From: Nitrososphaeria archaeon
GTDB taxonomy: Archaea; Thermoproteota; Nitrososphaeria; JACIWG01
Direction: 5' to 3'
Assembly: GCA_963752255.1 (NCBI GenBank)
Contig: CAVVXT010000010.1
Location: 32,001-96,000 of the forward strand
Length of the DNA stretch: 64,000 nt
Shown here: in pieces, positions 1 through 64,000 of the stretch
Numbering within the stretch: the first letter of the stretch is position 1
Layout of the letters: each line of letters starts with the position of its first letter
Notes under the pieces: model-generated
The model's database searches: none
What the model was told of the DNA's origin: nothing
The model's input: the letters and a program-made list of their open reading frames with translations, nothing else
Position numbers and translations under genes: made by a program

Positions 1-53
1 GTGGCATATCTTTAGGGCAAGGTTATGTGGTCGGAAAATGGCTTACTAAATAG
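1..53 (+). CDS. hypF: 3' end of carbamoyltransferase HypF (truncated by window start)
   Basis: Frame from nt 3 reads GISLGQGYVVGKWLTK*, matching the HypF C-terminal (D)GGISLGQ motif; lies directly upstream of hypC/hypD. Confidence 0.8.
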   Translation, partial: GISLGQGYVVGKWLTK

Positions 54-172
54 ATGTCAAAGATAAAACCGAAAAATCTTTTGCAAAACTATGACCACTA
101 CTAGGAAACTAAAATATTGAAAAATTGAGAAATTTATATATAATAGAGTAATATTTGTACGAATGTACCGCA

Positions 173-385
173 ATGTGCCTAGCAATTCCAGGAAAGATCG
201 TAGAAAAGGATAGAGATCATGGAAAGATAGATTTTGGGGGAGTATATAGAGAGGTAAATCTTTCTCTAGTTAACGCGAAGGTTGGTGATTACGTGATTGT
301 TCACGCAGGATTTGCGATTTCAAAGATAAACAGAAGGGAAGCCGAAGAGACTTTGAAGCTTGCAAGGGAAATTTTTTCGTCTTAG
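173..385 (+). CDS. hypC: Hydrogenase maturation chaperone HypC
   Basis: MCLAIPGK N-terminus (Cys2) and VGDYVIVHAGFAI motif; start taken at ATG 173. Confidence 0.95.
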   Translation: MCLAIPGKIVEKDRDHGKIDFGGVYREVNLSLVNAKVGDYVIVHAGFAISKINRREAEETLKLAREIFSS

Positions 386-399
386 GAAGATGATATAGC

Positions 400-1479
400 T
401 TGGAGTGGCTCAAAGACTCTAACCTAATTAGAGGCATCGTAGATAAGATAGGAGAACATAATGTTAAACTAAATTTTATGCACGCTTGTGGCACCCATCA
501 AGAAACTCTTGTTAAATATGGACTTGACAGCTTGTTCTCGAAAGTGGGGATAGTGGTACGATCGGGCCCTGGATGCCCAGTCTGCATCACAACCGCAAAA
601 GAATTTGTCGAAATCATGTCTTTAGGTGAAAGGGGGAAATTGATAACGGCGTACGGAGATTGCCTAAGAGTCCCCGTGAACCAGAGGTCGTTGATGAGCC
701 TAAGGGAGGAGGGGTACGATGTGAGAATCGTGTACAGCATAGAAGATGCAGCGAAAATAGCGGAGGAAGAGAAAAGGGATGTTATTTTTATGGCAATAGG
801 TTTCGAAACTACGGCTCCAAGCACCGCCTCTACTTTACTTAGAGATAATCTGCCAGAGAATTTTTATGTTCTTAGCTGCCACAGGTTCTTCTTACCAGCG
901 ATGGTAAAACTTCTAGAAATGGGTGAAATAAAACTTCAAGGATTAATAGAGCCTGGCCATGTTAGTGCAATTATTGGAACGTCGCCGTATAAATACATAC
1001 GTGATAGGTTTTGTATTCCACAGGTTATTTCTGGTTTTGAACCCCTCGACATGGCTCTTTCGATATACGAGCTTGTTAGCCAATACTTGGATGACGAACC
1101 GAAAGTCGAGAATGAGTACAAAAGGGTCGTTCCTGCAGAAGGAAACGGGATAGCTATGAGAAGAATTGAGGAGGTGTTTGAAAAAGCAGATATCGAATGG
1201 CGAGGTTTTCCGACAATATCGAAGTCTTCGATGAAGATCAGGGAAAAGTATTCTGCTCACGACGCCTCGAAACAATTCGAAGACATACTTAACAAGATAA
1301 GATATGAACCTTCCAAGGTTGAAATGGATTGTAGATGTGGTGAAGTATTACGTGGCCTTATTGAGCCAAAAGAATGCCCCTTATTTGGTAGAGCATGTTC
1401 GTTAGAAAATCCAATTGGTGCATGTATGGTTTCAATTGAAGGTTCTTGCAGAATACAGCTAGAATTTGGTCAAACATGA
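400..1479 (+). CDS. hypD: Hydrogenase maturation protein HypD
   Basis: CGTH, GPGCPVC, GFETT and PGHVS motifs plus C-terminal Fe-S cysteines (CRCGEVL..CPLFG..C..GACMVS.EGSC). Confidence 0.96.
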   Translation: MEWLKDSNLIRGIVDKIGEHNVKLNFMHACGTHQETLVKYGLDSLFSKVGIVVRSGPGCPVCITTAKEFVEIMSLGERGKLITAYGDCLRVPVNQRSLMSLREEGYDVRIVYSIEDAAKIAEEEKRDVIFMAIGFETTAPSTASTLLRDNLPENFYVLSCHRFFLPAMVKLLEMGEIKLQGLIEPGHVSAIIGTSPYKYIRDRFCIPQVISGFEPLDMALSIYELVSQYLDDEPKVENEYKRVVPAEGNGIAMRRIEEVFEKADIEWRGFPTISKSSMKIREKYSAHDASKQFEDILNKIRYEPSKVEMDCRCGEVLRGLIEPKECPLFGRACSLENPIGACMVSIEGSCRIQLEFGQT

Positions 1480-1511
1480 CAGTTAAGGATCGACCGCAAT
1501 AGAATAATTTT

Positions 1512-1871
1512 TCAAGGATAAAGTTTTTGAAGGTTTTTTAAGAACGTGTCTAAGTCTTTTTTATTTAATCCGACCCCTAAAATGGAACCTTTTCTTTCTA
1601 TTTCTTTGCCGTCTTTGAATGCTACAATCGTGGGAACCACTTTGATATCATAAGTCTCCCAAAACGGATTGTCGTCGTCTGTGATATCTGCCTTCGCAAT
1701 GACATATTCCGTGTTTCTTGTTTGCTTTTCGAAGGTGTCTGAGAATTCTGAGCAAAACGGGCAGTACGAGGCAAAGAACACCACAACAACCAATTTTCCT
1801 TCTTTAATGATATTTTCATCAAAGTTCAAAGATAATGAATCGAACACGGTAATGATGTATAAGCAGCTCAT
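1512..1871 (-). CDS. Thioredoxin family protein
   Basis: FASYCPFC active site and VVPTIVAFKDGKEIER C-terminal motif; true start may be a few codons downstream. Confidence 0.85.
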   Translation of the reverse strand: MSCLYIITVFDSLSLNFDENIIKEGKLVVVVFFASYCPFCSEFSDTFEKQTRNTEYVIAKADITDDDNPFWETYDIKVVPTIVAFKDGKEIERKGSILGVGLNKKDLDTFLKNLQKLYP

Positions 1872-1913
1872 TAAAATCTTTTTGCAATATTCAATTATCC
1901 GTGTTAGAATGCG

Positions 1914-2963
1914 TCAACAGATTCTTGGGATAGGATCTCCTCTCGGTTTTTGAAGTATCCTTCTCCCACCCACTTCTGTCTTCATCACCACTTTGTTAAA
2001 TGAGCTTACCGCATGTCCTATTACCTGAGCATCTGAGCCCTCTGTAGTCTTCTGGAGTGCTTCGAGAACGGCTTCAGCCATTTCTGGAACCGTCGCTATG
2101 ATAGCTTTTCCTTCATTACCTATTTCCAAGGGATCTATACCCAAAACTTCGCATGCAGATCTTACGCTGGGTCTGATGGGGATCTTCGATTCGTCAACTT
2201 CTATGCCGACTCCACTTTTTTCACACCATTCATAGAGGGCGTTACTAACCCCTCCCCTTGTCGGATCCTTCATCGCAACTATTCCACCTATCTTCAAGAT
2301 TTTTTCTGACATATGGTTTAGGGGCTGCATGTCAGATTTTACTTCTACAGTTAATCCATACTGTTGTCTCGCACTCATCACAGCAATCCCATGATCTCCA
2401 ACATACCCGGAGACGATGATTTTGTCGCCGGGTCTAACTTCAGAATCAAGAAGCCACTTTGCGCGCGGTTTTCGATAGTTTGTAACAATTTCAAGGTTAT
2501 GATCTAAGAAAGGGCTTTTGGAACCGATAGCTGAAGTATTTATAATCATCTGCTTCAAACCGCCATGTTCTACAACTTTGGTATCGCCTGTTACTATCTT
2601 TACGTCCGCCTCTTTGCAAGTTTTCTCCATGCTGTCTAACACCTTCTCTAAAACGGACAACTCCAGTCCTTCTTCCAAAACTAGACCCATGGAAAGGGCG
2701 ATCGGCTTTCCTCCAACCATAGAGACATCATTAACAGTGCCGCAGATAGAGAGCCTTCCAATGTCGCCGCCGGGGAAAAACAAAGGGTACACCGCGTGTG
2801 AGTCCGTCTTAAATACGATGCCATTGACGACGGCGGCATCGTCCAAAGCTTCTAAGGGAACCTCGAAATGGCTTCCCGAGAAACGTGTGAGAATCATTCT
2901 TTTAATAAGGTCTGCAGCGACACTTCCACCTGCTCCATGAAGCATGCTAATATGCTCAGTCAT
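1914..2963 (-). CDS. hypE: Hydrogenase maturation dehydratase HypE
   Basis: HGAGG, KTDSH..FFPGGDIG, GDTKVV, DPTRGG, NEG motifs and C-terminal PRIC. Confidence 0.96.
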   Translation of the reverse strand: MTEHISMLHGAGGSVAADLIKRMILTRFSGSHFEVPLEALDDAAVVNGIVFKTDSHAVYPLFFPGGDIGRLSICGTVNDVSMVGGKPIALSMGLVLEEGLELSVLEKVLDSMEKTCKEADVKIVTGDTKVVEHGGLKQMIINTSAIGSKSPFLDHNLEIVTNYRKPRAKWLLDSEVRPGDKIIVSGYVGDHGIAVMSARQQYGLTVEVKSDMQPLNHMSEKILKIGGIVAMKDPTRGGVSNALYEWCEKSGVGIEVDESKIPIRPSVRSACEVLGIDPLEIGNEGKAIIATVPEMAEAVLEALQKTTEGSDAQVIGHAVSSFNKVVMKTEVGGRRILQKPRGDPIPRIC

Positions 2964-3085
2964 AGTCAGCCCCTTAATTGGTAACACACTAATAACATTT
3001 TTGCTGAATCCTATAACATTAACATGTTGTCATTAAAGTTTAGCTTCCATATTAGGGAACAACCTTATATTGTAAACGGTGTAGT

Positions 3086-4268
3086 CTATTGGCTTTCCAA
3101 GTACTCGGTTATAATATCTCTGACGTTTTTCAAATCCTTTAACCAGACAAATTCATTAACACCATGATAGTGTGTGTCCTCAGCCAGAGGTCCATATGAT
3201 ATTGTAGGTATTCCTTTTCCGTTAGTGAATTTTCCATCATTCCCACCAAGTTCGGCTGCGAGAGGAAGGCTTTCTCCTGTGACTGTTTCTATAGCCTTAT
3301 TAAATTTTTTTACCAGAGGAAGTCTCGGGTCGGTATAGTAGTTTCCCCCTGTCTGCTCGAATTTCAAATCAATCTTGTACCTTGGATCACCCAGGTCTAC
3401 TTTATTTAGAAAATCTTTAAGCTCGTTTTGGGCTTTAACAGTATCTTCTTCTGGCAAGAGTCTCATATCGAATGTTGCTTCCGCCTCACCTGGAATTATA
3501 TTGCTTTTCACACCCGATTTTAGCATAGTAACGGAGAATCTACCCCAGACCTTCTCCTTTGGAGACCCAGGCGGCGCATCCATTCTAGAGAGTTTATGCT
3601 CCCTAAAATCCTGAAATTTCAGTAATTCGACGATAAGCTTACCCATACCCTGAAGCGCGTTCAGGAATAAGTGGGGATAACCTGCATGGCCTTGAATGCC
3701 TGTTACAGTTATGGTTCCATTGACTATGCCACTTGCTCCTATCGATAGAAAATCTTTTCCAGCATCAACTATGATTGCTTCTTCACCCCTTATTCCAACC
3801 TCGTCAATAAGGTAGCCGAGACCAAGTTCGCCGCCAACTTCTTCGTCTGGGGTAACTAATATTTTCAAATTAACCTTTGATTTACTACCAGCCCTACGCG
3901 CAGCCCCCAGCAGGGTTACTATAGACCCTTTATCGTCGGCTGTGCCTCGACCATAGGCTTTATCTCTATCTACTTTCATGTTAAAGGGATCGTAGTCCCA
4001 ACCTGAACCAGGAGGTACTATATCATAGTGAGCCACTCCGAGAAGTGTTTTTGGAGCTCCAACGTCTAAAGTTGCTACGACGTTTGGTCTACGGCAATTT
4101 ATCTAGGCTCTTAAGCTTCGAATCAAAAACTTCCACTTTTAACCCAATTTTTTCAGCTTCATCCGCCACTATACTGGCGCACTCCTCGTAACCGGACTTG
4201 GTTAAGGAGTCGCTGTTCACTTCGACAACCTTTTTCAAAACGTTTAATTCAAAGTCTATATCGTACAT
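3086..4268 (-). CDS. M20 family metallopeptidase (ArgE/DapE-like), split by one extra base near 4091
   Basis: ORF 4089..4310 joins ORF 3086..4036 via RPNVVATLDVGAPKTLLGVAHYD if one base is removed at about 4091; motifs HYD, GRGTADDKG, DEE, GHAG, HGVNE. Confidence 0.85.
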
Positions 4269-4369
4269 AACTTTTGGTATTTTCTCGTACACTAATAAGT
4301 TTTTTTTCAATTAAAATAAAAGGTTTTTAAACATCAGAGAAATTTATTGAGCCTTTGGAGTAAGTTGTT

Positions 4370-5717
4370 TTGGCTCCTTTAACAAAACGCATTGTTATTG
4401 TTGGCGCAGGACCTTCTGGCATATTTACTGGATTAGAACTTTCAAAGAAAAGCAACTTCAACGTCACTATCATCGACAAGGGGAAGGATATCGAGAAAAG
4501 GATTAACGACAACGGCATCTATTACGGTTGGGGTGGCGCTGGCGCATTTAGTGACGGAAAACTGAATTATTCGGCCGAGATAGGAGGCTGGCTTGGAGAC
4601 TACTTGGACGAAAAAGATCTCATAGATATCATGGGAAAGGTCGATAAAATCTTTTTGGCCTATGGGGCCACCGACAGGATTTTCGGAACAGACGAGGACA
4701 GTATATCACAGTTATCGCGCGAGGCAGCTAAAGCCGATTTGAGACTTATACCAAGCAGGGTAAGACACCTTGGAAGCGATCAGTGCCCGAAGATACTGCA
4801 GAACATAAAGAAAGATTTGGAGAAAAAAGTAGACATTATTCTGGAAAACGAGGTAGAGAGTGTCATCGTAGACAACGGAGTCGCAAGGGGAGTGATAACA
4901 AGGGGTGGAAAGAAGATACCTGCTGATTATGTTATATTAGCTCCTGGCAGAGGTGGGGCAGACTGGCTAAAAAATGAGGCGGAACGGCTTAAGCTATCAT
5001 CCAGCAGGAATCCGGTGGATCTTGGCGTCAGAGTGGAAGTCCCGTCGCAAGTTTTAGAGTCAATGTCTTCAATATTATATGAACCCAAATTAGTGTATTA
5101 TTCAAAATCTTATGACGATAAAGTTAGAACGTTCTGCGTTAGCCCATACGGTTATGTAGTTGAGGAGAAGATCAATGATTTAATTACGGTCAATGGTCAC
5201 AGCTATCTTGAAAAACGCTCGGAAAACACCAACTTCGCTATTTTAGTCAGCACACAGTTCACGGACCCCTTTAGGGACCCAATAGCGTACGGTAGATATA
5301 TTGCAAAGCTCGCTAATCTTTTAGTCAACGGCGTTATGGTTCAAAGACTTGGAGATCTAGATGTAGGAAGAAGATCCACATATGAGAGAATATCAAGGAG
5401 CATAGTTCAACCCACTTTAAAGACGGCCCATCCTGGAGACCTAAGCTTTGTACTTCCAGGAAGGTACCTCACAGATATTAAGGAATTTTTAAAGGCGATG
5501 GATAAATTGGCACCAGGGGTATATTCTAATCATACACTGATTTATGGGATAGAGGTAAAGTTCTATTCCTCTAGACTTAAGCTCACACGGAATCTCGAAA
5601 CCGAGGTCAAGAACCTTTTCACAATCGGAGATGGAGCGGGAATATCGAGAGGGACTTGTGCAGTCCTCAGCTTCAGGCCTCATTGTAGCTCAGGAAATTA
5701 TAAGAAGAGAATCTTGA
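4370..5717 (+). CDS. FAD-dependent oxidoreductase/dehydrogenase (uncharacterized family), frameshift near 3' end
   Basis: GAGPSG Rossmann motif, GWGGAGAFSDGKL and GDGAG. Removing one G at 5651-5653 gives the family-typical end RGLVQSSASGLIVAQEIIRRES* (stop 5715-5717). Confidence 0.85.
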
Positions 5718-5765
5718 ATCACTCCACTTCAGATGAAATTTAAACATAAAGTAGACCAAAATAGT

Positions 5766-6203
5766 TTATTTAACTGACGAATCCATGGTGCACTCTTTTA
5801 GGATCTGAAACGCTTTCTCGGGATCAACTAAGCCAGCTACCATTTTTTCGAAAGGACACGTATCATCCTTTCTTCTATTCAATATTTTTGCAGTAGTCCT
5901 ATCATAAATCAATGAAATTGATAAAGTAGACGCAAGCTCAAGTGCCGGAACGCTTAACAACTTTGCATAAACTGCACCAATTTTCGCTTTAGCAGCAAGC
6001 AGTATTGCAGCCCTGCCAACAACCTTGTCCGCTAAAGCTGCACCAGCCATATTTTCCTTAATTATCGTAATAGTGTCAACCAGTGCTTTTATTCCTGAAG
6101 ACTTTGATTCAGAAATAACCTTTCCATTCTTTACTATCACAAAGGAAAACCTATTCCTCAGCAAGCGGTCCCTAGCTACGGAGACGTCATTGGCAGCAGA
6201 CAT
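5766..6203 (-). CDS. DUF1893 (TM1506-like) protein
   Basis: ADKVVGRAA and ILNR..D.CPFEK motifs. Confidence 0.8.
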   Translation of the reverse strand: MSAANDVSVARDRLLRNRFSFVIVKNGKVISESKSSGIKALVDTITIIKENMAGAALADKVVGRAAILLAAKAKIGAVYAKLLSVPALELASTLSISLIYDRTTAKILNRRKDDTCPFEKMVAGLVDPEKAFQILKECTMDSSVK

Positions 6204-6246
6204 ATTACCTTGCCATAAAGTACCCGCTAAAAGGTTTTAATACTTA

Positions 6247-7028
6247 TTAGGCATTGTCTGGAGGATTTCCGCCTGCTGGTTTTGTCGTGTCAGTAGGAGT
6301 TCCCTCTGCTGGTTTTGTCGTGTCAGTAGGAGTTCCCTCTGCTGGTTTTGTCGTGTCAGTAGGAGTTCCCTCTGCTGGTTTTGTCGTGTCAGTAGGAGTT
6401 CCCTCTGCTGGTTTTGTCGTGTCAGTAGGAGTTCCCTCTGCTGGTTTTGTCGTGTCAGTAGGAGTTCCGTTTGGCTTGCTGGGAGGATTTCCGAACAAGT
6501 TATCCGCGAGGTCTTTAAGTTTATACATAGCGTTCTCAGAAAACATTCCCACCAGTCCAGGATATAGCCGCAACCCCTACGAGGTTCAGGTTGTTTAAGC
6601 CCGACCCAATCGTCAGTACTCCGCCGCGTATCAGAAAATAGAAGATTAAAGGGAGCCCAGCGCCAATGAGGGGCCTAAGCAGGTACCAAGCTAGATACTC
6701 TTTATTGAAATCTACGCCTACATGTTTTGAAATCGCGAAAAACGAGAAGACGCAAGCACCTATTATTCCAGAAAAACATAATTATGAATATAATCAAAGT
6801 CTCTGGGCCCAAGAGAAAATGCACACCTGTTCCATAAAGTGTAACCGGCCTTGTTGCATTTGATGCAAGCTCTTGTGGGGTAGCAGGCCATATGTTAACT
6901 AGAAAGTATAGTATAACTACAAACACTATGATTGTATAAACGGATACGAGACGTGCTACATGTCGATCGTCTGGCCCTTCTTTTTGTTTCTTAGGTGTCG
7001 TAGTAGGTGGTGTAGTTGTCGTTATCAT
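6247..7028 (-). CDS. Multi-pass membrane protein with C-terminal Pro/Thr-rich tandem repeat (about 259 aa after correcting two +1 frameshifts)
   Basis: ORFs 6702..7028 and 6247..6573 join through MFSGIIGACVFSFFAISKHVGVDFNKEYLAWYLLRPLIGAGLPLIFYFLIRGG...VAAISGLVGMFSENA when one base is removed at about 6772-6776 and one at about 6560. Confidence 0.75.
6273..6468. repeat. Perfect 33-bp coding tandem repeat, about 6 copies (GTPTDTTKPAE)n
   Basis: Unit ctgctggttttgtcgtgtcagtaggagttccct starts at 6273, 6306, 6339, 6372, 6405 and 6438 (last copy is 31 bp). Confidence 0.97.
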
Positions 7029-7210
7029 AGTGAGATATTAGTTCCACACATAAATAAGCTTTTAATTGACCTCTAGTCTTCTTTGTTTGAGTTCTTTAAC
7101 TATCTTCTCTATTTCAGAAATTTTAGAAATCTCTTTTTCTATATATATTTACTGTAAAGTAAAGTTATAATCTTAAATATCTTATTCAATATTTTTATTA
7201 GGGCAAAGTC

Positions 7211-7885
7211 ATGTCATCTAAAACTCTTTACGGAGTAATAGGTATTTTAGTTGTAACAGTTTTCGTTTTAGCTGGTTTAGTCGGATATTTGTACAATCAA
7301 AAATCCCAAACCATAACAGAAACAAATTCACAAACTGTTACGCAATCTATTACGCAAACTTCAACTAGTACTTTAACGCTGACTTCAACTATTACTCCCA
7401 CAACTTCATCTGAGAATACGACCTCCTTGATTACCTATTCAACCACTACCACGTATGGGAATAATATCGTAACTGCTTTTACAGTTTACCTTTTTAACGG
7501 TTCAACATCTGTGGATGCGGGCTATTTTGATTATGTCCCGTTCGACGTCCCTAACAACGTAATGAATGTAACGGTAACGGGTAATTTTACGTCTTCGGGA
7601 GGGTTAGGAAACGATATCGAGGTATTCATCATGAACAGCACCCAGTATGATAGTTGGTATAACGGTAACCAGACAAGTGTATACTATGATAGCGGCCAAG
7701 TTATTTCAGTAAAAATCAGCAACCTTAAGCTTCCAGCGGGCCAAAGCTACTACCTGATCTTCGACAACAGCTTTTCCTATATCTCTGGTAAAACGGTCAC
7801 CGGAGAAATCATCCTAACTTTTACGCAACCAACTACTACTATGACTTCAACTACTGCGCAAGCAACTACTACTAACCTCCCTTAA
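7211..7885 (+). CDS. Membrane-anchored Thr/Ser-rich surface protein with a beta-sandwich (GOLD-like) domain
   Basis: N-terminal hydrophobic anchor, Thr-rich linkers, and a GNFT..GGLGNDIEVFIM...YYLIFDN.FS..SGKTV pattern. Confidence 0.7.
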   Translation: MSSKTLYGVIGILVVTVFVLAGLVGYLYNQKSQTITETNSQTVTQSITQTSTSTLTLTSTITPTTSSENTTSLITYSTTTTYGNNIVTAFTVYLFNGSTSVDAGYFDYVPFDVPNNVMNVTVTGNFTSSGGLGNDIEVFIMNSTQYDSWYNGNQTSVYYDSGQVISVKISNLKLPAGQSYYLIFDNSFSYISGKTVTGEIILTFTQPTTTMTSTTAQATTTNLP

Positions 7886-7988
7886 ATCTACTATAGTATT
7901 TCTGCCCATTTTTACTTTGACTTTACCCATGTTCAGCACTCCCACATTAGTTTCTCTATTATAGTCTATTTCTAAGAAATCTAATTTA

Positions 7989-8084
7989 ATGGATCCTAGT
8001 TTAATAGAAACCCTGCTAATGCGTGTTACTTTCCTTTATGAATTAAAGAAATTCCAATTAGAAGACCCTTGTTTAATCGAATAA
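7989..8084 (+). CDS. Tiny ORF (31 aa) MDPSLIETLLMRVTFLYELKKFQLEDPCLIE, paralog of 8187..8297
   Basis: Shares ttaatagaaacc and gcgt..ttttcctt.at.aa blocks with the downstream ORF; may be a decayed copy. Confidence 0.4.
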   Translation: MDPSLIETLLMRVTFLYELKKFQLEDPCLIE

Positions 8085-8186
8085 GGTGCCTATAATTTGT
8101 CTAACATTAGGAGCACATTTTGGCGTAATTCTGAAAAACCCTTTAATAAATCATAATATATCCACATACACAAGAAGTGATATTCA

Positions 8187-8297
8187 ATGGCTCCATTAAT
8201 AGAAACCATCTTAATAACTTCCTTACTCAGCGTTATTTTCCTTCATAAACTTAGGGAGGAAGGTAAACAAGAAGATGTTGGGCTAGTTGGCTTCTAG
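8187..8297 (+). CDS. Small membrane peptide (36 aa) MAPLIETILITSLLSVIFLHKLREEGKQEDVGLVGF
   Basis: BRE/TATA-like gaaaaaccctttaataaa at 8133-8150, SD-like gaagtga, one hydrophobic helix followed by a charged tail. Confidence 0.55.
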   Translation: MAPLIETILITSLLSVIFLHKLREEGKQEDVGLVGF

Positions 8298-8453
8298 TTT
8301 TTTCTGTTTGATAAGCACATCCACTAGGTTAGTTTGATCCTTCAATATCTTCTCCATTCCATTAAACCTATTCTCCCAACTTTTCTTCCCAGCTTCGAAC
8401 CTTTCCTTTTCCTTCTGTAAGGCTTGAGCCTTGATCAATATTTCATTTCTTAA
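8283..8453 (-). pseudogene. 3' remnant of a coiled-coil protein gene
   Basis: Open frame LRNEILIKAQALQKEKERFEAGKKSWENRFNGMEKILKDQTNLVDVLIKQKKLEAN* preceded by an in-frame stop and a T-run, with no clear start. Confidence 0.4.
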
Positions 8454-8640
8454 TTAGGAAAGAAAAAAAATTAATTACAAATGATAGATGCCCATCATTA
8501 TCAGCTTTTTAGAAGGCTCAGGAAATCGTTTCATGTGTTTTAGACTCGATAAAACATTAATCATAATAATAAAAGTTAACTATTCTTTTATACTTATTAA
8601 AAATAATTTAAACAATTTACCTAACGGTTTTAACACTTGT

Positions 8641-9834
8641 TCATCCGGAGCCTAAATATTTTAACAAGATCATTGCATAGATTTTAGATGCATCAATAAT
8701 CTGTTGAACGGGTAGGTTTTCATTAATCGTATGAGCCATCTTTATGTCCCCACATCCCAGAATGATAGTAGGAATCCCTGCCTTAACAAAATGTGACATC
8801 TCCGTTGTCGCAGGCATCCCTTCCACTCGAGGCTCAATGTTAACGGTTTCTTTGATAGCTTTCTTCGCTGTTTTTACTATCTCTTCTGATAAATCAGTCT
8901 CTGAAGCTGGTTGAGAATTATATAGTTCGAGTTTAAACCTGAATTGCGGATCATCCCTAGCGATCTTTGCAAGTTCCGCCTTTAACTCACCCTCAACATC
9001 CTGCGGAGATTCATCTGGCAAAAGTCTTCTATCAATAGTTATTTCACAGGAATCTGGAACAATGTTATCTTTGGCACCTCCTCTTATTACACCGACAGAA
9101 AGCGTCGGCTTACCAAGGAAAGGGTGTGAGTTGCTTGAATGAGAGTAGCTTGCTGCTATTTCTTCAAGCCTGTTGATGGCTTTTGACATTTTGTAAATAG
9201 CGTTTACACCCTCATCCGGATTGCTCGAATGCGCAAGCTTCCCGTATGTTGTCAGACTAAAACGTGCAAATCCCTTGTGTGCGATGTTTATCTGTAGACC
9301 ACTAGGCTCCCCTACTATTGCGGCTGAAGCGTGATACCCTTTTTCCAATATATCTTTTGCACCAAGGCATGAATCTTCCTCATCGGAAGTTAAAGCAATA
9401 ACGATGTCGCCTCCTAGTTCAACTTTTGACCTTAAGATTGCCCTGAGAGCACTTATGAACGCAGCAATCGAGCTCTTCATGTCGGCAGACCCTCTTCCAT
9501 ACAGTCTACCATCTTTAATATCGCCACTTAGGGGGTTAGTTGCCCATTTTCCGAGGTCTCCAAAGGGAACAGTATCCAAGTGTCCATTGAAGATTAAGGA
9601 TCTAACACTGGAGCGAGAGTGATAGACGCCTACGACATTCGGTCTTTTAGGTTTGAAGTCGTATTCTATGGTTTCCAACCCTGCAGCTCGGAGAATGTCT
9701 GCCATAAAGTCTGCAAGTTCTTTTTCTTTGCCTGGTGGATTCTCACTGTCAATACGGATCATCATTTGAGCTAATGAGATAGGATCTTCTTTTCCTAGTT
9801 GGTTGAAAACCTCAGATTTAGGGTCTACTACCAT
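8641..9834 (-). CDS. M20 family ArgE/DapE-like deacylase
   Basis: FNGHLDTVP, GRGSADMKS, SDEE, GEPS, AHSS and HTINE motifs; start at ATG 9834 avoids overlap with the divergent gene. Confidence 0.92.
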   Translation of the reverse strand: MVVDPKSEVFNQLGKEDPISLAQMMIRIDSENPPGKEKELADFMADILRAAGLETIEYDFKPKRPNVVGVYHSRSSVRSLIFNGHLDTVPFGDLGKWATNPLSGDIKDGRLYGRGSADMKSSIAAFISALRAILRSKVELGGDIVIALTSDEEDSCLGAKDILEKGYHASAAIVGEPSGLQINIAHKGFARFSLTTYGKLAHSSNPDEGVNAIYKMSKAINRLEEIAASYSHSSNSHPFLGKPTLSVGVIRGGAKDNIVPDSCEITIDRRLLPDESPQDVEGELKAELAKIARDDPQFRFKLELYNSQPASETDLSEEIVKTAKKAIKETVNIEPRVEGMPATTEMSHFVKAGIPTIILGCGDIKMAHTINENLPVQQIIDASKIYAMILLKYLGSG

Positions 9835-9906
9835 ATTAAAATAATTGAATGAACAATATAAAAATCTTTTAATCCCTGCGGAAGGGCTATTAGTAACTAA
9901 AAAGCA

Positions 9907-11041
9907 ATGGGTCAAGTGAATATCTTGAGAAAATCTGGTGTTGCTGACCTTCCACTTCATGGAGGAAGATGTCCAAAGTGGCTTTTTCCAAGAATGGTGA
10001 AGCTCTCAAAAGAAATCTCAGAAACAATAATTCTCGAGTTCGGTAAGCAAGAATTCCTAAGAAGAATTTCAGACCCCTTTTTCTTCCAATCCTTTGGATG
10101 CGTAGTAGGATTTGACTGGCACAGTTCAGGTCTAACAACGACGTTGACGGGAGCACTCAAGGAGGCGTTAAATGTAGAAGAACATGGAATCGCAGTCTGT
10201 GGGGGAAAGGGAAGAACATCCAGAAAGACTCTGGAGGAACTTGACGGAGCAGGTCAGAGCTTCTCCTTTTCAGGAGACAAGATCGAGAAACTAAAGTACA
10301 CAAGCAAGATAGTTGCCAAAGTGGATAACACCGCGATACAGTCAGGTTACCAGCTTTATCATCACGTTTTCTTTGTTGATGATAAAGGAAGATGGGCTGT
10401 TGTCCAACAAGGTATGAACCCTGCTAACAGGTATGCCAGAAGATATCATTGGCTTTGTGATGAAGTGCAAAGCTTTGTCGTCGAGCCCCATTCGGCGATC
10501 GTCGGAGACAGGGTTGAAAAGGCTGTTCTGAATCTGACTTCCGTTAAAAGCATAGAAACACAGAAGACGATAACTGATGTTTCGAAGGAAAAACCATATA
10601 GAATACAGAGTATGTTACAAGAATTACATGATAGATCCAGTACCACACTTCTAGACTGGATTAACCCTTCCATAAAGAAGTTTGGAGCAAGCTATCTCTC
10701 TATGCCTAGGGACGTTGATTGGGAAGGGGTTAGACAACTTTATGAGAGACAGGCGAGAAACTTCGAGGAAGTTCTGATGACGCATAGGGTTGGACCTAAC
10801 ACTATGAAGAGCACTAGCATTGATTTCAAATCTAATTTATGGAACTGAAATAGACTGGAAAGATCCAATAAAATATAGTTTTACTGTAGGAGGAAAAGAT
10901 GGAGTACCCTTTCCAGTAGATAGAGATGCATATGATAACTCTACTGAATTCCTAAAGGAAGCCATAGAAGATGCAAGAATAGGGAAGGACGAACAGGTTA
11001 AAGCTTTGAGAAGGTTGGGCGATTTAGAAGCGAAGTTTTAA
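9907..11041 (+). CDS. DUF763 domain protein, split by one extra A near 10807
   Basis: ADLPLHGG, DWHSSG.TT, QQGMN and ARRYHW motifs; removing one A gives VGPNTMRALALISNLIYG...GGKDGVPFPVD. Confidence 0.9.
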
Positions 11042-11067
11042 TAGATAAAGAACGGTGGAGTTTTAGA

Positions 11068-12024
11068 ATGGCCGAAGATAGCAAATATGATGTAATCATT
11101 GTTGGCGCAGGAGTTTCAGGGCTTACGGCAGGAATCTATTCCTGCCGCAGGAATCTCAAGACACTAATAATATCCAAAGATATCGGAGGACAGGCTCTGA
11201 TCGCAAAGGAGATAGAAAATTATCCTGGATTCGAAAGATCAAGCGGCGCAGATCTCGTGCAGAAGGTCTTGGAGCAGGCTCAAAACTTTGGCACCGAAAT
11301 TGTTTTAGACGAAGTCAAATCTGTAACGAAAAAAGGTGAAGGAGAATTTCATATTCAAACAGTACAGGGAGAGTATTTTGCAAAGGCAGTTATTATTGCT
11401 TCAGGAAAGATCTCAAGGGATCTGAATGTACCTGGTGAAGAAAGGTTCAAAGGTATGGGGGTGTCTTATTGCGCTACATGTGATGCTCCGTTATACAAAG
11501 ACAAGAAAGTTTTGGTTGTAGGCGATGGAAGCTACGCCTTTGATGCCGTAGTTCTTCTGTCAAAATATGCAAAAGAAGTTCACTTTGCAACCAAGAGGAA
11601 AGATCTACCAATTGAAGAGGAGAATATCAACCTTATTATGGGAGCTAAAAATGTTTCCATATATTATGACACAAACGTTAAAGAAGTGAAGGGGACATTT
11701 AAAGTCGTTTCAGTTGTTCTAGAATTAACTGGGAAAAATGCTTTTGAACTACCAATCGATGGCATCTTTGTTGAATTAGGATATGTAATCAAGGTCGATC
11801 CATTCAGGAACTTGGTAACACTAGATGAGAGAAAACAGATAATTATAACAAATAAGAATGAGACCTTTACACCGGGAGTGTTTGCTTCAGGAGACGTTAC
11901 AAACACTCCCTTCAAACAGTTCGTGATTTCGGCTTCGGAAGGCGCCAAAGCAGCCCTTTCAACCTACGAATACATACAAAAGATTTCAGGAAAATCTGCA
12001 GTAACGATCGACTGGCACAAATAA
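11068..12024 (+). CDS. trxB: Thioredoxin-disulfide reductase
   Basis: GAGVSG, IENYPG, GVSYCATCD redox motif and GVFASGD. Confidence 0.9.
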   Translation: MAEDSKYDVIIVGAGVSGLTAGIYSCRRNLKTLIISKDIGGQALIAKEIENYPGFERSSGADLVQKVLEQAQNFGTEIVLDEVKSVTKKGEGEFHIQTVQGEYFAKAVIIASGKISRDLNVPGEERFKGMGVSYCATCDAPLYKDKKVLVVGDGSYAFDAVVLLSKYAKEVHFATKRKDLPIEEENINLIMGAKNVSIYYDTNVKEVKGTFKVVSVVLELTGKNAFELPIDGIFVELGYVIKVDPFRNLVTLDERKQIIITNKNETFTPGVFASGDVTNTPFKQFVISASEGAKAALSTYEYIQKISGKSAVTIDWHK

Positions 12025-12142
12025 ACATAATTAAGTCTAAAAAACTAGTATCGAAAAAAGGAATAGTAAATTAATCCTTTAAAACATCTATCAAGTAGCT
12101 GCAATCAATAAGATTTTTATTACCAGTTCATCAAGATGTGTT

Positions 12143-13447
12143 ATGCCCAGTTTAGAAGAATTTATTCGAGATCTTTGGATAATGGATTCTCATGAACATG
12201 TCGCACAAGAGAAGGAAAGGATTGCACAGCGTGCTGACCCTCTTCAAATATTTTTGGCACATTACGCTTCATCAGACCTTATTTCGGCTGGATTCACTTT
12301 TGACGATTATGGAAGAGCAGTCAATCTGGATCTTCCACTTCTTAAACGATGGAATATTATAGAACCCTTTTGGTCCAAAGCTCAGAACACCGCCTACTTC
12401 AATTCTCTCAAGATTGCCATTAAGGACATTTATGGCATGGAAGAAGTCAACGCAGGGACAATACAGGAACTTTCTGATAGAATGAACAATATGAATAAGA
12501 AGGGACTTTATAGAAAAATTTTAAAAGATAAAGCAAAAATTGAACGTTCAATATTTGATGGAATAACTGACATAGTGGATGTAGATAAAGAATTCTTCGC
12601 ACCTGTCGTTAGACTTGAAGACTTCATAATGATACGGAGTAGGGAGAACATTAGAAGTGTAAGCCAGATGTTAAAGGTGCCAATACATTCCCTAAAGGAA
12701 CTAGAGAGGGCTTTGGAAATCAGAGTAGAAGGTATTTTGGATAAGATTGTAGGCTTTAAGATCGCTTTAGCTTATAAAAGGGAGATCTTTTTTGAAAAGG
12801 TTACATTTTATGACGCAGAAAAGGTATTTAATAAAATAATGAGTTCTAAGGATACATACATAAGATATACAAGGTCTGATGGTGTCCGAGTTACTTTACC
12901 AGACGAAATTTCGATAGAAGAAGGACGCTGTCTACAAGATTACATGGTTCACAAGATGCTCCAACTGGCTTCGAAGTATTCCCTACCGGTTCAAGTTCAC
13001 ACGGGTCTACAGGAGGGAAACCTGAACCTAGTCAGTAACTCTAACCCTCTTCTACTTGCCAACTTGTTTATGGAATATGATGATGTCAAGTTTGATGTTT
13101 TCCATGGATCGTATCCGTACATAAAGGAGCTTGCAGCAATTGCAAAGAACCTTGCCAACGTTTACGCTGACCTAAGCTGGCTACATATAGTTTCACCAAC
13201 TTCAGCAAAGGAAGCATTGAGAGACTGGTTGGACACCATCCCATCGAATAAGATACTGGGATTCGGTGGAGACTACAGATTTGTAGAGGGAATATACGCT
13301 CATTCGAGGATGGCCAGAGAGGACATAGCAGCCGTTCTAAGAGAAAAGATAAATGAAGGAAGGTTCAGTGAAGAAGAAGCAAAACGAATTGCCAGAATGA
13401 TTCTAAGAGACAACATCCTAGAAGTATTCAACAGAGTAAAAGTTTGA
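12143..13447 (+). CDS. Amidohydrolase superfamily protein (uronate isomerase-like)
   Basis: DSHEH, QVHTG, FHGSYPY, and KILGFGGD metal-binding motifs. Confidence 0.85.
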   Translation: MPSLEEFIRDLWIMDSHEHVAQEKERIAQRADPLQIFLAHYASSDLISAGFTFDDYGRAVNLDLPLLKRWNIIEPFWSKAQNTAYFNSLKIAIKDIYGMEEVNAGTIQELSDRMNNMNKKGLYRKILKDKAKIERSIFDGITDIVDVDKEFFAPVVRLEDFIMIRSRENIRSVSQMLKVPIHSLKELERALEIRVEGILDKIVGFKIALAYKREIFFEKVTFYDAEKVFNKIMSSKDTYIRYTRSDGVRVTLPDEISIEEGRCLQDYMVHKMLQLASKYSLPVQVHTGLQEGNLNLVSNSNPLLLANLFMEYDDVKFDVFHGSYPYIKELAAIAKNLANVYADLSWLHIVSPTSAKEALRDWLDTIPSNKILGFGGDYRFVEGIYAHSRMAREDIAAVLREKINEGRFSEEEAKRIARMILRDNILEVFNRVKV

Positions 13448-13544
13448 TTTATCTCCGAATAGATAAGCAACAGGTCGGTTGGATTTTCAACTAAATACAA
13501 CGGAGTCCATATTATTTAAATGCTAAATAAATAGGTACCAACCT

Positions 13545-13886
13545 ATGCTTGAATACGAATATAAATATCCGTTAGAAGTCTTGGATAGTTATCTTTATCG
13601 TAACTTGCGTAGGGATATTAGTGGTAGGATAATATCCGATAATATTACTTGGTTTAAATTGGGAAGAACGACTAGAAATTATATAGTAGATAAAATACTA
13701 AGAGAAATGGAGTCTGTAGTTAAAGAGCTCTGTCCAAAAACAGAACTGGCCTATCACGATACTTCGGGGAACCGCTGGGTATTTCTTGTTTTCAAAGGCA
13801 GTCCTAGTGCTGCTGAACTAAGACAGATGCAGAGAGCTTATGAAGCAGTATTTGATCCTACATTTATGCGTTGGAGAGTTAGCTGA
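13545..13886 (+). CDS. Hypothetical protein (113 aa)
   Basis: ATG ORF with TATA-like tttaaa at 13515-13520; no recognisable motif. Confidence 0.6.
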   Translation: MLEYEYKYPLEVLDSYLYRNLRRDISGRIISDNITWFKLGRTTRNYIVDKILREMESVVKELCPKTELAYHDTSGNRWVFLVFKGSPSAAELRQMQRAYEAVFDPTFMRWRVS

Positions 13887-13999
13887 AGTTTTCTGTATAA
13901 ACTCTCGTCAATTTCTCACAAGATTATCAAGCTCTCTTCGTGACATCAAAAAAGCACACATGTATCTTAAGATAAAAATTAATATTCTTTTAGAGAAGC

Positions 14000-14488
14000 C
14001 TATTCTTTATGAATTGGATTATCCGATTTCTGTTGAGGTAGAAGATCGTCTTTTACTATATATTGTGCTGGTTCAATCTTGGTTACAGTATATTCTTGAC
14101 GTTGGACTGGGGGTATAATTAGTAATATCTTTTTGAGAGCCATTCTTCCTTTGAGACGTTTTATCAGATTATATAGATTTTTGCCGCTCATCTGATCAAG
14201 CCCAGCTTCAACCTTTCTGTAGATCGACATAAGCTCGGCCTTCCTTCTCTCCCAGTCTTCTTTCCCGACTTCGGCTAAAGTGCTGGCAGCGTTGCTCTTA
14301 GGAAAGATGAATGCTGGCAGAATTAAGCTCAGATCTATCAATTTATCAAACATATCCTCCCCTGCCCCTTCAATCTTTGCTAGGATCATTTCTCTAACGA
14401 TATTGGCGAGCTTCTTCTTCATTTCAGCATCTACTTTAGCCACCTCTTCAATCGTGGGGGTGAACCTCACGTGGACGTCTTCACCCAA
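14000..14488 (-). CDS. Hypothetical alpha-helical protein (162 aa)
   Basis: Start overlaps the stop of 14481..15731 (translational coupling); protein-like composition. Confidence 0.7.
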   Translation of the reverse strand: MGEDVHVRFTPTIEEVAKVDAEMKKKLANIVREMILAKIEGAGEDMFDKLIDLSLILPAFIFPKSNAASTLAEVGKEDWERRKAELMSIYRKVEAGLDQMSGKNLYNLIKRLKGRMALKKILLIIPPVQRQEYTVTKIEPAQYIVKDDLLPQQKSDNPIHKE

Positions 14489-15731
14489 GCCCTATCGCCG
14501 AATCCATTGAGGAGATCAGGTTTTTAAGAGATTCCTCGATCTGCCCGCCGACCGGATGACCCTTCAGCCAAGACCCGAACGCATCCAGCAGGATCCTCAT
14601 CGCTGGGAGGACTTCATACCTGTCGCCCTTCGACCCCTCAACAAGCTTCAGCAGGGGCCACATCACGTCAAACCTGCCAACCTGCTTACCAAACTCCTCA
14701 GCCTTAGACAACCTTTCTATCGCCGGGTTCACCTTATCCAGTATGCCCTGCAGCCTTTCTAGAGGCTCTTCAGTCAGGGACTTCAGCTCTGACGCATCCC
14801 TTTTCGCATTTTCATTCATTTCTTTCGTGTTCGCCTTGACATCTTCCTTCAGCTTAACCAGGAGATCTTCCACTTCTTGGGACGCCTTCCTTATCTGTGG
14901 TATGATGCTGTTCGTGATTGTGCTGACTCGATGCCTGCGCCAAAGCCTTCGTTTTCTCGAGACCGCCGACTTCCTCAAGAGGTCAGCCTTCCTCCCTTCT
15001 AGGTTCGATACTTCGGAGCCAAGTTTCTTTAGCGTTGAAGAGACCTCCCCAACTTCAGAGACGTAGGCGATCAGTTTACGTAGGTCAAACCCCTGTTCTC
15101 CGCCGCCCTTCAGCATGTTGGAGAGCTTGTGAACATCTCGGATATCTTGTGAAAACTGCGCCAGCGTGCTTCTGGCTTTCACATACTCAATTAGGTCTTC
15201 GATTGTGGCCTTCTTCTGCGCCAGCGCGTTTTCCCTTTCTTCTGCAGCCTTCGCAGACTCCGCCTTCAACTCTTTAATCTGCTGCTCCAACTTGGAGGTC
15301 TCCTTCTTCTTGGACCTATAATCATTGATGAGCTCTTCATATCTTATGCCTGTATTGGCGTACAAGTTGGATAGCTCAATGGCGTAGCGTGAGACATGTT
15401 CTGGACTGTAGCCTAAATCTATGGATGTCTGATAGAACTTGGCTATAAAGCCCTCGGAATCTGCTTCACCCACTTTCATCTTCCTGAGCAGGGAGACGAT
15501 GTTTACACCCTCAACGGCCTGTTCTACGGTGATGTTTTCACGTCTGAGCTGGATCGAAATTTCCCTGAGCCTCTCCCCTTCTGGCCCAACTTCTCTTTTC
15601 AACCCGTCCCATATCTTGGATACGTAGCCACCTGAGACGGAGCACGCCTCAGCTGTTTCATCCCTCTTGGTGCCAAGGAGGTAGGCCCTGACTATCTTCA
15701 CATCGGTTTCAGACGGTATCCTTCTGACCAT
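14481..15731 (-). CDS. N-terminal HTH domain plus long coiled-coil protein (416 aa)
   Basis: YLLGTKRDETAEACSVSGGYVSKIW fits an HTH pattern; E/K/L heptads over about aa 130-345; TATA (ttaaata on minus strand, 15754-15760) just upstream. Confidence 0.8.
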   Translation of the reverse strand: MVRRIPSETDVKIVRAYLLGTKRDETAEACSVSGGYVSKIWDGLKREVGPEGERLREISIQLRRENITVEQAVEGVNIVSLLRKMKVGEADSEGFIAKFYQTSIDLGYSPEHVSRYAIELSNLYANTGIRYEELINDYRSKKKETSKLEQQIKELKAESAKAAEERENALAQKKATIEDLIEYVKARSTLAQFSQDIRDVHKLSNMLKGGGEQGFDLRKLIAYVSEVGEVSSTLKKLGSEVSNLEGRKADLLRKSAVSRKRRLWRRHRVSTITNSIIPQIRKASQEVEDLLVKLKEDVKANTKEMNENAKRDASELKSLTEEPLERLQGILDKVNPAIERLSKAEEFGKQVGRFDVMWPLLKLVEGSKGDRYEVLPAMRILLDAFGSWLKGHPVGGQIEESLKNLISSMDSAIGLG

Positions 15732-15742
15732 GTTATTATTCT

Positions 15743-15845
15743 GTCCTATCAGCTATTTAAGCCGTCATATCCGTCATATTGGTCATAACATCCGTCATAT
15801 CCGTCATATCAGTCATATCATTAAGGGTGTTCGTCATATCAGTCA
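15743..15845. repeat. Cluster of 9-bp direct repeats GTCATATC(C/A) (operator/iteron-like)
   Basis: GTCATA at 15764, 15773, 15782, 15794, 15803, 15812 and 15833, with variants at 15743 and 15842; arranged as two 30-bp triplets (15762-15791, 15792-15821). Confidence 0.9.
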
Positions 15846-16013
15846 GGCCGTTTAATTGGGCGCCCGAGCCTGCCGTTCTAATTTTATTTGCGATAAATCA
15901 TATCGAGCCCTTAACACAGCATTTATTTTGTTAAATCGTTCACTTCATCACCTAAAGATGCTTTGCTGGGATGTACTGGGGTGCACGGGGTTCAGCTGTC
16001 AAGTTTGCCGTTA

Positions 16014-16043
16014 ATAGGGTACCCTATCGGCGCTAACTTTAAG
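16014..16043 (+). promoter_or_regulatory. Perfect 14-bp palindrome ATAGGGTACCCTAT upstream of a TATA-like TTTAAG
   Basis: Palindrome at 16014-16027, flanked by GCCG/CGGC; TTTAAG at 16038-16043, about 27 nt before ATG 16070. Confidence 0.6.
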
Positions 16044-16069
16044 AGCTGCCGAGCCATAACTTATTGGAC

Positions 16070-16660
16070 ATGTCGTTCGTCGTATGCCCGCTGTGCGGTA
16101 GGATGGTTAGTTTAAGGACGTTCGATCCTCAGTCATTGGACCTTAACGTCTACGTTCAGGACGTTAAGGGGCTCGGTAGGGGTAGGGGGTTCAAGGTCGT
16201 CGGCCGAGGTTCAGCCCTCGATAGGCCGTCGGTCACGGGGCCGATAAAGGGTAGGCTTCTCGACCTGTCGCTGATGCTGTACAACGAGGGGCTTCTGTCT
16301 AAGGAGGAGGTGGCTGAAAGGTTTGGCCTGGTCCTGCCTGAGAATTATGAGACACTCGAAGATGAGCGTGACGCGTTGCAGGCCGATCTCGAAGAGACGG
16401 AGGGCCGGCTTAAAGATGCTGAAGGCAAGCTCGCTAAGGTGAAGCATGAGCTTGAGGAGGCTAACGAAGGTTTCTCAGACAGGATGAACGAGTTAACCGA
16501 CCTCATAGCTAAAGCGTTGGAGGAGGACATCACAGGCTGGGAGGTCAGAGTAGAAGGAGAAGATGAAGATGGGGATAAGGCCTATGCTACACTTAGATAC
16601 GGTTTAGAAAGGTTAATAGACGACTATGGCGCTCTTGAAGCTATGCAGGAGGAATCCTGA
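16070..16660 (+). CDS. Hypothetical protein with N-terminal CPLCG knuckle, GLGRGRGF motif and acidic coiled coil
   Basis: ORF 16064..16660 with ATG at 16070; stop overlaps the next start (TGATG). Confidence 0.75.
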   Translation: MSFVVCPLCGRMVSLRTFDPQSLDLNVYVQDVKGLGRGRGFKVVGRGSALDRPSVTGPIKGRLLDLSLMLYNEGLLSKEEVAERFGLVLPENYETLEDERDALQADLEETEGRLKDAEGKLAKVKHELEEANEGFSDRMNELTDLIAKALEEDITGWEVRVEGEDEDGDKAYATLRYGLERLIDDYGALEAMQEES

Positions 16661-17166
16661 TGGCAGAAGCATCCAGCAAGACAGGAGATCAAGAGGAAAT
16701 TTCAGCATGCAGCCTGGATAGTCTCAGTAAGCTTTGTGAGAAACACTCTAAGATATTGTTCATTGCCACTAAAGAGGATAGGAAGTGCTTCGTTCAAAAG
16801 TTCACGAAGGGCTGTTCACTCGATGACATCAAAATCGTTCCAGTGCAGGCCGGTGGATCCTGTGAAATCAACGGAAAACTTGGGCTTGAAGCTCCCTCAG
16901 CAGTACTTATGGAAAAAGGGGAGGTGAAGTGCAGAATTCCCTTGGAGGACGACGATGTTACAGATACCGCTCATTTGATGAAGGCTTTGTCGGAGAAACC
17001 GTCAGATGTTAGCACGTGTGGGGCCGAGTTAAAAGTCAATGCAAAGACGTGGGGGTTAAAACTTCAACCGACTCAACCTTGCAAGAGGGAAATTTCCAAC
17101 CTGTCCAAGCTACCGCATCATGCCCAGAAGTATTTTACTGAGCATATAGAAACGGGAGAAAAGTGA
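16660..17166 (+). CDS. Cys-rich hypothetical protein, possible degenerate thioredoxin fold
   Basis: KLGLEAPSAVLMEKGEVKCRI resembles the thioredoxin cis-Pro/beta-hairpin motif; no CxxC. Confidence 0.65.
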   Translation: MAEASSKTGDQEEISACSLDSLSKLCEKHSKILFIATKEDRKCFVQKFTKGCSLDDIKIVPVQAGGSCEINGKLGLEAPSAVLMEKGEVKCRIPLEDDDVTDTAHLMKALSEKPSDVSTCGAELKVNAKTWGLKLQPTQPCKREISNLSKLPHHAQKYFTEHIETGEK

Positions 17167-17260
17167 ACATATGTAAACGCTACAGGGATCGTGCTCTTAG
17201 TTTGTACCCTATTATAGTTATGATTCCCTAACTAGTTGTAGGTTCAAACTAGAATGTTTG

Positions 17261-17424
17261 ATTCATGATCTGATCTATTCTCATTGAAATTCTATATCGC
17301 ATTTGCAAACATCATAGTCTTCCGCTGTTTTAATCGAACTATAATAGGATTGAAAGACCTACTACGTTTACGTGCAGCTACCTCGTTGAGGGGGGGTGTT
17401 GATGATCTTTGACTGTTTAGAAAC
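17261..17424 (+). CRISPR. Orphan CRISPR-like mini-array / solitary repeat unit (one intact 30-bp repeat, two highly degenerate flanking repeats)
   Basis: GTTTTAATCGAACTATAATAGGATTGAAAG at 17327-17356. ATTGAAAT ends at 17290, leaving a 36-bp gap. TAGAAAC ends at 17424, leaving a gap of about 38 bp. Confidence 0.5.
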
Positions 17425-17447
17425 TATCCGACGACATGCTCTACGTA

Positions 17448-17471
17448 TGGGTTCAAATCCCACCGGACCCG
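17448..17471 (+). other. tRNA 3'-end fragment (T-arm plus acceptor strand), att-site-like
   Basis: TGGG-TTCAAAT-CCCAC-CGGACCC-G, with no matching 5' half (GGGTCCG plus D and anticodon arms) upstream. Confidence 0.7.
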
Positions 17472-17673
17472 CACCCAATTCTTCTCTGTTCATTATATTT
17501 ACGAGTAAATTATTGCCTAAATCCAACCCCCTACAATATCTATTTTACATTGATAAGATTCTTATTGTGAGAGAAAAATATTTGCCAAGAGTCCTTGTAG
17601 CTTTTAGAGGGAATAGATGTTTCAAAAAAAATCAGCATACAACAAAGTCGTTCCGTTCATTCGAATGTCAATT

Positions 17674-18726
17674 CTAGAGGTTTTCCGCCTCAAACCTTTT
17701 CGTCAGAGATGCCATCTTTACAGGTAGGAGCTCTCTGATTGGAAGATGGTATGGGCATCTTGATTCGCATTCGCCACATTTAAGACAGGTAGGAACTAGC
17801 TCTTTGGCCTTTTGAAACTGACTTTTAAGGTTAGGTGTCCAGCCCATCCGTCTTAGAAATTGTTTTTCAGTGCGCAATACATAGGAAATAGGTATCCCTT
17901 GCTGACAGGGTTGGCAGTAGTCGCAGCCGCGGCAGTATTCGGGTCCGAGTTCTTTCCTGTCTTTTTCTATGAGTTTCAGCTCTTCGGAGTTTAATGTATA
18001 AGAAGCTGATGCAGTAGCGATGTTCTCTTCTACTTCCTGTAAGTTCATCATTCCTGGAATTACTACATCAACATTCTTATCGTTTAGTAGGAATTTAAGT
18101 GCCGTCTTTGTATTGCTGAAGGCTCCTCCGCCAAATGGCTTCATTATTACCGTGCCCACCTGGTTTTTACTACAAAAAGGTAGCAAGTCCTCTCCTGGCA
18201 GAGTTGCGAGGTAGTTATAAGGTACTAAGATAGTTTCAAAGATGTTTTCTTGTACGATCTCTTTCAGAAGCAACGGATTATGGCTTGTGATTCCCAGGTG
18301 CTTTATTTTCCCATCTTCATGTGCCTTAATTAAGGCTTCCAGTACTCCACCCGGGGCTTTAACCTGCTTCCAAGCCTCTTTTGTTGACACATTATGCAGT
18401 TGATAGATATCTACCCATTCTGTTCTAAGATTTTTTAGGCTTGTCTCAAGTTCTTGTAGAACCTCACCTTTGGTTAGTCTCTGTGTTTTTGTTGCTATGA
18501 TTACATCGTCTCTCACATCTTCAAGAGCTTTTCCTATCCTCTCTTCACTGACCGTGTACGCTCTTGCCGTATCAAAATAATTAATACCCCTATCATAGCA
18601 GTGGCGGACGACCTTAACAGCTTCATCTTCAGAGATTCTCTGGATTGGGATACCACCAAACCCCAAGGTCTTTACCTTTAGACCTGTTCGACCCAGAATT
18701 CTTTCTTTCAAAGTATTTATCCTCAA
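17674..18726 (-). CDS. Aldo/keto reductase with C-terminal 4Fe-4S dicluster domain
   Basis: GINYFDTARAY, IATKT, DIYQLH and MKPFGGG motifs; CRGCDYCQPC and CLKCGECESRCP. Confidence 0.93.
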   Translation of the reverse strand: MRINTLKERILGRTGLKVKTLGFGGIPIQRISEDEAVKVVRHCYDRGINYFDTARAYTVSEERIGKALEDVRDDVIIATKTQRLTKGEVLQELETSLKNLRTEWVDIYQLHNVSTKEAWKQVKAPGGVLEALIKAHEDGKIKHLGITSHNPLLLKEIVQENIFETILVPYNYLATLPGEDLLPFCSKNQVGTVIMKPFGGGAFSNTKTALKFLLNDKNVDVVIPGMMNLQEVEENIATASASYTLNSEELKLIEKDRKELGPEYCRGCDYCQPCQQGIPISYVLRTEKQFLRRMGWTPNLKSQFQKAKELVPTCLKCGECESRCPYHLPIRELLPVKMASLTKRFEAENL

Positions 18727-19104
18727 CTCTTGCGTTACATTGAATATATAACTTTTCTAAACCACGAGAATACGCCAATCCTTTTTACGCTTATACCTTT
18801 ACCAAATTAATCTTTCTTAGTACGATAAGTCCTGTTAAGCAGGCTGTTCCCAGACCTTTGCAATTTTTTCTCAAGATATACTCGATCTTACTATTGTATC
18901 CAATTGTTCTACCAGTGATCTCGCTTTCAATCTCCATTCATCTTTAAAATACTATTACAGAAATGAAAAGCTAAAATAAACCGTATTTCCTGATTGTTAT
19001 CATCATTTCTAGATATCCCATTTTTAGAAACTTTCGCACAAATCATATATCCAAAAATACAAAGAATATATAATTAAAACGTAAGATTATGGAAAGTTTA
19101 ATAA

Positions 19105-20808
19105 TTGATTGAAGCCTGCCTTATAACTAGTGATATTTTGGGTCCTCAAGAGGGAATAATTAAAATCCTCAAACAGGAAGGAATTGAATTTTTGAGTGTC
19201 ATGCCCGTTGGCAACTTAACCCCCCAAGCTAGCAAAGAAAAACTCCGTATCATCATGATGAGAACTGAACGCTTCGCGGTCGGTCTTGCAGACGGCTACT
19301 CCAGAGCTTCAAACGGGAAGAAGATAGGTGTATTTAACATTCAAGGGGGAGCCTTCCCTGTAGGAGCTGAGATAGCTCAAGGGGCTATAGCCCAAGCCTT
19401 TGAAGACAGCTCACCAATCCTAGGTATAATGGCTGGTCCGACGCTCAGTCAACTCGGGCAGAACCGCTTTGATATAACAAGACAATATTCAGGGATTACA
19501 AAATGGACAGCTTACATCCCTGAAAGTTATCGAATTCCAGAGTTTATGAGGAGAGCATTCACCTACCTCAGAACTGGGAGGCGAGGACCTGTCGTCCTGC
19601 ACTGTTCAAGTGTGAACAGGGGACCTGAAGAACTGAACTGGGGTGACTATGATAACACGAAGTACCCCTACGAACCGGTTAAGGGGTGGCGGTATCCTGG
19701 AGACCCTCGAGATGTAGAGGTGACGGTTAAGGCCCTTCTGGCAGCGAAGAAACCTGTGATATACGCAGGTCAGGGAATCTTCTATGCTGACGCCTGCCAA
19801 GAGCTTGTCGAATTCGCTGAGCTCGTTCAAGTACCAGTAGTGACAACGCTACTGGCTAAGAGCGCCTTCCCAGAGGATCATCCTCTTTCAGTAGGAGTTT
19901 CAGGGCTTCCAGCGGAACATTATATTGGTGGCGCCGACTTGGTCTTTGGCATAGGGGAGAGTCTTTCTCCAGGAGATTTCAAGCACTACTTTGACGGCTC
20001 AGGTAAAACTATAATTCAAGCTGATATTGATGAAAGAGACATTAACATCCGCTATAAGATCGATCACGCCATCGTCGGCGACGCAAAACTCATTCTACAA
20101 CAGCTAATATCAGAAGTCAAAAGACAAGGAAGACAAGGAATCCGAAAGAATGAAAAACTGCAAGATGAGATAAGAGACCTCAAAGCCAAGAAGATGGAAA
20201 AATACAAGCAGGCGATCGAATCAAACGAAAAGCCGATCAATCCATACAGGGTCTACTGGGATTTAATGAACACCATAGATAGGAGGAATTCAGTTATCTC
20301 CCACGAGGCTGGGAGCACTAGAGATCAGCTGAGAACCATCTATGAAGCCATTATTCCAAGAGGCTTCATTGGCTGGGGAAACGCTAGCAGCCTCGGCTTC
20401 GGATTAAGTGCCGCAGCAGGAGCAAAACTCGCTTATCCAAAGAGGGATTGTATCCATGTGACAGGGGACGGAGGTATCATGTATCAGATAGGCAACTTCG
20501 AAGCTCTCGTCAGAGAAAATATAGCAATAACCACAATTCACATCAATAACAGCGGCTTTGCAGGATATGGATCTGGCTTCTGGGGTTCAGGACATAATCC
20601 GGAGACTAGCGCTGTTACATCCTCTACTATACTGAGTACAAGTCGGATAGCTGAGGGATTTGGCGAACATGCTGAGCGGGTTGAAGAACCCGACGAGATA
20701 GCACCTGCCATCAAAAGGGCAATTAAAGTCAATCGTTCAGGAAAGCCTGCGTTGCTTGAGTTCATCTGCTCCCAATACCCAGTCTACGACGATTGGATGC
20801 ACAAATAA
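19105..20808 (+). CDS. Thiamine pyrophosphate-requiring enzyme (acetolactate synthase-like)
   Basis: RTERFAVGLADGYSR, GRRGPV, KPVIYAGQG and the TPP-binding GDGG...NN motif. Confidence 0.9.
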   Translation: MIEACLITSDILGPQEGIIKILKQEGIEFLSVMPVGNLTPQASKEKLRIIMMRTERFAVGLADGYSRASNGKKIGVFNIQGGAFPVGAEIAQGAIAQAFEDSSPILGIMAGPTLSQLGQNRFDITRQYSGITKWTAYIPESYRIPEFMRRAFTYLRTGRRGPVVLHCSSVNRGPEELNWGDYDNTKYPYEPVKGWRYPGDPRDVEVTVKALLAAKKPVIYAGQGIFYADACQELVEFAELVQVPVVTTLLAKSAFPEDHPLSVGVSGLPAEHYIGGADLVFGIGESLSPGDFKHYFDGSGKTIIQADIDERDINIRYKIDHAIVGDAKLILQQLISEVKRQGRQGIRKNEKLQDEIRDLKAKKMEKYKQAIESNEKPINPYRVYWDLMNTIDRRNSVISHEAGSTRDQLRTIYEAIIPRGFIGWGNASSLGFGLSAAAGAKLAYPKRDCIHVTGDGGIMYQIGNFEALVRENIAITTIHINNSGFAGYGSGFWGSGHNPETSAVTSSTILSTSRIAEGFGEHAERVEEPDEIAPAIKRAIKVNRSGKPALLEFICSQYPVYDDWMHK

Positions 20809-21176
20809 AGAATTAACCTTTCTTCTTTCTCTTATTTTCCTCTTTCCATTGATCTTCCAATGAGAAATTATAGATAAGGAGGATGTCTTGCTGAACTCAG
20901 TAACTCTATCTTTGGAGCAGGATGCAGGGGTAGCGCAACACATAATACTATGTCTTGGTCCTCCAAACCGGTTTAAATCCCATTGGTTCCACTTAAGAAA
21001 GGTACAAGTTGGCTTAAACACATATAGTACCTAGCTCTATCTATCATATTATTTAGAGAAAAAAATAGATGCCTGCTAAACTTAGAAGAACCCGGTGTTT
21101 GCCTTTACACTAAATTGTCTTCTCTCTTCTAGTCTCTTAAAGGAAATAAAAATGTTAATCTAACAGTTAAAACCCA

Positions 21177-22256
21177 ATGTCGGTATTGACTATGCAGGAA
21201 GCAAGACTTTACGAAAAGATCAATAACATAAAGATCAAGTGTACAGCCTGTCCGAGGTACTGCAGGTTATCGGAAGGGCAAATAGGATTCTGTGGCGTCA
21301 GAAAAAACGTTGGAGGAAAACTCTTCCTCCTAGTATACGCTAGACCCATTTCACTTAACATGGATCCCATAGAAAAGAAGCCCTTTTCACATTACATGCC
21401 GGGATCGAAGGTCTTAAGCCTTGGGACAGTTGGCTGCGATTGGGCCTGCCAGTACTGCCAAAACTCCGATATAAGCCAGAGGAGGTCCATCGAAGGGTTA
21501 GAAGCTACGCCGGAAAAGCTTATTGAGTTAGCCCTAAGATATGGTTCAGACGGCATCGCCTACACCTACAATGAACCCACGATATTTGTGGAATACGCTC
21601 ACGATACAGGCGTTTTGGCTAGAAAAAAGGGGCTTTTCAACGTCTTCGTAAGCAACGGGTACGCTACCCCAGAAAGCGTCAAGATGATGCTCAATTTCCT
21701 GGACGCGATTACAGTTGACTTCAAAGGAAATGGTGAAAAGCGTTTTTTGCAGAAGTACGCTATGGTAGTCGATCCAGAGCCGATATATCAGACTCTGATC
21801 GATCTAAAAAAAGGCGGGGTTCATATAGAGATCACAGATCTTGTTGTCCCAAAGATAGGAGACGACCTTGGAGAAGCGAGGAAATTGAGCAAATGGATCT
21901 TAGAAAACCTAGGCGAAAATGTTCCAATTCACTTTTTGAGATTCCATCCCGACTACAATATGCAAAACCTTCCCCCTACACCCGATAATACCTTAGTAAA
22001 GCACTATTCCATCGCTAAGGAAGTCGGGTTGAAGTATGTTTATCTAGGAAATGCCCCCGGGCATTCCTATGAAAATACGTATTGTCCTTCATGCGGAAAG
22101 ATGGTTATTGAAAGATATGGATTCGATATTATAAATTGGCATCTCGATGGAGATAACAAATGCCAATACTGTTCGCATCCGGTGGCTATCGTGGGAAGAC
22201 TTAAACAATATAGGTCTCAAGAAAGATTTTTTCCAATAAATTTAAACAAGCCATAG
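21177..22256 (+). CDS. amrS: AmmeMemoRadiSam system radical SAM enzyme
   Basis: CTACPRYC...GFCGVR, DPIEKKP, CDWACQYCQN, AYTYNEP, RFHPDY and TYCPSCG. Confidence 0.9.
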   Translation: MSVLTMQEARLYEKINNIKIKCTACPRYCRLSEGQIGFCGVRKNVGGKLFLLVYARPISLNMDPIEKKPFSHYMPGSKVLSLGTVGCDWACQYCQNSDISQRRSIEGLEATPEKLIELALRYGSDGIAYTYNEPTIFVEYAHDTGVLARKKGLFNVFVSNGYATPESVKMMLNFLDAITVDFKGNGEKRFLQKYAMVVDPEPIYQTLIDLKKGGVHIEITDLVVPKIGDDLGEARKLSKWILENLGENVPIHFLRFHPDYNMQNLPPTPDNTLVKHYSIAKEVGLKYVYLGNAPGHSYENTYCPSCGKMVIERYGFDIINWHLDGDNKCQYCSHPVAIVGRLKQYRSQERFFPINLNKP

Positions 22257-22320
22257 TGAATTCCACTGGAGAATAAAAAGAAACTTCACACAACTTTCAA
22301 TTTCTGAAAACCTTTAATAA

Positions 22321-23160
22321 ATGCAATGTTCCGGAATCTTCGGAAAGCGGATGACGGTTGAGCAGGTAGCTACAGAGAAAGGTTTAGGTTTTTGGAAGTA
22401 CGCTCTCGGACTGGTGGTGATACTTTTTTTTGTGTATTCCCAATACTTATTCAATATTACTGGACTCCTCTACGGCGTTATTCTCGTCTACCTTCTGCCT
22501 TCAATAGTCGTGTTACTAATTACTGGGAGGAGAATACTCGTTAAGGCAGGTGCTAACTTCAAAAAGGCAATCAAATACGGTTTCGGATATTTCGGTATCT
22601 TCAGCGCAGCTGGAATCGGCTTGGCTATCCTTCTTTTAGCACTGCTCTTCGCCTTCGATCCTCAAGTCGGGGAGATATTGAACCGACCGAACCCCCTGCT
22701 TGAAGTCTCACCCAATGTAGCGTGGTTGATGATACTTTTTTCCTTTGTTATCGTAGGGCCGTTTGAAGAATTTCTTTTTAGAGGCTTTGTCTTCGGCGAG
22801 CTATCGGAAATCTTGAAAAACAGGCACTGGATCATTTCAGCTCTTATTGCATCAATAATCTTTGCAATGCTCCATCTCTACTATTTGATAATATATGGGA
22901 TAGCTTCTATAATACAGTTATCTCAGATCGTAATGTTTGGTCTTGGAATGAGTGGAGCCTATTATAAGTCTAAGGGAAACTTGGTCGTACTAGCCTTGAT
23001 CCACGGTGCTTTTGACGCAACAAGCTACCTGATCCTCGCGATCCCCAACAACATATTCATAGGGATAGGGCTTAAGTTTGCGCTGATACTTGTCAGCGTG
23101 TTTGTGGGCATTTTTACTGTTTTGGGAAAGAAGCCGTCTGATAGCTCGATAGCGCCTTAG
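22321..23160 (+). CDS. CPBP (CAAX/Abi) family intramembrane metalloprotease
   Basis: EEFLFRG, FAMLH and HGAFD motifs; multiple TM helices; start may be ATG 22351. Confidence 0.9.
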   Translation: MQCSGIFGKRMTVEQVATEKGLGFWKYALGLVVILFFVYSQYLFNITGLLYGVILVYLLPSIVVLLITGRRILVKAGANFKKAIKYGFGYFGIFSAAGIGLAILLLALLFAFDPQVGEILNRPNPLLEVSPNVAWLMILFSFVIVGPFEEFLFRGFVFGELSEILKNRHWIISALIASIIFAMLHLYYLIIYGIASIIQLSQIVMFGLGMSGAYYKSKGNLVVLALIHGAFDATSYLILAIPNNIFIGIGLKFALILVSVFVGIFTVLGKKPSDSSIAP

Positions 23161-23168
23161 TCTTTTTT

Positions 23169-25136
23169 TTAGTTCATTATTTTACCTGTATCCCCTGTTG
23201 CACTATAACCTTTGAACATCTGCGGAAGCAGTGTCTGAAACTCCTTTGACCTCAAACATTTGATGAAATCTTCTATTCCAGGTTTTTTGAGGCGCTCCCT
23301 TAGTACTACGAAGTCGTACTCCTCTTCAGTAAGGAAGGTGAACCCGAGACCATATTTTTCAGCGTAGAACCTCAGCCCTACTCCAGCATCAGCCCTTCCT
23401 TGGACAACAGCTAAGGCGACCGCCGAATGCGTTTTAGCTTCATAGTTATATCCGTTTATCTTCTTCACCATCCTGTTAAAGTCTTCCCCCCTTTTTGAGG
23501 CTATCTTCTTAAGCGCATAGTCGAAGAATGTTCTTGTGCCTGAGCCCTTGTTTCTGTTGATAATAATAACCTTAGATTTTAACATGTCTTCGATAGAAGA
23601 GAACCTTTTTTGATTTTCCTTTAAGGTCAGGATACCCTGTTCACGTTTGTATCCCTTTACTAGTACAGCAATATCTTTTAGATCGAACTTGTTTAGGAAA
23701 GGAATGTTGTATTGAAGCCTATCTTCATCAAGCAGGTGTGTACCGGCGATGTCCGCCTCTTTCCTCTTTATCGCATTCCACCCTGAAAGGGAACCTAAGT
23801 TTATGATCTTAGCCGTGCGTTTTGTTGGGAATAGGCTTAGAATTAGTTCGACAGCGGGGCAATGGCTTCCTATAATGTTTAGGTCAGGTATCCTTAGCTG
23901 ATCAGAAAAGAGGCTAACGCAGACATCTTCGTTCTCTTCAATAAATTCGATATTCTCAGGAATATCGATAAAGCCGTCACTATAGTTCAGAGTGGATACA
24001 GAGCCCGAGCTTCCAGGCGTCGGATACGCGATGTATACGCCACCATTATCTATGACACTCACTGGAATAAGGGATCTTTTGCCCTTCGCATTAAATATCC
24101 TGAACGGCACCTTTGCGGCTAATGTCCTCCCAGATACGTTTTCGTAACCGCCCATCTTTTTAAGAACAGGCACCACCATAGCTGTAAAGACCATCATAGC
24201 TGACACAGGGAAACCTGGAAGGCCAAAAAGCAGCTCCCCCCTCGCGACTGCGACGATTGTTGGTTTACCCGGTTTTATCTTCAAGCCATGGACCAGGACG
24301 CCTGGCCTCCCAATCGAATCAAACACCCTGTACATGATGTCACCAAGCCCCGCAGAAGTGCTTCCTGAAGTTAACACCATATCATTTTTATTTAAAGCAT
24401 CACTTACTGCCTTCAACATCGTGTCGTAGGTGTCTGGCAGAATCCCTAAGAAATATGGCTCTCCACCACATTCACTTATCATCGAACATATTGCCGGGCC
24501 ATTTGCGTCGTAGATCTTACCTGGAATAAGGCTTTTTCCTTGCTCCATAACTTCGTTGCCCGATGAGAAGAGCCCGATCTTTGGCCTTCTGTATACAATA
24601 ACTTTTTCGAATCCTAGAGCTGAAAGCGAAGCTATTTCTCTTGATGTAAGCGTAACCCCATTTCTGAGGAACAGGTCGCCGAGTACATAGTCTGAACCTG
24701 CCTGAGCGATGTTTTCGCCATGAACTATTGATCTGTATATGTAAACGTTTGAACCTACTTCCTTTGTGTACTCCACCATGACAACAGAATCCGCTCCCTT
24801 AGGCAAAGGTGCTCCTGTCGAGATACTCATACATTCGTTATTGTGAATTTCCTTGGTGGGCATCTTTCCTACTTCTGAGAAACCTGTGATCTTCAATTCT
24901 GCAGGACTGCCTTCTTCAGCATCTGAGACGTCGTCAGCGGAAACAGCGAAGCCATCCACTTCTGACCTATCGAAAGGTGGAGAATCGATTGGAGCGAAGA
25001 CGTCCTCGGCCAAGACGCGTCCAAGAGAATTTATCAGATCAACCTTCTCTTTTCCCTTAGGTTCGAGATCAACAGCTTGCCCTATGATTTTTTGAGCTTC
25101 TTCGATAGATAAAAGGTTATGGAAGATCTTAGCCAA
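23169..25136 (-). CDS. moeA: Molybdopterin molybdo/tungstotransferase MoeA fused to a PBP domain
   Basis: PPFDRSEVDGFAV, TGAPLPKGADSVVMVE, KPGKP and GLPGFPVS; C-terminal GSHC, ADIAGTHL and INRNKGSGTR. Confidence 0.93.
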   Translation of the reverse strand: MAKIFHNLLSIEEAQKIIGQAVDLEPKGKEKVDLINSLGRVLAEDVFAPIDSPPFDRSEVDGFAVSADDVSDAEEGSPAELKITGFSEVGKMPTKEIHNNECMSISTGAPLPKGADSVVMVEYTKEVGSNVYIYRSIVHGENIAQAGSDYVLGDLFLRNGVTLTSREIASLSALGFEKVIVYRRPKIGLFSSGNEVMEQGKSLIPGKIYDANGPAICSMISECGGEPYFLGILPDTYDTMLKAVSDALNKNDMVLTSGSTSAGLGDIMYRVFDSIGRPGVLVHGLKIKPGKPTIVAVARGELLFGLPGFPVSAMMVFTAMVVPVLKKMGGYENVSGRTLAAKVPFRIFNAKGKRSLIPVSVIDNGGVYIAYPTPGSSGSVSTLNYSDGFIDIPENIEFIEENEDVCVSLFSDQLRIPDLNIIGSHCPAVELILSLFPTKRTAKIINLGSLSGWNAIKRKEADIAGTHLLDEDRLQYNIPFLNKFDLKDIAVLVKGYKREQGILTLKENQKRFSSIEDMLKSKVIIINRNKGSGTRTFFDYALKKIASKRGEDFNRMVKKINGYNYEAKTHSAVALAVVQGRADAGVGLRFYAEKYGLGFTFLTEEEYDFVVLRERLKKPGIEDFIKCLRSKEFQTLLPQMFKGYSATGDTGKIMN

Positions 25137-25138
25137 AA

Positions 25139-26422
25139 TTATCCCTCCAAAGGCTGGAAAAGGAGTACATCGACGGATTCACCTTCATCATAGCCTTCCA
25201 ATCCTTCTTCCATAATAAGTAACCCGTTTCCTCTAGTTAGCGAAGAAAGAAGGCCGGAGCCTGTAAGCCTCATAGGTTCAACGGAAAATCCACCTTTATC
25301 ATATTTCTCAACTTTAACCCTTACGAAAGCTTTGACGCCCACTGGTTTTACCAGCCGCCTGGTCAGGCAAGCTTTGATGACAGGATAGCTGAGAGGTTTA
25401 GAACCTCTTAGAAAGTTAATAGCAGGTTTTACAAAGACTTCAAAGCCGGTGAAAGCAGCTACGGGATAACCTGATAGCATGAACACCGGCTTTCCCTGAA
25501 CAAGAGCTAAACCTGTGGGACGACCGGGTCGCATCCTAACACCATAAAATAAAACTGATGAATCATCTATCTTTGTGACAGCTTCCTTAACCAAATCTGT
25601 GGCTCCAACACTTGTGCCCCCCGTTGTAGCAATAGCGTCAACGCCTGATGACGCTTCCGAAATCTTTGAACTGATGATTTCAACGTCATCCTCCACAACT
25701 CCGAGGTCGACTGGTTCACAAAATTCTTCACAGGACATTGATAGTATAAGGGGTTTTGTCGAATCAATCACGCTTTTGTTCTGATACGTGGAATATTTCA
25801 GTTCACTTCCCGTTGAGAGAACGCCGACCCTTAATCTTCTAAATACCTTTATCTTCCTACTTCCTGTTGACAAAAGCGCTGCAAGATGCCATGGTCTAAT
25901 AAGCACACCTTTTTCAACAACGACTGATCCCTTTACAAAGTCTTCACCTCTTCTAGACACATTCAGCCATTGGGGAACACTCCTGTACACAAGAACCGAG
26001 GAACCTTCTAACTTAGTGTCTTCAACCATGACGACAGCATTTGAATTGGAAGGAAGAGGTGAACCCGTATAGACTATGGCAGCTTCGTCATTACATAAAG
26101 GCCTAATTTTTTCTTTCGGAGCATCGATGCGTATTTCCTGTATTACTCTTAATACAGTTGGGTTGGTGGTTGAACTGCTTAATACATCCTCTGAGATAAC
26201 GGCGTATCCGTCCACTGCACTTTTATCGTACTTTGGAGAATCGAACTGTGAAAGCACCTGTTCCGCACAGAAATGATGAAGTGAATCTGAAACTGCAATT
26301 TCTGAAACACCTAGGTCAGGTTTCTTAAGAGATTTAAACATCAGATCCATAGATTCTTCAACGCCTCTAAGAACCTTAAAGGATCTAACCTTATCGTACA
26401 TTTTTCCTATCATATCTCCCAA
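25139..26422 (-). CDS. moeA: Molybdopterin molybdotransferase MoeA (second paralog)
   Basis: DKSAVDGYAV, STGSEL, TGGTSVG, RPGRP and LSGYPVAA. Confidence 0.93.
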   Translation of the reverse strand: MGDMIGKMYDKVRSFKVLRGVEESMDLMFKSLKKPDLGVSEIAVSDSLHHFCAEQVLSQFDSPKYDKSAVDGYAVISEDVLSSSTTNPTVLRVIQEIRIDAPKEKIRPLCNDEAAIVYTGSPLPSNSNAVVMVEDTKLEGSSVLVYRSVPQWLNVSRRGEDFVKGSVVVEKGVLIRPWHLAALLSTGSRKIKVFRRLRVGVLSTGSELKYSTYQNKSVIDSTKPLILSMSCEEFCEPVDLGVVEDDVEIISSKISEASSGVDAIATTGGTSVGATDLVKEAVTKIDDSSVLFYGVRMRPGRPTGLALVQGKPVFMLSGYPVAAFTGFEVFVKPAINFLRGSKPLSYPVIKACLTRRLVKPVGVKAFVRVKVEKYDKGGFSVEPMRLTGSGLLSSLTRGNGLLIMEEGLEGYDEGESVDVLLFQPLEG

Positions 26423-26476
26423 AGTTCTGACGTCATCCCATGTATCTTTCTTACGCTAGATTATAGAATTAATTTA

Positions 26477-27529
26477 CTACCTACCTTTTATTTTTTGAGC
26501 GGTTTCCGTAATTATTCCCAACGCCTTGTAGATGTCTTCTCTTTCTATTCCCCTATGAGTAACCATCCTAATGTCCTTGTCGCTAACCGACAGCGACAAA
26601 ACACCTTGAGCCTTTAAAGCGGAGGTGAATTTATTTGAAGATACACCCAAACTGCTTACATCAAATTTGACCATGTTAGTCTGCACAGCTTTCATGTTAA
26701 CCGATAAGCCTTCCATCTTTGCTAACCCTTCAGCCAACAATCGGGCGTTTCTATGGTCGTCTTCAAGTCTGCTAATCATCTTTTCTAACGCAATTATTCC
26801 GGGGGCGGCAACGATTCCAGCTTGGCGCATACCTCCACCGAGAACCTTCCTAACCTTCCTTGCCCTATCAATAAAGTCTTGGCTTCCAACAACAATTGAG
26901 CCGATAGGACAACTTAATCCTTTTGAAAGACAGAACATCATGTTATCGACGTACTTCGTAAAGTTCTTCACGTCGATTTTGAGCGCCACCGAAGCATTGA
27001 ATATTCGGGCGCCGTCCATGTAAAGTTTCAGATCGTGAGACCGTGTGACTTCACTTATAGATTTTATCTGTTCAGGTGTTGCAATTGTTCCACCTGCCCT
27101 GTTGTGAGTATTTTCGATTTCGACCAAGGTCGTTTCTGGAAAGTGAATATCTTTAGGTCTTATCGCTGCTTCAACGTCTTTTGGATCGAGAACCCCTAAA
27201 TTACCTTTGATCGTGTAGGGCACAATGCCACCGATTGCGCATAGACCTCCTACTTCATAGTAGAAAACATGTGCTTCAGCCTCCAATATTACCCCGTCAC
27301 CTCTTTTGGTGTTACTCATCATCGAGACCAGGTTGGCTTGAGTTCCACTTGTCACCAGTAAAGAGGCTTCCTTACCCATTTTCTCAGCAGCCATTTCCTC
27401 AAGTTTTTTTACAGTGGGATCTTCCCTAAAGACGTCGTCGCCGAGCTTAGCGTGCCTAATGGCTTCAAGCATTTCATCAGTCGGTAGGGTCACCGTATCA
27501 CTTCTTAGATCAATGATTTCTTCCACCAT
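26477..27529 (-). CDS. ltaE: Low-specificity L-threonine aldolase
   Basis: IDLRSDTVT, GDDVFREDPT, SGTQAN, ENTHN, DGARIFNA, CLSKGL and GGGMRQAG. Confidence 0.95.
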   Translation of the reverse strand: MVEEIIDLRSDTVTLPTDEMLEAIRHAKLGDDVFREDPTVKKLEEMAAEKMGKEASLLVTSGTQANLVSMMSNTKRGDGVILEAEAHVFYYEVGGLCAIGGIVPYTIKGNLGVLDPKDVEAAIRPKDIHFPETTLVEIENTHNRAGGTIATPEQIKSISEVTRSHDLKLYMDGARIFNASVALKIDVKNFTKYVDNMMFCLSKGLSCPIGSIVVGSQDFIDRARKVRKVLGGGMRQAGIVAAPGIIALEKMISRLEDDHRNARLLAEGLAKMEGLSVNMKAVQTNMVKFDVSSLGVSSNKFTSALKAQGVLSLSVSDKDIRMVTHRGIEREDIYKALGIITETAQKIKGR

Positions 27530-27597
27530 CTTAGCACCACCCATTAACTAAAAAAGACCTCACATAAATCATTATTGCTGAATTAAACTGTTATTGG

Positions 27598-28107
27598 TTA
27601 TACTTTGATAGGAAGCTCTTTGCAAGAGTCTATGATTATCTTACTCGCTGTAAGCATCCATAAAACCTCCTCTTTGGAAACAGGTAGATCTGCAATGGAT
27701 CTTAACCTAATAGAGTTCATATGCTCGACAGATTCATAAAAGGATAAACGGATACCTTTTGAAATTATCACAAAGGACATGTCCATTATGTTTAAATCTT
27801 GAGGGAATTGGATATTCAAATAGTTCAAAATCTTTGCTAGAACATCTTTTACAGACGAATAGCTGTGTGAAATAGAACTCTTGTAGTCCATAATTTCATA
27901 TTCACTCTTGGCCTGATTGTAGGACATCGTAGCTTCATTTATATCGATCGTAACAAAATATTTCATCCCTGAAGACATAGTGTGTGGGGCTGAGGGAGCA
28001 GGTTTCAACATCTTCTTAACGGCTCCATATGTTAAAGCTACAGCCAACATTACACCAAACGTTACGGTACTCCATTGAAAGATCACCACATAGTCTATCT
28101 GAAACAC
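27598..28107 (-). CDS. Membrane-anchored hypothetical protein, possible inactive HEPN-like helical domain
   Basis: N-terminal TM segment followed by a helical domain; no RxxxxH motif. Confidence 0.6.
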   Translation of the reverse strand: MFQIDYVVIFQWSTVTFGVMLAVALTYGAVKKMLKPAPSAPHTMSSGMKYFVTIDINEATMSYNQAKSEYEIMDYKSSISHSYSSVKDVLAKILNYLNIQFPQDLNIMDMSFVIISKGIRLSFYESVEHMNSIRLRSIADLPVSKEEVLWMLTASKIIIDSCKELPIKV

Positions 28108-28175
28108 TTATCAGTCAACGTACAACTTAATATGTTGCTAAAAAACTTTTATATCATACATCCGTAAAACATAAA

Positions 28176-28242
28176 TGGCGTTGATGAAGAATCAGAGTTA
28201 TTGAAAACATTAATGATCTTAAGGCATTTGTCCGAGACGCCA
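28176..28242 (+). ncRNA. Box C/D guide sRNA with two guides to 23S rRNA
   Basis: Terminal stem TGGCGT/ACGCCA; C box TGATGA 28182-28187; D' TTGA 28201-28204; C' ATGATC 28213-28218; D CCGA 28232-28235; guides complementary to conserved LSU rRNA motifs UAACUCUGA and CAAAUGCCUU; BRE/TATA at 28141-28154. Confidence 0.85.
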
Positions 28243-28325
28243 CCTTCAAAACTAACTATCGAAAAATGATCGCTTTTATTAGTTTATATAAAGCATGGAA
28301 GAAGACTTTAAACCAAACAATATTT

Positions 28326-29174
28326 TTAGATTTTCGCCGATACTATATCCCAGAGAGTTTTAATGTCATTTAAACATTGTTCCACAGAATCTTGTGGTGT
28401 TTCTATTATTATAGGAAGGTCTCTGATCTCCTTGACTGATAAGAATGATTTAAATCCTTCTAACCCAATTTTACCCGCTCCTATATGCTCATGTCTATCA
28501 AGGTGATCGTTAAGATCGCCTTTAGAATCGTTTGAGTGGATCATCTTCAGTCTATCTAATCCAATAACGTCTTCAAAATCTTTAATGAAAGAATCGACCT
28601 TTTGTGCAGAACGGATGTCATATCCTGCCGCGAAACCGTGGCATGTATCGTAACATAAACCGATTCGCTTTTGATCTTCCACGAGGCTTAGACAACGTCT
28701 CAATTGTTCAAACGTGTGTCCAACACTGTTTTTCTGGCCTGCGGTATTTTCAAGTAATAACATTGAGTTGCCTTTAGATTCTTTAATAGCTCTATTGCAC
28801 GCGCTGGTTACACGCTCTATTCCCTCCTCTTCTGATGTTCCCATATGGCTACCTAAATGAGTGACAAGGTAAGGGATTCTGAGACAGTGACATTTTTGAA
28901 GCTCTTCAGCTAAAATGTTAACGGATCTTTCATAGTTATTTGCATCTGGTGAAGCTATATTTGGAAGATAGGGCATGTGTGCGATGGGGAAAAGTTTCGT
29001 CCGATTGAGTTCTGAGATAAAATCTTTAAAGTCTTTTTTCTCCAACTTTTTAGCCTTCCATCCTCTTGGGTTCCTTGTAAACATCTGAAAGGCGGTACAG
29101 TTGATTGACCTAGCCCTTTCGAATGCATTACACAACGCGCCTTGAATGGAGACATGAGCGCCTATAAGAGGCAT
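28326..29174 (-). CDS. nfo: Endonuclease IV (AP endonuclease)
   Basis: GAHVS, HMPYLPN, HLGSH, LENTAG, DTCH, HSNDSK, DRHEHIG and IETP. Confidence 0.95.
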   Translation of the reverse strand: MPLIGAHVSIQGALCNAFERARSINCTAFQMFTRNPRGWKAKKLEKKDFKDFISELNRTKLFPIAHMPYLPNIASPDANNYERSVNILAEELQKCHCLRIPYLVTHLGSHMGTSEEEGIERVTSACNRAIKESKGNSMLLLENTAGQKNSVGHTFEQLRRCLSLVEDQKRIGLCYDTCHGFAAGYDIRSAQKVDSFIKDFEDVIGLDRLKMIHSNDSKGDLNDHLDRHEHIGAGKIGLEGFKSFLSVKEIRDLPIIIETPQDSVEQCLNDIKTLWDIVSAKI

Positions 29175-29227
29175 TTTATCACAATAGAGATGTATTCAAA
29201 AATATATAGGTTTTGCAATAGAAAAAA

Positions 29228-30475
29228 TTATGGAAAGTTGCCTGAAAGTTTCATCGCTTCAACAACTCTGTTAATGCTCAGGATGAGCGCAGCTGTTCTC
29301 ATATCGACGTCTTTTGATGATGCAATGTTGTGGACGTCGAGGAAGGCTTCGTGCATCTTCTTTTCTAAACGTTTGTTAACCTCGTCCTCTGTCCAATAAA
29401 AGCGAGACAAGTTTTGCACCCATTCAAAGTAGCTTACTAGTACGCCTCCACCGTTTGCCAAGATATCAGGTACAACGAGAACATCCCTGTCAAATAGGAT
29501 CCTGTCCGCTTCCGGTGTAGTCGGACCATTCGCTCCTTCCACGATTATCTTTGCCTGAACCTTGCCCGCGTTTCCCTTATGTATTTGACCCTCAAGCGCT
29601 GATGGAATTAAGATATCACATGAGATTTCTAAGAGTTCTTCATTTGAGATACTTTTAGAGCCCGGATAGCCTACTACTGAGCCCGTCTTTTCCTTATACT
29701 TTAAAACGTCCGACGGATCCAAGCCTTTTTCACAATATATACCACCCCTCGAATCACTTACAGCTACAATCTTAGAACCGTACTCCTTCGCTATGATCGC
29801 AGCATTTGCACCGACGTTACCAAATCCCTGGACAGCGATTCCTCTTCCAGCCAAACTTTTTCTAGTCAGCTTAGCAGCTTCTTTAGCGATGACCACTGCG
29901 CCTCGTGAGGTGGAAGTTGAACGCCCCAACGAACCCCCTAAGGAGATTGGTTTACCTGTTACAACTGCTGGAACTTGATAGCCTACAATATGACTGTAGG
30001 TGTCCATTATCCAAGCCATAGTCTGAGAATCCGTGTAGACATCTGGTGCAAGGATATCCACATAAGGACCAATAACAGGAGATATCATCATAGTGTACTT
30101 CCTAGTCAGTCTCTCAAGTTCGTCTTTTGACATTTCTTTAGGGTTGCAGGTGACACCCCCCTTTGCACCACCGTATGGAATGTTCAATACAGAGGTCTTC
30201 CACGTCATCCACATTGATAGAGCACGAACTTCGTTAACGTCTACGGTAGGATGGTATCTAATACCGCCTTTGAACGGCCCACGCGCGTCGTTATGTTGGA
30301 TGCGATAGCCTGTAAAAACCTTTACCTGCCCATTATCCATTTTAACTGGGAAACTCACTTGTAATTCTCTCTTGGGTTTACTTAGCATATCTACAGTAGC
30401 TTGGTCAAGGTCGATGTACTTCGCGGCATTCCTCAACTGTTCTTTTGCGATATCGTACGTGTTCAAAAACTTCAC
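29228..30475 (-). CDS. gdhA: Glutamate dehydrogenase
   Basis: RGPFKGGIRYHP, GGAKGG, APDVYT, VTGKP, QGFGNVG, EGANGP and SYFEWVQN. Confidence 0.96.
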   Translation of the reverse strand: MKFLNTYDIAKEQLRNAAKYIDLDQATVDMLSKPKRELQVSFPVKMDNGQVKVFTGYRIQHNDARGPFKGGIRYHPTVDVNEVRALSMWMTWKTSVLNIPYGGAKGGVTCNPKEMSKDELERLTRKYTMMISPVIGPYVDILAPDVYTDSQTMAWIMDTYSHIVGYQVPAVVTGKPISLGGSLGRSTSTSRGAVVIAKEAAKLTRKSLAGRGIAVQGFGNVGANAAIIAKEYGSKIVAVSDSRGGIYCEKGLDPSDVLKYKEKTGSVVGYPGSKSISNEELLEISCDILIPSALEGQIHKGNAGKVQAKIIVEGANGPTTPEADRILFDRDVLVVPDILANGGGVLVSYFEWVQNLSRFYWTEDEVNKRLEKKMHEAFLDVHNIASSKDVDMRTAALILSINRVVEAMKLSGNFP

Positions 30476-30541
30476 TACGATGAAGTTAAAAATGAATGTT
30501 TATAAGTTTTTCTCGCAGAAAGACTTCTTCTTATTGAAACC

Positions 30542-31199
30542 CTATAGTTGACCTATTAGGGGAATGATGTCGGTTAAGCTGGATACAATGCGGTCAGGTC
30601 CTTCATTTCTAAGCTTTTCTATTGGTGTAAACCCGCCTAATACGACAATAGTCTTTACCCCAACAATCTTAGATGGCGTAATATCTATGATTCCATCGCC
30701 TACTGTTACGCATTCCCAAGGTTTCAGTTTAAAAGAATCTAATAGGTAGCGTATCCCAACCGGAGAAGGTTTCATGAATTCTACATCATCACGAGTTAAG
30801 ATGATGTCGAAAAAGTCGGTGATCTGAAACCTGTTTAAAACAAAATTCGCAGCCCTTCTACCGCTGTTCGTTAAAATCGCCAACTTTTTACCGGAATTTC
30901 GAAGCTCGCTCAATACATCAATAGCATTGGGTCTTAATTCAGTTTTACGCGCTGCCTCTTCTTCAAAAGAATTGAGAACACTATAAACGCGCTCTCGAAC
31001 CTTTTTGTAAACAACCTTCTCAGCGGATTCTCTTACTTTATCTAACATCATATGGTAGCTTACCGAGCCGTCTAAGCCCCCATAGGTCAGGTAGAATTGA
31101 TTTGATCACCTTTAGCACTTCGATTTTCGAGCCATGGATGTCTAACTTAAATTCGACTAGTGTTCCATCTAAATCAAAAAAGATGGCTTTAATCATCAT
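30542..31199 (-). CDS. HAD-family phosphatase (phosphoglycolate phosphatase-like), split by one extra base near 31077-31081
   Basis: Upstream frame MMIKAIFFDLDGTLV (motif I) joins ORF 30542..31051 (LTNS, KPSP, VGD..ID) if one base of the C5 run is removed. Confidence 0.85.
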
Positions 31200-31349
31200 C
31201 ACACATCAGAAGGAAAGACTTAAGAATTTTTAAAAAAAATAATGGTAGCCTATTTCTATTCTATATCAATTTGAACGCAAGGGTTTATTAAAACGCTTAA
31301 TTAAGAAGATTTATATAAAGAAATTCGGTTAAAGGCACAAGATGAAAAC

Positions 31350-32786
31350 ATGAGCGGAAAGGTGGATAGCTCAAAATACAAACCTGTTACGCCAAACATT
31401 TTATCCAAACTGGAGGAAATAGTTGGCTCAGAGAATCTCTCTACGAGACCTGAAGAGCTGATCTGTTATGCGCGAGATTCGTCAATATTCGTTTACAAAC
31501 CTGATGTCGTATTGAGACCTAGGACTACAGAGGAGGTGGCCGCTACCTTGATGGTCGCCAATGAAAACCACATACCGGTGACGCCTAGAAGTGGTGGAAC
31601 GAGCGCCTCTGGATCGCCTCTAGCTGTTGGTAAGGGAATCCTTCTCGACATGTCAGGTATGACCAAGATTATTTCGATCAATATCGATAACCAGATGGCT
31701 GTAGTTGAACCCGGAGTCTTATGTGACAACCTGAACGAAGAACTTGCAAAGTCCGGTTTCTTCTTTCCTCCCGACCCGGCTAGCAGCCAAGCCTGCTCAA
31801 TAGGAGGAATGGTCAACACAAATGCTTCAGGAAATAGGACAATAAAATATGGCCCGACTAGAGACTATGTCCTCTGGCTCGAAGTTGTTCTTCCTAATGG
31901 TAAAATAATTGAGACAGGTTCAAAAACACTCAAATCCGTATCGTCTTATGATTTAACCAGACTATTTGTTGCCTCCGAAGGCTCCTTAGGTGTCGTCACC
32001 AAGGTTGCTTTGAAAGTTGTTCCTCTACCGGAAAGCTACTCTACAGCATTCTTCATTTACGAATCAGTTGACGCCCTAGCGCGCGCAGCCCTGAGAATTA
32101 GGAGAGCGGGCATGGTTCCGGAAATGCTTGAATTTATGAGCAGGGCGACGACAAAAGTCACCTTCAACTACGTAGGCATAAAGAGCGTGCCAGACGGAAA
32201 CTTTATGCTGCTGGACTTTGGTGGTGTTCGGGAAGCTGTAGGAGTGCTGTTAGAGAAGGGGGTGACGCTCTGCAGACAAGAGTCTCCTACCTATTTTGAA
32301 ACAACAGTAGATCCAGTCTACAGACAGAGTCTTGTGAACGCTAGGAAGGCGGCCTTCCCTGCGCTCGCTAGACTTAAGCCCACTACGGTTATGGAGGACT
32401 GTACCGTCCCCCCTTCGAGGCTTCCGGAGGCGGCTTCAAGCATCGAAAAGATACCGGAAAAGATAGGTGTCGCTGGATTTGATTTAGGCAATTTTGGTCA
32501 TATAGGAGACGGTAACATGCATCCAACATTTCTATTTGACTCAAGAATAGAGGAGCACCGAAAAGCTTTCCTTCGCGCCTTAGACATACTCTACGAGGAA
32601 ATAGTTTTACCTGTAGGTGGAAGTGTAACAGGGGAGCACGGGATAGGCCTTATAAGGGCCAAATATGTTGGCATCGAACATCCATCAACCGTGTCCCTAA
32701 TGAGAGAATTGAAACGGTTCTTTGACCCAAATCTTATACTTAATCCGGGAAAGGGGAAGGGAGGCCCCTACCCTATAGACGCATGA
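31350..32786 (+). CDS. FAD-linked oxidase/dehydrogenase, GlcD / D-lactate dehydrogenase family
   Basis: PRSGGTS, FPPDPAS, SIGG, SEGSLGVVT, GHIGDGNMH, GEHGIG and DPNLILNPGK. Confidence 0.92.
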   Translation: MSGKVDSSKYKPVTPNILSKLEEIVGSENLSTRPEELICYARDSSIFVYKPDVVLRPRTTEEVAATLMVANENHIPVTPRSGGTSASGSPLAVGKGILLDMSGMTKIISINIDNQMAVVEPGVLCDNLNEELAKSGFFFPPDPASSQACSIGGMVNTNASGNRTIKYGPTRDYVLWLEVVLPNGKIIETGSKTLKSVSSYDLTRLFVASEGSLGVVTKVALKVVPLPESYSTAFFIYESVDALARAALRIRRAGMVPEMLEFMSRATTKVTFNYVGIKSVPDGNFMLLDFGGVREAVGVLLEKGVTLCRQESPTYFETTVDPVYRQSLVNARKAAFPALARLKPTTVMEDCTVPPSRLPEAASSIEKIPEKIGVAGFDLGNFGHIGDGNMHPTFLFDSRIEEHRKAFLRALDILYEEIVLPVGGSVTGEHGIGLIRAKYVGIEHPSTVSLMRELKRFFDPNLILNPGKGKGGPYPIDA

Positions 32787-32798
32787 GATGATGACTAA

Positions 32799-33959
32799 AT
32801 GAACGAAAAACCGTATGTTCTGGAGGACTATCGCGAAGACGTCCAAATGTGCATGTGCTGCGGCTTGTGCCGGAACCTGTGTTCAACTTCTGACCCAACT
32901 GACTGGGAAAGCAACAGTCCTAGAGGAAGAATCCAGATTATAAAAGCCCTATTAGATGGGGAAATCCAGGCAAATTCATATATCGCCGACCGAATCTATG
33001 CCTGTGCGCTTTGTGGATACTGTCTTTGGCGATGCCCTTCGGGTGTGAGAACAACAGATGCTATAAAGGCGGCCAGGGCGGCTCTGATTGAAAACGGAAG
33101 TTACCCGAAAGGTTTGGATAAGTTAGAAGCTGACCTGGTTAAAGACCATAACCCCTTTGGGCTATCAGATCTCTCAAGAGCTGACTGGGTCAAGGTCATA
33201 GGCGCCCAGAATTTGGTCCCATTGAAAGACCAGGCGGAATATATCTACTTTCCAGGCTGTAGTACAGCGATGACAAAAACAGGGATGAAGGTAGCGGCAG
33301 CGACAACGTCAATATTGAATTCAGCGCATCTTGACTGGACGATCCTCGGAAGTGAAGAATGGTGCTGTGGAAGCCCCTTGATTCTTTCTGGTAAAGTTTC
33401 TTTTGCCAGAGACTTTGCAGATCACAATGTGAAAGCAGTTAGAAATGCGAAGGCAACAACTCTGGTTACAAACTGCGCGAAATGCTATCGTACGCTAAGC
33501 CAAGAATATCCAAGACTTGTAGGAGACTTAGGGTTCAAGGTCGTCCACATCTCACAACTCTTAGACAACCTCATCGCTGATGGAAGTCTAAAGCTCAAGG
33601 GAAAACTCCAATTAAAGGTAGCTTACCATGATCCCTGTGAACTTGGAAGGCACATGAAAATTTATGACCCACCGAGGCGCGTATTGAAGGCAATAGATGG
33701 TATAGAACTAAAAGAGTTCCCAAGAAATAGAAATACATCTGCATGCTGTGGAGGCGGAGGCGTTCTAAGATACACTAACCCTGAAATTGCCCTGAAATTG
33801 GGGATCAAAAGATTAAGCGAAATTATGAATTCGGGAGTTGAAGCGATTGTTTCAGCCTGTCCCACATGCGAAATCAACCTTTCCGATGCAGTGGCTAAAG
33901 CCCAACCTGAACTTAGGGTACTTGACATAACTGAAGTTGTAGCAGATGCTCTAAATTAA
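32799..33959 (+). CDS. Fe-S oxidoreductase, GlcF/HdrD-like (two CCG domains)
   Basis: CMCCGLCRNLC, SPRGR, CALCGYCLWRCP, CCG twice and YHDPCELGR. Confidence 0.92.
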   Translation: MNEKPYVLEDYREDVQMCMCCGLCRNLCSTSDPTDWESNSPRGRIQIIKALLDGEIQANSYIADRIYACALCGYCLWRCPSGVRTTDAIKAARAALIENGSYPKGLDKLEADLVKDHNPFGLSDLSRADWVKVIGAQNLVPLKDQAEYIYFPGCSTAMTKTGMKVAAATTSILNSAHLDWTILGSEEWCCGSPLILSGKVSFARDFADHNVKAVRNAKATTLVTNCAKCYRTLSQEYPRLVGDLGFKVVHISQLLDNLIADGSLKLKGKLQLKVAYHDPCELGRHMKIYDPPRRVLKAIDGIELKEFPRNRNTSACCGGGGVLRYTNPEIALKLGIKRLSEIMNSGVEAIVSACPTCEINLSDAVAKAQPELRVLDITEVVADALN

Positions 33960-34095
33960 AGGGAATATGGAACTAACATAACGTATATTTCTTATACATT
34001 ACGTCATTTTACATGCTAATTGCCAACAGGAAGTCTTTGGCACTTTTCAGTCTAGATGGTCCGTTTAGTGATTAACTTTAAAATGTAGATGGCCG

Positions 34096-34773
34096 TCAAT
34101 TCTTTTCTAAGGCATTCCCATCTTCAACTGATACCTTAAGAAATTCGTTCAGCCTCCCATCTGCTTCGCTGATAAAAGACTTTAGCATATCACATGAGAC
34201 AATAGGAACACCGTTAAAGTACTTCTGGCTGGAGGGAAATAGCGTTACAATAACTGGAACTAGCACTGTTCCCTTCTTCAAATTTTTATCAAAAGACAAG
34301 ATAATCTTTGCCCTCGCTATTTGCTTAATCACAGCCGAATTCAGATTAGACGGGCTAAGAATTTTATGCCACTGTTTGCAATCGATAAGAAGTCCATATG
34401 AATTTCTTAATGCCAGAATATCGACCTCAATTCGCGGTCTCTTAAGCCTGTAGTTCTTAAAAGTCTTATACCCAAACTCGGAAAAAATCATTTCGACGAA
34501 GTTCTCAAAATCCTGCCATCTAATAATGTTGAACACCTCATTGAAAGATGCACCGTCCTTTATCGCCTGAATAGCTAGGGAGATGATCGCTCCTTCCTTA
34601 ACCACAACATTCTCCTTCTTATTTTCTAAGAACCCTTGTTCAATAAGTATACCCATGACTTCAAACACTGTCTGGTACGGCACACCAGTCTCCTTCGAAA
34701 TATCTTCTATGGAAAAAGATTCTTTTCTTAAATAAGGTAGCATCTTCAGAAGAGTCTTGGAATTCATGCACAA
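34096..34773 (-). CDS. wHTH plus PD-(D/E)XK nuclease-fold protein (Mrr/NERD-like)
   Basis: N-terminal SIEDISKETGVP HTH; WQDFE...EVDILA...IDCKQW motif. Confidence 0.75.
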   Translation of the reverse strand: MCMNSKTLLKMLPYLRKESFSIEDISKETGVPYQTVFEVMGILIEQGFLENKKENVVVKEGAIISLAIQAIKDGASFNEVFNIIRWQDFENFVEMIFSEFGYKTFKNYRLKRPRIEVDILALRNSYGLLIDCKQWHKILSPSNLNSAVIKQIARAKIILSFDKNLKKGTVLVPVIVTLFPSSQKYFNGVPIVSCDMLKSFISEADGRLNEFLKVSVEDGNALEKN

Positions 34774-34844
34774 GCTAGTAACTTCCGATCTGTTTTAATA
34801 TATTTCTTTAGTTTTTGAATGTTGCATCAAATATTGCTTTATAA

Positions 34845-34985
34845 TCAACCTACTCTGTTAAACAGCAGGGTAACAAGTAAAAGCACAAGAATTATTACTA
34901 TCGCCATCGGTAATAGTGCTCTGAATAACGCTACAGTTAAGGCTATGTAATCCTTGTAATCAGCTTTTACACTTTCAGCCAACAT
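34845..34985 (-). CDS. Small membrane protein (46 aa) at the end of the peptide ABC operon
   Basis: MLAESVKADYKDYIALTVALFRALLPMAIVIILVLLLVTLLFNRVG*; start overlaps the 3' end of the DppF-like gene. Confidence 0.65.
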   Translation of the reverse strand: MLAESVKADYKDYIALTVALFRALLPMAIVIILVLLLVTLLFNRVG

Positions 34986-35926
34986 CTAACCACATGACCG
35001 TTGCCTAGATCTGTATCAGGGGGCATCTTTTCCCTACATATGTCCATGACGTAGAGGCATCTATCTTGGAAGGGACAAGCCTTTACCGGCTCAATTGGGT
35101 TCGGAGGTTCGCCCTTAAGAATTATCTTTTCTCTCTTCAAGGAGGGATCCGGTATTGGAACCGCAGACATTAAAGCTGTAGTGTACGGGTGTTGCGAGTT
35201 ATCGAATAGTTCTTTTGTTGGGGCTCTTTCAACCCAAACACCGCGATACATCACGGTTGTACGATTACTTATGTACTTTATTATGGCCAAATTGTGTGTG
35301 ATCAAAAGGTATGAGTACCTATACTTTTGTTGAAGCTCCTTTAGAAGGCCAAGAACCTGAGCTTGAACGGAAACGTCGAGAGAGGCAGTCGGCTCATCCA
35401 ACACAATAAATTTGGGGTCAACACTCAGTGCACGAGCGATTACAACCCTTTGTCTCTGACCTCCAGAAAGTTCATGAGGATACCTGTAGAGGTGTTCTTC
35501 GCTCATACCGACCCTCTCCATCAGCTTTATGGCGTATTCATATTCGGATCCTTTGCTGATTTGGTGTACCTTCATAACTTCCAGTAGCATATTTTTAACC
35601 GTCATCCTAGGATTCATTGAGGCATAAGGGTCCTGAAACACCATCTGAACTTTCTTTCTATAGTCTTTCAATAAGGCTCCTTTTGCCTTAGCTACGTCTT
35701 CTCCTTCAAAGATTATTTTACCCGAAGTTGCATCATTTAGTTTAACAATTATCCTTCCGACCGTTGTCTTACCACTCCCCGATTCGCCTACAAGCCCATA
35801 GGTTTCACCTTCATTTATATCGAAGGACACATCGTTAACCGCATACACATATCCTATGGTTCTCTGTAGTATGCCACCTAAAATGGGGAAGTGTTTTACA
35901 AGGCCTTCCACTTTCATTATTTCCAT
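34967..35926 (-). CDS. dppF: Oligo/dipeptide ABC transporter ATP-binding subunit (DppF/OppF-like)
   Basis: GESGSGKTT, LSGGQRQR, LDEPT, HPYT and CPFQDRC. Confidence 0.93.
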   Translation of the reverse strand: MEIMKVEGLVKHFPILGGILQRTIGYVYAVNDVSFDINEGETYGLVGESGSGKTTVGRIIVKLNDATSGKIIFEGEDVAKAKGALLKDYRKKVQMVFQDPYASMNPRMTVKNMLLEVMKVHQISKGSEYEYAIKLMERVGMSEEHLYRYPHELSGGQRQRVVIARALSVDPKFIVLDEPTASLDVSVQAQVLGLLKELQQKYRYSYLLITHNLAIIKYISNRTTVMYRGVWVERAPTKELFDNSQHPYTTALMSAVPIPDPSLKREKIILKGEPPNPIEPVKACPFQDRCLYVMDICREKMPPDTDLGNGHVVRCWLKV

Positions 35927-35932
35927 CGTTTA

Positions 35933-36913
35933 TCACCTGATATAAAGGTAACATGCTGTGCTAACTTCATCTTCTGTGTAGTACGGTGGCAATTTTGTTT
36001 TACAGACGTCCATAGCGTAAGGGCACCTTAAGTTAAATGGGCATCCTGTCGGTGGGTTGACAAGGTCAGGCACTGTCCCCGGTATTCCTTCGGGTATGAC
36101 TTCCCTATCGGTTCTTGGGAGCGCTTTAATTAGACCCTTCGTGTAAGGATGTTTTGGATCTAAAAGCACTTTTCCGACAGGACCGATTTCGATCACCCTC
36201 CCCGCATACATTATTGCAACTTTTTGACAGTTTTCAGCTATAACACCCAAGTCGTGGGTTATAAGCAGGACAGATAGGCCTTTTTCCCTTTGCAGTTCCT
36301 TCATAATCTCGAGAACCTGTGCTTGAATAGTGACATCAAGCGCAGTAGTGGCTTCGTCAGCTATTATGAGTTCAGGTCCCATCGAATAAGCCATCGCAAG
36401 TAAAACTCTTTGTTTCATTCCACCACTTAACTCGTGGGGAAACATCTTCATAACTCTGTCAGGGGAAGGCATTTTTACTCTGCGTAACATGTTGATCGCC
36501 TTATCTCTGGCTATCCTTTCTTTTTCTTTACTATCTTTTGCAGCAAGAACATCTGGGTCTTGGTGCTTGAGCACATCTAGAAACTGAGTTTCTATCTTAA
36601 ACACAGGATTCAGATACGTATGAGGATCTTGGAATATTGTAGCTATCTTCCTGCCTCTAACCTTCTGCATTTCCTCTTCCGTAAGGTCGAGCAAATTTAC
36701 TCCATCAAAGACTATCTTACCCGAAACAATATTTGCATTAGAGGGCAGTAGCCTTTGTATGGAAAAAGCCGTTACCGACTTTCCACTTCCGGTCTCACCC
36801 GCAAGTCCGAGGACTTCACCTTTATCGATATTAAATGTAACACCATTTAAAGCGTGCACAGTTCCTCTGTAAGTATGAAATTCAACTATAAGATCCTGTA
36901 CATCGAGTAACAT
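35933..36913 (-). CDS. dppD: Oligo/dipeptide ABC transporter ATP-binding subunit (DppD/OppD-like)
   Basis: GETGSGKS, LSGGMKQR, ADEATTALD and HPYT. Confidence 0.93.
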   Translation of the reverse strand: MLLDVQDLIVEFHTYRGTVHALNGVTFNIDKGEVLGLAGETGSGKSVTAFSIQRLLPSNANIVSGKIVFDGVNLLDLTEEEMQKVRGRKIATIFQDPHTYLNPVFKIETQFLDVLKHQDPDVLAAKDSKEKERIARDKAINMLRRVKMPSPDRVMKMFPHELSGGMKQRVLLAMAYSMGPELIIADEATTALDVTIQAQVLEIMKELQREKGLSVLLITHDLGVIAENCQKVAIMYAGRVIEIGPVGKVLLDPKHPYTKGLIKALPRTDREVIPEGIPGTVPDLVNPPTGCPFNLRCPYAMDVCKTKLPPYYTEDEVSTACYLYIR

Positions 36914-36917
36914 AAAA

Positions 36918-37787
36918 TTACCTCCTCAACCTCGGGTCTAGAATGTCCCTAAGTCCATCTCCAACCAAGTTGAAGCCAAGACACGCAAAGAGAATTGCCA
37001 TTCCTGGAAAGAATATTATCCAAGGTGCTTCCGTCATATATCTTGCCCCTGCTGATGCAAGTGACCCCCATTCTGGAGTAAAGGGCCCGGGGCCGAGGCC
37101 GATAAAGCTCAAAGCGGCTGCAGTTAAGATGACGTTACCGAGGTCCATTGTTAGGATTATGAACATCGGATAAATCGCGTTCGGCAATATGTGATTAAAC
37201 ATTATTCTCCGATTAGAGACGTTAAGTATTTTTGCGGCAGACACATATGGCCTTTCTCTTTCAGAAACGAACTGTCCCCGTATTATCCTAGAATAGCTTG
37301 ACCACCAAACAACTATAAGAGCCAACATTAGGTTAGTAAACGTCCTTCCTAAGACAGCTGATACTGCCATAGCGAGAATGAGTACTGGAAATGCCAGGAA
37401 TATGTCTGTGACTCTCATGATGAATTCGTCTATGGCACCTCCAAAGTAGCCGGATATCGACCCTATAGCAATGCCAATAACAAATGACACTCCAATAACT
37501 GCGAAGGCTATTGTCAGGTCATATCTGGCCGCAAGTATGACCATAGTGTATACATCTCTTCCGTTGTCATCAGTCCCAAAGAGATACCGCCACGAGGGAG
37601 GCTTAAGCGCGTTGTTATAATCAATACTATTTGCGACATTTGGATCGACAATAAAGTTGCCGAATATGGCTAGAAAGATGAAGAATATGACTATAATGAA
37701 TCCGGAGAGAACAAGTTTATTCCTCTTTATTAGTGATAGGGCATATTTAAGATCCATTAGGAACAAACTTGTTTGTTTACTATGCAC
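36918..37787 (-). CDS. dppC: Peptide ABC transporter permease (DppC-like)
   Basis: FGTDDNGRD, HILPN, LSFIGLG, PEWG and GDGLRDILDPR. Confidence 0.93.
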   Translation of the reverse strand: MHSKQTSLFLMDLKYALSLIKRNKLVLSGFIIVIFFIFLAIFGNFIVDPNVANSIDYNNALKPPSWRYLFGTDDNGRDVYTMVILAARYDLTIAFAVIGVSFVIGIAIGSISGYFGGAIDEFIMRVTDIFLAFPVLILAMAVSAVLGRTFTNLMLALIVVWWSSYSRIIRGQFVSERERPYVSAAKILNVSNRRIMFNHILPNAIYPMFIILTMDLGNVILTAAALSFIGLGPGPFTPEWGSLASAGARYMTEAPWIIFFPGMAILFACLGFNLVGDGLRDILDPRLRR

Positions 37788-37797
37788 AACATTCCCC

Positions 37798-38829
37798 TCA
37801 GTACTTTATCCTAGGATCGAGCTCCGCATATAGTATGTCGACCACAAGGTTTACTATAACGTAGACGAAGGCTGCTATGACAACAAATGCTAGTATTGTA
37901 TAAGAGTCATCCGAAGTTACAGCTAAAACCGTCAACTGCCCCATTCCTGGAAAGGCGAATATCGTTTCAGTAATTATGGCTCCACCCAAAAGGCCACCAA
38001 ACATAAGACCACTTATCGTCGTTACAGGAATCAACGCGTTCTTTAGAGCGTACCTATATATTACGACCCTTTCAGATAAGCCGAAAGCTCTAGCCGTCGA
38101 TATGTAATCTTGTCTCATGACTTCTAGCATACTTGATCTTGCAACTCTGGTAATTACACCAATATTCAAAAATGCCAAAGTAATTGCCGGCAGAATCAGG
38201 TGTATAAAGGAGTCGAAGGTAACTGGAAAGTCACCCTGAATCAGTGAATCAAAAATAAAAAGACCGGTTATCCTGTTGAAAGGGTGATTCAGGAGGACGA
38301 TAGGGTCAACCCTACCACTTGAGGGAAAACTTGGAAGGTTGGCGACCTTTGGTAAATATGAAAAACCATATTGCAGCATTAGGGCAAGCCAGAAAACTGG
38401 TATGGATATACCTACGAGCGCGAACACTCGTATTAAATGATCCGTCATCTTGTTGTTCTTGAGCGCGCTTAGTATTCCAAGTGGAATGCCCACCGCCATT
38501 ATTATTATGAATGACATGATAGAAAGTTCTACTGTCGCCGGGAACCTGTAGAAGAGAGCGTCTGTTATAGCCATGTGGGCCACCCTCGACCAACCCCAAT
38601 TAAGGGTTACAAGATCTTCTAAGTATATTAGATACTGAACATAGAACGGTTTGTCAAGCCCAAGACTCCTTTCTATTGCAGGTATGGCTTCTGGTCTAGT
38701 TCTCTCCGTTACATAAGCTCCAAGTGGATTTAATACAATTCTTGATAAATAGAATGTGAGAATTGTTATGCCTAACAAAACAAAAGTTAATAAAATTAGC
38801 CTTCTAAGTGCGTATTCATAAAGCTTCAT
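37798..38829 (-). CDS. dppB: Peptide ABC transporter permease (DppB-like)
   Basis: GLDKP..VQY, FPATVEL, HLILPA, RSSMLEV, ETIFAFPGMG and LDPRI. Confidence 0.93.
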   Translation of the reverse strand: MKLYEYALRRLILLTFVLLGITILTFYLSRIVLNPLGAYVTERTRPEAIPAIERSLGLDKPFYVQYLIYLEDLVTLNWGWSRVAHMAITDALFYRFPATVELSIMSFIIIMAVGIPLGILSALKNNKMTDHLIRVFALVGISIPVFWLALMLQYGFSYLPKVANLPSFPSSGRVDPIVLLNHPFNRITGLFIFDSLIQGDFPVTFDSFIHLILPAITLAFLNIGVITRVARSSMLEVMRQDYISTARAFGLSERVVIYRYALKNALIPVTTISGLMFGGLLGGAIITETIFAFPGMGQLTVLAVTSDDSYTILAFVVIAAFVYVIVNLVVDILYAELDPRIKY

Positions 38830-38865
38830 TATAGGTCATTAAAAAAAGAAAGGGAAAGGGTATTG

Positions 38866-40782
38866 TCACCCTTTTGATAGTTGTGCGAAATAGTATCCTG
38901 TAGTTGCAGTTGCAGCATTATATACGAAACCCTTTACCCATGTTCTCTGGACAGGATGCGCAAGACCTTGAAGAAGCCAACAGTAAACAGAGTCGTTGTT
39001 TATGGTATTGACGATCTGGTTTAGCATCACCTGTCTTTGTGCTGGGTCTGTCTGTCTTGACTGACTATTAATCAAATCAGTCAATTGTGTATTATTGTAG
39101 CCAGTTTCTAATGGAAATGCTCCGTAATTGGCGCCAAATGGAATGACGTAGTCATCTGCATCTATATAATCAGGTGCCCAACCGACTAGAAAGACTGGTA
39201 ATGCACGGTGTTGTGATTTAGCAAGGAATGATGGCCAGTCAAGTGGTACAACATCTATTGTTAGACCTACATGAAGTCCGTTTATCGCACTTGCCATAAG
39301 AAGTGCAGCCTTTTCTCTTACAACGTTGCCGCTATTGTAGTACATTACGATTGATTGTGTGTTATTTGGGCCGAAACCGTCATCTGGGCCAGCTGCCAGA
39401 AGCAGTGCCTTTGCCTTTGTTAAGTTGTATTCTTGTATGGGTATTGCCGGATTATATCCGGACATCCCTGCTGGAATTGGGCCGTTTGGTCGGACTGCAA
39501 AATTCTTCTCGATATCCGTGAGAAATGTATTTTCGTCAAATGCGTATACAAAAGCCTGTCTTACCCTAACATCTGAGAACGGTTGGAAGGTCAATAGTTT
39601 TCCTGTAACGTCGTCCTTTACCTTCTGGTTGAACATTATACCGTCGATGGTAAATGTGGCATATGGCCCCAAGACTTTGACCTTGTCCGCGATACTTGAC
39701 TTCACGACTATCGTTGAATTGGTTAACCACTGGTTTATGTCTATTATCTGATCTATGTAGGTGTTGTCTATAGCTGCGACGTCAGCGCTTCCACTTAGAA
39801 GGTCTAGAATTCTTGTGTTCTCATCGTCAATGCCTTTGATTATAACTGTCTTTAGTACCGGGTGAACTGTTCCATTTGGTCCACCCCAGTAATTGTCGTT
39901 TCTTATAAGTGTGACGACGAGAGGCTCCCATGACTGATATATGTAGGGGCCTGTTCCTGCGGGTGTTACATCCTTCGGGTGGTCCATCCAATCATTGTGT
40001 GCGCCTATCGTTATACCTCCATGAGCCTCAACATATGTAGGGGACACGATAGAACAAACCTGGAATGCCAGTACGAACACCCATGGCGCGTAAGGATAGT
40101 CCAAGTGGAATACGACCGTGTTATCGTTGGGTACTTCAATTGGCTTTGTATTCAACCATGCTGTCACCTGCGCCTGTGTGGCGTTGCCACCTTGTATTGT
40201 GGACATAATATCTGCAGTGCCTCTCAGTGGTCCTAACATCCAGGCAGGACCGTTTGGATCTGCTATGATTATTGCTCTTGTGATAGAGTAGTTGACGGCT
40301 TGTGCGTTGAAAGGTGTACCATCTTGGAACTTTATTCCTTGTCGAAGTGTAAAGGTGTAGGTCATACCATCAGGGGATACTGTGTAACTTTGAGCCAGCC
40401 ATGGCACTACTTTGCTCGAGACATTTGTAGAGGGATTATACCACATAAGGGTTTCAAAGCAGTTCATCACAACTTCTCCACCAGCAGTTTCGTAATCGAC
40501 AGCAGGGTCGAAATATTGTGGTTCACCAATTGTCTCTTCGATAAATGTATCTGGATTCTGAGGTTTGGTTGATGTCGTTGTAGATGAAGTTGGCGATGCT
40601 GTTGTTGTCTTTGTTGCAGTAGTTGTTGCAGTAGTTGTTGCAGTAGTTGTTGCAGTAGTTGTTGCAGTAGTTGTGATCGTTGTTGTAGATGGTCCAGGTA
40701 GACTTAGAACAGCTATTGCACCAACTACAACTATGAGGACAACAATCGCAATTGCAACTATTGTTCTTGAAATTCCTCTCAT
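38866..40782 (-). CDS. dppA: Peptide ABC transporter substrate-binding protein (family 5)
   Basis: N-terminal anchor, Thr-rich linker, PWLAQSY.VSPDG..YTFTLRQGIKFQDGTPFNA, GTGPY and GWAPDY. Confidence 0.93.
   Translation of the reverse strand: MRGISRTIVAIAIVVLIVVVGAIAVLSLPGPSTTTITTTATTTATTTATTTATTTATKTTTASPTSSTTTSTKPQNPDTFIEETIGEPQYFDPAVDYETAGGEVVMNCFETLMWYNPSTNVSSKVVPWLAQSYTVSPDGMTYTFTLRQGIKFQDGTPFNAQAVNYSITRAIIIADPNGPAWMLGPLRGTADIMSTIQGGNATQAQVTAWLNTKPIEVPNDNTVVFHLDYPYAPWVFVLAFQVCSIVSPTYVEAHGGITIGAHNDWMDHPKDVTPAGTGPYIYQSWEPLVVTLIRNDNYWGGPNGTVHPVLKTVIIKGIDDENTRILDLLSGSADVAAIDNTYIDQIIDINQWLTNSTIVVKSSIADKVKVLGPYATFTIDGIMFNQKVKDDVTGKLLTFQPFSDVRVRQAFVYAFDENTFLTDIEKNFAVRPNGPIPAGMSGYNPAIPIQEYNLTKAKALLLAAGPDDGFGPNNTQSIVMYYNSGNVVREKAALLMASAINGLHVGLTIDVVPLDWPSFLAKSQHRALPVFLVGWAPDYIDADDYVIPFGANYGAFPLETGYNNTQLTDLINSQSRQTDPAQRQVMLNQIVNTINNDSVYCWLLQGLAHPVQRTWVKGFVYNAATATTGYYFAQLSKG
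40611..40674. repeat. 12-bp coding tandem repeat, 5 copies (TTAT)n linker
   Basis: ttgttgcagtag at 40611, 40623, 40635, 40647 and 40659. Confidence 0.95.
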
Positions 40783-41237
40783 TTTTTACTCCTTATCTTT
40801 TGTATGCGAATGTTTATTATATATAAACCTTACCCTACTTGTTCAGTTTTTTTACTTTTTTAGGATAAATGATGCTTCAAAATGAATTGATTTCGTATAT
40901 GTTGAATAAAATTTAATTACTGACATCATTTTTACAAATATTAATTAAAATCATGATATAGATATTGCAAAATATTTGAAATTAATAGAAATAGGTGCCC
41001 ACAAAGACGAATTACTTTCGTCATCTAGTTTATCATTCAACTGCATTCTTGGACGCTATGATTTAATTGGACTACCTCGAATTGTTAGCATTAAAATTGT
41101 CTTTTCTAAATAACATTTATTAGATTGACATAAAGAGGGACAAAGTATGTCTCAATCTTTTAAAGAGAGAGAGAATTTCTTCCCTTTTAGATTACATTAT
41201 CTTTTTTGTTTTACGATTAAAGGCGCTAGATAAAATA

Positions 41238-42260
41238 GTGAACATCATTATGGTTAACCTTTCAAAACCACATTCTAAAAAACTTATTATTTTGATCATA
41301 GTTAGTTGTATAATATTCATTTTAGTTATAGTACCATTTATTCCCGGCTCTGTAGGGAAGGTCTCTTTAAGTACGGTTCAAGAAAAACTCTATCCTGTCT
41401 ACACAAATAGTGGTTTCGAAGATTCGGTTGAAGAAACAGTGAACGGCTGGAACCTTTTAAACGGTTCAAAGCTGAGCAGGACGATTGTTTACGAAGGGGA
41501 CAATGCTATCAACATGACTCCTTCGAATCCCTCGATTATTCCTCAGATAATTTACGTAGGAAATAACGCGACGACAAGATACATTATTGGAGGAAACGTG
41601 ATAGCCTCCTTGGCTGTCAAGGCTTTAAATTCGCTCGATGGTTCAAACCCATCTTACTTGAATGTTGAATCGATAATCGTCTACAACGGACCAACAAACG
41701 TAACTACTTTCCTATTCAGCCTCGTATTATACAGGAATATGGCGAACGTAAGCGAGGGTGTGACATACAAAAATTACGGTATCATCGCATACAAAAATTT
41801 AGAAAATTCTGATGATTGGTTTGAATACTCCCTCCAAATGTCACAGATGACTGGTGCCTTTTCTGACTACCTTAGCAGATGGAAAGGTATAGACGCTAAA
41901 CCAACCGATAAATACGAGATGCTAGGCCTAAGCGTTTGGTGCGATAATCTTGTAGCCTATGTCGACGACGCATCAATTTACTTGATCGAACCGGAATGGA
42001 TAATTGCCACAATGAAATCTAACTCCATTATACCCATGAACGTGTTCTTGTCCGACGTCAAAATAAACGGGAGCACACCTACACAATTTTACACAAAGCC
42101 TAACCTTGTGACACCCTTTTCGACATTTGACCTCTACACCTTTGTTCCGTATACACCTATGAATGGTTCCGTAAACATTGTAACAGTTCGATTTGGAACA
42201 GGGCAAACAATTCAATTCCAGTTCAAAGAGGAGACTAGAAGAGTATGGTTAATTCTGTAA
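41238..42260 (+). CDS. Membrane-anchored extracellular hypothetical protein
   Basis: N-terminal TM, NSGFE motif typical of carbohydrate-binding-like beta-sandwiches, many NxS/T sequons; overlaps the signal peptidase start. Confidence 0.7.
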   Translation: MNIIMVNLSKPHSKKLIILIIVSCIIFILVIVPFIPGSVGKVSLSTVQEKLYPVYTNSGFEDSVEETVNGWNLLNGSKLSRTIVYEGDNAINMTPSNPSIIPQIIYVGNNATTRYIIGGNVIASLAVKALNSLDGSNPSYLNVESIIVYNGPTNVTTFLFSLVLYRNMANVSEGVTYKNYGIIAYKNLENSDDWFEYSLQMSQMTGAFSDYLSRWKGIDAKPTDKYEMLGLSVWCDNLVAYVDDASIYLIEPEWIIATMKSNSIIPMNVFLSDVKINGSTPTQFYTKPNLVTPFSTFDLYTFVPYTPMNGSVNIVTVRFGTGQTIQFQFKEETRRVWLIL

Positions 42261-42775
42261 AAAAGCATAGGAAAAAAATTGAAATCGCTGAAGACGTCGT
42301 TATTGTAGTCCTATTTATATCCCTTGCAATACTTCTAGTAAATGTTGCATTTGGGAACTCGCCATTCTGGTATGTCGAAGGAATCAGTATGCACCCTACC
42401 CTAGAAAATGGGGACCTTATCATAATAGTTAGAACACCTTTTGACAACTTAAAGATAGGAGACATTATTGTCTATTACAGCCACATCTATAACTTCAGGA
42501 TCGTGCATCGAATAATAGAAATAAGTAATTACAACGGCGATAAGATTTTAATAACTAAAGGTGACAACAATCTAGGACCAGACCCTTCATATATAACAAG
42601 GGACGATTACGTTGGAAAATATACTGGGATAAGAATCCCATATGTTGGTTTCCTTTATCAAGCTCTAGCGCCTCCTGTGAACTATTTTATAATAGCCATT
42701 CTTGTAATATACTTGATATACATTGACTTATACAAGCCCCTAAGAAATAAGGAAAACGCTTCTAAGGCTTCGTGA
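42245..42775 (+). CDS. sec11: Signal peptidase I (archaeal SEC11 type)
   Basis: SMHPTL..GD, IVHRI and TKGDNN. Confidence 0.93.
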   Translation: MVNSVKKHRKKIEIAEDVVIVVLFISLAILLVNVAFGNSPFWYVEGISMHPTLENGDLIIIVRTPFDNLKIGDIIVYYSHIYNFRIVHRIIEISNYNGDKILITKGDNNLGPDPSYITRDDYVGKYTGIRIPYVGFLYQALAPPVNYFIIAILVIYLIYIDLYKPLRNKENASKAS

Positions 42776-42869
42776 GTTTAATTAAAAATATTAATGATAA
42801 GTCGAAAGCAAAAGATGGGGTTTATAAACTCTTTTATATAGCTAGTTTAAATATGTTTAATGAGAAGTA

Positions 42870-43430
42870 ATGTCTAAGGGAAAACGAATTGTCAGCATCG
42901 AAAATGTTGTTGCTTCAGCTTCCGTTAATCAAAACATAAATCTAATAGAAATCACAAGAAGGTTTACAAATGTTGAATACAGACCGGACCAGTTCCCAGG
43001 ATTAGTCTTCAGACTTAAAACACCTAAAACAGCTACGTTAATTTTTAGTTCCGGAAAGATGGTTTGCACAGGTGGAAAGTCTGAGGAGCAAGCTTTCAAA
43101 GCTGTTCACATGGTCGCTAAAATGCTCAAGGAGGGGGGAATAGAAATTACAAATGAGCCTGTAATAGAGATACAGAATATTGTGGCATCTGCCAGTTTAG
43201 GTGGGAGAGTAGACTTAGAAGAGGCAGCAAGGAAGCTTCCTAGATCTATGTATGAGCCTGAACAATTCCCTGGTCTAATACACAGAATGCTTAAACCTAA
43301 GACGGTTATACTACTTTTTGCAAGCGGAAAGCTCGTTTGCACTGGAGCGAAGAAGGAGCAAGAGGTTTATGAAGCCGTCTCTAACCTGCACCAGACCCTT
43401 GAGGAGCTTGCCTTAATGGTTTATCAATAA
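42870..43430 (+). CDS. tbp: TATA-box binding protein
   Basis: Two repeats of NVVAS/NIVAS, Y.P.QFPGL and F.SGK.VCTG. Confidence 0.98.
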   Translation: MSKGKRIVSIENVVASASVNQNINLIEITRRFTNVEYRPDQFPGLVFRLKTPKTATLIFSSGKMVCTGGKSEEQAFKAVHMVAKMLKEGGIEITNEPVIEIQNIVASASLGGRVDLEEAARKLPRSMYEPEQFPGLIHRMLKPKTVILLFASGKLVCTGAKKEQEVYEAVSNLHQTLEELALMVYQ

Positions 43431-43530
43431 TAAAATTCCAAATAATTATCCCTTTTTCTTCACACAGCGTTATATGTTATATGAGATGACCCAGAATAAA
43501 TTTTAAGAATTACTCTTTTTACCGCATAGA

Positions 43531-44160
43531 CTATTTCAGACCTATCTGTTTTAGAACCGCAGTATACTCCTCTTCATTTATGACGTCGTTGGTATATAGT
43601 TCTTTTGTAAGTTCCGTTACTTTGGCGACATAGTGAATATTAACACCTAACTTCTTAAGATTCTCGATTCCACCTTCCTCTCTGTCTACAAGAACAATTG
43701 AATCGTCTATTTCACATCCTTCAGCAGAGATCTTTTCCTTTGAATTAATAAGAGAAGAACCGGTCGTTATGAGGTCGTCTACAAGAAGCACTCGATCGCC
43801 TGGTTTTATCAGACCTTCAATGTTTCTTTGTGTGCCGTGCTGCCTAGCTTCTTTCCTTATATATATAAGAGGCTTCTCCAAAAATACGGCTATTACAGAA
43901 GCAAAGACAAGACCCGAAGTTGGTATACCGCATATGATATCGAACTTTGATAAACCTATTTCTTTCACTATGCTCTTACAATACATATCTATGATACTTT
44001 TGAAGATTGGAGGATAACTTGGTACCAGTCTAAGATCGATGTAGTAGCTGCTCATCTTTCCACTGGTTAACGTGAAAACACCAAATTTCAAAGCTTGAGT
44101 CTTGACAAGAGATTTAGCAAGTTCCCTAACAAATGAAGACTTTTCTATTTCCCAGCTCAT
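43531..44160 (-). CDS. pyrE: Orotate phosphoribosyltransferase
   Basis: FTLTSGKMSSYYIDLR, RKEARQHG and VDDLITTG. Confidence 0.95.
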   Translation of the reverse strand: MSWEIEKSSFVRELAKSLVKTQALKFGVFTLTSGKMSSYYIDLRLVPSYPPIFKSIIDMYCKSIVKEIGLSKFDIICGIPTSGLVFASVIAVFLEKPLIYIRKEARQHGTQRNIEGLIKPGDRVLLVDDLITTGSSLINSKEKISAEGCEIDDSIVLVDREEGGIENLKKLGVNIHYVAKVTELTKELYTNDVINEEEYTAVLKQIGLK

Positions 44161-44807
44161 ACTTCCACCACCGTTTCTATATCCTTAGGTATTATTTGAA
44201 CCCTGACCCTAGGATCTTTTGCTTCGACAAGAGATTTAAAATCACTAAATCTAGTACCATGGATTGGTATCGCAATCTTTGACTGAATGATATGAACCAT
44301 TTCACTTGCACTTTTTGGAGAAGCACCGGGAGCGATTCCTATCGGAACAAAGATTAGGTCAACATTTAGCTTTGCTATCTGCGAATGTTCTCCGGCGACG
44401 AGAGAATCACTAGCGTAAAAAATTCTTGTACCATCATAGTATTCAATAAGGTAAGTAACAGGGTTGACAGCTGGGTGCACGCTCTTATATGCGGTCACAA
44501 TAATTTTGGAGTCTTTGAAAACATCCCAAGGCTTCATGGTCCTTAACCTTTCCCTTGGGATATATTTTTTTAGTCTGCTACCTGATTCGATATCTGCTAA
44601 TACCATCGGGGAGTACGTTGAGAGATCGTTGACAAGCCTAATATCGAGGTGATCTGAGTGCTCATGGGAAATTAGTATATAATCTACTTCACCAATTGTT
44701 GATGAAGGTACAAGATAGGGGTCTATAACCAAATTGACGTTGTTATAGGTTATTTTCAATCCAGAGTATTCATTAAACCAAAGCACTTTGATGATCTTTT
44801 TGACCAT
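44157..44807 (-). CDS. MBL-fold metallohydrolase
   Basis: IDPY, SHEHSDH and IPIH. Confidence 0.88.
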   Translation of the reverse strand: MVKKIIKVLWFNEYSGLKITYNNVNLVIDPYLVPSSTIGEVDYILISHEHSDHLDIRLVNDLSTYSPMVLADIESGSRLKKYIPRERLRTMKPWDVFKDSKIIVTAYKSVHPAVNPVTYLIEYYDGTRIFYASDSLVAGEHSQIAKLNVDLIFVPIGIAPGASPKSASEMVHIIQSKIAIPIHGTRFSDFKSLVEAKDPRVRVQIIPKDIETVVEV

Positions 44808-44911
44808 ACGACACAGGATACGTTAAACCCAAGATAAAGACTTTTAAAAAAAGAATTTTGAGAAAGAACAAGAATATATTTACAAGCTCATCATGGTTGA
44901 TGGAGAAGAAG

Positions 44912-46057
44912 ATGCCTGAAGTTTGGTTAAAATATGGTAAAGTCGAGGTGGCTCTGGAGATTCAAAGGGAGAGGCTTGGGCAAGTTATAGAAGATCCACT
45001 TCCTAGTATAGAAATAGAACAAATAGAAAAGGAACTTCAGCCCTTAAAGGAGGATAAGGAAATCAACTTGCTCGTTGGAGACTTTGAGACGTCAACCATA
45101 CAGTTTTTGCAATATCTCGCAAACTATCTTGGAGCAGCCAAGGTCAATATTTATTCAAGTGATCAAATTCTAAAGCAGCTTAAGAAAAGCCTTAAGGATT
45201 TACTTTATTCATTCCTGAAAATCGAAGAAGAAAGGTTTCCTGTAGGCATCGTTGATGGCGTTCCATTAAAGCTTCCAGCCATCCTCTCAAAGACCAACCT
45301 CTATTTGATTTCTTCAGTTGGATACAGCCCTCTATTTGGGTTTTCAGGTGGGTCTACATGTCTGCTGGCATTTTGTGGAGACGATTTAAAATATGAAGCA
45401 ATAAAAAGAGAGACTGAGCTAAAGCCTAATTCGGGTAAAGAAACATCGGCCGGATGGTTTGCTAATCGAGTTTCTGAAGAAGTAAGCGGATTAAAGGGTG
45501 TTGAGATTCTTCCCGGAAGCAGCGGGTTTAGTAAAATTTTCTTAGGAAATGTCCAAGAAGTACACAAGATAGCTAGCCAAGAACTCTTAAAGTATTCAAT
45601 GAAAAAGGTTAGTTCTAAGGTTTCACTCGCCATTGTAGCACCTGGTGAAGAAGAAAAATGTCGAACTTTAGATCTTTCACTTAATTCGTTATGGAACGTT
45701 CTTCAAGCAATGGAAGAAGGATCCACTATTATTTTATTGTCAGAAGCGATTGAAAGTCTCGGATCAGAAGCACTGTCAAGATATGTTTACACAGGATTAG
45801 ACATAAAAGACTTGTTAAAGAGAGGACCGTATTTGGAAGGACTTGAAAATCTTTATTATTTATCAGATATTAAAACTAAGTACGACCTAGGATTTCTGAC
45901 AACACTTCCTAAAGCACTAATTGAAAAAAGACTTGGTTTCAAAAGCTTCCTTACGGGCAACTCTACGGTAGATTATCTTGTAGAAAAAAGTGGGGATAAA
46001 AAGAAGAAGATCACGATAGTTACAAGAGGGGATAAAAGTCTTCTAACAGGGGTCTAG
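44912..46057 (+). CDS. LarA/DUF2088-like protein (divergent)
   Basis: EVWLKYG start, FGFSGG and EG.TIILLSE...LG patterns; start taken at ATG 44912. Confidence 0.65.
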   Translation: MPEVWLKYGKVEVALEIQRERLGQVIEDPLPSIEIEQIEKELQPLKEDKEINLLVGDFETSTIQFLQYLANYLGAAKVNIYSSDQILKQLKKSLKDLLYSFLKIEEERFPVGIVDGVPLKLPAILSKTNLYLISSVGYSPLFGFSGGSTCLLAFCGDDLKYEAIKRETELKPNSGKETSAGWFANRVSEEVSGLKGVEILPGSSGFSKIFLGNVQEVHKIASQELLKYSMKKVSSKVSLAIVAPGEEEKCRTLDLSLNSLWNVLQAMEEGSTIILLSEAIESLGSEALSRYVYTGLDIKDLLKRGPYLEGLENLYYLSDIKTKYDLGFLTTLPKALIEKRLGFKSFLTGNSTVDYLVEKSGDKKKKITIVTRGDKSLLTGV

Positions 46058-47167
46058 ATCGGTATCGGCGCGCAAAGAATGACGACAGCTATCATAAGGA
46101 CGAAAACAATCTTTCTTGATCTTGATAACGGTGAAATTTCATCTAAAGGTCTTATATTGCTTTGACTAGAAGAGAAGAATAGAACCAGAAGCGCCATGAG
46201 CAAAAACCCAAAGATCGCCATTATAATTGCTGATAAAAAAGTGGCAATCGTTTGTTGCCTTCCTGAGAGAACACTGCGGGCCATGTGACCGCCATCAAGT
46301 TGCCATGCGGGTAGCGTATTCAGGAATGTTATAAGAAAACCGAACCATGCAGCGTAAGCTATAGGGGACATGATGACTACAACCTCTTGTGAAATAGAGA
46401 CTTTACCTAGGCATGGTCATCATCAAATTCATCAACAAAGGAATATTAGTAACTGTGACTTGATTGGAACCGAATAAACTATTAAACGTACTTAGAGGAA
46501 GAGTAACAGAAGACAACACACCAAAAACTCCAACCAGTGTAGTAGTAATGAAACCAGCAAGAGGACCGAAAAGACCGATATCAAATTGTATGTCTCGATT
46601 AGGCATCGGATCCGTGGCAAAGATGACTGCACCGAAAGTTGGAATCCCTGTACCTGGTATACCTGGGATGAAATAAGGAAGTGTAGATGCCATTCGATGC
46701 CGCCTTGCCATTAGAAGGTGACCTAGCTCGTGGAGACCAAGGATTCCTACGAATGCGAGTACATAGGACAGTGTTACAATGATAGGGTTCGATTCTGGAA
46801 AGATTTTCAGATCTATCGCCGAAGAAGCTCTTAACCAACCGTCAACCAATAAGGAAACTATTGTAGCACCAAAAAGAGCTAAAGCTATCTTGACGCTGTA
46901 CTTTTTTTTCTTCACAAAAGGTGCAACGTATAAAGTGAGGAAGTCGCCTTCTTTTCTTAGTATTGGAACGTACATTCTCTCATGCAAGAAACTGCATAGT
47001 CCAAGAAACTTATCCTTTGTATCTTTCTCCAATAAAAGTTTATATTCAATAGCACCATCGGAATGAACATATGAGTCGAGAACAGTGAAGTTCTTTTTGA
47101 CTTCATTTGTTATCTCTTCAAAAGTCGCCACGTTCGACGGCCCAATATTCTCCATCTGAGGAGGCAT
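46054..47167 (-). CDS. M50 site-2 protease, split by one extra base near 46410
   Basis: HELGH, GLFGPLAG and NTLPAWQLDGGH; the two ORFs join via MLGKVSISQEVVVIMSP if one base is removed. Confidence 0.9.
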
Positions 47168-47216
47168 GAAGTATCGAACTTTAAAACTTATCTATAATAT
47201 CGTTCATGGCGTATAT

Positions 47217-47714
47217 GTGCAAATATTTATCCCCCAAGAATACAGTATGAGGAAGGCCAGAGAAGAGGATATCGACGGCGTCGTTTACGTTAACAGCGAA
47301 GCACTCCCTGAACACTACACACTTTCATTTTATAATTCTATTTTGACAACTAATCCAGACACCTTCTTGGTTGTAGATTACAATGGTAGAATAGTAGCAT
47401 ACCATATGGGTAGAATTGAATATGGTTTTTCATTAAAAGGAAAGAAGTTGTTCATAAAAAAAGGGCATGTCATTTCTATCGCTGTACTCGAAGAGTATAG
47501 AAAAAAGAGTTTAGGGAGCGCCTTAATGCAGATGGCATTAGACCAGTTTAGTAAAAACGGCTGTGAAATATCATTTCTTGAAGTGAGAACCTCAAACGAA
47601 AACGCAATAAATATCTATAAAAAAAATGGCTACAACATAACAGAACGAATTAAGGGATACTATAATGACGGAGAAGATGCCTACGTCATGGAAAAAAAGC
47701 TTCTAAAACAATAA
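47217..47714 (+). CDS. N-terminal acetyltransferase, Ard1/RimI family
   Basis: LPEHY, GHVISIAVLEEYR..SLG, LEVRTSN..A..IY and YY.DGEDAYVM; start uncertain (GTG 47217 chosen). Confidence 0.92.
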   Translation: MQIFIPQEYSMRKAREEDIDGVVYVNSEALPEHYTLSFYNSILTTNPDTFLVVDYNGRIVAYHMGRIEYGFSLKGKKLFIKKGHVISIAVLEEYRKKSLGSALMQMALDQFSKNGCEISFLEVRTSNENAINIYKKNGYNITERIKGYYNDGEDAYVMEKKLLKQ

Positions 47715-48318
47715 TTAAGAAAGATTATAATATGTAACAGAAAAGAGGATTAATTTTTGTGCCAGAATATTCTAAATTTTAATGATTCTGCACATTTTTC
47801 AGACTGAATTATCCTTTTTTTGGACTAAGTATTTGTAGTTTAAAATTTGTCCTCAACAATTCGAAGTGACCAAGGACGCATTAGTCTTTCAAAAGATAGA
47901 CTTTCACGAATAGAACGTTGGTATTAAAATGAGTTAAGCCAGCCTGTTAATATCATTTAAACATGCCATTTGTCCAAATCAAATTTTAAAACCATTTAGA
48001 GCAACATTATTAATCTTGATGCTTTAAAATCTCTATTTCGTTTCTTGAATTGGGATAAAGTAGACAATTACTGATGACAGCACTTGTAAAGATAAAAACG
48101 GCACCATTAGTATTTCTTTAACTTTAAGACAGAGATATAAAGTATGGGAGTGAAGTCTAATAGAATTTGAGTTATCAGATGAGGCCATTAAAATCAAGTT
48201 AATACAAAAATTTTTTTAGTTAATTAAATTTATTAACAAAGTTAGAATCCGTATACACTTTGTTAAAGAAAAAGTTGATTATAAACAATTTTTATATTTG
48301 CCTTGCTTTGCTTATAGC

Positions 48319-48615
48319 ATGGAAGATGCTTTAAAGAATAGGATAGAAAAAGCGCTTGAGAAGGTCTACGACCCTGAAATTGGTGTTCCTATCACAGAGA
48401 TGAAACTTGTCGATAAAATCGTTATAGAAGGGGAAAATATAACCGTAGAATATCACCTTTCAATGCCCTATTGTCCACCTATGTTTGCAATAAAAATAGG
48501 TCAAGATATAAAGAAGACAATTTCAAAATTGGAAGGTGTGAAGTCTGTAAAAGCAATTTTGAAGAACCATTACCTTGCTAATCAAATAACAGAGATGGTG
48601 AATAAAGAAGAGTAA
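48319..48615 (+). CDS. DUF59 (SufT/MIP18-like) Fe-S assembly protein
   Basis: VYDPEIG and LSMPYCP. Confidence 0.9.
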   Translation: MEDALKNRIEKALEKVYDPEIGVPITEMKLVDKIVIEGENITVEYHLSMPYCPPMFAIKIGQDIKKTISKLEGVKSVKAILKNHYLANQITEMVNKEE

Positions 48616-48778
48616 TTTTCCATTACTATAGTATGTTTTTTAGTATTTCCAGCTATAACACTAAATCCATTCAAAAAATGTTAAGCATTAAAACATTAAA
48701 TAAGATACTATTCACATTGATCATTATACATTCAAAAATAGATAAGTTAATGCAATAGAAAATGTTTATAAAATAAAA

Positions 48779-49060
48779 TCAGATCGCTAGACCAAAGTTC
48801 TTTGCAAATTCAGAAAAGTCTTTGTATACATTAAGATATTCTAGACCAGCCGGTGTAATCTTATACTTTGTAAACTTCTCCATTCTGATCTCTTCAATCA
48901 GACCAACACTAACGAGTTCGGTGATGATCTTGATTGCGCGAATATAGGAAAGGTTGGCTTTCCGCATTAACTGAGCTATACCAATACCGTCTTGATGCCC
49001 ATCTTTAACTGCAAAAAGTACATCAGAAACGATATGGACTTGGTTGCGATAGCTCATCAT
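48779..49060 (-). CDS. Winged-helix transcription regulator
   Basis: YRNQVHIVSDVL...LMRKANLSY...YKITPAG.EYL pattern. Confidence 0.88.
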   Translation of the reverse strand: MMSYRNQVHIVSDVLFAVKDGHQDGIGIAQLMRKANLSYIRAIKIITELVSVGLIEEIRMEKFTKYKITPAGLEYLNVYKDFSEFAKNFGLAI

Positions 49061-49669
49061 CTACGATTTAGCACCTCTATAATATATCCATATCGGAAGA
49101 GAAAATGCGACAATACCTATTATTTGGAAAACTAAAGAGAAAATTTGATAAAAAAAAGGGTTGTAAACAAATTCAGCAAGCCAACTTAAAACTGATTGAG
49201 CCGCAAAACCTATTAAACCCAATGCAGTTATTAAAACAATCTTAGACCTGTTCATGGAATATGAAATCAGAGTTTCTAGGGTAGCGTAGAATATAAAGAA
49301 AATGGAAAGAGCTTTAAATGCAGCAATGGGATTGAATATGAATAAAGAGAGACTCGCAACCTTTTTTTCTTGTGAGACTTTAACCATATGAGAAAATGCT
49401 ATAAAGAAAAAGCCCATCATTTCGAAGAAAGAGGCACCTATGTGAAGGTAGTTATAAAAAACGGTAAATCCGAAGATTACAAGAAAATCCGCAAAAAATT
49501 GTAGGAAGAAGTTAACTGAGAGGCTTGCAAAAGCAAGGGAAAGCCTCGCGAAAACTGACCTCTTGGTTTCTGAAAAACCTTTGTAGGAAACAAACAGTAC
49601 TGATATAGCCATCACTAAAGCAATTACTTCCAGGACTATCTTTGACTCCTCATACATTACTACGGTCAA
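49061..49669 (-). CDS. Polytopic membrane protein (6-7 TM)
   Basis: Consecutive hydrophobic segments; stop abuts the wHTH start. Confidence 0.75.
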   Translation of the reverse strand: MTVVMYEESKIVLEVIALVMAISVLFVSYKGFSETKRSVFARLSLAFASLSVNFFLQFFADFLVIFGFTVFYNYLHIGASFFEMMGFFFIAFSHMVKVSQEKKVASLSLFIFNPIAAFKALSIFFIFYATLETLISYSMNRSKIVLITALGLIGFAAQSVLSWLAEFVYNPFFYQIFSLVFQIIGIVAFSLPIWIYYRGAKS

Positions 49670-49907
49670 TCAACCTTTCCTATGACGGATTGTAGTTATT
49701 AACTTAATTAATAAAGTGTGAATAAAAGTTAAGCCAGAATACAAAAGTTTTTATTCAAAGAAAGTGTTTAAAAAAAATATTATCTATGAGTTTGAGAATA
49801 AGTTAAAAGTTAGGAAAATTAGGTTTTACATAGATCTTTTATAATAGTAGGGTATTATTTCAAAAATTTAAATACGCCTTATAAGATATTCTGCCTAGAG
49901 GCAAATT

Positions 49908-50216
49908 TTGGTGGAGATTTGTTCCGTTTGTGGGTTACCTAAGGACCTTTGTGTCTGTGAACAAATAAGCAAAGAAAGTGCTAAGATTACTGTACGTTTG
50001 GAGGTTAGAAGGTTTGGTAAACAGACGACTGTTATCGAAGGCATAGATCCGAAGTATAACGATCTGCAGAAAGTCGCCCAGCAGCTCAAGACAGCTTTAG
50101 CTTGTGGTGGTACAGCTAAGAACGGCACCATCCTTTTGCAGGGCGATCACAGGGATGTTATCAAAGAAAGGCTCGTGCAGCTAGGATTTAACAACAATGC
50201 TGTAGAAGTTCAATAG
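49908..50216 (+). CDS. sui1: Translation initiation factor aIF1 (SUI1 family)
   Basis: CSVCGLPKDLCVCE, LACGGT and LQGDHR. Confidence 0.95.
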   Translation: MVEICSVCGLPKDLCVCEQISKESAKITVRLEVRRFGKQTTVIEGIDPKYNDLQKVAQQLKTALACGGTAKNGTILLQGDHRDVIKERLVQLGFNNNAVEVQ

Positions 50217-50223
50217 GGGAAAA

Positions 50224-50406
50224 ATGTTGAGTGAAGAACCAAAGATACGTAGAGTATCCGTCAGCAAAGGAAGAATCAAATATTGTCCAACGTGTTTGAG
50301 TAAACTAAAACCGGTGCTTGGTCTCCACGGTTGGTTATTACCGCAGGAATACGAATGCCCAGTTTGTGGCTACAGAGGGCCCATAGGTTTAGAAAAAGAA
50401 GAATAG
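50224..50406 (+). CDS. Small zinc-ribbon protein
   Basis: CPTC...GWLLPQEYECPVCGYRGPI. Confidence 0.8.
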   Translation: MLSEEPKIRRVSVSKGRIKYCPTCLSKLKPVLGLHGWLLPQEYECPVCGYRGPIGLEKEE

Positions 50407-50519
50407 AACAATCTGTTCAGAACTATGTAAAGGAGCCTGCTTAGGAGATTGTCCAAAAATTTACAAAAGTATTTCCTAATTACTTCCCAAATTGCAAAAT
50501 TTTATTTAATCATTTACCT

Positions 50520-51518
50520 GTGGTAGACTTGTTGAAGAATCCTGTAAACCAGAAAAACACAGCGGAACGGTTCTTTAGCATAGTGGTTATCATCTTGTTA
50601 CTCTTGGTGATAGCAACCATGATATTATCGTTTATCCTAGGCCCCTATGTCATATTCAATACAGACGTTGGTCAACAGGTGGAAGGGGAAGCGCAAGAAT
50701 ATTATTTATTTATTATAGGTGGCCTGTTGGCCTTACCCTTCACAGTTGGCATTCAACAACAGTTTGTTTTCGAGTGGGTCATATGTCTCTCAATATTTAC
50801 AATTCTTGTATTCTCAGGTAAGGAGAATGTATTAAAGTCCTTAAAAGAAGCTTACACAAATGGAACTCTGAAGCTCTTCGATAATAATCTTTCAGCAGCA
50901 ACTTTAATCTTCGCTGTCACAATCGTCATCGTACTTGTAATTGACACTTTACAAAATCAGATAGGAATATCCAGTGGGTCGCTACCCGTAACAAATCCTG
51001 CAGAATTCCTAACCCTAGTCTCATGGGCTCCGATATCAGAAGAGATAGGTTTTAGGCTGTCAATAATAGGATTGTTCTCTCTATTGTCAATCCAAGGTTT
51101 GCGAGTCAAAATTCCCATCCTAGAGTATCTAATTGCTCCTGTGCCAACGCTAAGAAAAATAATTAATGTAGAAGATGGTAAAAGGAGAGTGAGAAATGTG
51201 TTCATAACCTTAATCATATCTTCAGCCCTGTTATTTGGTTTCTTACACATCACTCCTGGTTCCGGATGGGAGATAGGAAAATTTAGTGAAGCGACTGCTG
51301 CGGGTATTATGCTAGGTATAGCTTACTCTTACTATGGTATTGGAGCCGCAATACTGGTCCATTGGGGTTTTAACTATTATTCAGATGCAATTTATTTTTT
51401 TGAAGAGCAAGTTTCTAACCTTGGTCTTTCATCTTTCGTCGACATCGTTGTTTTTACGTTGGGTACGGTCATAATAATTTATTACGCTTCAAGTTTCCTG
51501 ATTCATAGAATTAGGTAA
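50520..51518 (+). CDS. CPBP family intramembrane metalloprotease
   Basis: APISEEIGFR, FGFLH and HWGFN. Confidence 0.88.
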   Translation: MVDLLKNPVNQKNTAERFFSIVVIILLLLVIATMILSFILGPYVIFNTDVGQQVEGEAQEYYLFIIGGLLALPFTVGIQQQFVFEWVICLSIFTILVFSGKENVLKSLKEAYTNGTLKLFDNNLSAATLIFAVTIVIVLVIDTLQNQIGISSGSLPVTNPAEFLTLVSWAPISEEIGFRLSIIGLFSLLSIQGLRVKIPILEYLIAPVPTLRKIINVEDGKRRVRNVFITLIISSALLFGFLHITPGSGWEIGKFSEATAAGIMLGIAYSYYGIGAAILVHWGFNYYSDAIYFFEEQVSNLGLSSFVDIVVFTLGTVIIIYYASSFLIHRIR

Positions 51519-51558
51519 TAGTTTATATCAGCTACACCTTGTATTCTTGGGGACACAA

Positions 51559-52053
51559 ATGAGCATATTAGGAAAAAGTGAAATCGTTAAGTTGCAGAAG
51601 GAGTATAGAATATTATATCCCTTCAACGATCAACTTTTGGACGGAGACGGATATATATTGACGGTTAGAAACAGTGTTGTTTTAAACTATCTTGAACACA
51701 AGAACTTGATCTCGAAAGAAATAATCATGCTTCCAACAAACATCGTCGCGCACCTTACAGCGAAAAGTAGATTTGGCAGGCTAGGCCTTTCTTTCCTTAA
51801 CGCGGCAAAAGTTCACAGCGGGTTCGTGGGAAGATTGGCGTTAGAGATGGTAAACCTATCAAATGAGAGGGCGCCCATAACTATAAGACAGAACGACCCC
51901 TTTATGCATATTGAATTCCTTCAGCGCCTGGGAGAGCCCGATCCTTACAAAGGAGAATATCAATTTCAATTCATGACGTTGGAGGAAGTAGATGAAGCGG
52001 TTCCCTTTCTAAAAAAGATTTTCCCAGATTTTAAGAGTCATCCTAAAAAATAA
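51559..52053 (+). CDS. dCTP deaminase / trimeric dUTPase superfamily protein
   Basis: KSRFGRLGL, VHSGFVGRLALE and PYKGEYQFQ. Confidence 0.8.
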   Translation: MSILGKSEIVKLQKEYRILYPFNDQLLDGDGYILTVRNSVVLNYLEHKNLISKEIIMLPTNIVAHLTAKSRFGRLGLSFLNAAKVHSGFVGRLALEMVNLSNERAPITIRQNDPFMHIEFLQRLGEPDPYKGEYQFQFMTLEEVDEAVPFLKKIFPDFKSHPKK

Positions 52054-52246
52054 AATGGGATAAGATAGTAGAAACTGTATTATCGACTGTCCTAGAATAT
52101 TTGTAATAGTTAATATATGCCCTGCGATTTTCGCAAATAATTAATGCATTAAAGATTTCTTCTTCTATCTATTCTTCTTTCTTCTAAGAAAGAGGTGTCA
52201 TTAGTTGGCTTTTTTTCCGTCGACTTTAGCAACCGGTACGATCTAT

Positions 52247-53200
52247 CTATTCGACAACTTTCAATTCTTCAGGTGTTAGAATATTCCTTAATCCCTTGTA
52301 CCTGTTTCTTATAGTGACTTCAGTGACTCCTGCTGCTTCTGCGACGTCTTTTTGAGTTTTATTTTCTCCTTCAAGCACGCATGATACATAAAGTGCCGCC
52401 GCAGCTAAACCCATTGGATCTTTTCCGGCAGAAGATAGGCTTTCCTTGGTTCTTTTAATAATATCAAGCGCTCTCCTCTTTGTCTTTTCAGACAATCCAG
52501 CTGCGCTTGCGATCCTTGATACGGTTTTTAGTGGATCGGCTACCGGCATCTTTTTCTCCAACTCTCTGACAAGTAAGCGATAACAACGTGCGATATCCTT
52601 CTTTTTGATGTTACTTGCTGCGCTGACATCTTTCAATGTACGCGGAGTCTCTGTTTCACGACATGCAGCGTAGAGGGAGGCTGCAATAAGAGCAGAAATT
52701 GAACGACCCCTAACAAGACCTTTATCAAGTGCCTGCCTATAAATGTAAGCTGCTCTTTCAACGACCGCATCGCCGACACTAAGTTTATCCGCTAACCTAT
52801 CGAGCTCACTGAATGCCTGCCTCAGGTTGCGATCGACAGGTTCGTGAACTTGGCTTCTACCGTCCCATGTTCGCAGCCTATCAAATGTTGTCTTCATCGC
52901 TGATGAAATGCTCTTGCCAGAAGCGTCCTTGTCAATCTGACTGATTATCGTCGATAAGCCCATGTCGTGCATGGCTAATGAAGATGGCACACCTGTCCTA
53001 CTACGGCTTTCTTTCTCTTCTTTAGAGAAAGCTCTCCATTCAGGACCAGCTTCTTCAATTTTCTCCTTTATTACGAAACCGCAGTGACTGCAGAATATTT
53101 CACCCCTCGCACTGTCCAGAATCAGTTTAGTACGATTACATCGTGGACATTTTTCTGTAAGATAAGTAAGGTTTCCCCCAGTAGATTTATCTTCACTCAT
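52247..53200 (-). CDS. tfb: Transcription initiation factor IIB
   Basis: Zn ribbon CPRC..CSHCG, GPEWRAF, RGRS, GKDPMGLAAA and VTEVTIRNRYK. Confidence 0.98.
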   Translation of the reverse strand: MSEDKSTGGNLTYLTEKCPRCNRTKLILDSARGEIFCSHCGFVIKEKIEEAGPEWRAFSKEEKESRSRTGVPSSLAMHDMGLSTIISQIDKDASGKSISSAMKTTFDRLRTWDGRSQVHEPVDRNLRQAFSELDRLADKLSVGDAVVERAAYIYRQALDKGLVRGRSISALIAASLYAACRETETPRTLKDVSAASNIKKKDIARCYRLLVRELEKKMPVADPLKTVSRIASAAGLSEKTKRRALDIIKRTKESLSSAGKDPMGLAAAALYVSCVLEGENKTQKDVAEAAGVTEVTIRNRYKGLRNILTPEELKVVE

Positions 53201-53312
53201 AACTTTTCACCAAAATTTATATACAACAATACGCTAAAATAGATGGTATATATACTTTTCTTTAATTATGATTGAATAAAACTTTTTTTGTCGCACAATT
53301 CTTACTTAAAAT

Positions 53313-54335
53313 GTGAGAGGTATGTTAGAGGACATAAGGGATTATGTCATTACCAATTTTGCAGAAAACCCTTCCATTCTAGTGGGATGTAAGATTGAAA
53401 AATGGAGTTGGCCAGTCTGTGGATATGATGTCATAGTCTTCACGAACAACGTAAAAAATTATTATTTAGGGACTGTGTCAGAGGATATTTTAAATATATA
53501 CTGTCACTCACTAGAGGAAATTGATAGCAAGAAGAACCAAGAACTTGATATAATATTATCAAATGCGGTAATAATAAACGACCCGAACCTGTCAGTGGCG
53601 GCATACAAGGAAAAGCTCTTGAAAAGAAAGAGTGAATCATATTTGGAAGCTTTCGAAGAATACTTGCTGAAGCTTTTAAAAAATTTGACATATTCCGAGG
53701 AGGCATACAACTTTGGGGCTTATGCTTCATCTGCTTTTTGGATTCTTACAGTCGGTTACGATGCAGCAGCAGCAATCAATCTTCTTAACAGAATCCTGAC
53801 TTCACCATCTCACCTAATGCAACAAGTTCGTGAAAACCCCCTTTTTAAGGGGACAAATTTCTTCGTCGACATAGCTGGATTTCTTGGGTTAGAACACGCT
53901 ACAACCGCTTCATCAAAAAGAGTGTTCTCGGTTCTTGAAACCTTTAAGAAGCTTGCCGATTTTTATAAGTTCGAAGAGCTTCCACCAACAGAATTTCCTA
54001 GAACAAAAATACTCTTATCAAATATTAGAATGGAAGAAGTATCACGCAAGTGCGATTTCGCAAATTCACAGAACATGCCGCTTAATGCGTATGTAGCTTC
54101 TATAAAATGGTTCATTGACTCTACTGTCGAATTATACCTGATGATCTGTTCAATGGAGAACACTTCACAGTTTAAACCAAGGATCATTGAAGAACTTGAA
54201 AAAAGGAGAAACGTAATGGGGGGAGGTGTGAGCATCTCTAATCCAATATTATTGGACATGAACCCTTCCATATTGAGAAAAAAAATTGATGATGCGAAGA
54301 GGATACTTTATTGGCTAAGGAGAAACAAAATTTAG
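53313..54335 (+). CDS. Hypothetical protein, divergent nucleotidyltransferase-like N-domain plus helical domain
   Basis: ILVGC...CGYDVIVF resembles the pol-beta hG[GS]...DxD motif. Confidence 0.6.
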
Positions 54336-54817
54336 AACTTGTAACCTATTTTTCTTAGAAATTCTTTTCTCTCTTTTCTATCCTCCTCAGATTCGATGCC
54401 AAGCGGAGTGAAGCCATCAATAACACCCAAAATGCCCCGACCCTGGTCTGTTTCAGCGACTATTACCTGTAGGTTGTTTGCGGTGGCAGCAAAAATACTG
54501 CACACTTCATAGACGTTCTTTATTTTTTCTAGTACATTGATAGGATAAGCGTTCTTAAGATAAATTATAAATGTATGTCCGCAAGATAGTTCTAAAGCAT
54601 TTTTACTAGCTAAAGCTAAAAGATTTTCATCGTTTCCTTCACACCTGATTAATCTCTTACCTGAAGCCTCGCAAAAGGCTAGCGCAAACCTAATATCAGG
54701 AACACTGTTGATTAGAGCTTCGTAAATATCCTCGACCGATTTTATAAAATGCGTAGCGCCCAAAATTACGTTTAAACCTTCAGGAACATCTATTCTCACA
54801 ACTTTTAATTCCATCAT
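54332..54817 (-). CDS. Adenosine-specific kinase / DUF355 family protein
   Basis: [23 protein letters not shown] and [10 protein letters not shown]. Confidence 0.9.
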
Positions 54818-55025
54818 TCCAATTTATGGAGAAATTAAAGAAATAAGTCTTTTGCTTCAGTGACTTATTAATCGTAAATTAACATAGAGGGTATGTTGGA
54901 AATATTTTTTAATCTTAGATTAAATCACTTACCTAATAAAACATATTCGAAACAAAAATATGCTACATCGACATAATAATCCGAGGTACAATACATGCGT
55001 CGTTAAAGTCTGTGCCTTAAAAGTC

Positions 55026-55979
55026 TCATTTAAGAAAGGAATTTATGACGTTGATCCATGCTTGTGAAGTTATAATATTATTATATCCCCCACCTCCTAC
55101 AGCGAGGGGGCCATAACACTTTTTTTCTATAGACAGCTTTTTTAGAAAATCTGCGATATCAGCGTGAACTTTTGGCGTTAGGTTTAGATGGGTTAGAGGG
55201 TCACCTTTTAAGGAGTCGCCGCCGCACTGGAAAATGATGAATTCCGGGTTGATATTTGAAATGAAGTCTATTGCTTTTTCAAACTTGGAGTAGAAAACTT
55301 TGTCATCAGATCCCGCAGGTAAAACTATGTTTAACTTTGTCCCAAAGGCGGCTCCTTCACCTCTTTCCTCTTCTTTTCCAGTACCTGGATAGAGAGTGCG
55401 CCAATCTTCGTGTACATCAACTATCCAGACATTTTTATCCTCCAAGAATTCATAAAATATACCGTCCCCATGATGTGCATCAATATCGACATAGAGAAAA
55501 GATTCTATGAAGTACTTTTTGCGTAAATATTCAATAACAACGCCGACGTCGTTGAAGACGCAAAAACCGGCAGCTGAATCCCTCTTTGCATGATGCAGTC
55601 CCCCCATGGGGTTAAACGCTGTTCTAACTTCTTTTCTCATAATCAGTTCTGCACATTCGATTGTAGTTCCAACAACGTATTCTGCTGCATCAAAAACGCC
55701 TTTGTAGGCAGGCGTATCACCATAGTCTAGATAACCGTAGCCGTTGATAGAAGCTTTTCTGACATATTCGATATAATCTTTTGTATGGAAAAGTCCTATA
55801 ATATTCTCGTCAGCCATTACAGGTGCTACAAGCATGAGATCGTCCATTTTAGGACTGTCTTTGAACTCGTTATCGAACGTTCGATAGAAGACTCTTATCC
55901 TATTGAAGTTCATGGGATGGTCTATACCAAAAGAATATTGAAGTAGGGCATCACCGTACGCGACTCCAACTTTTCTCAT
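55026..55979 (-). CDS. Histone deacetylase family / AcuC-like protein
   Basis: HPM, GGLHHA, GFCVFND, DIDAHHGDG, YPGTG and GGGGY. Confidence 0.93.
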   Translation of the reverse strand: MRKVGVAYGDALLQYSFGIDHPMNFNRIRVFYRTFDNEFKDSPKMDDLMLVAPVMADENIIGLFHTKDYIEYVRKASINGYGYLDYGDTPAYKGVFDAAEYVVGTTIECAELIMRKEVRTAFNPMGGLHHAKRDSAAGFCVFNDVGVVIEYLRKKYFIESFLYVDIDAHHGDGIFYEFLEDKNVWIVDVHEDWRTLYPGTGKEEERGEGAAFGTKLNIVLPAGSDDKVFYSKFEKAIDFISNINPEFIIFQCGGDSLKGDPLTHLNLTPKVHADIADFLKKLSIEKKCYGPLAVGGGGYNNIITSQAWINVINSFLK

Positions 55980-56093
55980 GCATAAGTATATTGTTTAAAG
56001 GAATTTAAAAATTTTTATAGTATAATTTCTTGTAATAAAATATTGGAGATTTGTAAAAGAAAAAAAACAGAAGCGTGTTGGCGCTAGGTTAAT

Positions 56094-56726
56094 CTAACTG
56101 GATCCTTTATAGTTTAGTATTTTAACGATTTTTTCCCCGTCCTCAAAGTTCGTTAACCGCATGAATGAATATAGTTCTGGATCAGAAGTTTTGAGTTCAT
56201 TTTCCACAGAAAGATAAAGGATATCATTAAACAAGTCTATAAAATCGGATGAATAATCGTTAAACATTTTAATCTTTAAAACCTCCTTCAAAGCCAAAGT
56301 CTTAAATGATACCAGAAATTGATCAACACTTTTATCATTCCATCTAGGGATCGCGCATTCAAAATTGCCTATGTTATAGCCAATTGTATAGAGAACGCTC
56401 GGTTTAAGCAGAGGTCTGTCTCCACTGACGATGAAGATTATAGGGGTATCGACATATTCCAAAGATGTACCAAGTATTTCTAAGAAAGGCTTATCCTTGT
56501 TCAATATTATACGTGCACCAAAAGAATCAATTCTTTCTAAAAGCTCGAAAGGGGGATCAATAGATGATATAACAAGTGTGCTGTCGAATACCGTCCAGAG
56601 AGCGTCTAACATGTACTCAAGCACCGATGAATCCGAGGTTGTACTGTAGAAGCGATTGGGCAAAGGCAAATATGTTAATTCGTTAGCTATGATTATACTT
56701 GTTACTTTAGATACATTTGTACTCAA
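56094..56726 (-). CDS. MobA-like NTP transferase (degenerate N-terminus)
   Basis: VSGDRPLL, AIPRW and DPELYSF motifs; the LAGG motif is absent. Confidence 0.6.
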   Translation of the reverse strand: MSTNVSKVTSIIIANELTYLPLPNRFYSTTSDSSVLEYMLDALWTVFDSTLVISSIDPPFELLERIDSFGARIILNKDKPFLEILGTSLEYVDTPIIFIVSGDRPLLKPSVLYTIGYNIGNFECAIPRWNDKSVDQFLVSFKTLALKEVLKIKMFNDYSSDFIDLFNDILYLSVENELKTSDPELYSFMRLTNFEDGEKIVKILNYKGSS

Positions 56727-56778
56727 GAAATCACTTAGCAGACCACAATAATATTTCTAATATTATTAAGCTTTACTT

Positions 56779-57579
56779 CTAATCGTTAAACCCGAACTTT
56801 AGTACATCACCTTCTCTAATATGAAAATATTTTGACGCATTGCCTGCACTTATAGATATTTCTAAGCATTCAAAACTATCAAATAATGCAAGTGGAGCGC
56901 CTTCATCGACCTTTGAATAAGATTCCATAAGTGGCATTCTGTAAGATCTAGAACCAAAAAACAGTCTGACAGAATTTGCAATATCTAAGCGAGCTTCACC
57001 AAGGAAGGTATGAGTAACACTAGTAACAATATTACCAAAGGTATCGACAAAGGCCACTTCAGCTACGACAAAGTCTCCTTCAAAATACGGTTCGTGAAGG
57101 ACCAGAGGCTCTATGGAATTGGTTTTTGGACCCAAACTGGTGATTGGAAGACCCTTCGAGACATATCCTGCAACAGGAGCAAACACATTCCTCCCATTAA
57201 AAGTTTTGGATAAATTATTCAGCATATATCTCGAATTTTCTATAACAACGGCGCTATCGATTACATCTTCAGATATAGCGGGGGACATAAGACCGTTATC
57301 AGGACCAATAAAAAAATATTTACTTGTCTTTATCGCGATAGCCCTCCTATTAGAACCTACTCTGGGATCGACAACACACATAAATATAGAATCTTTGGGG
57401 AAAAACTTGTATGCCGATTTTAAGAGGAAAGCACCTTGCTTTACGTTCTGAGGAAATACATCATTCGAAAGGTCAACGATGGTTGCATCAGGGTTTTTTC
57501 CTAAGATAACGCCCTTCACTTCTCCGACATAAATGCTGTTGCCTCCAAAATCCGTGAGAAGAGTGATAATCCTTTTCAT
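56779..57579 (-). CDS. SAM hydrolase / SAM-dependent halogenase family (DUF62)
   Basis: ITLLTDFG, VVDP.VGS.R, GPDNG, TF.GR.VFAP and DTFGN. Confidence 0.92.
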   Translation of the reverse strand: MKRIITLLTDFGGNSIYVGEVKGVILGKNPDATIVDLSNDVFPQNVKQGAFLLKSAYKFFPKDSIFMCVVDPRVGSNRRAIAIKTSKYFFIGPDNGLMSPAISEDVIDSAVVIENSRYMLNNLSKTFNGRNVFAPVAGYVSKGLPITSLGPKTNSIEPLVLHEPYFEGDFVVAEVAFVDTFGNIVTSVTHTFLGEARLDIANSVRLFFGSRSYRMPLMESYSKVDEGAPLALFDSFECLEISISAGNASKYFHIREGDVLKFGFND

Positions 57580-57625
57580 TTAAGTTAGTTCTTTTACCTT
57601 ACTTATTAAAGGATTATGTGTCTTG

Positions 57626-58343
57626 TTAAGATAGCTTGTAATATACTCTTTTTCTTCCCTTACCTTTGTTTTCGACTTTTTCTATAGTTATACCTGCAAT
57701 CTCCTTGATGTCTGCTACGTGTGGACCACCGTCTGCTTGAACGTCAATGTCTGGAATTTCCACGATCCTTAACACATTAATGTTTGGTGGTGCACGCTGT
57801 GCAAGCTTTACTATCCCAGGAATCTTCAATGCTTCTTCACGCGATAGAAAATATATTTTTACTTTCGCACCCCTACTAATATCTTGGTTCGTCTCCCTTA
57901 CTGCTTCATCAAAAACCGATTTATCTGACGATTCTAGGTCTAAAGTCATCTTTTGCATGCTCGGTATCTATGTGCCCACCTGTTACGTACACACCATATT
58001 TTTTGAAAAGAATAGATGAAAGAATGTGAGCTGCAGTATGCAACTTCATAAGTTTATACCTTCTTTCCCAGTCAATTGATCCTGTTATATTATCGCCTAT
58101 TTTGATCTTTGGAACCTCTTCAATATTGTGTAAAACGTTTCCCGTCACTTTGTCTTCTGTTACTTGTACGATTCTATAGGTTTCAGATATTGTGCTAATA
58201 GAACCTAGGTCACAGTCTACACCACCTGTTAGAGGGTGGAATGCTGTTCTATCTAAAACAACTTTATTTTCTTGAACATTCAATACCTTTGCGTTAAACT
58301 CCTTAAGATAGCTGTCCTTCTGAAACAACAATTCTGTCAACAC
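57626..58343 (-). CDS. alaXM: Alanyl-tRNA editing protein AlaX-M, split by one extra base near 57941
   Basis: LDRTAFHP..GG, MKLHTAAH, ADGGPHV and KGKGRKR; joins as AKDDF-DLESSDK if one base is removed. Confidence 0.9.
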
Positions 58344-58602
58344 TTTTCACTCCAAAAAGAAAAACAAGAACAAGATATAAACTTAGTTAGCTCTTTATAG
58401 CGTAACAATTTCATTTCGTTGACAACGCCAATTTTGCTGACTTCACAGTACATTAACAAAACCAACTTAGTTTTCGAATGAGATAATAAAGATTATGCAT
58501 TAGGGGGAGAATTGTGTTGGCATAAGTATTTGATGTAGTTTAGGGTATAGGAATAAATAAAAGAAAGATGGAGTTCATGTACATTTGATGATTTTAATTT
58601 TT

Positions 58603-59541
58603 TTACATCTTAGAAATATATTCGTCCGCTGAAATAGCAGCCTTAGCGCCGTCGCCTACGTTAATAGAAATTTGCCCCCACGGTCTGTCCCTATTGTGAA
58701 CTGCACAGTCGCCAGCGGCAAAAATCCCTTTGATGGATGTCATCATTTCTCCGTCGACTTTAATAAAACCTTGTTTGTCTTTTTCTACCTCGAACACGTC
58801 AGTACAAGGTGTCACCCCTATGTACACGAAAACACCGTTCACGTTCAGCGTCAACTGCTTCTCTGCATTCTTCCTGTTTAAGGTGAGGCTTTCGACTTTT
58901 TTTGAACCGTTCACTGAAATAACATCTGTAGACCAAAGAAATTTGATATTTTTGATCTGAAAAGCTTTCTTCTGTAACGCCTTCTCCGCTCTTAAACTAT
59001 CTCGTCTATGTATGACATAAACCTTCTTAACTAGACGTGAGAGATAAATAGCTTCTTTTATGGCCCTGTCGCCACCGCCTACAACCGCAACAGTACTACC
59101 TTTAAAAAATTGGGCGTCGCAAAGGGCACAGTAAGAAATTCCTTTGCCACTGAACTCTTGCCCACCTGGAACCATCAATTTTTTAGGTTCCGTTCCGGTA
59201 GCTATTATAACAGTTTTACCAGTGTATTCAACGCCATCTGTAACGACTATTTTACACTTCCCTTTATCGACTATCCGCTGAACTTCCTTTATTTCAATGG
59301 GAACATCGTATGCCTTAACATGGTCTACAAATTTTTGGGCAAGATCTTGGCCAGAAATTTTTTGGAACCCTGGATAATTTTCTACTATATCTGTAACAAC
59401 CACCTGCCCCCCAAGTCCAAGCTTATCTATTAGTATACAACTCTGCACACTTCGTGCCGCGTAAAGAGCGGCAACAAGCCCTGCCGGCCCTGCACCGATG
59501 ATTATAATATCAAATTTTCTTATCATCTTTTCTTCTAGCAT
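58603..59541 (-). CDS. trxB: Thioredoxin-disulfide reductase (second copy)
   Basis: GAGPAG, VENYPG, SYCALCD, GGGD.A, HRRD and GIFAAGD. Confidence 0.92.
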   Translation of the reverse strand: MLEEKMIRKFDIIIIGAGPAGLVAALYAARSVQSCILIDKLGLGGQVVVTDIVENYPGFQKISGQDLAQKFVDHVKAYDVPIEIKEVQRIVDKGKCKIVVTDGVEYTGKTVIIATGTEPKKLMVPGGQEFSGKGISYCALCDAQFFKGSTVAVVGGGDRAIKEAIYLSRLVKKVYVIHRRDSLRAEKALQKKAFQIKNIKFLWSTDVISVNGSKKVESLTLNRKNAEKQLTLNVNGVFVYIGVTPCTDVFEVEKDKQGFIKVDGEMMTSIKGIFAAGDCAVHNRDRPWGQISINVGDGAKAAISADEYISKM

Positions 59542-59968
59542 ACAACAATATTTGTTTGAATTATCATTTAACTCTTTCCACTACGAAGAAAATTACAATA
59601 GAAATCAATATTCCACCTACGAAAAAAGTTGGTTGCGATAACATAAGTCCTCTAGCAATAACAATCTTCAGTAGATTATGCAATCTTTTTCGAATGATTC
59701 TACAAGTTTAACTAAGTTCATTAAATATCCTGTAGGGGTTAGATAAAGGTACTTCAAGAGTTTGCTTACATTATAGGGTCTTTGCGGTCCCCCCCAATGC
59801 AATCATAAAATGGAATCGCAATTTTCCACTTACAGCTTCAAAAATGTTTGTGAGATCCTCTTCCAAGTTCTCCAAAGAGTGCCCTACCCAGAATTTATTA
59901 AGTATACAAATTTAAGCTTAGTGTAAACTTTAAGTTTATGCACCAAACTTAGAAAAGTAAAGAGATAG

Positions 59969-60736
59969 TTAACCCTGTAAACCTCTAATAATAAGACAAT
60001 CTTTCTCTGAAATCTTTGCAGAATCTGATGACACGTTATCACACATTCTTACTTGCGCGTTCCGAATAAGCACAAAAGGCACTCTTTCAGTTGTTTCACC
60101 CATCGCTAAATGAGCCATAGAAGCTAAATCATCAATAACGTTTATGAAAGTTATTTTTAATGACTTACCAAAAAGGTCTTTACTACCTCTACAGTCTATG
60201 ATAGGATCTATCCCCGCAGAACCTATGGCAATGCCGACGGTGCCTCGTCTCATAGGATTAACTCTACTGTCGACAATTATAACACCAACTTTTTTGCCGG
60301 TTTTTTTCTCCAATTTCTTCCTAATTTCGTTGGCTAAAGAATCTGGATCGTTTGGCCATAGAGCTGCTTTCCCTTCGGGTGCATTCTTATGATCCACTCC
60401 TGCATTTGCAATAAGGATACCATTCTTGACTGTGAGTATTGCCCTGAACACACCGCCATAAATCTTATCTGATTCGTCCAAAACTACCTGTACAAACCCC
60501 GGTTCAAGTCCATATTTCTTAGAAAGTCTTACTGCTTCATCGGACGACTTAACTCGCAAGTCAACTATTCTATCCTCCGAAACTGCTAGTACTTTATCTG
60601 CTATGGCAACAATGTCAGAGTCTCTTAGAACTAGACGCTTATTCTTTAATAATGACATTATTACATCTACAACGTTGTCTCCTCTGTTGATTAAAGGTGA
60701 CATAAGTGGGATTACTTCAATTATATTTGGAGCCAA
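59969..60736 (-). CDS. cofE: Coenzyme F420-0:L-glutamate ligase
   Basis: ANAGVD..N, P.DPD, DS...PMRRG..G.AIG, D.RG..DLFG and MGE. Confidence 0.9.
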   Translation of the reverse strand: MAPNIIEVIPLMSPLINRGDNVVDVIMSLLKNKRLVLRDSDIVAIADKVLAVSEDRIVDLRVKSSDEAVRLSKKYGLEPGFVQVVLDESDKIYGGVFRAILTVKNGILIANAGVDHKNAPEGKAALWPNDPDSLANEIRKKLEKKTGKKVGVIIVDSRVNPMRRGTVGIAIGSAGIDPIIDCRGSKDLFGKSLKITFINVIDDLASMAHLAMGETTERVPFVLIRNAQVRMCDNVSSDSAKISEKDCLIIRGLQG

Positions 60737-61062
60737 ATTCCTCTGCTCGTCCTTTCTGAAAGCTGTATAAAGATGTTTCCCCGAACACTCGTTTTACTTA
60801 AAGTAAATAGTTCTTATAAGATCTTGGAAAATACTGAAAAAACAGAAGGACGGTGATTACAAGGACATCTAATGGATCTTGTGATAACTAATTCCTCATA
60901 AAAGCGAACGAAATTTTAAAATTACCCATACTTACCAAATAAGATAGAAACAGATTTTCCGGACAGAAACCATTAAAAGCATTAAAAGTATATTTCATAT
61001 CATCTTACAACTCTAGTAAAATTCTTTAATAAGAACAAACATACTCAGTTGAGAAAAGCAGC

Positions 61063-63471
61063 TTGGTAAAGTTGTGTTCGTTAGCGAATAAAGAAGCTAT
61101 GATAATAATCCTAGCCCTTATGCTCGCGAGTATTATCATTTCAATAAGACCTTTTGACGGAGATATTGAAGTAATTGTTTCCTTTAAAGGAGAACCGACT
61201 ACGTCTCTCGCTATAAAGTTTGGGATTAGCTTGAATGATTCGATAATAAAGAAAGCTTCAGAGTACAAGTTGCTGGAACTGGAGGGAAATATAAAGAAAC
61301 TGCAGAGCAGTGGAATACCTCTTAGAGTCGTTTCATATATGTATACCGTAATCTTCGGAGCAGTTATAGAGATACCTCGAAGATTTATTCAGACCTTAAA
61401 TCAGACTGGAATAATCGCTTCATTAGAAGAAAGCGCTGAATATAAGTTAGATTTAGAGAACAGTGTTAAGATGGTAGATGCTAATGGAGTATGGGAACTA
61501 AAGGATGCCCTAAATTCAAATATTACAGGTAAAGGAATCAAAGTGGCAGTGATCGATACAGGAGTAAACTACTCACAGCCAATTTTAGGAGGAGGAATAG
61601 GACCAAATTATAAAGTGGTTGGTGGATACAATTTTGTGGAAAAAGATAATGATCCAATGGATATTGATGGACATGGAACAGCGGTCGCGGCCATCATAGC
61701 CGGCAAAGACGATAGATTTACGGGAATAGCGCCGGACGCAAGAATTCTCGCATATAAAGTAACAACAAAGGCTGAAGAGACGTCAATGGCAGATATCGTA
61801 CAAGCTATTGATAGAGCAGTATTAGACGGCGCAACTGTGATCAATATAAGCCTTGGATCAGCGGTATCAGACGCTGCATTGGGAATTGCTATAAATAACG
61901 CTGTGGATGCAGGGATAGTCGTCGTCGCAGCCGCAGGTAACTCAGGACCTATCGGAGGCACCATAGACTACCCGAGCGCGCTAAACGATGTAATTTCTGT
62001 CGGAGCTTCATCGAATATAGGGTCCTCACTTCTAAAAGCTGAGTTTACGATCCCTGAGATAGGAAGATCCTTCGAAGCAATTCCCATGAATAATACGATT
62101 TCAACAAATAAACCGCTAATATCAAAATTAGTTTACGTCGGCCTTGGAGGAAAGGACGATGTCTCTAAACTTAACCTTACAGACGCGATCGCTGTCGCAA
62201 AAAGGGGAACCTATTTCTTTAGCGAAAAGGCAAAGAATGTCCAGGAAAAGGGAGCCGTCGCCCTGATAGTATTCAACAACGTTGCACAAAATTTTTTTGG
62301 TGATCTAAATATTTCTGTATCGATTCCCGTTGCTTCAATTTCGGGTGCAGATGGAGAATACATTCTTAACTTTCTATCAACAAAAAAACTTACTGGGAAT
62401 TTCACTGTAAACTCAAACCCTTATCAGGTCGTATGGTTTAGTTCGAGAGGGCCGGTTTCACCATTCTACTTAAAACCTAATTTAATCGCTCCAGGATATG
62501 ATGTAGAAACGGCGGATTATCAGGGAGGTTATCAAAATATTTCGGGTACAAGTTTCGCTGCCCCTTGTGTAACAGGCGCAGTTGCTCTAATAAAACAGGA
62601 AAGGCCAAAACTAAACCCCTATGAAATCATGTCTCTCCTCATGGATAACGCAGAACCTCTCACAACAGGAGTTGAGAAGTATCCTGTTGACGTTCAAGGT
62701 GCAGGACTTATGGAGGTCTATAACACGATAATCAGCGATTTCACAGTCTTACCCGGAAGCCTCGTCTTCAATCTATCTCCTTATAACCAAACAAGAACCA
62801 ATAGGACGTTACAGATTGTTCCACTATCAGGAGAGAACCTCAGTATTAAAGTCGCTCCAGATTGGTCTGGTCCAGACAGTGTACAGATAAGACTAAAGGA
62901 CACTAACATTATTAACGGAAGCACATTCATTACGATCGAAGCTCAGCTCAATACATATGATTATGGAACGTACTACGGTTGGTTAAACATATCGAGCGAG
63001 AAGATCGCTCAAAGGATACCAATAGAAGTGCAAATAAATCCCGTTGGAATCTCCATCATAAAAGATAATGCAGATCAGATAGCTTTCAGGATAAATCTGC
63101 CTAAGGGTTTTATATCAGCCAGAGCACTTATACAGATGCCTGACGGAAATAGCCAGACTATATCTTATAGGAGTGACTCCAATAATATTACCTTCCAGTC
63201 AACTTTAACTGGAGAATACTGGCTATCTGTTCTAGTTGTCACAACAAACAACACCCAAAGTGGATTCGACATTGTAACAGTTGGAAGGTCTACGACACCT
63301 CCTAAAATAACTATAGTAACAACGTTGCCTCAGATCCTGCCTATCGGTGGAATTCCTTACCAGGCACTTGGGACAATAGTGTACACACTTGCTCTGGTAG
63401 TTATATTAATAACAATCTATGGTTTAAGGAAGAAAACAAGAGAAAAAACTTCCTTATCAGACAAAGTTTAG
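61063..63471 (+). CDS. Membrane-anchored S8 subtilisin-like protease with PA domain (Vpr-like)
   Basis: Catalytic IDTG, HGT and GTSFAAP, AAGN oxyanion residue, PA insert (AKRG..FSEKA) and C-terminal TM. Confidence 0.93.
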   Translation: MVKLCSLANKEAMIIILALMLASIIISIRPFDGDIEVIVSFKGEPTTSLAIKFGISLNDSIIKKASEYKLLELEGNIKKLQSSGIPLRVVSYMYTVIFGAVIEIPRRFIQTLNQTGIIASLEESAEYKLDLENSVKMVDANGVWELKDALNSNITGKGIKVAVIDTGVNYSQPILGGGIGPNYKVVGGYNFVEKDNDPMDIDGHGTAVAAIIAGKDDRFTGIAPDARILAYKVTTKAEETSMADIVQAIDRAVLDGATVINISLGSAVSDAALGIAINNAVDAGIVVVAAAGNSGPIGGTIDYPSALNDVISVGASSNIGSSLLKAEFTIPEIGRSFEAIPMNNTISTNKPLISKLVYVGLGGKDDVSKLNLTDAIAVAKRGTYFFSEKAKNVQEKGAVALIVFNNVAQNFFGDLNISVSIPVASISGADGEYILNFLSTKKLTGNFTVNSNPYQVVWFSSRGPVSPFYLKPNLIAPGYDVETADYQGGYQNISGTSFAAPCVTGAVALIKQERPKLNPYEIMSLLMDNAEPLTTGVEKYPVDVQGAGLMEVYNTIISDFTVLPGSLVFNLSPYNQTRTNRTLQIVPLSGENLSIKVAPDWSGPDSVQIRLKDTNIINGSTFITIEAQLNTYDYGTYYGWLNISSEKIAQRIPIEVQINPVGISIIKDNADQIAFRINLPKGFISARALIQMPDGNSQTISYRSDSNNITFQSTLTGEYWLSVLVVTTNNTQSGFDIVTVGRSTTPPKITIVTTLPQILPIGGIPYQALGTIVYTLALVVILITIYGLRKKTREKTSLSDKV

Positions 63472-63564
63472 GCCATTCGTAAAAAACAAGTTGATATTTT
63501 ATTTGCATTAGCGGTGGGCAAGTAATTTATAAGGGCGGATTCGATAGGTCATATGTTTTGAGAT

Positions 63565-64000
63565 ATGGACGAGTTTAGATTAACTCATCTCATCGAACGT
63601 ACTCTTAAAAGTGCTCAAAGAGCTTTACTTAAAATTCGAGACAACCCCATAAGAGTTGGAGTGAACAGATTTGGGGACATCACATATAATATTGATTTAG
63701 AATCCGAGCATGTGATTTTTGAGGAATTTGAAAAAACAGGAGAAGGTTTTACTATAATATCGGAGGAGTCTGGGATAAAGGAAATAAACGGAGGAGGAAT
63801 GGCTGTAGTTGTAGACCCATTAGACGGCAGCAACAACGCGGTTAAAGGAATACCTTTTTACAGCATATCAATAGCCATCTCTAAGGGGGACTTGATATCT
63901 GATATATTGGCTTCTGGCATAATTAACGTAACTAATGGAGATATTATATGTTCAGACAGCCATAGCGTCTTCTTCAATGGTGAAGCCAGACATCCCTCAA
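63565..64000 (+). CDS. Inositol monophosphatase / FBPase class IV family (truncated by window end)
   Basis: Open frame from ATG 63565 with GD.T..ID..SE, ISEESG and VDPLDGSNNA..GIPFY. Confidence 0.9.
   Translation, partial: MDEFRLTHLIERTLKSAQRALLKIRDNPIRVGVNRFGDITYNIDLESEHVIFEEFEKTGEGFTIISEESGIKEINGGGMAVVVDPLDGSNNAVKGIPFYSISIAISKGDLISDILASGIINVTNGDIICSDSHSVFFNGEARHPS

Follow-up and report, generated by a model that had tools for sequence, protein, structure and literature searches.

The window analyzed here, a stretch of 64,000 nucleotides from a Nitrososphaeria archaeon, contains a single intact CRISPR repeat that is probably the relic of an island-borne CRISPR array and probably inert in this genome. 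The repeat, GTTTTAATCGAACTATAATAGGATTGAAAG, was read directly from the sequence as 30 nt on the plus strand at positions 17327 to 17356, and it lies in an intergenic spacer of 507 nt that extends from the end of a plus-strand ORF at 17166 to the end of a minus-strand aldo/keto reductase gene at 17674. The window corresponds to G000:C10:32001-96000 in the host genome (G000), a 2.1-Mb assembly of 19 contigs that is 94.7% complete. Only this one copy was found in the window and, at up to three mismatches, in the whole genome, and the reversed control gave none. A 30-mer ending in ATTGAAAG had been picked out in an earlier note on this DNA; it is present as claimed and is a genuine CRISPR repeat, with the same 30 bases arrayed exactly in five other loci (L005, L030, L032, L035 and L037). 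Judged by this identity, the central 30-mer is a true CRISPR repeat, far beyond chance. The best Rfam match, to CRISPR-DR6, covered the entire repeat (1-30/30) with 20.8 bits (E = 0.1), which is below the gathering score of 39, and scans of the window found no tRNA (ARAGORN, Rfam) and no Rfam family at its gathering score.

The likelihood that the 30-mer is a chance look-alike or an assembly artifact is negligible, and we have already rejected this reading for the central repeat. Ungapped similarities of 18 to 21 of 30 positions are equally frequent for the reversed pattern and for the repeat, and for this reason weak copies are not trustworthy; a 30/30 identity to the arrayed repeats of other genomes, however, cannot be chance, and the controls were all zero. 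The host assembly is incomplete and spread over several contigs, and an att-like site near the repeat is itself repeated, which might in principle mislead the assembler, so that the assembly to the right of 17448 could be confused. Against an artifact, the repeat is located inside a 174-kb contig, and its left flank is syntenic with a second genome of the same genus (G009) to within 40 nt of the repeat.

Arrays built from this repeat occur in many other members of the class. In a scan of one genome per species, a 2.2-kb contig titled as a Nitrososphaeraceae MAG (L005) was found to contain the exact 30-mer twice at a spacing of 67 nt, followed by a third, degenerate copy with three changes, and its spacers are 37 nt long. 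Exact-repeat arrays of 4 to 11 copies are present in L030, L032 and L037, and a two-repeat unit is present in L035. The class-level survey sampled 400 genomes; with up to three mismatches allowed, 47 out of 401 genomes of the class were positive (the host genome included), with as many as 199 copies in one genome and none for the reversed-pattern control in any. The positive genomes fall into family f5 (10/224), family f11 (6/10), family f12 (25/78) and four small families, and at the same threshold the repeat was found in none of nine other genomes of the host's own family. The 19-nt 3' part of the repeat was found in 29 metagenome contigs; at up to six substitutions to the full repeat, eight of these contigs had at least four repeats, seven had two or three, seven had one and seven had only the 19-mer. 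The spacers in the arrays of this repeat family are 35 to 38 nt long.

A leader of approximately 95 nt that includes a TTTATAAA box is common to the exact-repeat arrays of L005, L030, L032, L035 and L037. It lies upstream of the repeat in the GTTT...GAAAG orientation and therefore fixes the transcribed strand, with ATTGAAAG, the last 8 nt of GTTTTAATCGAACTATAATAGGATTGAAAG on the plus strand, as the expected 8-nt crRNA 5' handle. In Cas6 systems, the crRNA handle consists of the last 8 nt of the repeat. We looked for the shared leader upstream of 17327 in the window and found it absent, with no resemblance to it in that position, and the flanks of the window repeat showed no homology to the flanks of the other copies. 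Neither the exact 30-mer nor a 24-nt family pattern with two N positions had a match in IMG/VR, and no match to the repeat was found in phage records or in PLSDB plasmids. A single 18-mer match in IMG/VR falls on an unrelated viral contig, within a long stretch that looks like an ORF, and was taken as chance.

By its gene neighborhoods, the repeat belongs to the family used by the type I-B systems of other Nitrososphaeria (Cas8b1/Cst1, Cas7 of the Cst2/DevR type, Cas5t, Cas6, Cas1b and Cas4). An array of the family in genome G138 adjoins the gene series cas4-cas1b-cas6-cas8b1/Cst1-cas7(Cst2/DevR)-cas5-cas3, which is type I-B, and homologues of the G138 Cas1b, Cas4 or Cas7 are encoded next to family arrays in at least 10 other fetched loci; the expectation that the repeat is of a Cas6-processed type I kind is thus borne out. 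The host does encode Cas6 and Cascade genes, on contig C19, which answers the question of whether an effector is present in this genome. This type I-B locus comprises cas6 (C19:42683-43465), cas8b (Csh1/TM1802), cas7 (Csh2, split in two overlapping ORFs), cas5h and cas3, and the genes sit between two inverted arrays, at about C19:42032-42590 and C19:49620-50120, that read outward. A similar repeat was sought in these arrays, but the host's own repeat, GTTTGTAGAATACCTATAAGGATTTGAAAC, differs from that of the window, with 22 identities in a 32-column alignment and the handle TTTGAAAC rather than ATTGAAAG; the two share only the subtype label I-B. The host Cas6, the only Cas6 match in the genome and encoded on a contig other than that of the window, is approximately 25% identical to the G138 Cas6 (G138:C1:2053094-2053807) that accompanies the family of the lone repeat. 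No match to Cas1 or to Cst2/DevR was found in the 94.7% complete host genome. Given that the host repeat, Cas6 and Cas7 type all differ, the assembly has yielded one effector and the lone repeat is foreign to it, although a cognate cas locus could be missing from an assembly of this completeness. The earlier statement that the window has no cas genes holds for the ORFs checked, with no cas family among the 25 ORFs between 1914 and 27544.

No target was found for the sequence that follows the repeat. This spacer-like or trailer sequence, the 38-nt unit at 17357 to 17394 on the plus strand, matched its own genome no better than the reversed control did, and in the cas locus (C19:41501-50400) its only seed match was an 8-mer inside cas6. 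Searches of 50,697 phage records returned chance matches in unrelated phages (best E = 0.5), a 21-nt piece of the unit had no match in IMG/VR, and among 55 fetched loci only the window itself was matched. The upstream unit, 17291 to 17326, likewise had no target in its own genome by spacer-region BLAST. When spacers were searched against the genome instead (312 from the fetched family arrays and 14 from the host arrays), none matched the island that precedes the repeat in the window. One host-array spacer matched contig C17. A 14-mer in common with C7:9401-9414 (E = 3.3) was taken as chance. As a separate observation, the last 12 nt of the repeat together with the next 6 nt recur at G000:C6:6889-6906 (E = 0.013) and at the orthologous G009 site, about 100 nt ahead of a gene for a small membrane protein. 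The conservation of this 18-mer is uninformative because the two genomes are about 93% identical throughout this region, and its recurrence on C6 is left unexplained by the relic reading.

The genomic setting of the repeat is that of a variable region. A small, cryptic and plasmid-like island of approximately 4 kb (13545 to 17166), with five ORFs that have no family assignment, lies between housekeeping genes that extend up to 13447 on the left and resume from 17674 on the right. The ORFs encode proteins of 113 aa (plus strand), 162 aa (minus), 416 aa (minus; HTH and coiled coil), 198 aa (plus; zinc-finger-like and coiled coil) and 168 aa (plus), and apart from weak coiled-coil matches none gave a Pfam or PHROG family. 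In comparisons of the island proteins with all fetched loci, the sole match was a distant paralogue of the 416-aa protein (C19:34211-35473; 25% over 157 aa), which is located 7 kb from the host CRISPR-cas locus. Atlas neighbors are Nitrososphaerota hypotheticals of the HTH_23 type, which we mention as a lead only. Between the divergent 416-aa and 198-aa genes, at 15743 to 15852 on the plus strand, there are at least eight tandem 9-mers resembling GTCATATCC that are iteron- or operator-like. No integrase was found near the island, Pfam and PHROGs gave no virus or plasmid hallmark, and a search of the island for a left-hand copy of the att-like site found none; with neither an integrase nor a left att copy, we infer rather than observe that the island is a mobile element.

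The right border is marked by an att-like scar at 17448 to 17512 (plus strand), which begins 91 nt after the repeat and is a copy of the 3' end of tRNA-Arg(CCG) together with the flank that follows it; its identity to C12:265575-265637 is 94% over 65 nt. The source tRNA-Arg(CCG) gene is at C12:265523-265599, and a further copy is present at C19:77284-77326. Synteny between the window and G009 covers the genes on the left, the genes for the 198- and 168-aa proteins (65 to 67% amino acid identity) and the spacer as far as 17287; of the five island genes, only those for the 198- and 168-aa proteins are present at the syntenic locus. Beyond the equivalent of 17287, G009 has the tRNA-Arg fragment in two copies with about 30.4 kb of other DNA between them, which includes an Eco57I/MmeI-like restriction-modification gene, and the aldo/keto reductase gene (94 to 98% identity) follows the second copy. 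The 172 nt that hold the repeat (17288 to 17459) had no BLAST match in G009, and MAFFT gave only a faint look-alike. Since G009 has 30.4 kb of DNA between two copies of the site and no match to the repeat segment, the site is a point of active exchange, and the proposal of a variable, island-like region beside an integration scar is supported both by the att-like copy and by the G009 comparison. A similar layout exists on C19, at the host's own island-like locus, where the second host array ends approximately 85 nt before a tRNA-like direct repeat of 146 nt that flanks 27 kb, the order of array, about 85 nt and tRNA-like repeat being that of repeat, 91 nt and tRNA fragment in the window. Contigs from four metagenome runs on 12000 to 19500 cover parts of the island and its flanking genes, and, with none reaching across 17271 to 17447, they are uninformative on the repeat. 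A look-up of RNA runs for 16000 to 18500 listed none.

Lone repeats and decayed arrays of this family are frequent outside the host. At least 15 further one-repeat loci were found, and a degenerate neighbor is kept in six (L013, L016, L049, L058, L072 and L078), which indicates that arrays of the family do decay to single repeats. Of 21 other loci with one repeat, four have a tRNA gene at most 500 nt away, namely, L007 (Cys), L013 (Gly), L016 (Asn) and L058 (Ser), against an expected proximity of about 2 to 3% (about 40 tRNA genes per 2 Mb) and against 0 of 32 multi-repeat loci, whose flanks were only partly sampled. The set of 21 was obtained by dropping L015, L051, L069, L072 and L073, which are contig-edge pieces or arrays, and by counting L026 and L036 once. 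In L007, the conserved leader and a single repeat come right after tRNA-Cys, and both this lone repeat and the mini-array L053 sit among ordinary metabolic genes. We regard the tRNA proximity of lone repeats as a lead that comes from a small sample.

The earlier note had described the locus as a mini-array with flanking repeats that would yield one or two crRNA-like RNAs (17291-17326 and 17357-17394), loaded into a host effector and acting as a competitor-targeting guide or as a CreA-type regulator. We consider this reading highly improbable. The short motifs are where they were said to be, with ATTGAAAT ending at 17290, 36 nt before the repeat, and TAGAAAC ending at 17424, 68 nt after it, but the whole flanking units are at chance level. 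Upstream, the handle-like 8-mer (17283 to 17290, plus strand) belongs to a unit in which the rest of the repeat is unrecognizable, with 13/30 identity (P = 0.31 for the best among 9 spacer lengths, tested at random sites in the genome) and matches at 6 of 23 positions outside the 7-mer. Downstream, at a spacer length of 38, the weak repeat-like 30-mer at 17395 to 17424 (plus strand) is identical at 15 of 30 positions (P = 0.058 over 9 offsets; gapped P = 0.93), and across the flanking units gapped alignments to the repeat were not significant (P = 0.12 to 0.86). The mini-array reading does draw some support from the spacings of 36 and 38 nt, which fit the range of spacer lengths in the family, from the use of ATTGAAAT as a handle variant in genuine arrays of this family, and from the frequency in the family of arrays with two or three repeats (L005, L008, L025, L033, L034, L035 and L045). 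The occurrence of ATTGAAA at exactly the right upstream spacing has a P of about 0.0016 for 9 offsets, a value to be read with the 727 copies of the motif in the genome and its post hoc choice in mind. The spacing of ATTGAAAT and the downstream 15/30 make a decayed three-repeat unit with a preserved center possible. Even so, at least two direct repeats with a spacer between them, as in a CRISPR array, were not found at this locus, and since the flanking units are unsupported as repeats, the locus is a solitary repeat rather than a demonstrable mini-array. The crRNA-like units had needed those flanking repeats; no target of their candidate spacers and no cognate Cas6 was found, and the locus does not share with CreA and cr-like RNAs a place in or next to a cas operon. 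From what the sequence offers, the loading of such putative RNAs into a host effector seems unlikely.

A better-supported partner of the repeat, overlooked in that note, lies approximately 100 nt upstream in inverted orientation. At 17201 to 17225 on the minus strand, a degenerate partial copy with a 12-nt exact core aligns with the reverse complement of the repeat at a local score of 14 (P = 0.0003 against 3000 random genome segments), with 20 of 25 aligned positions identical. The two copies face outward in opposite directions, with 97 to 101 nt between them, and in the predicted fold 17201-17225 can form a 17-bp stem with 17331-17347; the ends of the repeat itself can pair in a predicted 8-bp stem. 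Fold z-scores of -1.6 for 17190-17365 and +1.0 for 17320-17450 give no sign of structured RNA beyond the inverted-repeat stem. It is conceivable that a rearrangement between inverted arrays flanking a cas cassette left the lone repeat and its inverted partner behind as a scar, or that the two provide an element with homology for recombination with CRISPR arrays. The pair has the same polarity as the two outward-reading C19 arrays, and both in the window and on C19 a tRNA-like repeat follows about 85 to 91 nt away. However, recombination between inverted repeats leads to inversion of DNA rather than to its deletion, the interval of 97 nt that separates the copies has no significant internal symmetry (P = 0.09), and window positions 17357 to 17447 have no homology to the C19 trailer. 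Moreover, none of 18 other one-repeat loci scored as high for an inverted partner (best score 12, versus 14 in the window), and we consider this explanation very unlikely.

Solitary repeat units (SRUs) and the RNA anti-CRISPRs (Racrs) of viruses, prophages and plasmids raise the question of function. SRUFinder defines an SRU as an intergenic sequence that matches a known repeat with identity and coverage of 90% or more and that has no partial repeat of more than 70% identity within the 100-bp flanks (Camara-Wilpert et al. 2023, PMC10651486). By our own approximation of that definition, the window repeat qualifies as an SRU, with 100% identity and coverage, an intergenic location and no significant direct copy in the flanks, the inverted copy starting 101 nt upstream. 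The locus further resembles SRUs and Racrs in having a single full-length intergenic repeat in island-like DNA with no cas genes nearby and a host system of the same subtype label, I-B, and it differs from them in that no hallmark genes, integrase or promoter were recognized and in a host repeat and Cas6 that are clearly non-cognate (PMC10651486). Mimicry of the host's own repeat, a Racr feature, does not extend to GTTTGTAGAATACCTATAAGGATTTGAAAC (22 of 32 columns), and as for location on a virus, prophage or plasmid, the island offers iteron-like repeats and an att-like border without an integrase or hallmark gene. Virus-borne mini-CRISPR arrays are likewise very short cas-less units on archaeal mobile DNA that rely on host Cas proteins (Medvedeva et al. 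2019, PMC6858448). They are reported to comprise two repeats or more together with a spacer against related viruses, whereas at the present locus no second repeat stands out from chance and no target was found.

CreA-type RNAs come from positions in or next to a cas operon, and they base-pair in part with the promoter of a cas or toxin gene. In this genome, the only cas locus found is on C19 and the window is on C10, and no partial match to the cas locus was found; as tested at this locus, neither what defines a mini-array nor what defines a CreA-type RNA is present. The cr-like regulatory RNAs of cas loci (Shmakov et al. 2023, 10.1101/2023.03.03.530964) share with the present locus a stand-alone repeat followed by a spacer-like stretch. 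Integrated elements of Thaumarchaeota, from the same archaeal group, carry cas-less arrays and type I-B loci, most often target tRNA genes (39 integrations, 57%) and include cases in which cas loss from element-borne arrays was inferred; they share cas subtype I-B with the present repeat, but they carry 69 to 96 spacers, while one repeat is left at the present locus and its island has no integrase (Krupovic et al. 2019, PMC6563490). With one intact repeat, degenerate neighbors, no cognate cas genes and a variable region around it, the locus resembles orphan or decayed CRISPR remnants. Such remnants occur in prokaryotic chromosomes, and we file the window repeat among them, given that no difference of substance was found.

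Taken together, a Racr-like or guide function for the repeat is unlikely. One form of it would be a functional solitary repeat RNA of an integrated element, read through from the operon of the 198- and 168-aa genes, that acts as a Racr-like decoy by binding Cas6 or Cas7 of type I-B systems, whether of this host or of the usual hosts of the element, and thereby diverts Cas proteins from crRNAs. This proposal, which we consider quite unlikely, is consistent with the SRU features obtained by our approximation (PMC10651486), the perfect preservation of the repeat, the type I-B label of the host system, the location at the border of an island with an att site and the ability of the repeat ends to pair. 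It is opposed by the differences in host repeat, handle and Cas6 described above, by the lack of a recognizable promoter or leader, by an island in which no integrase and no virus or plasmid hallmark was found and by searches of IMG/VR, phage records and PLSDB that did not find the repeat family. There would also be little to inhibit in this host, given that its cas7 is split and cas1 was not found. Another form, decidedly unlikely in our estimate, is that the repeat is a selected, working RNA of islands that integrate at tRNA sites, either as a Racr-like decoy or as a one-repeat guide precursor that would use type I-B Cas proteins in trans. The strongest point against decay is that the repeat is identical at 30 of 30 positions to working repeats while its inverted partner has decayed and G009 has only a faint look-alike; a perfect copy is unlikely under long neutral decay, so this copy is either recent or kept by selection. 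Nothing that we found favors an RNA function more strongly than simple decay.

We therefore return to the relic of an island-borne array as our preferred explanation. An island carrying a Cst-type I-B array or mini-array may have integrated at a tRNA-Arg-type site, after which the array and any cas genes would have been lost, with the 30-mer remaining as the last intact repeat, the degenerate inverted copy as a second remnant and the att scar also left behind. The repeat may be read through from upstream genes, and its processing to a working crRNA would be improbable. That the repeat is most likely inert follows from the lack of a leader or promoter, a second repeat, a cognate Cas6/Cascade and a target. 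What the analysis shows directly is which repeat this is, its uniqueness in the genome, the association of its family with cas genes, the cas content of the host, the att-like site and the variability of the locus, whereas decay of an array as its origin and inactivity at present are inferred.

In summary, a lineage in which none of nine sampled relatives is positive has acquired a type I-B repeat family that is typical of other families of Nitrososphaeria, and the locus marks an integration hotspot derived from tRNA-Arg at which islands turn over within one genus. If the repeat were a selected RNA of such islands, the tRNA-adjacent lone repeats (4/21 versus 0/32) would identify a class of archaeal repeat RNAs that are carried by islands, and if it were expressed and bound by Cas6, RNA anti-CRISPRs or one-repeat guides would extend to the integrated elements of archaea.

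Lone or decayed repeats in other genomes were found 81 to 447 nt from tRNA genes (Cys, Gly, Asn, and Ser) at four loci (L007, L013, L016, and L058), and L007 is a single repeat with a conserved leader. Among the type I-B Cst-type repeats of Nitrososphaeria, the family of the solitary window repeat (17327-17356, plus strand), such proximity to a tRNA gene was observed at 4 of the 21 other one-repeat loci versus 0 of the 32 multi-repeat loci, whose flanks were only partly sampled. A fragment of the 3' end of tRNA-Arg(CCG), present in the window at 17448-17512, also recurs elsewhere. In G009, a genome of the same genus, two copies of this fragment enclose approximately 30.4 kb (G009:C1:39667-70109, loci L062/L063) encoding an Eco57I/MmeI-like type IIG restriction-modification gene, an ABC ATPase, an HTH_10 protein, and sugar-acid enzymes; comparison of the two genomes at the tRNA-Arg site showed that this segment is missing at the corresponding site in the host genome, G000. 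On host contig C19, another copy (77284-77326) accompanies a pair of 146-nt direct repeats that are 84% identical (50200-50345 and 77334-77478). The host CRISPR-cas locus is directly followed by the 27 kb that these repeats enclose, probably a further integrated element.

Within the window island, the divergent genes for the 416-aa protein (HTH plus coiled coil) and the 198-aa protein are separated by at least eight tandem GTCATATCC-like 9-mers (15743-15852), which resemble the iterons or operator sites of a plasmid-like element. The 18-mer TAGGATTGAAAGACCTAC, comprising the end of the window repeat plus 6 nt, also occurs at G000:C6:6889-6906 and G009:C8:89571-89588, where approximately 13 further bases show weaker similarity and a small membrane-protein gene lies approximately 100 nt downstream. 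Just 3' of the minus-strand aldo/keto reductase gene, positions 17617-17628 contain A8 on the plus strand (T8 on the minus strand). Oligo-T runs serve as terminators in archaea, and the T8 is likely the terminator of this gene.

A CRISPR-like scan of the host genome also found a 51-nt unit repeated five times in tandem on contig C11 (29849-30095), which we rejected as a CRISPR array because the units have no spacers between them. The host type I-B (Csh-type) locus (C19:42032-50120, L002/L003) is flanked by two inverted arrays with inverted-repeat leaders. A spacer of the second array (near C19:49918) is identical to C17:22293-22331 in 35 of 39 positions (E=7e-7), and from this match the C17 site is a possible self-target, or contig C17 possibly carries a provirus. 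The cas7 gene of the locus is split between two ORFs that overlap (C19:45304-45669 and 45611-46279). In the G000 genome, a search for cas1 gave no hit. We considered that the Csh-type I-B system of this host may be decaying or adaptation-less.
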